From the UHGV virus genome UHGV-1357609: DNA of 42,425 nucleotides; one strand, written 5' to 3'. Source of the stretch: a virus. Shown here piece by piece: positions 1-42,425 of the stretch (positions are counted from its first letter, which is position 1; every line of letters starts with the position of its first letter). Under the pieces are notes generated by a model that did no database searches, was not told where the DNA came from, and saw nothing but the letters and a program-made list of their open reading frames with translations. Position numbers and translations under genes: made by a program.

Positions 1-411
1 ATCTACCAAAAAAGATTTTATAAGAATTGGAGCGAATGGGAACGTGTCGGTTCAGATGTTGTAGATACCGGTTGGGTTGATTTACAACTAGTGAATAGCG
101 CATCACCTCATAACGAATTAATTACTAAGGGTGGCTTTACTAGTGCGTACAGAACAATCACACAAAATGGAATTACTAAGAAAATGTTACGCATTAATGC
201 CACAACTATCAAACATGGACAGACTATTGCACTTTTACCTAAAGAATTTGTCAAAAACTTAATGTTTTTCTCAATAAGTGCTCCTAGAAATAAAAATAAC
301 GGACGTATTTCGTTGAATACTTCAGGAACAGTAAATTTTGACGCTACTGTAGATCCATCAGCGTGGACTGATACAGATTACATTTACGGTCAATATGAAT
401 GGACGGAGTGA
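1..411 (+). CDS. C-terminal part of a tail fibre / receptor-binding protein; the frame is open from base 1 and is probably the continuation of the ORF starting at 41304
   Basis: No stop in frame 1 from position 1 to 411. The window ends on a complete codon of the ORF that starts at 41304. The position, after the baseplate genes, fits a fibre gene. Confidence 0.55.
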   Translation: MYQKRFYKNWSEWERVGSDVVDTGWVDLQLVNSASPHNELITKGGFTSAYRTITQNGITKKMLRINATTIKHGQTIALLPKEFVKNLMFFSISAPRNKNNGRISLNTSGTVNFDATVDPSAWTDTDYIYGQYEWTE

Positions 412-754
412 TGAGATGAAAGTAGTTTATTTATGGAAAAATGGACAAGCAATTATTGTTCACAAAAATGAAGAAGATGAATATGTTTATCCTAATGAAA
501 AATGGACTGAGAACAAACCTCCTCAAGGCATTATATTACCTTGCTATTATGACGGTAAACAATGGGTTGGACAAACCCAAGATGAGCTAGAAAAGATGTT
601 GCCTGAAGTAGAAATGCCTGTTGATGACAAAGATATTGCTATAGCTAAATTAACGAGCTTAGTTGTAGATTTACAAGAAGAGGTTATGAGTTTGAAACAG
701 AACATCGCACTAATAACTGAAGAACAAGCAAATCAAAAATTGGGGGAAGCATAA
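395..754 (+). CDS. Tail-fibre-associated protein (XkdW/DUF2977-like), paralogous to the ORF at 4754..5107
   Basis: The motif W..I.PP.GI..PC..DGKQW.G.T is shared with 4754..5107. The gene directly follows a fibre gene. Confidence 0.6.
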   Translation: MNGRSDEMKVVYLWKNGQAIIVHKNEEDEYVYPNEKWTENKPPQGIILPCYYDGKQWVGQTQDELEKMLPEVEMPVDDKDIAIAKLTSLVVDLQEEVMSLKQNIALITEEQANQKLGEA

Positions 755-755
755 T

Positions 756-896
756 ATGGATAAAGTAGTAATCGATTTATACAAGAAAAAATTATACACT
801 GATGAAACTTTCAAAAAGTTTGTTAGAGTTGGTTGGATTACTCCAGAACAATTTAAAGAAACTACAGGTAAAGATTACGAACCGCAAGTTAAATAG
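756..896 (+). CDS. XkdX-like small phage protein (46 aa), not in the ORF track
   Basis: Hand-translated: MDKVVIDLYKKKLYTDETFKKFVRVGWITPEQFKETTGKDYEPQVK. It contains the ITPEQF..TG motif and is paralogous to 5100..5246. Confidence 0.5.
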   Translation: MDKVVIDLYKKKLYTDETFKKFVRVGWITPEQFKETTGKDYEPQVK

Positions 897-931
897 CTTG
901 TGGTTTTATTTTAAAGTAAAGTTGGTGGCAT

Positions 932-1366
932 ATGAAAAACAATATGAAAGATTTAACTTTAGCCGAAATCGTAGCGTCTGTTATGACGTTTAGTTATGGT
1001 TTTAGAGAGTTTTTGAGAGGTTTCTTTTGGGTTAAAGAACAAGGTGATGTGTTAGATGACAGTTCGTTTTATTTAGCTTTGCACCATATCATGCCTATTT
1101 GGAGTTGGGGGATTGTTGTAATGCTAGCAGGAGTAATCGTTATGGTTGCTGCTATTTTTGTTTCTTCCAGTGATCGAAATGATAAATTTAGCAAAATTAT
1201 TTTAGTAGGTGGTTTTATGTCTGCGATATTGTACTTTTTAATGACAAGCGCAAGCATTTATCACGCTATAAACTGGTTAACTATCGTTCATATGGGGTTA
1301 ATGTCCGCTACCGGTTTTGTCGTTTCATACATCGGAGGTGCTGACTTGTATGCCAGAAGAAAATAA
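932..1366 (+). CDS. Multi-pass membrane protein (about 4 TM segments), function unknown
   Basis: Hydrophobic segments (GIVVMLAGVIVMVAAIFV, ILVGGFMSAILYFLM, LMSATGFVVSYIGG). Located in the tail/lysis module. Confidence 0.45.
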   Translation: MKNNMKDLTLAEIVASVMTFSYGFREFLRGFFWVKEQGDVLDDSSFYLALHHIMPIWSWGIVVMLAGVIVMVAAIFVSSSDRNDKFSKIILVGGFMSAILYFLMTSASIYHAINWLTIVHMGLMSATGFVVSYIGGADLYARRK

Positions 1367-1745
1367 CTATGTGTTGAGGCATGAGTGGATAGAAAGCAAC
1401 GGTAAAATATATGAAAAAATAAATGAAAATGACAGAAAAAATATAGAAGCTTTAAGTGACTTAAAAACTAAGGTCGAAACTCAAACAACATTGCAACAAC
1501 AAACATACGAAGCTCAAAAAGAAACCAACAACAACATTAAAGATTTAACTAGTGTGATGACAAAAGTTGGAACTGAAATGACAGATATAAAGTACAAAGT
1601 GATGTCACACGATGAAAAAATTAATGCGATACAAGGCTCTATTGAATCGAAGAAAAAAGGTAGTGTGCAAGTGATAGTCGCATTAATAGGATTAGCAGGT
1701 ACTATAGTGGGCGGTGCATTCGCATTTGCTCAAGCGTTTTTTTGA
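1350..1745 (+). CDS. XhlA-like coiled-coil protein with a C-terminal TM segment (holin-like/haemolysin-like)
   Basis: The RBS GGAGGTG lies 9 nt before the ATG at 1350 (the ORF track starts it at 1317). A coiled-coil region is followed by a C-terminal TM segment, VIVALIGLAGTIVGGAFAFAQAFF. Confidence 0.5.
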   Translation: MPEENNYVLRHEWIESNGKIYEKINENDRKNIEALSDLKTKVETQTTLQQQTYEAQKETNNNIKDLTSVMTKVGTEMTDIKYKVMSHDEKINAIQGSIESKKKGSVQVIVALIGLAGTIVGGAFAFAQAFF

Positions 1746-1795
1746 AGTCAGCGTTTAACGCTGGCTTTGTATTATCCCAGAAATGAGGTGGATAT

Positions 1796-3706
1796 ATGGG
1801 ATTACCTAGCCCTAAAAAAAGAAAACCTACTGCTTCGGAAGTTGCAGCGTGGGCCAAGAGAATGATTGGTAGAAGAGTTGATGTAGACGGTTATCATGGT
1901 GCCCAATGTTGGGATCTACCAAACTACATTTTCAATAGATATTGGCATTTCAAAACAACAGGAAATGCTATTGCTATGGCATGGTATAGATACCCTAAAG
2001 GGTTTAAATTTTATAGAAATACTAGGAATTTTGTTCCGAAACCTGGAGATATGGCAGTATGGGGTACAGGTTCTTTTAACAACGGTGTTGGACATACTGC
2101 TGTTGTCATAGGTCCATCTACAAAAAGTTACTTTACCAGCGTGGATCAAAATTGGATTGGCGCAAATAGTTATACAGGCTCACCTGGTGCGAAAATTAAA
2201 CATAGTTATAACGGTATAAGTGGGTTCGTCAGACCTCCCTACCACGCAGAAACTAAGAAACCATCGAAACCAAGTAGTACACCGTCCAAACCTTCTAATG
2301 ACAACACTCCTAAAAACACAAAAGAACAAACAAAACCTATAACTAAAGAGATTACCAAAGTTTCCTATACATCATTCGCATACGATTTAGACGATGATTT
2401 GGAATATATTTATCATTACATGGTTGAAGGGCAAAAGTTGATAGGGAAGGTAAAAGGTATATATATCAAAGAGAGTACACATATGCGTTCTGTTGAAGAA
2501 TTGTATTTACAACGTAATAAATATGTGAATGAAGATGAATACCCTCATGTATATATTGACCGTGAGCGTGTATGGACACCTAGACCTGATTCAGAAGAAG
2601 CACCAGAACATCCAGGTTGGCTTGTTATGGAAGTTTGCGGAGGACAAACGGATAGCAAACGCCAATTCATGCTCAATCAAATCAGAGCGTTAATCTACGG
2701 CGTTTGGTTGTTAAGTTGGAGTAAGGTGAAACTTTCTGAATCGTCAATCAAAGCAGATCCTAACATATGGCGTTCTATGAAAGATTTAATCAATTACGAC
2801 TTAATCAAAAATGGTATTCCTGATGAAAGTAAATATAAAGAAGTTGAAAAGAAAATAATAGGTTTATATTTAAAAAGAGATAAATTACTCACAGAAACGA
2901 TTACCACAACAACTACAAAGACAACCATAAAGATTAAACCTAAAACTTCGGTCGATAACCCTGAACAGAACGACAAACCGACAGACAAAAAAAGCAAAAC
3001 AACAAACAGAACTTCGAATAAACCTCGTGTAGTTGTAGAGAAAAGTAAATATACTTTCCAACAAGCACTGAACGCGCAAATGGCACATGGTATGCCTCAA
3101 AAATCTTACAGTTGGGGTTGGGGCAATGCTTCTAGGTCACAAACAAGTAAGTATATGAACCCTAACACTATATGGAATAGTTCAGTACAAAGGTATCAAA
3201 TGTTGGATTTAGGTAAGTATCAAGGTATACCAGTAAGTAAGTTGAATAAGATACTTAAAGGTAAAGGTACTTTATCCGGTCAAGGTAAAGCTTTCGCAGA
3301 CGGTTGTAAGAAATACAACGTAAATGAAATATACTTAATTGCTCACGCATTCTTAGAAAGTGGATATGGCCGTAGTAACTTTGCCAGTGGACGTTATGGT
3401 ATTTACAATTACTTTGGTATTGCAGCATATGACAATAACCCTAATGCTTCCATAGCTTACGCTAGAAGACAAGGTTGGACGAGTCCACGTAATGGTATTA
3501 TAGGTGGGGCTAAGTTCGTTAGAAAACAATTCTTTAATCAAGGTAAGAACACTTTGTACCGAATGCGTTGGAACCCTAAAAACCCCGGTCGTATGCAATA
3601 TGCTACTGCGATTGAGTGGTGTAATTTCCAAGCAACAACAATAAACAGTTTATACAAAAAAGTAGGATTAAAAGGTATGTATTATATCAGAGATAAATAT
3701 AGATAA
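1796..3706 (+). CDS. Virion-associated peptidoglycan hydrolase: N-terminal CHAP peptidase plus C-terminal GH73 glucosaminidase
   Basis: CHAP Cys/His motifs are present (GAQCWDLPNY ... GHTAVV). The GH73 motif is YLIAHAFLESGYG...NYFGIAAYDNNP. There is a low-complexity T/K/P linker, and the RBS is GAGGTGG. Confidence 0.85.
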   Translation: MGLPSPKKRKPTASEVAAWAKRMIGRRVDVDGYHGAQCWDLPNYIFNRYWHFKTTGNAIAMAWYRYPKGFKFYRNTRNFVPKPGDMAVWGTGSFNNGVGHTAVVIGPSTKSYFTSVDQNWIGANSYTGSPGAKIKHSYNGISGFVRPPYHAETKKPSKPSSTPSKPSNDNTPKNTKEQTKPITKEITKVSYTSFAYDLDDDLEYIYHYMVEGQKLIGKVKGIYIKESTHMRSVEELYLQRNKYVNEDEYPHVYIDRERVWTPRPDSEEAPEHPGWLVMEVCGGQTDSKRQFMLNQIRALIYGVWLLSWSKVKLSESSIKADPNIWRSMKDLINYDLIKNGIPDESKYKEVEKKIIGLYLKRDKLLTETITTTTTKTTIKIKPKTSVDNPEQNDKPTDKKSKTTNRTSNKPRVVVEKSKYTFQQALNAQMAHGMPQKSYSWGWGNASRSQTSKYMNPNTIWNSSVQRYQMLDLGKYQGIPVSKLNKILKGKGTLSGQGKAFADGCKKYNVNEIYLIAHAFLESGYGRSNFASGRYGIYNYFGIAAYDNNPNASIAYARRQGWTSPRNGIIGGAKFVRKQFFNQGKNTLYRMRWNPKNPGRMQYATAIEWCNFQATTINSLYKKVGLKGMYYIRDKYR

Positions 3707-3752
3707 AAGGCTACTCACTGACGGTGGGTAGCCTTTAATAATTGAAAGAGGT

Positions 3753-4742
3753 GTGTATATGTTACAAAAACTTACAGATGTTGCTACTAATATAAATGTT
3801 AGTACAGCTGAGAACGGTTTTATTGGCGCTAATTTTTATACAGAAGATGACGGATCAGCTTATATAAGAATCACTATCAGAGATAACAACGAAGTGTTAG
3901 ATTTTAACAAAACTGATATGACTCCTCGTTTAGATTTGTTTAGTTCAGACGGTTCTATATTCACTAATGAACCGTTAGAGATCATTTTACCTGAATACGG
4001 CGTCATTCAATATAAGGTGTCTGACAATGTCATTAAACACGCAGGGAAAGTAGACGCGAAATTATTCTTAGCTAATGAAGAGGATAGTGTTCACGTCGCT
4101 AACTTTTATTTCACTATCACAGATAGTGGAATGACTGGACCGATTGGAAAAGAAATACATGTAGATTCATTACAAGATTTAGTTAGAAACGTTATGAAAG
4201 AGAATGCTATAGGATTATTAGATGATGATTTCAAAGATAAGTTAGAGAACGATTTGAAAGTATATATGGAAGAAAATGCTGATACATTCAAAGGAGAACA
4301 GGGTATACAAGGTGTTCCTGGAAAAGACGGTAAACCATTCACGTATAACGATTTCACACAAGAACAATTAGACCAGTTAAAGGCTAAAGGTACTGACACA
4401 GGCTGGCAAACACTTCCTCTTGTGAACGGAATTACACAAGCTGGGACACTTAACAAGCCAATGTATAAATTAATCTCTATTAATGATACAGAAATGCTAT
4501 TTATAAAAGGTGCAGTAAGTTCCATTAACAGTAAAGAAATGATTTTTGCGAAACTCCCGAAAAACATCTCGGATAAGGTGAAAGATTATAAACAATATAC
4601 AAAAGCGGGCGTTAATTCATCTCAATTAATCATCTACAACGTGACTATAACTCAAAGTGGAGATTTAGAAATAACATTTGACCCTAAAAGTGAAGCAATG
4701 CCTTATGGCGCTTATTACATCGAAGGAATAGTCGTTTTATAG
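3753..4742 (+). CDS. Tail fibre / upper baseplate protein with a collagen-like Gly-X-Y repeat
   Basis: Contains GEQGIQGVPGKDGKP. The position fits a fibre gene, and it is followed by an XkdW-like/XkdX-like pair. Confidence 0.65.
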   Translation: MYMLQKLTDVATNINVSTAENGFIGANFYTEDDGSAYIRITIRDNNEVLDFNKTDMTPRLDLFSSDGSIFTNEPLEIILPEYGVIQYKVSDNVIKHAGKVDAKLFLANEEDSVHVANFYFTITDSGMTGPIGKEIHVDSLQDLVRNVMKENAIGLLDDDFKDKLENDLKVYMEENADTFKGEQGIQGVPGKDGKPFTYNDFTQEQLDQLKAKGTDTGWQTLPLVNGITQAGTLNKPMYKLISINDTEMLFIKGAVSSINSKEMIFAKLPKNISDKVKDYKQYTKAGVNSSQLIIYNVTITQSGDLEITFDPKSEAMPYGAYYIEGIVVL

Positions 4743-4753
4743 GAGGCGGGAAT

Positions 4754-5107
4754 ATGAAGACAAAGCAAATTTATTTTTATGATGGCACACCATATTTAGT
4801 TATTGAAAATCACAATGGAGAAATGGAATATCCTAAAGGACAATGGACTGATATAGAACCTCCAGAAGGAATATATACTCCTTGTCATTTTGATGGTAAA
4901 CAATGGATTGGCAATACTAAAGAAAATTGGGAAGACTCACAACCGAAAAGCGAAAATGAAGATACGACAAATAAAAACAATGAAAAAGAAGATATTATAG
5001 CTGACCTATCTTTAGAGTTGTTAAAAACTCAAGAAGAATTAATGGATGTTAGAAAAGATATATCAGATTTAACTATTCAAATTTTAGGAGGCACAACAAA
5101 TGCATGA
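4754..5107 (+). CDS. Tail-fibre-associated protein (XkdW/DUF2977-like), paralog of 395..754
   Basis: Shared motif W.DIEPPEGIYTPCHFDGKQWIGNT. The RBS is AGGAGG. Confidence 0.6.
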   Translation: MKTKQIYFYDGTPYLVIENHNGEMEYPKGQWTDIEPPEGIYTPCHFDGKQWIGNTKENWEDSQPKSENEDTTNKNNEKEDIIADLSLELLKTQEELMDVRKDISDLTIQILGGTTNA

Positions 5108-5246
5108 TATCGGAGTTAAATATTATAAAATGGGTTACTACACTAACGAACAATTTGCTTTATTTGTAAAAAGAGGGTTTGTAACACCGGAAGAATATTT
5201 AGAGTTAACAGGTATTGAATATGATCCAGAAAAAGTGAATGTATAG
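5100..5246 (+). CDS. XkdX-like small phage protein (48 aa), not in the ORF track
   Basis: Hand-translated: MHDIGVKYYKMGYYTNEQFALFVKRGFVTPEEYLELTGIEYDPEKVNV. Paralog of 756..896. Confidence 0.5.
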   Translation: MHDIGVKYYKMGYYTNEQFALFVKRGFVTPEEYLELTGIEYDPEKVNV

Positions 5247-5300
5247 AATAATTGACAGCCGACGTTTTGCGTTGGCTTTTTAATTTATCTAAAAGGAGAT

Positions 5301-5576
5301 ATGAGTATGAAAACAGATGTAGGTTCAATTGTAAGAACAATCGTATTTATTTTAGCTTGGGTTAACCAATTTTTAGCTACTAAAAACATTTCGCCTATTC
5401 CAGTAGATGAAGTGACTATCAGCTCTATTATCACTGGTGCAGTGTCTTTATGGACTTGGTGGAAAAATAATAACTTCTCTCACGCAGCGCAAAAAGGACA
5501 ACAAAAGTTACATGAAGTTAAAGCTGGAACAAATTCTACAGGTGGTGCGCCTCAAACGAATGGAGATGATTTCTAA
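5301..5576 (+). CDS. Holin (two TM segments, LL-H/phiLC3-like); the true start is probably the ATG at 5307
   Basis: Two hydrophobic helices ([16 protein letters not shown] and [15 protein letters not shown]) are followed by a charged C-terminus. The gene sits immediately upstream of the endolysin and its stop overlaps the endolysin start (TAATGG). Confidence 0.75.
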
Positions 5577-6991
5577 TGGTATCTGTTAGAACATATAAGC
5601 AATCAATTTCATATTTAAAAAGTTTAGAGGGCAAAGCGTTAAACCCTGACGGTGCTTATGGTTTTCAATGTTTCGACGTAGCTAACCAATATTGGCTTTA
5701 TTTATTCGGTCATACTTTAAAAGGTGTAGGTGCTGCAGATATTCCGACATGGAACAATTTTACAGGAGAAGCTACTGTTTATGAGAATACACTATCATTT
5801 TTAGCTAAGCCTGGAGATGTTGTAATATTCAATAGAAATTATGGTGGGGGTTATGGTCACGTAGGTATCGTTATTTCTGCTACTTCTAACTCTATAACTA
5901 TACTGGAGCAAAATTGGGTTGGCGGTGCGTATTGGACACCTCCTGAAGTTACTACAAGACGTACACATGGCTACGACTTCCCTATGTGGTTTATTAGACC
6001 GTTCTACGCTAAAGAAACGACTAAAAACAAAGTTAAAAGCAAAGCTAAACCAGTTAAGAAAGCGAAAGCTAAGAAAGGTAAGAAAATTTTGCTTGTTGCA
6101 GGTCATGGTAAAGGTGCTTATTCAAATGATCCAGGCGCCGTAGCAAACGGATATAATGAACGTGACTTCAATAGAAAGGAAATTATCCCGAGAATAAAGA
6201 AACATCTTGAAAGTGTAGGTAATAAAGTTGTTTTATACGGTGGCAAATCAATGAATCAAGACTTGTATCAAGATACGTTATATGGACAACGTGTAGGTAA
6301 CTATTCAGATTATGGTTTATATTGGGTTAAAAAGAATGTTAAGCCTGATGTCATTGTAGAATTCCACTTAGATTCTGCTAGTCCTCAAGCAAGTGGTGGT
6401 CATGTCATTGTAAGTGACAGGTATCCTGCAGATGATATAGACAAAGCGTTATCTAGCGCACTAGGTAAGACAGTTGGTAAAATTAGAGGTGTAACACCTA
6501 GAAATGATTTATTAAATGCTAACGTTACAGGCCAACTCAATTTAAATTACAGATTGATTGAGTTAGGTTTTATCACTAGTAAAAAAGACATGGACTATAT
6601 CACTAAGAACATCAACAGTTTTACTAAGAGACTTGCAGAGGCTATCAATGGTAGACAAATCAATGCACCTAAGAGCAAACCATCTAGCAAAAAGACAACT
6701 TGGAACTGGGGAGGTACTTTCTACCCTAACGCACCTAAAAGTGGTATTAGAGTTAGAAGGTTGCCAGGTATCAATGGCGCTATTGTTGAAAGTGGCTCGT
6801 GGTTATACAGAAAGACAGATTGGGTTAAATTCGACCAAGTTATTAAAAAAGATGGATATTGGTGGATTCGCTTTAAATATCAAGCACCTGGTTCAAGTAA
6901 AAAAGATTTCTACTGCGCCGTTTGTAAAATTACTGACAAACAACAAAAAATAAAAAATGAGAAATATTGGGGCAAAATAGACTGGAAATGA
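5576..6991 (+). CDS. Endolysin with CHAP, Amidase_3 (MurNAc-L-Ala amidase) and SH3b cell-wall-binding domains
   Basis: CHAP motif: [11 protein letters not shown]...GHVGIV. Amidase_3 motif: [29 protein letters not shown]...FHLDSA. C-terminal SH3_5 motif: [22 protein letters not shown]...GYWWIRFKY. Confidence 0.9.
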
Positions 6992-7019
6992 TATAGTTAA
7001 ATTACCACGTCATTATACA

Positions 7020-7050
7020 AGGGTAGTCGCTATGGCTACCCTATTTTTTA
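7020..7050 (+). terminator. Rho-independent terminator after the endolysin gene
   Basis: Stem aGGGTAG/CTACCCt, then the run ATTTTTTAT. Confidence 0.7.
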
Positions 7051-7096
7051 TTGTATAATATTCTTTGTTCCCGATTTCAAACTAATACTATATTCT

Positions 7097-7127
7097 AAAC
7101 CGCGTTCTTTATGAGCGTGGTTTTTTG
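7097..7127 (+). terminator. Second intrinsic terminator downstream of the lysis operon
   Basis: Stem AAACCGCG/CGTGGTTT with one G-U pair, followed by TTTTTT. Confidence 0.5.
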
Positions 7128-7320
7128 TGTACACGTGTCAAATACGTGTCAAAATAGTTATAATCTTTTAGTTCTATTTAGAAAATAAATCTTTGAAAAC
7201 ACTGTACTTATGGCTATTTAGTTTTATTTAGAAATTTATTTTTATCCCTCCGTTTCCGTACTATAACGTTGATATGACGGGCTTTCGAGAGAGTAAGTGT
7301 CAAATAAGTGTCAAGAGAAT
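7128..7320. promoter_or_regulatory. Candidate attP region with arm-type direct repeats
   Basis: Tandem ACGTGTCAAAT repeats at 7133-7155. Tandem AAGTGTCAA(AT) repeats at 7296-7316. TATTTAGAAA-type repeats at 7175-7190 and 7225-7240. The region is non-coding and lies next to int. Confidence 0.55.
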
Positions 7321-8360
7321 ATTTCTCTGACACGTTGGCCTTGCTCTTTTTTATGTTCTTCTAATAAATGTGAATACGTGTCTAACGTTTGTGATATAGT
7401 AGCGTGACCTAAACGTTTACTTATATACTCGATTGGTATGCCTTTAGATAGTAAGTAAGATGTGTGCGTATGTCTGAGTGAATAGGGAGTTATATTATTA
7501 TCGTTTAATCCTATCACCTCTTTTGCTTTTCTGAATGCTTTACTTACTGATGTATGACTAACCGAGAATAACTTGCCATCAATTCTACGTGGCATTTTAG
7601 CTAATTTTGAATTTATGTGCATGATATCTTTTGAATTTACTTCTACATCACGTTTTGAATTCTTTGTTTTCGTTCCAGGCAAATGAATTATGCCATTCGC
7701 TTTGTTTAGATCTTTGTAAGTCATATTGATGACATCGCTATATCTTGCGCCAGTAATGCCTAATAGATATAGCAAAACATAACTTTCTTCATCTCTTTTC
7801 TTGAAATAATCTAGCAAGTTTAAATAGTCTTTTATCGTAATAAACTTAAATTTCTCATCTTTAGCTTTTTCAGTCCCTTTGATATTTACATTATAAGTAG
7901 GGTCTTTCTTCAAATAGCCATCGTATAACGCGTCTCTAATACATCTAGCAAGACAACCGTGAACTTTTCTTACTGTTTCATCAGTGTGACCTTGTGCGTA
8001 TTGATTTAAAAACTTTTGATACTCACTACGTGTGATATTTTTAACTAACATATTTTCTCCGAAATACTCACTGAATAATTTAATCGATCTTTCATACCAG
8101 TAGAATTGTTTGCTAGACAACTGTTTCTTGTTCTTAATTTTTATCCAGTCATCGTAGTAGTCAACGAATTTTTTATTATCTTCAATGTTGTTGCCATCTT
8201 CTAAATCTCTAATTAATTGTTGTGCTGCGTTTGTAGCCTCAGCTTTTGTTTTAAATCCAGATTTACGTTTTTTGCCAGATTTCAAACTAGGGTGTTTAAC
8301 ATCGTATTGCCATGATGAGCTTGTCTTATTTTTGCGTTTTGTTACTGTAAATGTTGCCAT
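7311..8360 (-). CDS. int: Tyrosine integrase (site-specific recombinase)
   Basis: The C-terminal catalytic region carries a conserved R...HxxR...Y arrangement (LRHTHTSYLL ... LGHATISQTLDTYSHL). The RBS is AAGGAGG. Confidence 0.9.
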   Translation of the reverse strand: MATFTVTKRKNKTSSSWQYDVKHPSLKSGKKRKSGFKTKAEATNAAQQLIRDLEDGNNIEDNKKFVDYYDDWIKIKNKKQLSSKQFYWYERSIKLFSEYFGENMLVKNITRSEYQKFLNQYAQGHTDETVRKVHGCLARCIRDALYDGYLKKDPTYNVNIKGTEKAKDEKFKFITIKDYLNLLDYFKKRDEESYVLLYLLGITGARYSDVINMTYKDLNKANGIIHLPGTKTKNSKRDVEVNSKDIMHINSKLAKMPRRIDGKLFSVSHTSVSKAFRKAKEVIGLNDNNITPYSLRHTHTSYLLSKGIPIEYISKRLGHATISQTLDTYSHLLEEHKKEQGQRVREIFS

Positions 8361-8380
8361 TTTCCGTGTTCCTCCTTAAA

Positions 8381-8413
8381 AAAGTAAAAAAATAATAAGG
8401 GTACTAGGTACCC
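8381..8413 (-). terminator. Terminator for the leftward cI-lipoprotein transcript
   Basis: Palindrome GGGTAC-TAG-GTACCC followed, on the minus strand, by TTATTATTTTTTT. Confidence 0.6.
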
Positions 8414-8418
8414 ATAAA

Positions 8419-9342
8419 TTATTGTTGTAATGCTTGTGACTCATTTCTTGCTTTAGTTACGTCTTGTTTGAAACTATCATACGATTGGTTAGGACTAGAT
8501 AATGCCATACCAGGCCCACCACCTATATGTTGAAATTTATCCGGATTATTTTGAATGTTTTCTGTAAGTTTTTTAGCATTTAAATATTCTTGGTAACTAG
8601 GAGAGTTTGGGTCTTGTTGTTCGGATTGCTGATTATTACTTTGTGCTGTTTGCACTTGCTTACCTTGCGTACGTTCATTATTACCATTATTGTCTTGTGA
8701 TTTGCCATTATCATTTTTAGATGTGCTTTCTGATTCGTTATTCGCAACATCTTTATTGCCTTCTTTTGAACTACTAGCAGAATCGTTTGTAATATCATCT
8801 GCTGCAGAATAATCTACGGTCTTTAGTTTACTAATATTTATTTTCTTGGTACCCAGTTTTTTACCCTCTGTGCCTTTAGTAGCTTTAAGTGTCACTTGCT
8901 TATCATTTTCTAATTCATAAGTAATAATACCTTTAGCAGTTTTACCTTTCTTAATTACATCATTGTTGTGTTTGTCCCATTCTTCGAATTTACCAGTATT
9001 AGGCGTTGGACCAACTTCAAGTTTACTTTCAGTATTTTCACTATCTTGTGTAGTCTCCATCGACGATATCCAAACATTCATTGGTGTGATTTGTTCGTCC
9101 CCGTCTTTACTTTTAACTTCGTATTTAAAAGCTAATAGTTTCTTGCCATTATCCGAATCCTTATCATTAACTAAAAATGTATCTTTTATTTTTAAAACAG
9201 CTTGATCAAGGACTAAAGTATCATTAGTGAATTGTACTTTGTTTTCATCAACGGACGTCGACTTTTTTGAATCGTTATTGTTGTTGCTACATGCCGCTAA
9301 AACTAAGAAACAAGATAATAAAATAAATAAGACTTTTTTCAT
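8419..9342 (-). CDS. Phage-encoded lipoprotein; candidate superinfection-exclusion or host-interaction protein
   Basis: Signal peptide plus lipobox (MKKVLFILLSCFLVLAAC). The mature start was reassigned to the ATG at 9342, which lies 9 nt after GAGGAG. The C-terminal tail is rich in N, S, D and Q. Confidence 0.7.
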   Translation of the reverse strand: MKKVLFILLSCFLVLAACSNNNNDSKKSTSVDENKVQFTNDTLVLDQAVLKIKDTFLVNDKDSDNGKKLLAFKYEVKSKDGDEQITPMNVWISSMETTQDSENTESKLEVGPTPNTGKFEEWDKHNNDVIKKGKTAKGIITYELENDKQVTLKATKGTEGKKLGTKKINISKLKTVDYSAADDITNDSASSSKEGNKDVANNESESTSKNDNGKSQDNNGNNERTQGKQVQTAQSNNQQSEQQDPNSPSYQEYLNAKKLTENIQNNPDKFQHIGGGPGMALSSPNQSYDSFKQDVTKARNESQALQQ

Positions 9343-9397
9343 TTTACATTTCTCCTCTGAATAAATATTTATATTAAAGCGCCACAAAGGACGCTTA

Positions 9398-10009
9398 TTA
9401 AAACAGTTTTTGACTTGCTACAACTCTACCAATTATTTTAACTTCGTCATCTTCTCCGTAAACTTGAGGTAAATGTTCTGGGTTGTTTGATTCTGGAATT
9501 AAGATAATTTGATTCTTGTTATATCTAACTCGTTTAACAGTAGCGTTATAACCATTAACCATAACGACGCCCAACTGACCATTTTCTACTATAGAATCTT
9601 TTTCGACTACAACTACATCGTTTTCTTGGAAAATTTTATCCATGCTATCGCCAGACACTCTCAAACCAAATTCTTCTTTGTCAGAATTAAGATTTTTAGT
9701 AGCGAAGTATATGTAATCAACTAAATTTTCTTCACTATAGATAGGTAAGCCTGCAGATATTTTTGAAACAACTGGAATCTTTTTGACTGGTAGGGTTTCT
9801 AGTTGAGGTTGCTCGATATCCATAATTTCCTCTGGTTTAATATTTAACCCTTTACAAATTTTGATGACATTTTCTACCTTAGCATTAAATACTCCTCTTT
9901 CTAAAATAGATCTAACAGTTGTATAAGCTAAACCAATTTCTTTTGAAAAAGCTTTTATACTCCCAGATTTCAATTCCATAAGTCGTTTTAAATCTTTTTC
10001 TTTAGTCAT
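9398..10009 (-). CDS. cI: CI-like repressor: XRE-type HTH plus S24 (LexA-like) autopeptidase domain
   Basis: N-terminal HTH motif (FSKEIGLAYTTVRSILERG). C-terminal S24 motifs (GDSM ... KRV). Transcribed divergently from a cro-like gene. Confidence 0.85.
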   Translation of the reverse strand: MTKEKDLKRLMELKSGSIKAFSKEIGLAYTTVRSILERGVFNAKVENVIKICKGLNIKPEEIMDIEQPQLETLPVKKIPVVSKISAGLPIYSEENLVDYIYFATKNLNSDKEEFGLRVSGDSMDKIFQENDVVVVEKDSIVENGQLGVVMVNGYNATVKRVRYNKNQIILIPESNNPEHLPQVYGEDDEVKIIGRVVASQKLF

Positions 10010-10205
10010 TTTCGTTTACCTCATTTCTAATTTGTACCTATATAATACCATGCGAAAAATCGTATATCAAGTAAAAATAAAAATAAAAAATGCGAATTTT
10101 AGTGTTGACTTAGTACGAAAATTCGTATACAATTTAGTTAAGCAATCGGAAAGGTTGCTAAAAATTATAATTTGGAATACGAAAATTCGTATTAGGAGGG
10201 GTACT
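10010..10205. promoter_or_regulatory. Lysis/lysogeny switch region with three operator copies overlapping divergent promoters
   Basis: Near-palindrome ATACGAAAATTCGTAT at 10177-10194 and at 10113-10130. Partial copy GCGAAAAATCGTAT at 10052-10065. Rightward promoter: TTGACT at 10105-10110, 16 bp spacer, TACAAT at 10127-10132. A TATAAT-like box lies on the minus strand at about 10040. Confidence 0.7.
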
Positions 10206-10421
10206 ATGTTGAAGAATTTCAACGATATTAGAAAAGAGAAAAAAGTATCTCTGGTTGATTTAGCAGACTTATTAGAAGTCAGATACCAAACGGTAGCAGA
10301 TAAGATAAATGGTGTTTCTGATTTTAAATTTGGAGAGGCATTACTTATTAAAAATGAATATTTTCCAGAGTATGACATTGAATATCTTTTTGAAAAAGAA
10401 AAAGAACGACAAACAAATTAA
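10206..10421 (+). CDS. cro: Cro-like HTH regulator
   Basis: The RBS GGAGGGG precedes the ATG at 10206. It is a small HTH protein encoded divergently from cI. Confidence 0.7.
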   Translation: MLKNFNDIRKEKKVSLVDLADLLEVRYQTVADKINGVSDFKFGEALLIKNEYFPEYDIEYLFEKEKERQTN

Positions 10422-10434
10422 AGGAGGAATTCAA

Positions 10435-11151
10435 ATGCAAGATTTACAAATTTTCAATTTTGAAGAATTACCAGTAAGGACGTTAACAGTAAATGAGGAA
10501 CCATTTTTCGTCGGTAAAGATGTAGCGGAAATCTTGGGCTACTCAAACACGAGAGACGCATTATATAGACACGTTGACGGTGAAGATAAGGACGTCGTGA
10601 AACTCGACACCCTTGGTGGTAAACAAAGTCAAACTATTATCAACGAATCAGGATTATACAGCTTAATATTCTCATCAAAATTAGAATCAGCTAAACGTTT
10701 CAAACGCTGGGTAACATCAGAAGTTTTACCTACATTAAGAAAAACTGGAACTTATCAAATACCTAATGATCCAATGCAAGCATTAAAACTGATGTTTGAA
10801 GCAACGGAACAAACTAAAGAAGAAATTGCAACAGTGAAAGCAGATGTTATTGATATCAAAGAAAATCAAAAGCTAGATGCAGGAGAATACGGATTGATAA
10901 CAAAAACAGTTCATCAACGCGTTGCTTATATCAGACAAATTCACGGACTACCTAATAATAAAGAAGTTAACAAACCTTTATATAGAGATATTAACAGTAA
11001 CGTAAATACGATGGCTGGTATTAAAACAAGAACACAATTAAAACAAAAACATTTCGATGACGTAATGAATATGATCACAAATTGGTTTCCATCTCAATCA
11101 ACAATGTATGTCATCAAACAGTTAGAAATGGACTTTGAAAACGAAGTATAA
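10435..11151 (+). CDS. ant: Antirepressor (Bro-N domain protein)
   Basis: Bro-N motif: FNFEELPVRTLTVNEEPFFVGKDVAEILGY...SGLYSLIFSSKLESAKRFKRWVTSEVLP. The RBS is AAAGGAGG. Confidence 0.8.
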   Translation: MQDLQIFNFEELPVRTLTVNEEPFFVGKDVAEILGYSNTRDALYRHVDGEDKDVVKLDTLGGKQSQTIINESGLYSLIFSSKLESAKRFKRWVTSEVLPTLRKTGTYQIPNDPMQALKLMFEATEQTKEEIATVKADVIDIKENQKLDAGEYGLITKTVHQRVAYIRQIHGLPNNKEVNKPLYRDINSNVNTMAGIKTRTQLKQKHFDDVMNMITNWFPSQSTMYVIKQLEMDFENEV

Positions 11152-11154
11152 GGA

Positions 11155-11373
11155 GTGATAGCAATGGAATACATTGGATTTGCGGACGCTATCGAGTTTG
11201 TGAAAATAAGTGGAATTTCTAAAAACGATTTAGAAAAGCACGTTTATAGCAATAAAGAGTTCCAAGAGAAATGTATGTACAGATTTGGCAAGAATCATAA
11301 ACGCTACATCAAGATTAGACCGGCAATTGACTTTATAGAACAAAAATTAATGGTGTCAGAAACGGCACTTTAG
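11155..11373 (+). CDS. Hypothetical early protein
   Basis: ORF with an upstream RBS (AAGGAG), located in the early operon. Confidence 0.4.
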   Translation: MIAMEYIGFADAIEFVKISGISKNDLEKHVYSNKEFQEKCMYRFGKNHKRYIKIRPAIDFIEQKLMVSETAL

Positions 11374-11430
11374 AGGAGTTTTACTGAAGAAAGAGGATAT
11401 ATCGAAAAACTTTTAGAAAGGGTGGATTAA

Positions 11431-11607
11431 ATGAAGTACTTACTAAGTTACATGACGATGTTTATCGCAATGATTATCACATTACTTTTAGGAGGTGGTT
11501 TCTTTACGGTAATAGCATTTTCAATGTTAACCCTTATTTTCAGCAGTTTCTTCTGGGAGAAGTGGCTTGAGATAACAAAAAAGACTGAAACTTGCGCCAA
11601 CAAGTAA
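11431..11607 (+). CDS. Small membrane protein (58 aa, 2 TM segments), not in the ORF track
   Basis: Hand-translated: MKYLLSYMTMFIAMIITLLLGGGFFTVIAFSMLTLIFSSFFWEKW... The RBS is GGTGG. Confidence 0.4.
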   Translation: MKYLLSYMTMFIAMIITLLLGGGFFTVIAFSMLTLIFSSFFWEKWLEITKKTETCANK

Positions 11608-11668
11608 CAGTCAGAATCTAATCAAAATATACAACTTAATTTAATCAAAATATACGGAGGTAGTCAAT

Positions 11669-11920
11669 ATGAAACATAAACTTTTAAAAATAGCCAATGA
11701 TTTAAATAAATTAATTTTGCATAGTGATGAAGAAGTGAAAGCAGAATTTCAAAAATATTATGAGGGGGAAGTTAGTATCACCTTTTGGCACTACTCTAAA
11801 AAATATGAAAGTAACTGTAATCATCTAAGTTTCTATGAATTTCACACAGATGAAGAATTACAGAAATATTTTGAATTAGCAAAAGAAGTTATTGCAGGGG
11901 AGTGTTTTATTGATGAGTAA
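11669..11920 (+). CDS. Hypothetical protein
   Basis: ORF with the RBS GGAGG. Confidence 0.4.
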   Translation: MKHKLLKIANDLNKLILHSDEEVKAEFQKYYEGEVSITFWHYSKKYESNCNHLSFYEFHTDEELQKYFELAKEVIAGECFIDE

Positions 11921-12398
11921 TTTATTCGAATTAAAAAATAGTTACCAACAAGTTTACGACCTTATTGCAGAACAAGAAGACGAACAAATTTTAAAAGATA
12001 CTTTATCAAGTATTAATGACGCTATCGAAGATAAAGCAGATGGATATGTAGCAGTCATTAAGTCTTTAGAAGCAGATAACAATGCTATAGACGAAGAAAT
12101 AAAACGATTAAGACAACGTAAAACTTCTAACCAAAACGGTGTCAAACGTTTAAAAGAAAGTTTACAGGAAGTCATGGAACAAACTGGAAAAGAGAAGTTC
12201 AAAACTGCGCTTAATTCGTACAGCATTGCTAACAACCCACCTAGCTTAGATGTCACAGATGAAAGTTTAATACCTAAACAATATTACGTCGAACAAGAAC
12301 CTAAGCTAGATAAAAAAGAGTTGTTGAAAGCTGTTAAAGGTGGTTTAGAACTCAAAGGAGTAGAACTAAAACAAAATAGAAGTTTGAGGGTGAGATAA
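11913..12398 (+). CDS. Gp157-like coiled-coil protein (siphovirus Gp157 family)
   Basis: Coiled-coil acidic protein located immediately upstream of the Sak4-like ATPase. The start was reassigned to the ATG at 11913. Confidence 0.55.
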   Translation: MSNLFELKNSYQQVYDLIAEQEDEQILKDTLSSINDAIEDKADGYVAVIKSLEADNNAIDEEIKRLRQRKTSNQNGVKRLKESLQEVMEQTGKEKFKTALNSYSIANNPPSLDVTDESLIPKQYYVEQEPKLDKKELLKAVKGGLELKGVELKQNRSLRVR

Positions 12399-13175
12399 AT
12401 GGCAGAAGAAAAACAAGAACAGGATATCCTAACTCAACTTGGAGTAAAAGACATCAGCAAGCAAAATGCTAATAAATTTTACAAATTTGCCATATACGGA
12501 AAATTCGGTACAGGTAAAACAACTTTTTTAACTAAAGACAATAACGCACTTGTGCTCGACATTAATGAAGACGGAACAACAGTTACAGAAGATGGCGCAG
12601 TAGTACAAATAAAAAACTACAAACACTTTGCTTATGTAATAAAAATGTTGCCTCAAGTAATTGAGAAGCTAAGAGAAAACGGAAAGCAAATAGATGTAGT
12701 AGTGATTGAAACAATACAGAAACTGCGCGATATCACTATTGACGACATCATGAATGGTAAGACTAAGAAACCGACATTTAATGATTGGGGAGAATGTGCT
12801 ACACGTATTGTTCATATGTATAGATATGTCTCTAAGTTACAAGAACAATATCAATTCCATTTAGCGATAAGTGGTCATGAAGGTATCAACAAAGATAAAG
12901 ACGATGAAGGCAGCACGATTAATCCCACTATCACGATTGAGGCACAAGATCAAATAAGAAAAGCAGTTGTAAGTCAATCAGATGTTTTAGCAAGAATGAC
13001 AATTGAAGAGCATGAGGAGAACGGACAAAAGTCATATGAGTATGTGCTTAACGCTGAACCCTCTAATTTATTTGAAACCAAAATAAGACATGCAAGCAAT
13101 ATAACAATTAACAATAAGAAATTTGTAAACCCTAGCATTACGGACGTAGTACAAGCAATCAGAAATGGAAATTAA
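12399..13175 (+). CDS. Sak4-like RecA/Rad51-paralog ATPase (single-strand annealing/recombination)
   Basis: Walker A motif GKFGTGKTT and Walker B motif VVVIE. Confidence 0.75.
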   Translation: MAEEKQEQDILTQLGVKDISKQNANKFYKFAIYGKFGTGKTTFLTKDNNALVLDINEDGTTVTEDGAVVQIKNYKHFAYVIKMLPQVIEKLRENGKQIDVVVIETIQKLRDITIDDIMNGKTKKPTFNDWGECATRIVHMYRYVSKLQEQYQFHLAISGHEGINKDKDDEGSTINPTITIEAQDQIRKAVVSQSDVLARMTIEEHEENGQKSYEYVLNAEPSNLFETKIRHASNITINNKKFVNPSITDVVQAIRNGN

Positions 13176-13203
13176 AAATAACTAATAAGGACGGTATAAA
13201 ATT

Positions 13204-13758
13204 ATGAAGATTACAGGACAAGCGCAACACACTAAAGAAACTAATCAAGAGGCATTTATGAAAGGCGGAGACTTCTTAGGAGCAGGAGAATTCACAGTTA
13301 AAGTAAAAGATGTTGAATTTAATGACAAAGAAGGAAGATATTTCACTATCGTATTTGAAAATAACGAAGGTAAACAATACAAACACAATCAATTTGTACC
13401 ACCATTCCAACAAGACTTCCAAGAAAGACAATATATCGAATTATTAAGTAGACTAGGAATTCAACTTAATTTGCCTGATTTAACTTTCGATACAGACAGA
13501 TTAATTAACAAAATGGGAACAATCGTACTTAAAAATAAGTTTAACGAAGATCAAGGAAAGTATTTCGTCAGATTATCTTTTGTAAAAGTTTGGAACAAAG
13601 GTGACGAAATCGTAAATAAACCCGAACCTAAAACTGATGAAATGAAACAACGTGAGCAACAAGCCAACGGACAGCAAACGCCAATGACAAAACAAGATAA
13701 CCCGTTTGCAAATGCTAATGGACCGATTGATATTAGTAATGATGACTTACCTTTCTAG
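13204..13758 (+). CDS. DUF669-like protein, a partner of Sak4 and possibly ssDNA-binding
   Basis: Conserved position after Sak4, plus an acidic C-terminal tail (DDLPF) like that of SSB proteins. Confidence 0.45.
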   Translation: MKITGQAQHTKETNQEAFMKGGDFLGAGEFTVKVKDVEFNDKEGRYFTIVFENNEGKQYKHNQFVPPFQQDFQERQYIELLSRLGIQLNLPDLTFDTDRLINKMGTIVLKNKFNEDQGKYFVRLSFVKVWNKGDEIVNKPEPKTDEMKQREQQANGQQTPMTKQDNPFANANGPIDISNDDLPF

Positions 13759-13769
13759 GAAGTGATTAA

Positions 13770-14444
13770 ATGCAACACATTACAAGATACCAGCGAGATA
13801 ACGACGGTACTTATTCCGTCGTTGCGACTGGTGTTGAATTAGAACAAAGTCATATTGACTTATTAGAAAATGGTTACTCACTCATTGCAGAAGTTGAAGT
13901 ACCTGATAACAAAAAATTATCAATAGAACAACGTAAAAAGATTTTTGCATTATGTAGAGATATTGAGTTGCACTGGGGAGAACCTGTGGAATCGCTAAGG
14001 AAAAGGTTTCAATCAGAACTCGAAATTATGAACGGTTACGATGAAATAAGTTTACGTGACTGTTCAATGAGAGTGGCAAGAGAATTGATAGAACTGATTA
14101 TCGCTTTTATGTTCCATCATCAAATACCAATGAGAGTAGAAACAAGTAAGTTATTAAGTGGGGACAAATCAATGTTGTATTGGGCAACGGTCAATCGAAA
14201 CTGTGTACTATGCGGGGAATCAAATGCCGACCTTGCACATCACTACGCAATAGGTCGTGGTGCTAACCGTAAGAAGATGCAGCATTACGATTATGAAGTG
14301 TTGGCTTTATGCAGACGACACCACCAAGAACAGCACAACATAGGCGTTAAGTCATTCGACGAAAAATATATCTTACAAGATAGCTGGATAAAAGTTGATG
14401 AGCGCTTAAACAAAATGTTGAGAGGAGTAAAAAATGATAGATAG
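13770..14444 (+). CDS. Conserved phage protein with a C-terminal Cys/His cluster (HNH-like or zinc-binding, DUF968-type)
   Basis: Motifs CVLCGESNADLAHHY...CRRHHQEQHN. Confidence 0.4.
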   Translation: MQHITRYQRDNDGTYSVVATGVELEQSHIDLLENGYSLIAEVEVPDNKKLSIEQRKKIFALCRDIELHWGEPVESLRKRFQSELEIMNGYDEISLRDCSMRVARELIELIIAFMFHHQIPMRVETSKLLSGDKSMLYWATVNRNCVLCGESNADLAHHYAIGRGANRKKMQHYDYEVLALCRRHHQEQHNIGVKSFDEKYILQDSWIKVDERLNKMLRGVKNDR

Positions 14445-14643
14445 ATTTGATGTAGGAGAACGTATAAATGAACGAAGAACACGATTAGGAATGACACAAA
14501 AAGAATTAGCTATTAAAACTGATACAACAAAATCAACAGTTCAAAAATGGGAATCTGGTATGCATTTACCTAAAAAAGAAACAATCCCTAAAATAGCTAA
14601 ACATCTAAAATATAGCGAAGGATATCTATTGTACGGGGAGTGA
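14434..14643 (+). CDS. XRE-family HTH regulator
   Basis: HTH motif LGMTQKELAIKTDTTKSTVQKWESG. Confidence 0.65.
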   Translation: MIDRFDVGERINERRTRLGMTQKELAIKTDTTKSTVQKWESGMHLPKKETIPKIAKHLKYSEGYLLYGE

Positions 14644-14648
14644 TAGAA

Positions 14649-14858
14649 ATGACTTTAGGTAGTCGTATTAAACAACACAGACAGGACAAAGGTCTGAATA
14701 TGAGAGAGTTTGGAGAATTAATTGACAATGCGTCAGACAGTATTGTTAGTAGGTGGGAAAAAGACATTTCAAAACCTAACGTTAAGCGACTTAAATTAAT
14801 CGCTGATGACATGAATATTACTGTAACAGAGTTACTGAATGGAAGTGATAAAACGTGA
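14649..14858 (+). CDS. Second XRE-family HTH regulator, in tandem with the first
   Basis: HTH motif GLNMREFGELIDNASDSIVSRWE. The RBS GGGGAG precedes the ATG at 14649. Confidence 0.6.
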   Translation: MTLGSRIKQHRQDKGLNMREFGELIDNASDSIVSRWEKDISKPNVKRLKLIADDMNITVTELLNGSDKT

Positions 14859-15628
14859 GCAATCTACTAATTGACGATTATCCAATACTTGTACTTCCTG
14901 CGTTAGCAAGTGAGATAGGACTTAATGAAGCAATTGTATTACAACAAATGCACTACTGGTTGAAGAAAAGTAATCATAACTACGATGGTAGACGCTGGAT
15001 ATACAATTCATTCCCTGAATGGCAAAAACACTTTCCTTTTTGGTCTGTAATGACAATCAAGCGTGCAGTATATAGTTTAGAAAAACAAAATCTATTGTAT
15101 GTAGGCAACTATAACAAAGCTAAATTCGATAAAACGAAGTGGTACAGCATCAATTATGAAAAGTTAGAAGGTATGAAACGACCATCGTATCAAAATGATA
15201 CGACGAACGTATCAAAAAGAAACGATGGAGTGTATCAAAATGATACGACCAATACCAGAGACTACACAGAGATTACTACAGAGACTACTAACAATAATAT
15301 ATTGTCGGGCAACCCGACTGCGTCTCGAATACCTTATAAAGAAATTGTTGATTACCTAAATGAGAAAACTGGTAAAAACTTCAAGCATAAAACAGCTAAA
15401 ACAAGAAAGTTTATTGAAGCAAGATGGAACCAAGATTTTAGATTGGATGATTTTAAAAAGGTGATTGATGTCAAAACTGATGAGTGGTTAAACACAGACA
15501 GTGATAAGTACCTTCGACCTGAAACGTTATTCGGTACTAAATTTGAAGGTTATCTAAATCAAAAGACAAAATCAACTGGCATGGATCAACTAGAAAGAAT
15601 GAAGTATGACGAGAGTTATTGGGACTAG
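14855..15628 (+). CDS. Replisome organiser / replication initiator (DnaD-like N-terminal domain)
   Basis: N-terminal DnaD-like motif (ILVLPALASEIGLNEAIVLQQMHYW). The gene contains internal iterons and is followed by a DnaC-like gene. Confidence 0.7.
   Translation: MSNLLIDDYPILVLPALASEIGLNEAIVLQQMHYWLKKSNHNYDGRRWIYNSFPEWQKHFPFWSVMTIKRAVYSLEKQNLLYVGNYNKAKFDKTKWYSINYEKLEGMKRPSYQNDTTNVSKRNDGVYQNDTTNTRDYTEITTETTNNNILSGNPTASRIPYKEIVDYLNEKTGKNFKHKTAKTRKFIEARWNQDFRLDDFKKVIDVKTDEWLNTDSDKYLRPETLFGTKFEGYLNQKTKSTGMDQLERMKYDESYWD
15186..15249. repeat. Iteron-like direct repeats, each built on the palindrome GTATCAAAATGATAC, inside the initiator gene (candidate origin)
   Basis: CGTATCAAAATGATACGAC at 15186-15204. 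Degenerate copy at 15208-15228. GTATCAAAATGATACGAC at 15232-15249. Confidence 0.6.
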
Positions 15629-15640
15629 GAGTGATTATAA

Positions 15641-16411
15641 ATGCAATCAATGGAAAGTTTAGCTAGAAATATCAAACCTAGTAAAAACATCGTAGAAGAA
15701 CAACACAACCTTAAATGTAGTAAGTGTGGAAACACATACGACTATTACAAGTTTAGTAACGGACACGAGTTTAGACATGGTTGTGACTGTTCAATGATAC
15801 AAGCTGGTAAAGAAGCAGAGAAGAAACGTAAGCAAAAATATATAAATAATATCTTCAATCAATCTACTGTAAACGGTTCGCTAAGAGATGCAACAGTAAA
15901 TAATTACAAACCTCAGAACGAAAAGCAAATATACGCCAAAAAAACAGCCATAGAGTACGTCAAAACATTCTCGGTAGATAAACCCAAGTCTTTAATCTTA
16001 CAAGGCTCATATGGTACCGGAAAAAGCCATATAGCGTATGCCATAGCTAAAGCAATTAAAAACGAAGGATATTCAGTCGCTTTTATGCACATTCCAATGT
16101 TGATGGAGCGCATCAAAGCGACATATAACAAGAATGCTGCAGAAACAACAGATGAACTTGTACAACTACTAAGTAACATAGATTTACTAGTACTTGATGA
16201 TATAGGTGTAGAGAACACTGAACACACATTAAATAAACTATTCAGCATAGTAGATAACAGAGTTGGTAAGAATAATATATTTACTACAAATTTTAGTGAT
16301 AAAGAACTTAATCAAAATATGAATTGGCAACGGATTAATTCAAGAATGAAACATAACGCTAGAACCGTAAAGGTACTAGGCGATGACTACAGGGAGCGTG
16401 ACGCATGGTAA
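15641..16411 (+). CDS. DnaC/IstB-like helicase loader ATPase with an N-terminal Cys cluster
   Basis: Walker A motif GSYGTGKSH and Walker B motif LLVLDDIG. N-terminal cluster CSKCG...HGCDC. Confidence 0.8.
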   Translation: MQSMESLARNIKPSKNIVEEQHNLKCSKCGNTYDYYKFSNGHEFRHGCDCSMIQAGKEAEKKRKQKYINNIFNQSTVNGSLRDATVNNYKPQNEKQIYAKKTAIEYVKTFSVDKPKSLILQGSYGTGKSHIAYAIAKAIKNEGYSVAFMHIPMLMERIKATYNKNAAETTDELVQLLSNIDLLVLDDIGVENTEHTLNKLFSIVDNRVGKNNIFTTNFSDKELNQNMNWQRINSRMKHNARTVKVLGDDYRERDAW

Positions 16412-16567
16412 CGAAAGAGAATGTTATGCAAATACTTGAGTGTTCCGATGTGTATGCTCAAAAAATGATTGATTGGTGCAGTGGTAATCAAACTGCACTT
16501 ATCAAGTTAATTAATGACAAGCTAGAAGAAAAAAGCAACAGACAGGCAATAACGGAGGTGTCCTAAT
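16406..16567 (+). CDS. Small hypothetical protein (53 aa), not in the ORF track
   Basis: Its start overlaps the dnaC-like stop (ATGGTAA) and its stop overlaps the next gene's start. Confidence 0.35.
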
Positions 16568-16811
16568 GGGACTTATCGACGGACTTAAAAAGCAATACAC
16601 GTTATATCAGATTGACGGTTGGAAGATGTGCAGTGTAACGCCGTTAGGAGAAGATACATTCAAACTAGGTAACTATGCAGGCATACACTTTAGAAACACA
16701 TTCTCAGGAACAGTAACGAAAGATGAACTAGAAAAACTGAAACGCAAACATAAGTTGTTCAGAAAAGAAGAACTGCAACAACAGATGACGATTAACGAAT
16801 TATTATTTTGA
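16566..16811 (+). CDS. Hypothetical protein
   Basis: ORF in the operon, translationally coupled to its neighbours. Confidence 0.4.
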   Translation: MGLIDGLKKQYTLYQIDGWKMCSVTPLGEDTFKLGNYAGIHFRNTFSGTVTKDELEKLKRKHKLFRKEELQQQMTINELLF

Positions 16812-16819
16812 GGTGAGTT

Positions 16820-17227
16820 ATGGAAATAGAGATTAATTTTAATGATACGTATAAGGAACCTATCGGCTCTCCTCGTCCACGTTTTAGGAATGCAGGTAAG
16901 TTTATCCAAACATACATGCCGACGTCTTATACGAAGCATAAAGCGTATATACAGAGTCAATTACCTAAAAAGATGTTGAACAGTAGATTGAAAGTATCGA
17001 TATATTTTTACTTCGCACCACCTAAGAGTTGGACTAAGAATCAAAAGTTAATATCGATAGGCCAATACAAACGTACGAAACCAGATATAGACAATTTAAT
17101 CAAAACAGTGCTAGACGCTGCTAACGATCACTTATGGAAAGACGATAACCAAATTGCACACATTGAAAGCTTTAAGCAATATGCAGAAGAACCAAAAATA
17201 ATCATGAATGTAGAGGAAGTGGAGTGA
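16820..17227 (+). CDS. rusA: RusA-like Holliday junction resolvase
   Basis: Motif KPDIDNLIKTVLDAANDHLWKDDNQI. Confidence 0.75.
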   Translation: MEIEINFNDTYKEPIGSPRPRFRNAGKFIQTYMPTSYTKHKAYIQSQLPKKMLNSRLKVSIYFYFAPPKSWTKNQKLISIGQYKRTKPDIDNLIKTVLDAANDHLWKDDNQIAHIESFKQYAEEPKIIMNVEEVE

Positions 17228-17425
17228 ATGTACAAAGGAACAATAGAAATCAAAGCGAAAGTTGATATGAAAGTGAAAGTTCCTGTTGAAGTCAACAGAG
17301 TAAGCGATATGTATGAAGAGGAAGAATTCTATAACAAGTTATACCACGATGATAAAGACAAGTTTTTGTCAGAAGCAGAAGTTGTAGGAGTAGATATAGA
17401 TGAAACTGGATGGGAGTTGAATTAA
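17228..17425 (+). CDS. Hypothetical protein
   Basis: ORF in the operon. Confidence 0.4.
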   Translation: MYKGTIEIKAKVDMKVKVPVEVNRVSDMYEEEEFYNKLYHDDKDKFLSEAEVVGVDIDETGWELN

Positions 17426-17785
17426 ATGGAAATCGCAAAAATGAGAGTTAAAAATAAATATTTTAGTATCACACCTGATGTAGCAGAAAAAATGAAAGAA
17501 GCAGATATAAATTCAGGCATTTTAAGACAAAGATTAGCTTCTGGTTGGAAATTTGAAGATGCAATAGAAGCACCTATTGGAGTAAGACGTAGTGAGTGGG
17601 AAAGTTTGAAACCTAAAGAGAACGACATCGCTAGTTATAAAGAGAGAATGGAGCAACGCAGATTACAAGAGCTGAAACGTAAGAAACCACATTTATTCAC
17701 AGTGCCTCAAAAACACCCTCGTGGTAAATGGTGCACGCACCTTATGGAGAATGACATCTTTCCTAGAAAGGTGGTTAGATCATGA
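17426..17785 (+). CDS. Hypothetical phage protein
   Basis: ORF in the operon. Confidence 0.4.
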   Translation: MEIAKMRVKNKYFSITPDVAEKMKEADINSGILRQRLASGWKFEDAIEAPIGVRRSEWESLKPKENDIASYKERMEQRRLQELKRKKPHLFTVPQKHPRGKWCTHLMENDIFPRKVVRS

Positions 17786-18225
17786 GCATTAAAGATTTGA
17801 TTATAGGCGATAGAATCAGAATCCAAGAAGTTAACGGTGTTGAAATTACAGTGCAAATAAAAAATGTTTATCGTTTAGTTCAGTCAAGTCTTGATATGGA
17901 TAAATGGGTTGCTGATGTAGAAGCAATTGACGGGAGAACTTGGACTATTGATGATTGTTATGATTTTTACTCATTACCTAATGGAAATGAAGGAACTAAA
18001 AAGACATTAGATGACAAGGTTAACCACCCGTCGCATTACACGTATGGAGATATGGAAATTATAGACTTCATAGAGCAAGTCACTAAAGATTACAAACCAG
18101 AGTTAGCATTTGCGATTGGTAATGCAATCAAGTATATAAGTCGAGCTAATCGTAAGAACGGTAAAGAAGATTTAGACAAAGCACGTTGGTATCTAAACAG
18201 AGCATTTGAGAAGTGGGAGGGTTAA
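17782..18225 (+). CDS. Hypothetical phage protein
   Basis: ORF in the operon. Confidence 0.4.
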   Translation: MSIKDLIIGDRIRIQEVNGVEITVQIKNVYRLVQSSLDMDKWVADVEAIDGRTWTIDDCYDFYSLPNGNEGTKKTLDDKVNHPSHYTYGDMEIIDFIEQVTKDYKPELAFAIGNAIKYISRANRKNGKEDLDKARWYLNRAFEKWEG

Positions 18226-18229
18226 TGAA

Positions 18230-18460
18230 ATGAGAAACACATTGACAGATTTAAACAATCATTTATTTGCACAATTAGAAAGATTAAGCGATGAAGATTT
18301 AAAAGGCGAAGAATTAAAAGAGGAGTTACAAAGATCTAGTGCAGTTTCTAAAGTAGCTCAAAATATCATTAATAATGGCAGTTTAGTGCTGCAAGCACAA
18401 AAGTTTAAAGATGAAAAATTAGACGCAGAATCAGAAATGCCTAGGTTGTTAGGAGAGTAA
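18230..18460 (+). CDS. Hypothetical protein
   Basis: The RBS GGGAGGG precedes the ATG at 18230. Confidence 0.4.
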   Translation: MRNTLTDLNNHLFAQLERLSDEDLKGEELKEELQRSSAVSKVAQNIINNGSLVLQAQKFKDEKLDAESEMPRLLGE

Positions 18461-18465
18461 TAGCC

Positions 18466-19080
18466 ATGAGACATGTATGGACTGATGAGCATGAAAAATA
18501 TATTCGTAATAACATCAAAGGTAAAACTAAGAAAGAAATGACAGAAATGTTTAATAAGGAGTTTGGCACTGATGTTACTACAGATAAAATGAAAGGGTTT
18601 TGTTCGAGAAAAAGGATAAGAAGTGGGGTTGATTGTAAGTTTAAAAAAGGTGTGCCTTCTTGGAACAAAGGTAAAAGCTTTCCTTCCAGAGGTAGAAGCG
18701 CTGAAACTCAATTTAAGAAAGGACAAAAGCCCGATAACACATTTCCTTTAGGAACGATAAAAATCACTACTGACGGTTATAAGTTTATAAAAATCAAAAA
18801 ACGAGGTTCTAAAAACGAATGCTGGAAACAATACACACATTATTTATGGGAACAAAAGCACGGACCTGTGCCCAAAGGATATTGTTTAATACATTTGAAT
18901 CAAAACAGGTCAGACTGTAGCGAAGAAAATATAGCATTGGTAAGTCGTAAAGAATTAGTACGTATTAACAAACTTAATTTAACTTCAACTGATCGTAACT
19001 TAACTAAAGCAGGAATCAACTTTGTTAAATTATTAAACAAACAAAAAGAAGTTAAGGACAAAATAAATGCTACTAAGTGA
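18466..19080 (+). CDS. Free-standing HNH (HNH_3-type) endonuclease
   Basis: Motif YTHYLWEQKHGPVPKGYCLIHLNQNRSDCSEENIALVS, with a basic N-terminal DNA-binding region. Confidence 0.65.
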   Translation: MRHVWTDEHEKYIRNNIKGKTKKEMTEMFNKEFGTDVTTDKMKGFCSRKRIRSGVDCKFKKGVPSWNKGKSFPSRGRSAETQFKKGQKPDNTFPLGTIKITTDGYKFIKIKKRGSKNECWKQYTHYLWEQKHGPVPKGYCLIHLNQNRSDCSEENIALVSRKELVRINKLNLTSTDRNLTKAGINFVKLLNKQKEVKDKINATK

Positions 19081-19264
19081 TACGGTATCTCAACGATATA
19101 GATACAACACACAAGGCAAGACACCTACCCAGATACAACAGGAATTACGCAAGTTAGGTGTCAAAGGCTTTGTGGTTAAGATAGCAGGAAACAGAGTGAC
19201 GATGAAAGTTAGTGAGAACGATATTAAAAAGAACAGGGAGTGTATAAGGAATGGCAACAGATAA
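19067..19264 (+). CDS. Hypothetical small protein
   Basis: ORF overlapping its neighbours by a few codons. Confidence 0.3.
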   Translation: MLLSDTVSQRYRYNTQGKTPTQIQQELRKLGVKGFVVKIAGNRVTMKVSENDIKKNRECIRNGNR

Positions 19265-19430
19265 ACAAGTTGAATACGTTTGTAGTTTGCAAGGACAAAC
19301 GTCACTTACCGATTATAGTCGTAAAGAAATAAAAGCTATGACGCATAAAGAAGTAAGCAATTTAATAAGTGAATTACAAGATGACATATTATATAACGAG
19401 TTAATGAGTTACGGATTACCTAATCAATAA
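19251..19430 (+). CDS. Hypothetical small protein (59 aa), not in the ORF track
   Basis: Hand-translated: MATDKQVEYVCSLQGQ... Confidence 0.3.
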   Translation: MATDKQVEYVCSLQGQTSLTDYSRKEIKAMTHKEVSNLISELQDDILYNELMSYGLPNQ

Positions 19431-19448
19431 ATAAGGAGTGCATTATGA

Positions 19449-19847
19449 ATGGTTAAAATTAAAGTGACAAAGGAATTTGATTTTGCAGAGTTAATAAATC
19501 ATATCAAAAACACAAGTTATCAACCTAAAGAATATTTAGCGAAAGACGGATCAACAAAGGTTATCGTTGGTAGTTTAGGAAGTATTACGTTTGATAATAA
19601 AAATTTTATATACCCTGAAACTAATTTTCGTATAGAAGTCGAAAAAGAAGTTACAGAAAAAACTGAAATTGATAATTTAGTAGAAATAGTTATTATTGAT
19701 AAAAATATACCACACACTTCAGTTTTCTATAACACTAGCATAAACGAAAGATTGTCTATTACCAGATATAGACCGCAAGTTTTCTATATGTTGAATGATG
19801 ATTCAACTATAACTCGAATATGGGAAAACGGAAAATTAGTAGATTAA
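19449..19847 (+). CDS. Hypothetical protein
   Basis: The RBS AAGGAG lies 10 nt upstream. Confidence 0.45.
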   Translation: MVKIKVTKEFDFAELINHIKNTSYQPKEYLAKDGSTKVIVGSLGSITFDNKNFIYPETNFRIEVEKEVTEKTEIDNLVEIVIIDKNIPHTSVFYNTSINERLSITRYRPQVFYMLNDDSTITRIWENGKLVD

Positions 19848-19850
19848 GGA

Positions 19851-20204
19851 GTGTTCACGATAGACATCAACAACTTATACACATACAAAGCAACATGCAC
19901 CAATGTTGTTGACGGGGATACGATAGATATTTTACTGGACTGTGGCTTTGATACCTATGCTAAACGTCGCGTGCGTTTGCTAGGTGTCGATACGCCAGAG
20001 AGAGGACAAGAGAATTATAAAGAGGCAACAGCATTAACTAGATCATGTGTAGAAAACAAAGATATATACGTTCAGACCTACAAGAGCGATGTGTTCGGTA
20101 GATACCTAGCTAATGTGTGGTACGAGGACGGGAAATATTGCTTAAACGATGAGTTAAGAAAAGCAGGGCTTTTGAAAGAGAATTCTAAATGGAATGAGGG
20201 ATAG
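19851..20204 (+). CDS. SNase-like (staphylococcal/micrococcal nuclease fold) nuclease
   Basis: Motif DGDTIDI...RVRLLGVDTPE. Confidence 0.65.
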   Translation: MFTIDINNLYTYKATCTNVVDGDTIDILLDCGFDTYAKRRVRLLGVDTPERGQENYKEATALTRSCVENKDIYVQTYKSDVFGRYLANVWYEDGKYCLNDELRKAGLLKENSKWNEG

Positions 20205-20206
20205 GA

Positions 20207-20506
20207 ATGGCAGAAATAACTAAAGAACAATTATTAGAATTTATCAGGAATAAAGACTTAGATTTAGACGAAAGCTATCCGCGTAGTGATTGGTGGAAGT
20301 TCAGAGATGAACGTGACTCATACAAGAAACAACGTGATGAACTCATCAATGATATGGCAGAAATTAAAAAGAAGGCAGAGGCGTTTGATGAGATAGATGA
20401 TTTAATCGTTAACGGGACATTAAAAGATAGAGAACCGGATGCAATATTTCAAAACATCTGTCATGTGATTATAAATTTTAAGGAGCGTGCAGATAATGAA
20501 AGATAA
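20207..20506 (+). CDS. Hypothetical acidic protein
   Basis: ORF only. Confidence 0.35.
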   Translation: MAEITKEQLLEFIRNKDLDLDESYPRSDWWKFRDERDSYKKQRDELINDMAEIKKKAEAFDEIDDLIVNGTLKDREPDAIFQNICHVIINFKERADNER

Positions 20507-20744
20507 AGATTATAAAAGTTTATGGATAAAGTTGAAAGAGAAGAAATTAAAAGAATATGTGGAAGTACATCGCTCAGTAAATCAAATAATAACACCAAAC
20601 AATCAATATCAGTTGTTTCAAATAGCTAACGCAATGGTAAGTGAAAACGAATTAAATCGAGATTTAAAATACATGGACCAACTAGACGGAACGCATGAGT
20701 TTCAAAATTTATTAAGTGATTTGGAGGCTTGCAATGGACAATAG
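20487..20744 (+). CDS. Hypothetical protein
   Basis: ORF only. Confidence 0.35.
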   Translation: MQIMKDKDYKSLWIKLKEKKLKEYVEVHRSVNQIITPNNQYQLFQIANAMVSENELNRDLKYMDQLDGTHEFQNLLSDLEACNGQ

Positions 20745-20913
20745 AGAATTTATCCAACGTTGCATAGTATCCTCTACAGCTTTTACAGGACACGACGGGT
20801 GTTTGTTAATCAAAGAGCTTAACGAAGTATATCGCAAGGCAGAGTTGTACGACAAAATAGTGGAAAATAATTCAAAGAGTTTAGTAGAAAATGGAGGAAC
20901 AATAAATGACTAA
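20716..20913 (+). CDS. Hypothetical protein
   Basis: ORF only. Confidence 0.3.
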   Translation: MIWRLAMDNREFIQRCIVSSTAFTGHDGCLLIKELNEVYRKAELYDKIVENNSKSLVENGGTIND

Positions 20914-21229
20914 TCAATTAACAGTAGATCAATTAATTAAACAGGTAGAACAATGGAGTAAGGATAAAGATTTGCACAATGGCAATCCGGATAGACAAGC
21001 GTTGAAGTTTTATGAAGAGGCAGGAGAAGTCGGCGCAGCATTATCACGTAGTAATTTAGAGGCATTAAAAGACGGTATAGGCGATACAGTCGTTACATTA
21101 ATCATATTAGCACAACAACATGATATGACGTTACAGGAGTGTTTACAGTTTGCATATGATGAGATTAAAGGAAGAAAAGGAAAGACAATCAATGGAACAT
21201 TCGTCAAAGAAGCAGACCTCGAAGGATAA
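20906..21229 (+). CDS. MazG-like nucleotide pyrophosphohydrolase
   Basis: Motif EEAGEVGAA...DGIGDTVVTLIILA. Confidence 0.65.
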   Translation: MTNQLTVDQLIKQVEQWSKDKDLHNGNPDRQALKFYEEAGEVGAALSRSNLEALKDGIGDTVVTLIILAQQHDMTLQECLQFAYDEIKGRKGKTINGTFVKEADLEG

Positions 21230-21307
21230 GGACATAGTAGCAGAGATTAAAAGAATACTTCGCAAAGAGTAACGAGAAGTAAAACGAAGTAACGAGGAGT
21301 AGATAAA

Positions 21308-21619
21308 GTGAGTAATTTTATCGGAAGTTTCAACATGCCTAAACAACAATTAAAAGAATTATCTGATGCAGAATTAGCTATGCACTTTACGTATATGGAA
21401 GAACGATTTAAGCAACTAAACAAAATAAAGTTTGATTGCAAATTACCATTAGGAAGAGATGAATATGAAATTTTAACAATACCTAGCAAAACGCAGAAAG
21501 AATTTAATAATATATTCAGACAAGTTATGAAAGATAAAATCGCAGAGACACATAATGAATTTGTAAAACGTAATATTGGAACATACGAAACTAATGTAAA
21601 AGAGGTGCTTGGGAAGTGA
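21308..21619 (+). CDS. Hypothetical protein with a GTG start
   Basis: The RBS AGGAG precedes the GTG start. Confidence 0.4.
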   Translation: MSNFIGSFNMPKQQLKELSDAELAMHFTYMEERFKQLNKIKFDCKLPLGRDEYEILTIPSKTQKEFNNIFRQVMKDKIAETHNEFVKRNIGTYETNVKEVLGK

Positions 21620-21760
21620 CATAATACTTAATCACAGAGATACAAGATAGTACAGGATATGTTCACAGACACGTTAACAAAGTTAAAGAGAACGAACGTA
21701 TGACGTTGGTAGAAGCAGAGAGTAAGAGTGAGGCGTTAAGTAAACAAAAGGAGGGTTACA

Positions 21761-21931
21761 ATGATTAAACGCATATTAAAAATTTGGTTCACTATCGCTA
21801 TGTATGAGTTAGGTAAATGGATTGGTAGAGAGTTGTATTATAAGTTAACTTCAAACGATGAGGTGGAAGTGCCTAAGGACTTTGACGAAAACGACCACGC
21901 TCATTTAAATGGCATATACGGAGGTTATTAA
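21761..21931 (+). CDS. Small hydrophobic protein (56 aa), not in the ORF track
   Basis: The RBS AAAGGAGGG precedes MIKRILKIWFTIAMYELGKWIG... Confidence 0.4.
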   Translation: MIKRILKIWFTIAMYELGKWIGRELYYKLTSNDEVEVPKDFDENDHAHLNGIYGGY

Positions 21932-21934
21932 ATA

Positions 21935-22135
21935 TTGGGTGAAATTATATATATGATTACAATTATAACATTGTCTATAGTCTTTGTTTTAATGGAGATA
22001 TTTATAATATATCTTTTTGTTGAAGGAATTAAATACAAGGAATATGTAACGATTGGGTTTTCCGTTACCATGTTTTTACTTTCTATCTTGCTATTTTTAC
22101 ACTTTTTATATTTTGGGATTTTAGGAGGTTATTAA
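21935..22135 (+). CDS. Small integral membrane protein with 2 TM segments
   Basis: Strongly hydrophobic: ITIITLSIVFVLMEIFIIYLF...FLLSILLFLHFLYF. Confidence 0.45.
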   Translation: MGEIIYMITIITLSIVFVLMEIFIIYLFVEGIKYKEYVTIGFSVTMFLLSILLFLHFLYFGILGGY

Positions 22136-22136
22136 T

Positions 22137-22535
22137 GTGATTTGGATAAGTTTTTCATCGGTAATAATTGTGTTAGTACTGTGTATTTTTGCTATATATA
22201 AGTGGATTAAAGCAGAGAAAAGAGTTAATGAGTTACAGGAAGATAAACATGGATTGCAATTAGATAAGTTACATTTAGAAAGAGAGGTATCTTGGTTGAA
22301 AAATAAGGATAATAAAAACAACATAGGCAAATACGTGGTTGAGTTAAAAAAAGGAGTATATTTAGTGAAAAAATATATAGGTAGTTATGGAAACACATGC
22401 ATAATCACTGACAATGTATTTGAAGCTTTATCTTACGACGATTTATATTCAGCTAAAGAAGATGCATGTAGTTTTAACGGACGTGTACTAGAACACAAAC
22501 CTAATTTAGAGGTGGTCAAACAATGTGGGGCGTAA
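22137..22535 (+). CDS. Membrane-anchored protein (N-terminal TM, coiled coil, C-terminal domain)
   Basis: N-terminal TM segment IWISFSSVIIVLVLCIFAIY followed by a coiled coil. Confidence 0.45.
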   Translation: MIWISFSSVIIVLVLCIFAIYKWIKAEKRVNELQEDKHGLQLDKLHLEREVSWLKNKDNKNNIGKYVVELKKGVYLVKKYIGSYGNTCIITDNVFEALSYDDLYSAKEDACSFNGRVLEHKPNLEVVKQCGA

Positions 22536-22669
22536 TAGCAATCATTATATTAGTTTTACTACTATTTGGCTCTATACTTGAACAGAATGATCTAAAACAT
22601 CAGTTAGAAGTGAAAGAGTATGAAATTGAAGTGTTAAGAGATAAGTTGGAGAATGGAGGCAATAATTAG
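22523..22669 (+). CDS. Small TM plus coiled-coil protein (48 aa), not in the ORF track
   Basis: Hand-translated: MWGVIAIIILVLLLFGSILEQNDLKHQLEVKEYEIEVLRDKLENGGNN. Confidence 0.35.
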   Translation: MWGVIAIIILVLLLFGSILEQNDLKHQLEVKEYEIEVLRDKLENGGNN

Positions 22670-23070
22670 TGTATTCAAAAGCATCTATACTAAACATGAT
22701 TGATGGATATAAAATGAATTGTAATATATTAGAAGATGTAGTACCTGAATGTGATAGTAATTCTATTGCTCAATATGGGATACAAGCTACATTACCGAAA
22801 CCGCAAGGAGAAAATGGTAGTAAAGTTGAGGATGTTGTAATAAGACTAGAGAGAACAAACAAAAGATACGCGCAAATGCTAAAAGAAGTTGAATTCATCA
22901 ATCAATCACAACAAAAATTAGGACATGTTGATTTCTGTTTCTTAGAACACCTTAAAAAAGGTAGACGTAGAGATAAGATAATAGAGAAGATGCCTAACGC
23001 TAAATTGAACAGAAATAATTTCTTAGCTCGCAAAGATGAGTTGGCTGAAAAGATATACTTATTACAGTGA
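22669..23070 (+). CDS. Candidate late-gene transcriptional regulator (positional analogue of RinA/ArpU-type activators)
   Basis: Last gene before the terS leader. It has a GTG start after the RBS GGAGG. The call rests on position only. Confidence 0.3.
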   Translation: MYSKASILNMIDGYKMNCNILEDVVPECDSNSIAQYGIQATLPKPQGENGSKVEDVVIRLERTNKRYAQMLKEVEFINQSQQKLGHVDFCFLEHLKKGRRRDKIIEKMPNAKLNRNNFLARKDELAEKIYLLQ

Positions 23071-23104
23071 CGATAATGACGAAAATGACTGAAATGACAG
23101 TATT

Positions 23105-23133
23105 TTTCAATATGTATTTATTTTTTATATAAT
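23105..23133 (+). promoter_or_regulatory. Candidate late promoter
   Basis: TTTCAA, 17 bp spacer, then TATAAT at 23128-23133. Periodic AATGAC repeats lie upstream at 23068-23098. Confidence 0.35.
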
Positions 23134-23358
23134 GAATGTGTAAGAATTACCTCACAAGACATAGTGTTTATCCTTTCGCACTATGGTGGGGTATTCAATT
23201 CAAAGTGATTGGATAAGTGCTTATCGTCTTTATAGACGTTGCGCATCCGATTGCTTGACTATCCGTCACAATGGCGGGTAGTTTAATTGAATCTTACAAC
23301 ACGGCTTCCGATACGATGATATGAATACTTGACATGTAATTTTTCTCCTCCCTTAATT

Positions 23359-23394
23359 AGTTATCCGTGAGAACACACGGGTAACTAATTTTTA
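23359..23394 (+). terminator. Strong intrinsic terminator inside the terS leader
   Basis: Stem AATTAGTTATCCGTG/CACGGGTAACTAATT of about 15 bp, followed by TTTTTA. Confidence 0.7.
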
Positions 23395-23462
23395 TGTATT
23401 GATGTGACATAGAGGTGTGACATGAGTACATAAACTCAAATAAATAACAAAACATAATCATT

Positions 23463-23489
23463 AGGCACTGTTTACGCAGTGTCTTTTTT
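23463..23489 (+). terminator. Second intrinsic terminator about 50 bp upstream of the terS start
   Basis: Stem GGCACTG/CAGTGTC, followed by TTTTTTA. Confidence 0.55.
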
Positions 23490-23537
23490 ATACGTCAAAC
23501 AAAGGTGCTTAACCGTGAGAGTAGGTGGTAATATACG

Positions 23538-23972
23538 ATGACGAAACTGAATCTTAAACAACAAACATTTGTTGATGAGTACATTAAGACAGGTACTGCT
23601 TATCAATCGGCAATTAGGGCTGGTTATAGTGAGAAATACGCAAAATCAAGTAGTCATAAATTGTTGGAAAATGTGGGAATAAAAGCAGAAATAGACAAAC
23701 GAATGGAAAAACTTAAAAAAGATACAATCGCAGACCAAGATGAAATACTTCAATATCTCACCTCTGTATTACGTGGGGAGGTAACAGACCAAGAGTTGAT
23801 ACCTATTCAAGTTGGCAGAGGCGAAATGGAAGTAGAAGAACTAGAAAAAAGGTCAGATACTAACGCTAGAACTAAAGCTGCAGAATTATTAGGTAAGCGA
23901 TATATGATGTGGACAGATAAACAACAAATAGAAACGACTGCGATGGTGCATTTCGATGATGATATCAATTAA
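23538..23972 (+). CDS. terS: Terminase small subunit (Terminase_2 family)
   Basis: Motif LNLKQQTFVDEYIKTGTAYQSAIRAGYSEKYAKSSSHKLLENVGI. Confidence 0.85.
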   Translation: MTKLNLKQQTFVDEYIKTGTAYQSAIRAGYSEKYAKSSSHKLLENVGIKAEIDKRMEKLKKDTIADQDEILQYLTSVLRGEVTDQELIPIQVGRGEMEVEELEKRSDTNARTKAAELLGKRYMMWTDKQQIETTAMVHFDDDIN

Positions 23973-25221
23973 ATTATCTGAACTGTTACCTAAACACTTT
24001 CATAGCTTATGGAAAGCGACTAAAGATAGAGAGAAGTTGAACATAGTAGCTAAAGGTGGACGTGGTAGTGGTAAGTCGTCTGATATATCTATAATCATTA
24101 CACAGTTAATCATGCGTTATCCTATGAATGCAGTTGTAGTACGTAAGACAGACAACACATTAGCTACATCAGTATTTGAGCAAATCAAGTGGGCGATAGA
24201 AGAACAAAAGGTGTCACACCTGTTCAAAGTTAAAGTGTCGCCAATGGAAATTACATACGTACCTAGAGGGAATCGAATTATCTTTAGAGGGGCACAGAAC
24301 CCCGAACGATTAAAGTCGTTAAAAGATAGTCGGTTCCCTTTTTCTATCATGTGGATAGAGGAGTTAGCAGAATTTAAGACAGAGGATGAAGTCACTACAA
24401 TTACTAACTCTATGTTACGTGGTGAATTAGATGACGGATTATTTTACAAGTTTTTCTTTAGTTACAACCCTCCTAAGAGAAAACAATCGTGGGTTAACAA
24501 AAAATACGAAACCTCATTCCAACCGGATAACACATTCGTACACCATTCAACGTACTTAGATAACCCTTTTATTTCTAAACAGTTTATACAAGAGGCAGAG
24601 AGTGCGAAAGAACGTAACGAACAACGTTATCGTTGGGAATATATGGGTGAAGCGATTGGTAGTGGCGTTGTACCGTTTAATAACTTACAAATAGAAACGA
24701 TACCCCAAGAAATGATTGATGGTTTTGACAACATAAGGAATGGCCTTGACTTTGGATATGCTGACGATCCGTTAGCGTTTGTCCGTTGGCATTATGATAA
24801 AAAGAAACGGGTTATTTACGCTATCGATGAATATTACGGTGTTCAGATTAGTAATAGGCAATATGCAAACGAAATGTGGAAAAGAAAATATCAGTCAGAC
24901 GACATTTACGCTGACCATGCCGAACCTAAATCAATAGCTGAATTAAAGCGAGAACATGGCATGAAAAAAGTAAGACCGGTTAAAAAAGGGCCTGATAGCA
25001 GAGAATATGGTGAACAATGGTTATCTGATTTAGAAGCTATCATAATAGATCCAAAACGTACACCGAATATCGCAAGGGAATTTGAAAACATAGATTATCA
25101 AACTGATAAAGATGGAGATATTATTCCTAAATTAGAAGATAAAAACGACCATACAATTGACGCCACTAGATACGCCCTAGAGCGTGACATGAGGCAGAAT
25201 AAACTTAGCATACTTACGTAA
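23956..25221 (+). CDS. terL: Terminase large subunit
   Basis: Walker A motif GGRGSGKS and a C-terminal nuclease acidic motif. Confidence 0.9.
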   Translation: MMISIKLSELLPKHFHSLWKATKDREKLNIVAKGGRGSGKSSDISIIITQLIMRYPMNAVVVRKTDNTLATSVFEQIKWAIEEQKVSHLFKVKVSPMEITYVPRGNRIIFRGAQNPERLKSLKDSRFPFSIMWIEELAEFKTEDEVTTITNSMLRGELDDGLFYKFFFSYNPPKRKQSWVNKKYETSFQPDNTFVHHSTYLDNPFISKQFIQEAESAKERNEQRYRWEYMGEAIGSGVVPFNNLQIETIPQEMIDGFDNIRNGLDFGYADDPLAFVRWHYDKKKRVIYAIDEYYGVQISNRQYANEMWKRKYQSDDIYADHAEPKSIAELKREHGMKKVRPVKKGPDSREYGEQWLSDLEAIIIDPKRTPNIAREFENIDYQTDKDGDIIPKLEDKNDHTIDATRYALERDMRQNKLSILT

Positions 25222-25226
25222 ACGAG

Positions 25227-26663
25227 GTGATTAGCATTAACTGGCCATGGGACAAACCATATCACGAACAAGTGGTAGAACAAATCAAACCGAAGTACGA
25301 AACGCAAGAAGAAATGATATTGCGCTTAGTTAGAGAGCATAAAGAGAATATAGACAATATTACAATGGGCGAAAGATATTATAATCATCATCCGGATATA
25401 CTAGACGCTCCTCCCAAAAGAGATGTGAACGGCGACTATGACGAAACTAAACCAGACTGGCGCATGTACACAAACTATCATCAAAACTTAGTAGACCAGA
25501 AAGTAGCTTATGCAGTAGCTAATCCAGTGACATTTGGTGTAGATAACGACAAAGCATTAAAGCAAATACAACATACACTTAATCACAAGTGGGATGACAA
25601 ATTAGTGGATATATTAACTGCTGCAAGTAATAAAGGTATCGAATGGGTTCAACCTTATGTAGATGAAGAGGGAGAGTTTAAAACGTTTCGTGTACCTGCA
25701 GAACAAGCTGTACCTATTTGGACTAATAAAGAAAGAGATGAACTGCAAGCGTTTATCCGTGTATATGAATTAGACGGAGCAGAACGCGTTGAGTATTGGA
25801 CTAAAGATGATGTGACATTCTATGAGTTGAAAGAAGGACAACTTATCCCTGATTTCTACCGTAGTGAAGATCATATACAACCTCATTATTATCAAGGTAA
25901 TAAATTGATGAGTTGGGGACGTGTTCCTTTTATTCCGTTCAAGAACAACCCGCAAGAAGTATCTGACTTATTCATGTATAAGACAATCATAGATGCGTTA
26001 GATAAGCGATTATCAGATACACAAAACACTTTTGACGAATCAGTAGAGTTAATCTATATCTTAAAAGGTTATGAAGGCGAAGATATGAAAGATTTCATGC
26101 ATAACCTTAAATACTATAAAGCGATTAGTGTTGCAGGGGAAAGTGGCTCCGGTGTAGATACTATCAAAGTAGAAGTGCCTATTGACTCTGTTAAGGAATA
26201 CACGAAGATGTTACGTGATTACATTATAGAGTTTGGACAAGGTGTAGACTTCCAACAAGATAAGTTTGGTAATAGCCCAAGTGGTATTGCACTTAAATTT
26301 ATGTACAGTAACTTAGACTTAAAAGCTAATAAATTGAAGAACAAAACACTTACTGCATTACAAGAGCTATTGCAGTACATTATCGACTTCTACAGATTAG
26401 ATGTGAGAGTGCAAGACATCGAGATTACATTCAACTTCAATGTAATGGTTAATGAGTTAGAAAACTCTCAAATCGCTATGAATTCTACAGGGTTATTATC
26501 TAAAGAAACTATTCTTGGTAATCATTCGTGGGTACAAGATCCTGTAGCTGAAATGGAAAGAATAGAGCAAGAAAACATAGAACTCAATCAACAACTCCCT
26601 GACATTGAGGAGGGATTGAATGACGAACAACAAAGACAATCCGAAGATAACCAATCAGAATGA
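25227..26663 (+). CDS. Portal protein (start codon uncertain)
   Basis: Its size and position after terL fit a portal. It starts at GTG 25227 or at a later ATG. Confidence 0.8.
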   Translation: MISINWPWDKPYHEQVVEQIKPKYETQEEMILRLVREHKENIDNITMGERYYNHHPDILDAPPKRDVNGDYDETKPDWRMYTNYHQNLVDQKVAYAVANPVTFGVDNDKALKQIQHTLNHKWDDKLVDILTAASNKGIEWVQPYVDEEGEFKTFRVPAEQAVPIWTNKERDELQAFIRVYELDGAERVEYWTKDDVTFYELKEGQLIPDFYRSEDHIQPHYYQGNKLMSWGRVPFIPFKNNPQEVSDLFMYKTIIDALDKRLSDTQNTFDESVELIYILKGYEGEDMKDFMHNLKYYKAISVAGESGSGVDTIKVEVPIDSVKEYTKMLRDYIIEFGQGVDFQQDKFGNSPSGIALKFMYSNLDLKANKLKNKTLTALQELLQYIIDFYRLDVRVQDIEITFNFNVMVNELENSQIAMNSTGLLSKETILGNHSWVQDPVAEMERIEQENIELNQQLPDIEEGLNDEQQRQSEDNQSE

Positions 26664-27573
26664 CATAGATAACTACATCGACAAACTGGTTAATCAAGCA
26701 GAGAAAGAAATCGAAATACTATTTGCTAAACGTTTGAAAGAAATCAAACAGATTATTGCGAATATGTACGAAAAGTACGATAGAGATGAACCGAAAGTCA
26801 CATGGACTGAATTTAATAAATACAACAGGCTCAACAAAGAACTTAATCGTATAGGACAGATGTTATCTCAAGACTACAGAGAAGTCGCTAAGGCTATCAA
26901 ACAATCACAACAGAACGTCTATATCGAAAAGTACATGATGAGCCTATTTTTGTATGAAGTAGCAAGTCAAACGTCTATGAACTTTGATATACCTACTTCG
27001 CAGACAATACAGACGGCAATTGAACAACCTATTGAGTTTATTAAGTTAGTACCTACACTGCAGAAACATCGTGACGATACATTAAAACGTATTCGTACAC
27101 ACATAACACAAGGCATTATGAGTGGTGAGGGATATTCTAAGATAGCTAAAGCATTAAGAAATGATTTAGGTATGTCAAAAGCTCAATCAGTGCGTGTAGC
27201 TAGAACAGAAACAGGGCGTGCATTGTCACAAGCTGGATTAGATAGCGCAATGGTAGCTAAAGATAATGGACTCGATATGAAGAAACGTTGGTATGCTACT
27301 AAAGACACACGCACACGTGATACACATAGACACTTAGACGGCACTTCAGTCGATATTGAAGATAACTTTCATTCTAGTGGTTGTGTAGGTCCTGCACCTA
27401 AGTTATTTGTAGGTGTAGCTAGTGCAAAAGAGAACATCAATTGTCGTTGTAAGCTTCTTTATTACATAGACGAAGATGAATTACCTACAACGATGAGAAC
27501 TAAAGAAGATGGCGTAATACCTTTCACTAACTATAGAGAGTGGGAGAAGAATAAACGGAAAGGTAGTGTCTGA
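26620..27573 (+). CDS. Minor head / head-morphogenesis protein (Mu F / SPP1 gp7-like)
   Basis: Its position after the portal and the RBS GAGGAGGG. Confidence 0.7.
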   Translation: MTNNKDNPKITNQNDIDNYIDKLVNQAEKEIEILFAKRLKEIKQIIANMYEKYDRDEPKVTWTEFNKYNRLNKELNRIGQMLSQDYREVAKAIKQSQQNVYIEKYMMSLFLYEVASQTSMNFDIPTSQTIQTAIEQPIEFIKLVPTLQKHRDDTLKRIRTHITQGIMSGEGYSKIAKALRNDLGMSKAQSVRVARTETGRALSQAGLDSAMVAKDNGLDMKKRWYATKDTRTRDTHRHLDGTSVDIEDNFHSSGCVGPAPKLFVGVASAKENINCRCKLLYYIDEDELPTTMRTKEDGVIPFTNYREWEKNKRKGSV

Positions 27574-27680
27574 TTATGAGCGAAGATAATTTAATTAAGT
27601 TATATTTCTTAAAAGATTACATTCTTGTTATTCACTCAGACGGTAGTGAAGAAAGAAGAAAGTATAAAGAAGGTGTTTAG

Positions 27681-27887
27681 ATGGAGTTTAACGTAAAGGT
27701 TAATATTGACGCTGATGAAGCAATTGAGAAATTAGAGCGTATCAAACAACTATATGAAGAAATTAACCGATTAAAGAACGATAGATCAGTTGTAAAGGTA
27801 GGAATAAGCAACGAAGCTAACACAGAACAAATTAAAAATCACATTAATAAAAGTAATGCTGAAAATGCAAATTTTAACTTATTCTAG
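27681..27887 (+). CDS. Hypothetical small head-module protein
   Basis: ORF followed by a terminator hairpin. Confidence 0.4.
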   Translation: MEFNVKVNIDADEAIEKLERIKQLYEEINRLKNDRSVVKVGISNEANTEQIKNHINKSNAENANFNLF

Positions 27888-27917
27888 CTAACACTAAAAT
27901 GTGTTGGCTATTTTTTA
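27885..27917 (+). terminator. Intrinsic terminator/attenuator inside the head operon
   Basis: Stem TAGCTAACAC/GTGTTGGCTA, followed by TTTTTT. Confidence 0.55.
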
Positions 27918-28001
27918 TGCCCAAAAATGCTCAAGGCGTTAAAAGGTGCAAACTCATGGTGGATAAGACCACCGTAATAAAAAATGTGAGGAGTAGTAAT
28001 A

Positions 28002-28598
28002 ATGAAAAGAGAATTTTTACGTGGTTTAGGTGTCGAAGAAGATGCTATTCAAAAGATTATCGACGAACATCATGAAGGTTTGCAATCATATAAAGAGAAG
28101 GCAGAGAAAGTTGATTCACTAAAAGAACAATTAGACACTGCTAACGAAGAAATTAAAAATCGTGATAATCAAATTGAAGAACTCAAAAATAATGTTGGTG
28201 ATAACGATGAACTTAAACAAGAGTTAGAAAAATATAAAGAACAAAACGCTAACTACGATCAAAAACTCAAAGACGTTCAGTTAAATAAAGCTATCGAAGT
28301 ATCTTTAGCTAAAGAAAAAGCGATTAAACCTGAACAAGTAATCAAACTAATTGATAAAGATAATTTAGAAGTTGATGACAACGGAAATGTCAAAGGATTA
28401 GATGATTACATGAGTGAGTTCAAAAAAGAGAATGAGCATTTGTTTGAACAATCTAAACCAAGCGGACGTACGCCGAATGACGGAAAAAGCGTTGCTGGCG
28501 GAATAACACAAGAACAGTTCAACAATATGAGCGTAGATGAAAGAACTGATCTATTTATGAATGATAGAAAAACATACGACGCTCTAATAAACAATTAG
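28002..28598 (+). CDS. Scaffolding protein
   Basis: Coiled-coil protein rich in E and K, located immediately upstream of the major capsid gene. Confidence 0.75.
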   Translation: MKREFLRGLGVEEDAIQKIIDEHHEGLQSYKEKAEKVDSLKEQLDTANEEIKNRDNQIEELKNNVGDNDELKQELEKYKEQNANYDQKLKDVQLNKAIEVSLAKEKAIKPEQVIKLIDKDNLEVDDNGNVKGLDDYMSEFKKENEHLFEQSKPSGRTPNDGKSVAGGITQEQFNNMSVDERTDLFMNDRKTYDALINN

Positions 28599-28615
28599 AA
28601 AAGAGGTAATAACAT

Positions 28616-29446
28616 ATGGCACAAGGAACAACAACTAAAAGTACACAAATCGTTCCAGAAGTATTAGCACCTATGATGCAAGCAGAATTAGATAAGAAAT
28701 TAAGATTTGCGCAATTTGCGGACATCGACAGTACATTAGTAGGACAACCAGGTGACACTTTAACTTTCCCTGCATTTGTTTATAGTGGTGACGCTACAGT
28801 AGTACCTGAAGGACAAAAAATTCCTGTAGACAAAATTGAAACTAACAGACGTGAAGCTAAAATTCATAAAATCGGTAAAGGTACTGATATTACTGACGAA
28901 GCTTTATTGTCTGGTTATGGAGACCCACAAGGCGAAGCAGTACGTCAACACGGTTTAGCTATTGCTAACAAAGTAGATAATGACGTATTAGAAGCTTTAC
29001 GAGGTACGAAATTAACTGTAAGTGCAGACATCGGCACATTAGCAGGTTTAGAAGCTGCTATTGATACATTTGACGATGAAGATTTAGAACCAATGGTATT
29101 ATTCATTAATCCTAAAGACGCTGGTAAGTTGCGCTCTAGTGCTTCAGATAACTTCACTCGAGCTACTGAATTAGGCGATAACATTATCGTTAAAGGTGCA
29201 TTTGGTGAAGCTTTAGGTGCAGTAATTGTACGTTCTAAGAAATTAGATGAGGGCGAAGCTATTTTAGCTAAACGTGGTGCAGTTAAACTTATCACTAAAC
29301 GTGATTTCTTCTTAGAAACTGACCGTGATCCTTCAACTAAGACAACTGCTTTATACAGTGATAAACACTATGTAGCATACTTATATGACGAATCTAAAGC
29401 AGTTAAGGTAACTAAAGGCGCAGGAACTACAGACTCAGGTGCATAA
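28616..29446 (+). CDS. Major capsid protein
   Basis: Its position after the scaffold gene and its size. Confidence 0.8.
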   Translation: MAQGTTTKSTQIVPEVLAPMMQAELDKKLRFAQFADIDSTLVGQPGDTLTFPAFVYSGDATVVPEGQKIPVDKIETNRREAKIHKIGKGTDITDEALLSGYGDPQGEAVRQHGLAIANKVDNDVLEALRGTKLTVSADIGTLAGLEAAIDTFDDEDLEPMVLFINPKDAGKLRSSASDNFTRATELGDNIIVKGAFGEALGAVIVRSKKLDEGEAILAKRGAVKLITKRDFFLETDRDPSTKTTALYSDKHYVAYLYDESKAVKVTKGAGTTDSGA

Positions 29447-29462
29447 AAGGAGGTAGTGACGT

Positions 29463-29753
29463 ATGTATAAGGTAATCGTGTATTTCACAGACTTACAAGA
29501 TGACAACTACGAGTATAACGTTGGAGACACGTTCCCTCGTAAAGGTTTAAATGTAAGTGATGAGCGATTAACTGAACTATCCACAAAAGAAAACCGTCAA
29601 AACAAGCCCCTTATTGAGCGTGTAGAGAGCGATAAAGACTTAAAAGGTATGAAAGTATCAGAATTAAGAGAACTCGCTAAAGAACGTGAAATAGAGGGAT
29701 TTTCTAGTATGAAAAAAGATGAACTCGTTGAAGCATTAGGAAGTGTTAAGTAA
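29463..29753 (+). CDS. Head protein with a Rho_N-like C-terminal domain
   Basis: Motif LKGMKVSELRELAKEREIEGFSSMKKDELVEAL. Confidence 0.5.
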   Translation: MYKVIVYFTDLQDDNYEYNVGDTFPRKGLNVSDERLTELSTKENRQNKPLIERVESDKDLKGMKVSELRELAKEREIEGFSSMKKDELVEALGSVK

Positions 29754-30067
29754 TGAACGCACAAGACGTTAAATTATTAAATAATCTTTCACTCGATGAT
29801 ACTTCAAATGACGAAACAATCGAATTACTTATTGAAAAGTATCTGAATGTAGCTGAAGAATATTGTAATCAAACATTCAATAGACAGTCATTACCTAGTA
29901 ATGTAGAGAAATTCATTGCTAACTGTATTAAACAAGGTACGACTAGCAATATTTCTTCACGTACTATGGGTACTGTGAGCTACACTTTCGTTACTGATCT
30001 ACCTAAGGAAACATACGGTTATCTAAAACCATTTAGACGCTTACGTTGGAGTGGTTATCATGTTTAA
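29753..30067 (+). CDS. Head-tail connector (gp6-like)
   Basis: Position and size. Confidence 0.6.
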   Translation: MNAQDVKLLNNLSLDDTSNDETIELLIEKYLNVAEEYCNQTFNRQSLPSNVEKFIANCIKQGTTSNISSRTMGTVSYTFVTDLPKETYGYLKPFRRLRWSGYHV

Positions 30068-30389
30068 CCCATACAATGAGTTTCCTCATACAATCGAATT
30101 AGGCTCAAGAGAAGTTGTAGGAGAGTATCCACGTGAACAAGAGCGCTTTAAGAGTGAAAAAACAATACAAGGCTTTATGGATACTCCCACTTCATCTGAA
30201 CAACTCAAGTTTCATCAAATGAACCAATCATACGACAGAAACCTATATACGCCGTACAGCCTGCCAATAACTAACAAAAACTTATTCAAATACAACGGTA
30301 AAACTTACGAAGTAGTAGGAGAACCTGTCGACCAAGGCGGACAACAAGAAATCAACTTAACAAGATTGAGAGAATGTCCTGTTGGCTAA
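30051..30389 (+). CDS. Head closure / head-tail adaptor
   Basis: Position. Confidence 0.55.
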   Translation: MVIMFNPYNEFPHTIELGSREVVGEYPREQERFKSEKTIQGFMDTPTSSEQLKFHQMNQSYDRNLYTPYSLPITNKNLFKYNGKTYEVVGEPVDQGGQQEINLTRLRECPVG

Positions 30390-30795
30390 GGTTAAATACG
30401 GAAATTGGGATTTAGTTAAGGAACTTGAGGAGTTTGAAAAAGAAACGATTAGATGGGCTAAAAAAGGTATAGCCAAGACAACAACAATTATTCACAATTC
30501 AATAGTTAGTAACATGCCCGTTGATACCGGTTATCTTAGAGAAAGTGTTTCTATGGACTTTAAGAAGGGCGGATTAACAGGCGTTATTAATATCGTCAGT
30601 GAGTACGCAGTTTACGTCAACTACGGTACAGGGATATACGCAGTCGGTCCGGGTGGTAGTCGTGCAAAGAATATCCCGTGGCGTTACAAAGACGCAGACG
30701 GACATTGGCACACAACTAAAGGGCAACATGCACAGCCTTTTTGGGAACCTGCAATCGATGAAGGTAGAGCGTTTTTCAATAAGTATTTTTCATAA
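30382..30795 (+). CDS. HK97 gp10-like tail-to-head joining protein
   Basis: Position and size. Confidence 0.55.
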   Translation: MAKVKYGNWDLVKELEEFEKETIRWAKKGIAKTTTIIHNSIVSNMPVDTGYLRESVSMDFKKGGLTGVINIVSEYAVYVNYGTGIYAVGPGGSRAKNIPWRYKDADGHWHTTKGQHAQPFWEPAIDEGRAFFNKYFS

Positions 30796-30807
30796 GGTGG
30801 TTAAGAT

Positions 30808-31245
30808 ATGTGGGTATCAGTAGAACGGTATCTGTTTAACAAGATATATAACAAATTAAAAAGCAACCCTATCATCAAAAAACAGCTTGGTGGTAGGGTT
30901 TTTGATTGCGTTCAAAAAGACGCTGTTTACCCATATATCGTTGTGGGTGAAACAAACGTCACTAACAAAGAGACAACGACAAGTATGTTTGAAGATGTAG
31001 GCGTTACATTGCATGTTTATAGCCAAGCTAGAAATAGAGATGAAGCCTCACAAATCATCCAATACTTAGGTTTTGTACTTAACTCTGAAATAGAAATAAA
31101 TAACTACTCATTTATTAAAAGTCGAATTGATACACAAGAAGTGATAACTGATATTGATCAGTACACAAAGCACGGTATCATTCGGCTTATTTTTAAATAC
31201 AGACACAATACTTTACAAAGGAGTGTAACGAATGGCGCAGAATAA
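30808..31245 (+). CDS. Tail terminator / tail completion protein
   Basis: Located immediately upstream of the major tail gene. Confidence 0.5.
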   Translation: MWVSVERYLFNKIYNKLKSNPIIKKQLGGRVFDCVQKDAVYPYIVVGETNVTNKETTTSMFEDVGVTLHVYSQARNRDEASQIIQYLGFVLNSEIEINNYSFIKSRIDTQEVITDIDQYTKHGIIRLIFKYRHNTLQRSVTNGAE

Positions 31246-31771
31246 ATACATTGCAGCGTTACAAATTGCTGACAAAGTTTTAGCGAGTCAGTTAAAAGAA
31301 GAAGATGCTATTCTGTTAGCTAGTTTAGCTGAAGGTGGACACACAATCAGTAATGATTTAGCTGAAATGATTACAGGTGGCAAAAAAGACTACGGTCGTA
31401 ACTCTGTAGAAGAAGAAATCAAGTTAACTGTTGACCGTGTTCCTGGCGACAAAGGTCAAGAAGCTTTAAAAGAGTCAGTTAAAAACTTCAAGCAGTTACG
31501 TTTATGGATTTGGGAAGTTAAGAAACGTGACGGTAAACATCACGGTACTTTCGCTTATGTAATTGTAGAAGAGCACGAATGGTCATTTGATGATGAGGAT
31601 GACAAAATCGAAATCACTGCAAAAGTTAAATTTAACAGTGCAGACGGTTCTGTTGATTCATTACCACCAGAATGGCTCAACCCTAGTGCTGCTGCTCCTA
31701 CAGTTGAATGGGAAGATATGGGAGCTTATACAGACTCATACGAAAACCGTACACCTAGTGCTGGTGCATAA
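31232..31771 (+). CDS. Major tail protein
   Basis: Its position, plus a downstream attenuator hairpin, fit a highly expressed tail-tube gene. Confidence 0.65.
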   Translation: MAQNKYIAALQIADKVLASQLKEEDAILLASLAEGGHTISNDLAEMITGGKKDYGRNSVEEEIKLTVDRVPGDKGQEALKESVKNFKQLRLWIWEVKKRDGKHHGTFAYVIVEEHEWSFDDEDDKIEITAKVKFNSADGSVDSLPPEWLNPSAAAPTVEWEDMGAYTDSYENRTPSAGA

Positions 31772-31778
31772 GTTTTAC

Positions 31779-31804
31779 GAGGGCATTAAGCCCTCTATTT
31801 TTTT
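31779..31804 (+). terminator. Attenuator/terminator after the major tail gene
   Basis: Stem GAGGGC/GCCCTC, followed by TATTTTTTT. Confidence 0.6.
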
Positions 31805-31832
31805 GTACAAAATAACAGAAAGAGGTTAAAGA

Positions 31833-32327
31833 ATGACTGAAAATACAATCAATCCTATTACTACATTAGAGTTCAACGGAGAAGAAGTAGAGGCAAAAGC
31901 TACTTTCTTATTTGATAAAACTGCTAAGAAATTTGCTAAGGACGAGCAAGACGAAAATGGTAAAACAACTAAAGTGTCTGGTTTTAATGCTATTTATAAT
32001 GGCATTTTAGAACGTGATCCAATTGCAATTGCTGATTTTTGGGAATGTGCAACAGCTTATCTAGGTAAGAACGCACCTAAACGTGAAGATATCGAACAAA
32101 CACTAATGGATATTATCGAAGAAAAACAAGACTCTATCGAATTATTACAAGGTGCATTGCAAGTTTTAAATCATAGTGGTTTTTTCAAACAGAAATCACG
32201 TCTATTCTGGACACAAATGAACTCGGCTCCATCTATGGTCAAAGAAGAAGAGAAAGAGTCTACGAAGAACGGTATCGAGTTCATGAAGAACAATTACAAA
32301 GAAATCATGGGCGAGCTACCTTACTAG
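31833..32327 (+). CDS. Tail assembly chaperone (gpG-like)
   Basis: Located immediately upstream of the tape measure gene. Confidence 0.6.
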   Translation: MTENTINPITTLEFNGEEVEAKATFLFDKTAKKFAKDEQDENGKTTKVSGFNAIYNGILERDPIAIADFWECATAYLGKNAPKREDIEQTLMDIIEEKQDSIELLQGALQVLNHSGFFKQKSRLFWTQMNSAPSMVKEEEKESTKNGIEFMKNNYKEIMGELPY

Positions 32328-32389
32328 ATTATTCAGAAATACGGCAGATAACCAGTCAATACATAGGCTATCTTCCTTATGATGAATTA

Positions 32390-32692
32390 ATGAGTTTGAC
32401 GCCTAATGAATGGAAAGACTGGGTTGTAGGTCGTAGATTGGCGTTACTTGATGAACAAGAAACTTTATTATTTGGTGCTCAAGCTAACGGTCTTGTGCAA
32501 GCTGGTAAATCACTTAAACGATTACAGAAGCAGTTAGAGCGTGCAAGATACGAAGTACGTGGACAGTCAGAAGAATACGAACGTATGAAAGAACGTAAGT
32601 TAGCACATAACAAACGCATTAGAAATGTTCAGAAACAAGGTACACGACGCTTTATGAATTCATTACGCAATACTAGTCAAAAAGGAGGTTAG
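32390..32692 (+). CDS. Second tail assembly chaperone (gpT-like), a separate ORF rather than a frameshift product
   Basis: Located immediately upstream of the tape measure gene. It is a basic protein. Confidence 0.5.
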   Translation: MSLTPNEWKDWVVGRRLALLDEQETLLFGAQANGLVQAGKSLKRLQKQLERARYEVRGQSEEYERMKERKLAHNKRIRNVQKQGTRRFMNSLRNTSQKGG

Positions 32693-32694
32693 CC

Positions 32695-35600
32695 ATGAAT
32701 AAAAACTTTATGGCTCGTATATCGGCGATCATTACAGATTTCCAACGGAATATCAGAAAAGCTCAACGTATGGCTAAAACTGAAATACCTGACGAGATTG
32801 AAACACAAGTCGATGCGAATATCAGTAAGTTTAAACGAGCCTTAAACACTGCAAAAGCAATGGCTCAACGTTGGCGAGAACATACCGTTGATATAGACGG
32901 AAATGCTAACCCTGTTAAACGAGCAATTGCAGTAGTTAAAGAGAAATTACAGCAATTAAGAGATAAAGAAGTAGATATTAAAGGTAACAACAACCCCTTA
33001 AAACGTTCAGTATTAGGTGCTAAAGCTATGCTTGCAACCTTACATGATAAAACAGTAAAAGTTAACTTTGATACAAGAGGGATGACAAGAGCTCAAGTAT
33101 TAACTAGAGCTTTAAGTCAGTCTTTAGATGAATACGGCGACAAAATGGATAGATTAGCTACTCGTATTCGTACATTTGGTACTGTGTTTGGACAACAAAT
33201 CAAAGGTGTGCTAATCGCTAGTTTTCAAGGTCTTATTCCTATTATAGCTGGTTTAGTACCCGCCATCATGGCAGTAGCTAACGCATTAGGTGTAGTTGCT
33301 GGTGGTGCATTAGGTGTAGCTGGTGCATTTGGTATTGCTGCAAGTGGTGCGTTTGCATTTGGCACTATGGCAGTAAGTGCAATTAAAATGTTGAATGACG
33401 GAACATTACAAGCTACTGCGCAAACAAGAAGATACCAAGCGTCTTTAGAACAAGTTAAATCAACTTGGGAAGGTATTATCAAGCAAAATCAATCTCAAAT
33501 ATTCAATACGTTATCTAACGCTTTAGACACTGTTAACGTAGCTTTAGGACGCATGAAACCATTCTTAGCAGGTATCTCTAAAGGAATGGAACAAGCTTCA
33601 CAGAGTGTCTTAAAATGGGCTCAAAACAGCCAAACTGCTAGCAAGTTCTTTAACATGATGAATACAACAGGTGTTAAGACATTCAACACATTATTAAGTG
33701 CTGCAGGACGTTTTGGTGACGGACTTATTAATGTATTCACTCAATTAGGTCCACTATTCTTATGGACTGCTAAAGGCTTAGATAATCTAGGTAAAAAGTT
33801 CCAAAACTGGGCTAACAGTGTAGCAGGTCAGAACGCTATTAAGTCGTTTATTGAATACACTAAAACTAATTTACCTAAAATAGGTCAAATATTTGGCAAT
33901 GTATTCATGGGTATTGGTAACTTGATGAAAGCGTTCGCTCAAAACAGTTCTAATATCTTTGATTGGCTAGTTAAAATGACTGCTAAGTTTAGAGAATGGT
34001 CTGAACAAGTTGGTAAATCTGAAGGGTTTAAAAAGTTTGTTCAGTATGTACAAGAGAATGGCCCAGTCATTATGGATCTAATCGGTAATATCGTAAGAGT
34101 TTTGGTTGCATTCGGCACTGCAATGGCACCAATAGCAAGCGTGATATTAAAAGTAGTAACGGCATTAGCTGGTTTCATAGCTAAGTTGTTTGAAACACAC
34201 CCAGCTATAGCTCGAATGGTTGGTATAGGTATGATACTCGGTGGTATGTTGTGGGCTTTACTAGCACCAATCATCGCAGTAAGTACAGTGCTATCTAATG
34301 TGTTCGGTGTAGGTTTAATCCAAGCTATCGGTAAAATGTTAGCTTTTGCTAGAAACACTCAAATACTTAGAAGTGCATTAAACTTAGTAAAAATAGCTTT
34401 CAGGCTCCTTATGAGCCCTATTAGTACAATTATGCGTATCTTACCTATGTTAAGTGGTGCTTTCCAAACATTGGGTGTAGCTATAGGCGCGATTTCATGG
34501 CCTGTATTGGCTATCATAGGCGTTATCGTTGCTTTAATAGGTATTATTGTTTGGTTATGGAAAACGAACGAGAATTTCAGAAAAACTTGTGTTGAAGCTT
34601 GGAACACAATTAAAGATACGATAATGAACGCTGTAAAAACAGTGATTAACTGGTTTAATCAGTTCAGAGCGTCTATCGAACAAACGCTCCAACCAATTAT
34701 GCCTATCTTACAAATGTTAGGACAAGTTGCAAACCAAGTTCTCGGCTTCTTATTCATCAGCCTCATCAATGGTTTAGTAACTGCTTTCCAATCTCTTTGG
34801 ACTGTGATTTCAGTAGTATTCACTGCGATAGGTGGAATACTACAAGCTGCTACGCAATTGATTTTCGGTTTGTTTACTGCATTAATACAGCTCCTTACCG
34901 GAGATTTTTCTGGCGCTTGGCAAACTTTACAAACTACGATTTCTAATGTAATGACTACGATTTGGAATACCATATTGTCAATTTGGGGCCAAATTTCTAA
35001 CTTCATATTCAATGTTTTGAACAGAATACTTGGTACTAATATTACAAGTTGGAACCAAATTTGGTCTGCGATTTCAGGTGCAGTTACTAGAATATGGAAT
35101 ACAGTATCAAGTTGGTTTTCACGTGTAGTTTCAACTGTTGCTCAAAAAATGATGCAAGCATTAAGTCGCATCATTTCTGGTGGTGCTCGTTGGGTTTCAA
35201 GTATCATTTCTGCGATGAGTAGATTTGTTCAAGGCGTGGTTAGTGGTTTTGTTAGAGTTGTATCTCAAGTGGCTTCTGGTATGGGTAGAGCTGTTTCCAA
35301 AGTCAGAAGTTTCTTCGGACAAATGGTATCTGCAGGATTGCATATTGCGTCGGGGATTGCAAAAGGTATTGCAAATGGTGCAAGTAGAGTTATAAATGCT
35401 GCTGCAAACATCGCTAAAAAAGCAGTTAGTGCAGCTAAAAACGTACTAGGTATTCACTCACCTTCACGTGTGTTCAGAGGTATAGGTGGATATATTTCTC
35501 AAGGTTTAGGTATTGGTATTATGGAACAAAGCAATAGTGCTATTAATGCCAGTCGTCGTTTAGCGAAAGATGTAACTAACGCATTTAGCCCTGATTTAAA

Positions 35601-35799
35601 CACTGATTTAACATCAGACTTAACAGGTGGATTAAATAGCGATGTGAACGCACATATGAGTAAAGACGTACGCCATAGCATGCAAGAGAACAATAAACCT
35701 ATCGTCAACGTGACTGTTCGCAATGAGTCAGATATACCGGCTATTAAATCTTACATTGAAGATTCCAACTCAAAAGACGCAAGTTTCGGATTATTTTAA
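32695..35799 (+). CDS. Tape measure protein
   Basis: 1034 aa with coiled coils, a central Ala/Gly/Ile-rich TM-like region and a Trp-containing periodic C-terminal half. Confidence 0.9.
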   Translation: MNKNFMARISAIITDFQRNIRKAQRMAKTEIPDEIETQVDANISKFKRALNTAKAMAQRWREHTVDIDGNANPVKRAIAVVKEKLQQLRDKEVDIKGNNNPLKRSVLGAKAMLATLHDKTVKVNFDTRGMTRAQVLTRALSQSLDEYGDKMDRLATRIRTFGTVFGQQIKGVLIASFQGLIPIIAGLVPAIMAVANALGVVAGGALGVAGAFGIAASGAFAFGTMAVSAIKMLNDGTLQATAQTRRYQASLEQVKSTWEGIIKQNQSQIFNTLSNALDTVNVALGRMKPFLAGISKGMEQASQSVLKWAQNSQTASKFFNMMNTTGVKTFNTLLSAAGRFGDGLINVFTQLGPLFLWTAKGLDNLGKKFQNWANSVAGQNAIKSFIEYTKTNLPKIGQIFGNVFMGIGNLMKAFAQNSSNIFDWLVKMTAKFREWSEQVGKSEGFKKFVQYVQENGPVIMDLIGNIVRVLVAFGTAMAPIASVILKVVTALAGFIAKLFETHPAIARMVGIGMILGGMLWALLAPIIAVSTVLSNVFGVGLIQAIGKMLAFARNTQILRSALNLVKIAFRLLMSPISTIMRILPMLSGAFQTLGVAIGAISWPVLAIIGVIVALIGIIVWLWKTNENFRKTCVEAWNTIKDTIMNAVKTVINWFNQFRASIEQTLQPIMPILQMLGQVANQVLGFLFISLINGLVTAFQSLWTVISVVFTAIGGILQAATQLIFGLFTALIQLLTGDFSGAWQTLQTTISNVMTTIWNTILSIWGQISNFIFNVLNRILGTNITSWNQIWSAISGAVTRIWNTVSSWFSRVVSTVAQKMMQALSRIISGGARWVSSIISAMSRFVQGVVSGFVRVVSQVASGMGRAVSKVRSFFGQMVSAGLHIASGIAKGIANGASRVINAAANIAKKAVSAAKNVLGIHSPSRVFRGIGGYISQGLGIGIMEQSNSAINASRRLAKDVTNAFSPDLNTDLTSDLTGGLNSDVNAHMSKDVRHSMQENNKPIVNVTVRNESDIPAIKSYIEDSNSKDASFGLF

Positions 35800-35814
35800 A
35801 GGAGTGATTGTTAA

Positions 35815-36753
35815 TTGATATTACATGATGTTGAGGTATACAAAAATAAAGAACGTTTGCGTATTAGTAACAATCGCTTTACTGGTACTGCGTTGAGAGT
35901 TGTTTCTTACGATGTTAAAGGTGCAGGCTATGACCGAAAGTTTGATGAAATTGATCGTGTTAACGGTAGATTTCATAATGCTACTAAAGAAGAAAAGAAA
36001 AGTATATCTATGACGGTTAGGTACGATGTAGAAAAGATAGCTTATGCTTCTCATCTAAAATCAGATATACAAGCTATGCTTAGGGGGGAATTCTATTTAA
36101 GAGAATTAGCTTCTCCAGAAAACGAGATATTGTTCGAAAATATCTTTCAACCTAAAGAACAAAAGTTTGAACTTGAATATGTAGACGGTAGGCAGATACT
36201 TGTTGGCTTAGTTAATGAAGTGTCATTCGATACTACTAAAACGTCAGGTGAATTCACACTAGATTTCGAAACGATTGAATTACCATACTTTGAGAGTATT
36301 GGGTATAGTACAGATTTAGAAAAAGAGAGTGGTAATTTGAATAAATGGGGTATTCCAGACAAAAACCCGTTCAACACATCTCATAAAGAACGTAGATACA
36401 CATTCTATGACACTAAAGTGGGCGATGTATATTACGGTGGTACAGCTGAAATTAACCAATTTAACCAAGATAGTGTTGTAGAAATGACACTTGGAGAAAA
36501 TGTCAGTAAAAATGATAGCGATGGTTTTAACTTCTATATGACACATAGTGACATTATGAAAATAAGTGGATTAGAATTGAGAGCCGGTGATGTTATCAAA
36601 TTTGACGGCATTCATGTATATCGTAATAACTTACGCATTGATGATTACAACAAGACAAAACAACAACCTGTATTAATGCCTGGTTGGAATACCTTCCATA
36701 CTACTAAGAAACTTCAAAAAATTACGTTTAAACATAAAAGATATTACTTGTAA
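35815..36753 (+). CDS. Distal tail protein (Dit), TTG start
   Basis: Its position after the tape measure gene. The RBS AAAGGAG precedes the TTG start. Confidence 0.7.
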   Translation: MILHDVEVYKNKERLRISNNRFTGTALRVVSYDVKGAGYDRKFDEIDRVNGRFHNATKEEKKSISMTVRYDVEKIAYASHLKSDIQAMLRGEFYLRELASPENEILFENIFQPKEQKFELEYVDGRQILVGLVNEVSFDTTKTSGEFTLDFETIELPYFESIGYSTDLEKESGNLNKWGIPDKNPFNTSHKERRYTFYDTKVGDVYYGGTAEINQFNQDSVVEMTLGENVSKNDSDGFNFYMTHSDIMKISGLELRAGDVIKFDGIHVYRNNLRIDDYNKTKQQPVLMPGWNTFHTTKKLQKITFKHKRYYL

Positions 36754-36766
36754 GGAGGTTGCTTAA

Positions 36767-38623
36767 TTGCCAATATTATTAAAAACGTTACAGGGCATTG
36801 GGCAATCCCTACCTGTAGAAACAAAATTAAACGAGAAATTAAATGAAGATGGCTCCTTAGAAATAGAAATGGTAGAAAACAAAGCTACATTTGACGCTAT
36901 AGGGGCTATTACTAAAATGTGGACGATTACAGGTGTTGGTGGTGCTGATGACCTAAACGAATACCGTATCGTTATGTTAGACAAAACAACTGTAGGTCAA
37001 AAGGAAAAGTTAACAATCAAAGCGCGTCCTGTTGAATTAGACGACCTAAACAATTTAAGGGTGTACGAAGTATATAATGGTAGTTTTACAGGAAAAAGCT
37101 ACTTTGATTTAGTTTTTAAAGATACTGGATATAAGTACGAATTACACGCTAAGGTTTCATCTTCTAGGTTTGAAAATCTAGGTAACCACGACACTAATTT
37201 AGAATTATTCAAAAAAGGTTTGGAAAGATATAACTTAGAATATGAATATAACGCCAAAACAAAGACGTTTCATTTATATGATATTGTTCAAAGAAAAGCT
37301 AACTATTACATTAAAGCAGGTGTCAATGCTAATAATGTAAAAGTTCAAGAAGATGCTTCTAAATGTTACACATACATTAGAGGGTATGGTGGCTTTGATG
37401 AGCAACAAACTTTCAACGAAGCTAGCTTGCAATATGAGTATACACACCCCTTAGCTGACTTAATAGGCAAACGCCATGCACCACCTGTTATAGATGGACG
37501 CATAACTACAGGGGATACACTGAAAAAATCTATGGAGTTAGTTATACAAGAAAGTTTAAAAACATCTGTAACACTAGATTTCATTTCTTTGCAAAAACAT
37601 TTTAAAGAAGCAGTGCCTAGAGTTGGGGATATTGTGAATGTAATTGATGATTTAATAGGTTTAAATGAGTTTGTTAGAATTATCGAAATCACTACACAAC
37701 GAGATATTAACAACAAGATTATAAAACAAGACGTAGTACTTGGGGAATTCAGATTACAAGATAGATATATGAAAGCAGTAAATACTGCTGCAAATTATGT
37801 TAAAGCTATTAAGTCTAACAAATCTGATCCAGCTAAAGACTTAAGGATGATTCAAGCTCAAAACAACGCAAATACTAAGACTGCACAAGATTTGCAGAAG
37901 AAAACCGATGAAATAAAAAGAAGATTAGAAAGCGCGCATGCTAAGAGTGTTACAACTGCAAACGGTACTATTGTTCACGACTTTACACCTAAGTCTAAGA
38001 TTAGGAAAGTTAAAACAATAGGTACTATTGGAGATTCTGTCGCTAAAGGTACTGGTGCTAAAACTAACTTTACTCAAATGTTAGCTAAGAAGATAAAGGC
38101 TAAATCAACAAACTTAGCTGTTAGTGGTGCGACAATGAGCACAAACAAAGATAATAGCATTTATGAACAAGCGACCAAAATTAAATCTGATTTAATCATT
38201 GTGCAAGGTACAGATGATGATTGGACTAATGATATTAATATAGGCACTGATAAAACGGATACTAAAACGTTTTACGGTGCCTTTTATAGTGCTATCACTA
38301 AAATCAAGAGTAATAACCCTAACTCTAAAATAATTGTTATGACACCTACTAAACAATGTTATATAAAAGACGGCAAAACCGTAAGAAAAGACACTACTAA
38401 GAACGATTTAGGTCACACTTTAGCTGATTATGTAGATGTTCAAATAGACGCTTGTAACGAACTGGATATACCTGTTTATGACGCTTATCATTCAACACAA
38501 TTCAAACCCAATATACCTTCGTACAGAAAATCGAGTATGCCTGACGGGGTACACCCTAATGAAAAAGGGCACGAGGTCATTATGTACGAATTGATTAAAA
38601 ACTTTTATGGTTTTTATGGCTAA
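36767..38623 (+). CDS. Tail-associated lysin (Tal) with a C-terminal SGNH/GDSL esterase domain, TTG start
   Basis: GDS motif IGDSVAKGTG, plus a C-terminal DGVHPN motif typical of SGNH hydrolases. Confidence 0.75.
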   Translation: MPILLKTLQGIGQSLPVETKLNEKLNEDGSLEIEMVENKATFDAIGAITKMWTITGVGGADDLNEYRIVMLDKTTVGQKEKLTIKARPVELDDLNNLRVYEVYNGSFTGKSYFDLVFKDTGYKYELHAKVSSSRFENLGNHDTNLELFKKGLERYNLEYEYNAKTKTFHLYDIVQRKANYYIKAGVNANNVKVQEDASKCYTYIRGYGGFDEQQTFNEASLQYEYTHPLADLIGKRHAPPVIDGRITTGDTLKKSMELVIQESLKTSVTLDFISLQKHFKEAVPRVGDIVNVIDDLIGLNEFVRIIEITTQRDINNKIIKQDVVLGEFRLQDRYMKAVNTAANYVKAIKSNKSDPAKDLRMIQAQNNANTKTAQDLQKKTDEIKRRLESAHAKSVTTANGTIVHDFTPKSKIRKVKTIGTIGDSVAKGTGAKTNFTQMLAKKIKAKSTNLAVSGATMSTNKDNSIYEQATKIKSDLIIVQGTDDDWTNDINIGTDKTDTKTFYGAFYSAITKIKSNNPNSKIIVMTPTKQCYIKDGKTVRKDTTKNDLGHTLADYVDVQIDACNELDIPVYDAYHSTQFKPNIPSYRKSSMPDGVHPNEKGHEVIMYELIKNFYGFYG

Positions 38624-38637
38624 GGAGGTCAAAAAAT

Positions 38638-41304
38638 TTGAAATTAGATAACTTAATTACGAAACTTCACTCGTACTTTAGTCAAAAGTTTGTAAGTCAA
38701 CTTGAGAATAACTTCGAACAAATAAAATACTGGACTAATAAAAGTGATGATAGCTTTAACGAGCATTTAACCACTCAAAAAAATGCGCATACAACTGATC
38801 AAATCAAACACAAAACTACAAAAGGTAAAGATGTCGTATTATCTAATCATGAAAATTATCAAGATGAACTTATTGAACATCTTGTGTTAGGTCATAACGG
38901 TGATGGCAATAACGAATTAAAAGCTAGTCACACATCAATGGACGCTCAAAGTTTCGATTCTTTACACCAACGTCTATATCACGACTTTTTAAGAGAAAGT
39001 AACGCTAGAGAAGAACTAAGAGCCGACTTAACTAAGAAAATACAACGTATTGTTAACGTTGATGACTTTGGCGGAGATCCTACAGGTCAAAAGGACAGTA
39101 CGAAAGCTTTCCAAGACGCATTAGGTAACGGCAATGTACAGGTAACTATGAGTGGTGGTACTTACCTTACAACAGGTATTAAAATGCCTAACAACTCTCG
39201 TTTGGTAGGACAAGGTAAAGACATTACTACAATTAAGTTTATGGACGAAACACCTGCAGAAAATATTGGTATCACTAACTTAAAAATGAGTGGTGGAGCT
39301 GAAAACATTTCATTAGAAAGTTTTTCGTTCAACGGGAATAAGTTTAGACAAAATAAAACACTTAAAGCTACCGGTGGTTCTCGTTCATCTAACATTAGAT
39401 TTGCGGGTGTAACTAATGGATATATCTATAACGTTAAATCATATGACGCTTTACTACACTGTATCGATGTAACATATGCAAATGACAATTATTACTACGA
39501 AGGCGATGGAAACAGAGTGCCTTACGCATTAGAAAGTAAGCATATTCATATTGATAATTGTGAGGTATATGGTTGCGGAGATGATGGTATCACTACCCAT
39601 CACTCTCGTTACATTACAATTTCTAATTGTTATGCACATACACCAACAGGTGGAAGTAATAACAACGGTGTAGAAATTGACGATGGCTCACAATATGTGT
39701 TCTTATCAAACAACAGAACCAAAGGTAACTTCGGTGGTTTAGAAATCAAAGCACACAGTAATGCAAGTGCTGCAAGTGGTGTGTTCGTTAACGGTCACGT
39801 ATCAATCGAAGATACAAGAGCTTACAACATTCGACACATCGGTCATCATAGAGCTAAAACGGACAATAAAAGTTTGACTGCTTATGACGTGGTGCTAAAT
39901 AATTGCTTAGCTTTAAACCCTAAATACAATGGTGTGTATCCAGGCTCAACACCTAGAGCATTATTAATCAGTGCTTATAAAAATGTATCAGTCAATAATT
40001 TCACTGCAATTGGTGATGATGATTTCGGAAAATTAGAAGGTGGAAAACTAGATAAAAAACAACCAGCAATAGCCATCCAATTCATGTCCGAAAACATCTC
40101 GCTTAATAATATTAATGTGCGTAACTTTAAAAATGCAGAAGTAGATATTAGATTATTTGGCGGAGATAATAGACCTTCAAGAGTTATTTTAAACAATATC
40201 AATATTTGGAATTCATCTAACAATATCGGTATCGGTGTTGGAAGTAAAATATACGATACTAAAATAACTAATTGTAACTTACACGGTAATGGTTCGGGCA
40301 TAGGATTACGTTTGACAAATAACCACGCTATGATTAGTGGTATCACAGCAAACAATTATTCAACACCTGCATGGATAGCCGGCGAAAAATACGACACACC
40401 TCCTACAGTTGGAAAAGGTGGTGCTAGTATAGCGTCTACAGGAAGTGCAGGCGTAGCTAATGCTAGTGCAGTTATTGCGTCAACAGGTGGTTCGAAAGCA
40501 TACAGTAATCGTAGCTTTGTATTAGGTTCTGGTGCTAACTCCAAATCTTATGGATCACGTAGTGGTATTATCAACTCGTTAAATTCAGAAACAGACAAGT
40601 CAGGACACACACAATTAATTCTTAATAGTAATCGTGTTAAGTCACCTGGTAACTATCATGTTGTCGCTGGATATGGTTCTAGTGGTAATGCTTCTACATC
40701 TAACATTAAATTTGATTTAAGCACTTATTCAGGAAACTTAACTTTAGCCGGTCAACTTAAACAAGATAGTGCCGATATCGCAGAGTTATTTGAGTCACAA
40801 AATGGATTAGCAATCGATTTAGGAACTATCGTTACATTAGACGGCGATAAGATAAGAAAAGCGCAACCTAATGACACACCAATTGGCGTTATATCTGGAA
40901 CTGCTGCATTGGTAGCAAATGAAAAAACATTCCACCATAAAGATAGATTTTTAAAAAATGAGTATGGAGTAACGATTACAAACAGAAAACAAGTTGAATT
41001 TGTAGACGATGAAGGAAATGTTTCTTTCGAATGGCGTGACATACCAGTAGAAAACCCTGAATATAACGACAAAATCGATTATCAATCACGTTCAGAACGA
41101 CCTGAATGGAATGTAGTCGGATTATTAGGTCAAATCTACACGAACATTGAAAAAGACGTTATACCAGGCGACTATATCAACGGTAGAGCAGGTGTAGGAT
41201 ATAAAGATAATGTGAATGGTAAAGGTCGTGTCATGAAAATAACTTCTGAATACACTGAAGAACGTGGATGTGCAATAGCATTAGTATTGTGGGGTGCTAA
41301 ATAA
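38638..41304 (+). CDS. Tail fibre / appendage protein with a right-handed parallel beta-helix (pectate-lyase-like) region; possible depolymerase. TTG start
   Basis: Repetitive N/G/S-rich beta-helix-like segments (NNRTKGNFGGLEIKAHSNAS ..., NNINIWNSSNNIGIGVG) and a Gly/Ser/Ala-rich C-terminal stretch. Confidence 0.6.
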   Translation: MKLDNLITKLHSYFSQKFVSQLENNFEQIKYWTNKSDDSFNEHLTTQKNAHTTDQIKHKTTKGKDVVLSNHENYQDELIEHLVLGHNGDGNNELKASHTSMDAQSFDSLHQRLYHDFLRESNAREELRADLTKKIQRIVNVDDFGGDPTGQKDSTKAFQDALGNGNVQVTMSGGTYLTTGIKMPNNSRLVGQGKDITTIKFMDETPAENIGITNLKMSGGAENISLESFSFNGNKFRQNKTLKATGGSRSSNIRFAGVTNGYIYNVKSYDALLHCIDVTYANDNYYYEGDGNRVPYALESKHIHIDNCEVYGCGDDGITTHHSRYITISNCYAHTPTGGSNNNGVEIDDGSQYVFLSNNRTKGNFGGLEIKAHSNASAASGVFVNGHVSIEDTRAYNIRHIGHHRAKTDNKSLTAYDVVLNNCLALNPKYNGVYPGSTPRALLISAYKNVSVNNFTAIGDDDFGKLEGGKLDKKQPAIAIQFMSENISLNNINVRNFKNAEVDIRLFGGDNRPSRVILNNINIWNSSNNIGIGVGSKIYDTKITNCNLHGNGSGIGLRLTNNHAMISGITANNYSTPAWIAGEKYDTPPTVGKGGASIASTGSAGVANASAVIASTGGSKAYSNRSFVLGSGANSKSYGSRSGIINSLNSETDKSGHTQLILNSNRVKSPGNYHVVAGYGSSGNASTSNIKFDLSTYSGNLTLAGQLKQDSADIAELFESQNGLAIDLGTIVTLDGDKIRKAQPNDTPIGVISGTAALVANEKTFHHKDRFLKNEYGVTITNRKQVEFVDDEGNVSFEWRDIPVENPEYNDKIDYQSRSERPEWNVVGLLGQIYTNIEKDVIPGDYINGRAGVGYKDNVNGKGRVMKITSEYTEERGCAIALVLWGAK

Positions 41305-42425
41305 TGGAATTAGAAAAAGTAGGTAAACTTGATTTAAACGAAGAACCATATTTACAACCGATATCTAATAGAGGTATCGGTTTTTATAATCTCGATAAAA
41401 ACACTGCTAAATTTCAATTTGTAGTACAAAAAGACAACAAACCTTTGTTAATCAGCGATAAGAATGTTAAAGGTTATGCTTTCTTTAAAGCTGCGAACGG
41501 AACAGAAGAAAAACGACCTAGTACATCAGGTGTATTAGACGTAGAATTCATTGATCCAATGAAAGGATTAATAGGTGTTACGGTACCTCAATGGTTTCTG
41601 AAAAACGTTGTCGATTCTGAAGTGTTGGGTGAAATTTACTTATCACTCAACGATGTAAACAACGTAGGAAAAGACGACACTGTTGTGTTAGGCACTTTTA
41701 AATTCACGGTACGCGACAGTCTTATCAATCAAATCGAAAGTGATATCAAAGTATCTTATATTCGAATGTTTGATGAATTGCGTTCGGAATTAGAAAAGAA
41801 AGTGCAACAACTTAAGCAAGATATAGGCGATACACAAACGTTGATTGAAACTATAAGACAAACAGCTGAAGATTATCTAATTAAGATAAACAAAGCTCAA
41901 GCAGACGCTATTGTTTCAATTACAGACGCATTAATGTCGTCTAACCAAAGTATTGAGTTAGAGAGAGAAGAAGCTTTAAGACAAATAGACTCTAAACGTG
42001 ACGCTATCAAGACGGATTATGATTTAGCTTACGATAATTTCAAAAATCTATACGACAGTAATTTGGAACAATTCACAAGCAATGTTAACGATGCTAATAC
42101 CACAATCGATGGAAAAGTTAGCTCTTTTAAAGAATTGTTAGATAATGACGGTTTTACAACACCAGCGTTTGTTGAACAAAAGTTTACAGATGCTAATTGG
42201 CAAAAGTACAAACTCACTAATGATGATGGAACTAATTTTTATGATGCCAACCTACAAATAGATTTTAATAACAACGAACAATTAATGTCTTTACCAATAG
42301 GTACGAGATATGTTGTTCTTACTTTGAATAATCCAAGCGGAACTAATAACAATGGTTGGTTAACAAAGTACAAAAGAAATGGAGATGCTGTTTTAATACA
42401 ATACCAACCTTACAATTCAACTGTA
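41304..42425 (+). CDS. N-terminal part of a tail fibre / receptor-binding protein. It is open to the window end and probably continues at position 1
   Basis: The ATG overlaps the upstream stop (TAATG). There is no stop through 42425. A coiled-coil segment (QLKQDIGDTQTLIETIRQ) fits a fibre. Confidence 0.6.
   Translation, partial: MELEKVGKLDLNEEPYLQPISNRGIGFYNLDKNTAKFQFVVQKDNKPLLISDKNVKGYAFFKAANGTEEKRPSTSGVLDVEFIDPMKGLIGVTVPQWFLKNVVDSEVLGEIYLSLNDVNNVGKDDTVVLGTFKFTVRDSLINQIESDIKVSYIRMFDELRSELEKKVQQLKQDIGDTQTLIETIRQTAEDYLIKINKAQADAIVSITDALMSSNQSIELEREEALRQIDSKRDAIKTDYDLAYDNFKNLYDSNLEQFTSNVNDANTTIDGKVSSFKELLDNDGFTTPAFVEQKFTDANWQKYKLTNDDGTNFYDANLQIDFNNNEQLMSLPIGTRYVVLTLNNPSGTNNNGWLTKYKRNGDAVLIQYQPYNSTV

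Follow-up and report, generated by a model that had tools for sequence, protein, structure and literature searches.

The locus between ltrC and terS

The window, that is the whole stretch of 42,425 nucleotides that was analysed (UHGV-1357609), belongs to a temperate Staphylococcus epidermidis siphophage, and the region described here is 92-97% identical to that of vB_SepS_BE01, IME1348_01, 456, PH15 and CNPH82. A gap of 467 nt separates a late regulator gene from terS. As originally predicted, this gap is the longest genuine ORF-free stretch in the window: a raw count gives a longer one at 41305-42028, but the latter corresponds to an ORF that leaves the end of the window. The gap and its two flanking genes carry the following features:

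22669..23070, + strand: late transcriptional regulator gene of the LtrC family (homology to phage 55 LtrC)
23066..23098, + strand: four direct (A/G)TGAC repeats, period 9 bp, putative LtrC operator (TRF, chance expectation)
23104..23133, + strand: sigmaA-type late promoter, TTTTCA-18-TATAAT (10 of 12 consensus matches)
23139..23298, + strand: conserved five-helix RNA domain, 160 nt (fold, covariance model, covariation)
23299..23354, + strand: single-stranded linker with a conserved ACGAUGAU stretch and the CU-rich motif UUUUUCUCCUCCCUU at 23340-54
23355..23398, + strand: intrinsic terminator T1, 15-bp stem, 6-nt loop and U-tract (stem 23355-23390, then TTTAT)
23399..23462, + strand: conserved spacer with two TGTGACAT boxes (23403-10, 23416-23) and ACTCAAATAAATAACAAAACATAATCATTAG
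23463..23490, + strand: intrinsic terminator T2, 9-bp stem, UUAC loop and U6 (stem 23463-23484)
23520..23972, + strand: terS RBS (AGGTGG) and terS, the first late gene (Pfam Terminase_2)

The upstream gene had been expected to be rinA. The 133-aa product instead shares 84% identity, along its whole length, with ORF034 of phage 55, which Quiles-Puchalt et al. 2013 characterised as LtrC (PMC3753634). It matches phrog_1058 and gave zero matches to the RinA NCBIfam, and on the strength of this identity and of the missing RinA match the gene was assigned to the LtrC type and RinA was ruled out. LtrC has no Pfam, NCBIfam or PDB match (both sequence and profile searches of the PDB were empty), and its AF2 model, with a mean pLDDT of 53.7, was too poor for comparison. 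Homologues of LtrC were found in at least 12 Staphylococcus species. On the other side of the gap, TerS (23538-23972) was identified by its match to Pfam Terminase_2 (E = 1.3e-30), and its gene is followed by those of TerL (Terminase_3) and of an SPP1-type portal. The succession of a regulator gene with repeats at its 3' end, terS, terL and portal is that of an Ltr-dependent late region.

The repeats start at 23066 (AGTGAC) and at 23075, 23084 and 23093 (AATGAC) and cover the ltrC stop codon (23068-23070), in agreement with the periodic AATGAC repeats that had been noticed there. TRF reports them with a period of 9 and 3.5 copies, and 0 occurrences of the pattern are expected by chance. ltrC genes followed by the same repeats are also present in phage 55, in B166 and in prophages of many species. 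In phage 55, LtrC binds its repeats (PMC3753634); more generally, LtrC and RinA bind repeats located just 3' of their own genes, and swapping the repeats swaps the specificity (PMC3152322, PMC3753634). By analogy, the four TGAC repeats at 23066-23098 probably constitute the LtrC operator. The promoter that adjoins them had been read as TTTCAA with a 17-bp spacer and was confirmed as TTTTCA-18-TATAAT, from which transcription would start at about 23138-23141.

The remaining predicted elements of the leader, namely two tandem terminators, the GTGACAT boxes (copies at 23404-10 and 23417-23) and the terS RBS, were found where they had been placed or within a few bases. Both terminators fit the definition of an intrinsic terminator on the + strand, with hairpin energies of -13 to -17 kcal/mol for T1 and about -10 kcal/mol for T2, and the two sites found compare with 0.4 expected. 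The linker that precedes T1 (about 55 nt) is unpaired in the fold. The spacer between T1 and T2 (23399-23462) is 84-95% identical to that of S. pseudintermedius phages, EW and SAP3, and its TGTGACAT boxes correspond to two GATATGAG boxes in other species.

A conserved structured RNA carried as an optional module

Folding and covariation, the checks proposed along with the original prediction, both supported a structured RNA. The + strand of segment 23138-23400 folds with an energy of -86.8 kcal/mol (z = -6.7), as good a value being reached by 0 of 200 shuffles, compared with z = -2.06 for the - strand. The domain at 23139-23298 comprises five helices. P1 (23139-45 with 23292-98) is the closing helix; this long-range pairing had been anticipated, belongs to the minimum-free-energy fold and is conserved. 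P2 is a hairpin (23148-93), and the inner helix P3 (23194-200 with 23285-91) encloses the long hairpin P4 (23203-56) and the hairpin P5 (23257-83). The invariant unpaired nucleotides GUGAUUG, AAG and GUU sit in P4. The higher GC content and the imperfect internal repeats attributed to this segment were also recovered: GC content is 0.40-0.42 at 23150-23300 and 0.22-0.33 in the flanks, and the repeat 23179-23205 is identical to 23267-23293 at 18 of 27 positions, as read from the sequence. The repeat copies correspond to the 3' strands of hairpins P2 and P5 together with the two strands of P3.

A first alignment of 36 distinct sequences was made with MAFFT, from which RNAalifold derived 36 pairs. 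In this alignment 99.8% of the cells were paired, against 28-52% when the partners were slid; five pairs showed compensatory changes and 17 showed one-sided changes via G-U. The G-U pairs, which make up 18% of the cells, favour the + strand, since only 82% of the cells would pair on the - strand. Divergent members from other species were added in an extended alignment fitted to the covariance model. Here 98.9% of the cells remained paired, with slid controls at 29-47%, and 19 of the 36 pairs were compensatory. The segment 23139-23298 is thus a real, conserved, structured RNA of the + strand. A gene on the opposite strand was considered, as a strong SD-like sequence and an ATG open ORFs of 12-13 codons in three types, and was rejected because even S. 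epidermidis variants differ in peptide and frame and because the - strand folds poorly; the SD-like sequence is the complement of the CU motif.

The covariance model detected one copy in the window, with a score of 167.9 bits, and none elsewhere in the window; no copies were found in plasmids either. Rfam 15 gave no match at gathering threshold in the window, the best matches by E-value in 22600-24000 being only a snoRNA and STnc560 at chance level, and a tRNA search of the region found none. A scan of genome contigs with a 16-base pattern returned only chance matches among the matches listed.

Three types of phages carry the domain: an S. epidermidis type (at least 92% identical), the 'SU1' type (about 72%) and a shorter S. 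aureus type, which is represented by at least 85 phage records (phiETA, phiNM4, phiMR11, 80, 55, 29, 71, 88, B166 and others). In all three the RNA begins with TGTAAGAATTA five bases past the -10 box, and this arrangement is kept in every member with the domain in 5' position, whatever the type of regulator. Further species were reached through the loci of LtrC homologues, which were scanned with the covariance model; the domain was found in prophages of S. hominis, S. hyicus, S. chromogenes, S. agnetis and S. ratti. Altogether, phages and prophages from at least 8 Staphylococcus species carry it, conserved at the sequence level.

The leader itself follows a plan that is shared more widely, prophages of 10 species displaying it. 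In its fullest form, the Ltr repeats overlie the stop codon and are followed by a sigmaA-like promoter, a hairpin at the 5' end, a linker, the CU-rich motif, T1, two GATATGAG boxes with the conserved spacer, often T2, and the first late gene. Every leader, long or short, has a hairpin starting from +1 or +2. This 5' hairpin is small in 80alpha, SAP3, SpT152 and Phi13 and in LtrC prophages of S. haemolyticus, S. gallinarum, the S. intermedius group, S. rostri and S. coagulans; 80alpha and Phi13 have a shorter plan with a single terminator, and the Phi13 leader holds a hairpin with a U-tract. In the window, in the S. aureus type and in S. hominis, the 160-nt domain is inserted within the 5' hairpin. 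The second position, seen in S. agnetis, S. hyicus, S. chromogenes and S. ratti, is the interval between T1 and T2, where the two boxes flank the domain as direct repeats (GATATGAG boxes). In both positions it is on the transcribed strand with a terminator downstream. A T1-type terminator follows the domain in 79 of 79 distinct leaders of the 5'-position class. All S. epidermidis-type leaders and many that lack the domain also have T2, which is absent from the B166 (S. aureus) type and from 3 of 4 SU1-type leaders. Whether or not they carry the domain, nearly all staphylococcal Ltr leaders have the CU-rich motif before T1; it is replaced in some S. epidermidis variants (L110, L014, L305).

Since relatives keep the leader plan without the big domain, the domain is an optional module. 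The original prediction had set against itself the case of related phages keeping a short leader with the extra sequence derived from a pseudogene or a degenerate mobile element: relatives do keep a short leader, but the extra sequence is neither of these. Modularity extends to the neighbouring genes. Leaders that are at least 93% identical sit after unrelated regulators (LtrC in the window, a RinA-family protein in BE20 and E72) and precede unrelated TerS proteins (144 aa in the window, 126 aa in E72, with no real similarity), and the SU1-type leader precedes an HNH gene and a cos-type TerS. The association of one leader with unrelated regulators and TerS proteins rules out both a TerS-specific pac site and an Ltr-specific RNA partner. 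The analysis thus shows the anatomy, RNA structure, conservation and modularity of the leader; its transcription start, termination and any effect on read-through are deduced.

Probable late transcription through the leader

Without the Ltr protein, transcription from an upstream plasmid promoter does not reach terS, which was read by the authors as indicating a terminator between ltr and 'the terS promoter' (PMC3152322, PMC3753634). The late 5' ends mapped by 5' RACE in phi11, 80alpha and phage 55 lie 23-28 nt before terS (PMC3152322, PMC3753634), and they fall downstream of the leader terminators, which counts against a leader that late transcripts read through. The 80alpha RNA used for RACE had been pre-treated to remove 5'-monophosphate ends (PMC3152322). 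The mapped ends may correspond to a second promoter or to a processing site, and could be processing products. According to Ferrer 2011, RinA depends on sequences located over 155 bp upstream of the mapped 5' end, and a terminator lies between the two; no explanation was given there (PMC3152322). Promoter activity was shown to be Ltr-dependent in phage 55 and in Phi13 (PMC3753634, PMC13123087). The late transcription start of Phi13 was mapped 42 nt past the Ltr repeats, and mutation of the -10 box of that promoter abolished all late expression (PMC13123087). Given this start and the terminator-like hairpin in the Phi13 leader, we can soundly infer that late transcripts in this phage group must read through a leader terminator. 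The simplest reading is that the Ltr-activated promoter adjoining the repeats is the late promoter and that its transcripts cross one or two leader terminators. Two intergenic sites within the late operon, at 27885 and 31779, are also terminator-like and would need read-through too.

The contribution of the folded domain is bounded by two observations. Phage 55 carries this RNA family, and transcripts from an upstream plasmid promoter are blocked at the terminator without LtrC (PMC3753634). The RNA domain is transcribed in these reporter plasmids, yet read-through is absent without LtrC (PMC3753634), indicating that the RNA alone is not a put-like autonomous antiterminator for these transcripts. 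Moreover, phages without the domain express their late genes normally; the domain is therefore neither required for read-through nor a general device for it. The lack of a conserved antiterminator helix in our searches also speaks against a put-like autonomous RNA. The proposal of a cis-acting leader RNA that controls the late operon by antitermination consequently stands as regards a transcribed, conserved and structured leader with a promoter followed by terminators, but not as regards put-like autonomy or a general device.

We favour a terminator-guarded late leader in which the folded domain, where present, modulates read-through, and we give this reading a probability of roughly 0.45. Its anatomical and transcriptional part, taken alone, is likely; a read-through role for the folded domain is rather doubtful. 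LtrC would bind the four TGAC repeats over its own stop codon and activate the adjoining sigmaA promoter, as deduced from phage 55. Transcription would begin at about 23139, and the first 160 nt would fold into a structure closed by a helix that includes the 5' end. T1 and T2 would prevent read-through from the early operon from entering the late genes, and would tie late expression to the polymerases started at the LtrC promoter. Most transcripts would probably end at T1, giving an RNA of about 255 nt, and some would read on. The domain may then act in cis on the elongating polymerase, or via a host factor, raising read-through of the downstream terminators in a put/EAR-like or nut-like manner. 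Such a role in cis is suggested by the position of the domain, which is always on the transcribed strand and upstream of a terminator in both of its insertion sites. A bolder version, which we consider improbable, is that P4-P5 form a new cis element that loads onto RNA polymerase, directly or via a host Nus-type factor, and confers resistance to the leader terminators and to those internal to the late operon, all staphylococcal Ltr late operons being entered by read-through. If true, Ltr-wide read-through would resolve the 2011 puzzle of RinA acting more than 155 bp upstream with an intervening terminator.

A natural deletion bears on the role of T1. The phage E72m5 derives from E72 and is able to grow on a strain with the island SeCISE48 (PMC12597102). 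A 70-bp segment, equivalent to window positions 23329-23398, is cleanly deleted in it, by which the CU motif and the whole of T1 are lost and the domain and T2 are kept. As E72m5 is viable, T1 is dispensable, which counts against the favoured reading. The deletion fits a T1 that limits late expression, and it may be relevant to how phages escape islands by which late transcription is inhibited. However, a comparison with E72 also shows 366 differing aligned positions and another deletion of about 374 bp, so that the phenotype is not assignable to the loss of T1, and we rejected this phage as genetic proof.

The main rival to the leader model, in our view an unlikely one, is a small RNA made late under LtrC control, about 255 nt long and with T1 at its 3' end; a phage-encoded small RNA had been named as the alternative in the original prediction. 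Its CU-rich, anti-Shine-Dalgarno-like stretch would pair with RBSs of the host or the phage, the domain would add stability or protein binding, and the late operon would have a separate start just before terS. A promoter, a structured RNA, an unpaired C-rich motif and a strong terminator follow one another here, reportedly the usual anatomy of the S. aureus UCCC-motif small RNAs (Geissmann 2009). The CU motif is the most widely conserved feature of the leaders, T1 always follows the domains in 5' position, and the 5' ends from published RACE fall after the terminators (PMC3152322, PMC3753634). However, in the four species with the domain downstream of T1, the domain is outside any RNA ending at T1. 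No sigmaA-like promoter was found between T2 and terS, and the Phi13 promoter that adjoins the repeats drives all late genes (PMC13123087). Finally, the CU motif is replaced in the three variants mentioned above, and E72m5 is viable without either CU motif or T1.

It is quite improbable that the domain is only a passive 5' stabiliser or insulator, the terminators attenuating and insulating and a very strong activated promoter leaking through them. The domain would here be an enlarged hairpin that protects against RNase J1 or RNase Y, with no effect on the polymerase. This explanation accounts for the hairpin at +1 or +2 in all leaders and for the insertion of the window's domain inside it, and it agrees with the functional state of domain-less phages and with the lack of an alternative helix in our searches. 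Nevertheless, the invariant unpaired AAG, GUU and GUGAUUG and the sequence conservation across eight species exceed the needs of a stability hairpin, and the domain also occurs internally, between T1 and T2, where it is unable to cap the 5' end. As to the alternative helix, a riboswitch or attenuator was rejected because the antiterminator pairing of the 3' arm of P5 with the 5' arm of T1 is not conserved: it beats shuffles only in the S. epidermidis type (8/500) and is no better than shuffles in the SU1, S. hominis and B166 types.

A pac site recognised by TerS at the DNA level is very unlikely. It is suggested by the start of the PH15-type records at window position 23232 and of the CNPH82-type records at 23295, from which a cos site was also considered. 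These phages package by the headful mechanism and have no defined ends (PMC8125051); the record starts are thus conventions, and the cos site was rejected. The pac site was rejected in turn, as leaders at least 93% identical precede unrelated TerS families and an SU1-type leader precedes the HNH gene and cos-type module, and the covariation with G-U pairs marks selection on the + strand RNA. Lastly, a decayed mobile element or pseudogene without function of its own, suggested by the optional presence of the domain, its two alternative positions and the direct repeats (GATATGAG boxes) flanking it there, is largely refuted and scarcely credible: nearly all base pairs are kept via compensatory changes, reading frames are not conserved (the mini-ORFs read on the - strand are in different frames), the rest of the window and plasmids gave no further copies, and strand and context are always the same.

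Comparison with known late-control and leader systems

In staphylococci, late-gene control governs phage particle production, transduction and the mobilisation of pathogenicity islands. The current model, in which Ltr binds the repeats and activates 'the terS promoter', explains neither the 150-400 bp that separate the binding sites from the mapped mRNA end downstream nor the terminator in that interval, and the conserved leader plan makes this question directly testable. The locus fits well among the known Ltr/RinA systems: phi11 and 80alpha RinA, phage 55 LtrC, Phi13 Ltr and TP901-1 Alt likewise have direct repeats at or after the regulator gene's 3' end, and in Ltr/RinA systems a sigmaA-like -10 box likewise follows about 40 nt downstream, then terS and the late operon. 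The published model, 'ltr terminator plus terS promoter', differs in that it contains no structured leader, RNA domain or terminator read-through. The literature that we searched describes neither a leader RNA of this kind nor an antitermination linked to Ltr.

The arrangement also recalls lambda, where pR', the 6S RNA and tR' with Q offer a DNA-bound regulator at the late promoter, a short terminated leader RNA and a terminator before a long late operon that holds further terminators. In lambda, however, the promoter is constitutive, with a sigma-dependent pause close to it, and Q modifies elongation only, whereas here the promoter would need the regulator, to judge from the Phi13 reporter data. 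LtrC has no detectable similarity to lambda Q, with no Pfam or PDB match.

HK022 put and the Bacillus EAR element resemble the domain in being structured RNAs located after the promoter and before terminators, in cis to a long operon, with no cognate phage protein. The put RNA consists of two adjacent stem-loops of about 70 nt and renders the polymerase terminator-resistant in cis without protein factors. The domain of the window, with its five helices and about 160 nt, does not have the put-type architecture; it is moreover optional and shows no sequence or Rfam relation to put.

Two groups of RNAs from staphylococci deserve comparison. The UCCC-motif small RNAs of S. aureus (RsaE-type) and attenuator-derived small RNAs likewise have a 5' hairpin, an unpaired C-rich stretch and a terminator; the C-rich-motif small RNAs of staphylococci act in trans, pairing through UCCC/CCUCC with Shine-Dalgarno regions. 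The RNA of the window differs from UCCC-motif small RNAs in being phage-encoded, late and part of an operon leader, and has no Rfam relation to them. The CBASS-activating cabRNA (Banh 2023) is likewise structured and comes from the terminase region in staphylococcal phages. It lies inside the terS-terL coding sequence (PMC10686824), whereas the RNA of the window is upstream of terS and unrelated in sequence, and identity with cabRNA was rejected.

The leader is thus of a known kind, a structured operon leader with terminators. What it adds to that kind is a well-supported structured RNA family with clear boundaries, its two insertion contexts with natural comparisons of leaders with and without the domain, and the terminator-in-leader plan of the Ltr phages.

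Alternative placement, loss and replacement of leader elements

The conserved RNA domain is also found at another position. In prophages of S. agnetis, S. hyicus, S. chromogenes and S. ratti, the P4-P5 RNA domain occupies a second site, downstream of terminator T1 and between the two GATATGAG boxes, so that its behaviour is that of a movable module. The second-site copies lie as follows in the compared loci.

L410, 2100-2223: P4-P5 domain
L419, 2101-2234: P4-P5 domain
L423, 2103-2240: P4-P5 domain
L421, 2045-2150: P4-P5 domain

The region around T1 is altered in phage E72m5 (PV036961; loci L403/L405), a derivative of E72 able to grow on the strain carrying the SeCISE48 island. A precise 70-bp deletion at about positions 101-102, equivalent to window 23329-23398, removes the CU-rich motif that precedes T1 together with the whole of the terminator, and TTGA microhomology is present at both flanks. 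The papers examined make no mention of this deletion. E72m5 further departs from E72 in mosaic patches, namely terL, tail genes, a hydrolase and, near dut, a deletion of ~374 bp. In some S. epidermidis-type leaders (L110, at 6807-6935, L014 and L305), an insertion of ~65 nt between the RNA domain and T1 stands in place of the CU-rich motif; read on the minus strand, this insertion looks like part of a coding sequence (KKYRRVAVYGDIKDDTDENGKEYKN).

Genes and hairpins downstream of the leader

The leader is not always followed directly by terminase genes. Some prophages instead have, at this place and under the control of the late promoter, genes for a HicA/HicB toxin-antitoxin pair, a YfbU-like protein or an unknown protein of 273 aa. 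Within the late operon of the window, two intergenic gaps contain hairpins with U-tracts resembling intrinsic terminators. Judged by offset from the E72 annotation, one of them precedes the scaffold gene and the other follows the gene for the major tail protein.

L416, 2232-2847: non-terminase genes after the leader
L410, 2323-2862: non-terminase genes after the leader
L415, 2094-2915: non-terminase genes after the leader
Window 27885-27910, plus strand: terminator-like hairpin
Window 31779-31795, plus strand: terminator-like hairpin

The leader in database records

The GenBank records of PH15, 27, 48, 456 and 459 begin at the base equivalent to window 23232, and those of CNPH82, CNPx, phiIPLA5, phiIPLA7 and E72 at 23295. 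Because both starts fall within the RNA domain, the leader is divided between the record ends and is easily missed in those annotations. Record OR842880 ('Xanthomonas phage SU1'; L002, 2046-5184; locus tags XccPhieta) is labelled as a Xanthomonas campestris phage and has a genome of the staphylococcal Rockefellervirus type, with RinA, RinB, the leader RNA, HNH and terminase genes; the Xanthomonas host label looks doubtful.

The T1-T2 spacer and the CU-rich motif

The spacer between the two terminators, which contains ACTCAAATAAA..CAAAACATAATCATTAG as well as a pair of direct-repeat boxes, shows 84-95% conservation in otherwise unrelated S. pseudintermedius and S. aureus phages (EW, SAP3) and in prophages of several species. 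The CU-rich motif has equivalents in nearly all leaders, for example CCCUCCUUUCAAAA in SAP3.

Window 23399-23462: T1-T2 spacer
L407, 880-945: T1-T2 spacer
L408, 860-935: T1-T2 spacer
Window 23340-23354: CU-rich motif

On the minus strand of window 23296-23337, a strong SD-like sequence and an ATG open ORFs of 12-13 codons in three leader types. Since neither peptide nor frame is conserved, the mini-ORFs probably arise as a side effect of the CU-rich motif. This motif looks similar to boxA (GCUCUUUAA / UUCUUUGAAAA), an element present in lambda nut sites and in the rRNA leaders of Gram-positive bacteria, and the likeness may hint at NusB/S10 loading.
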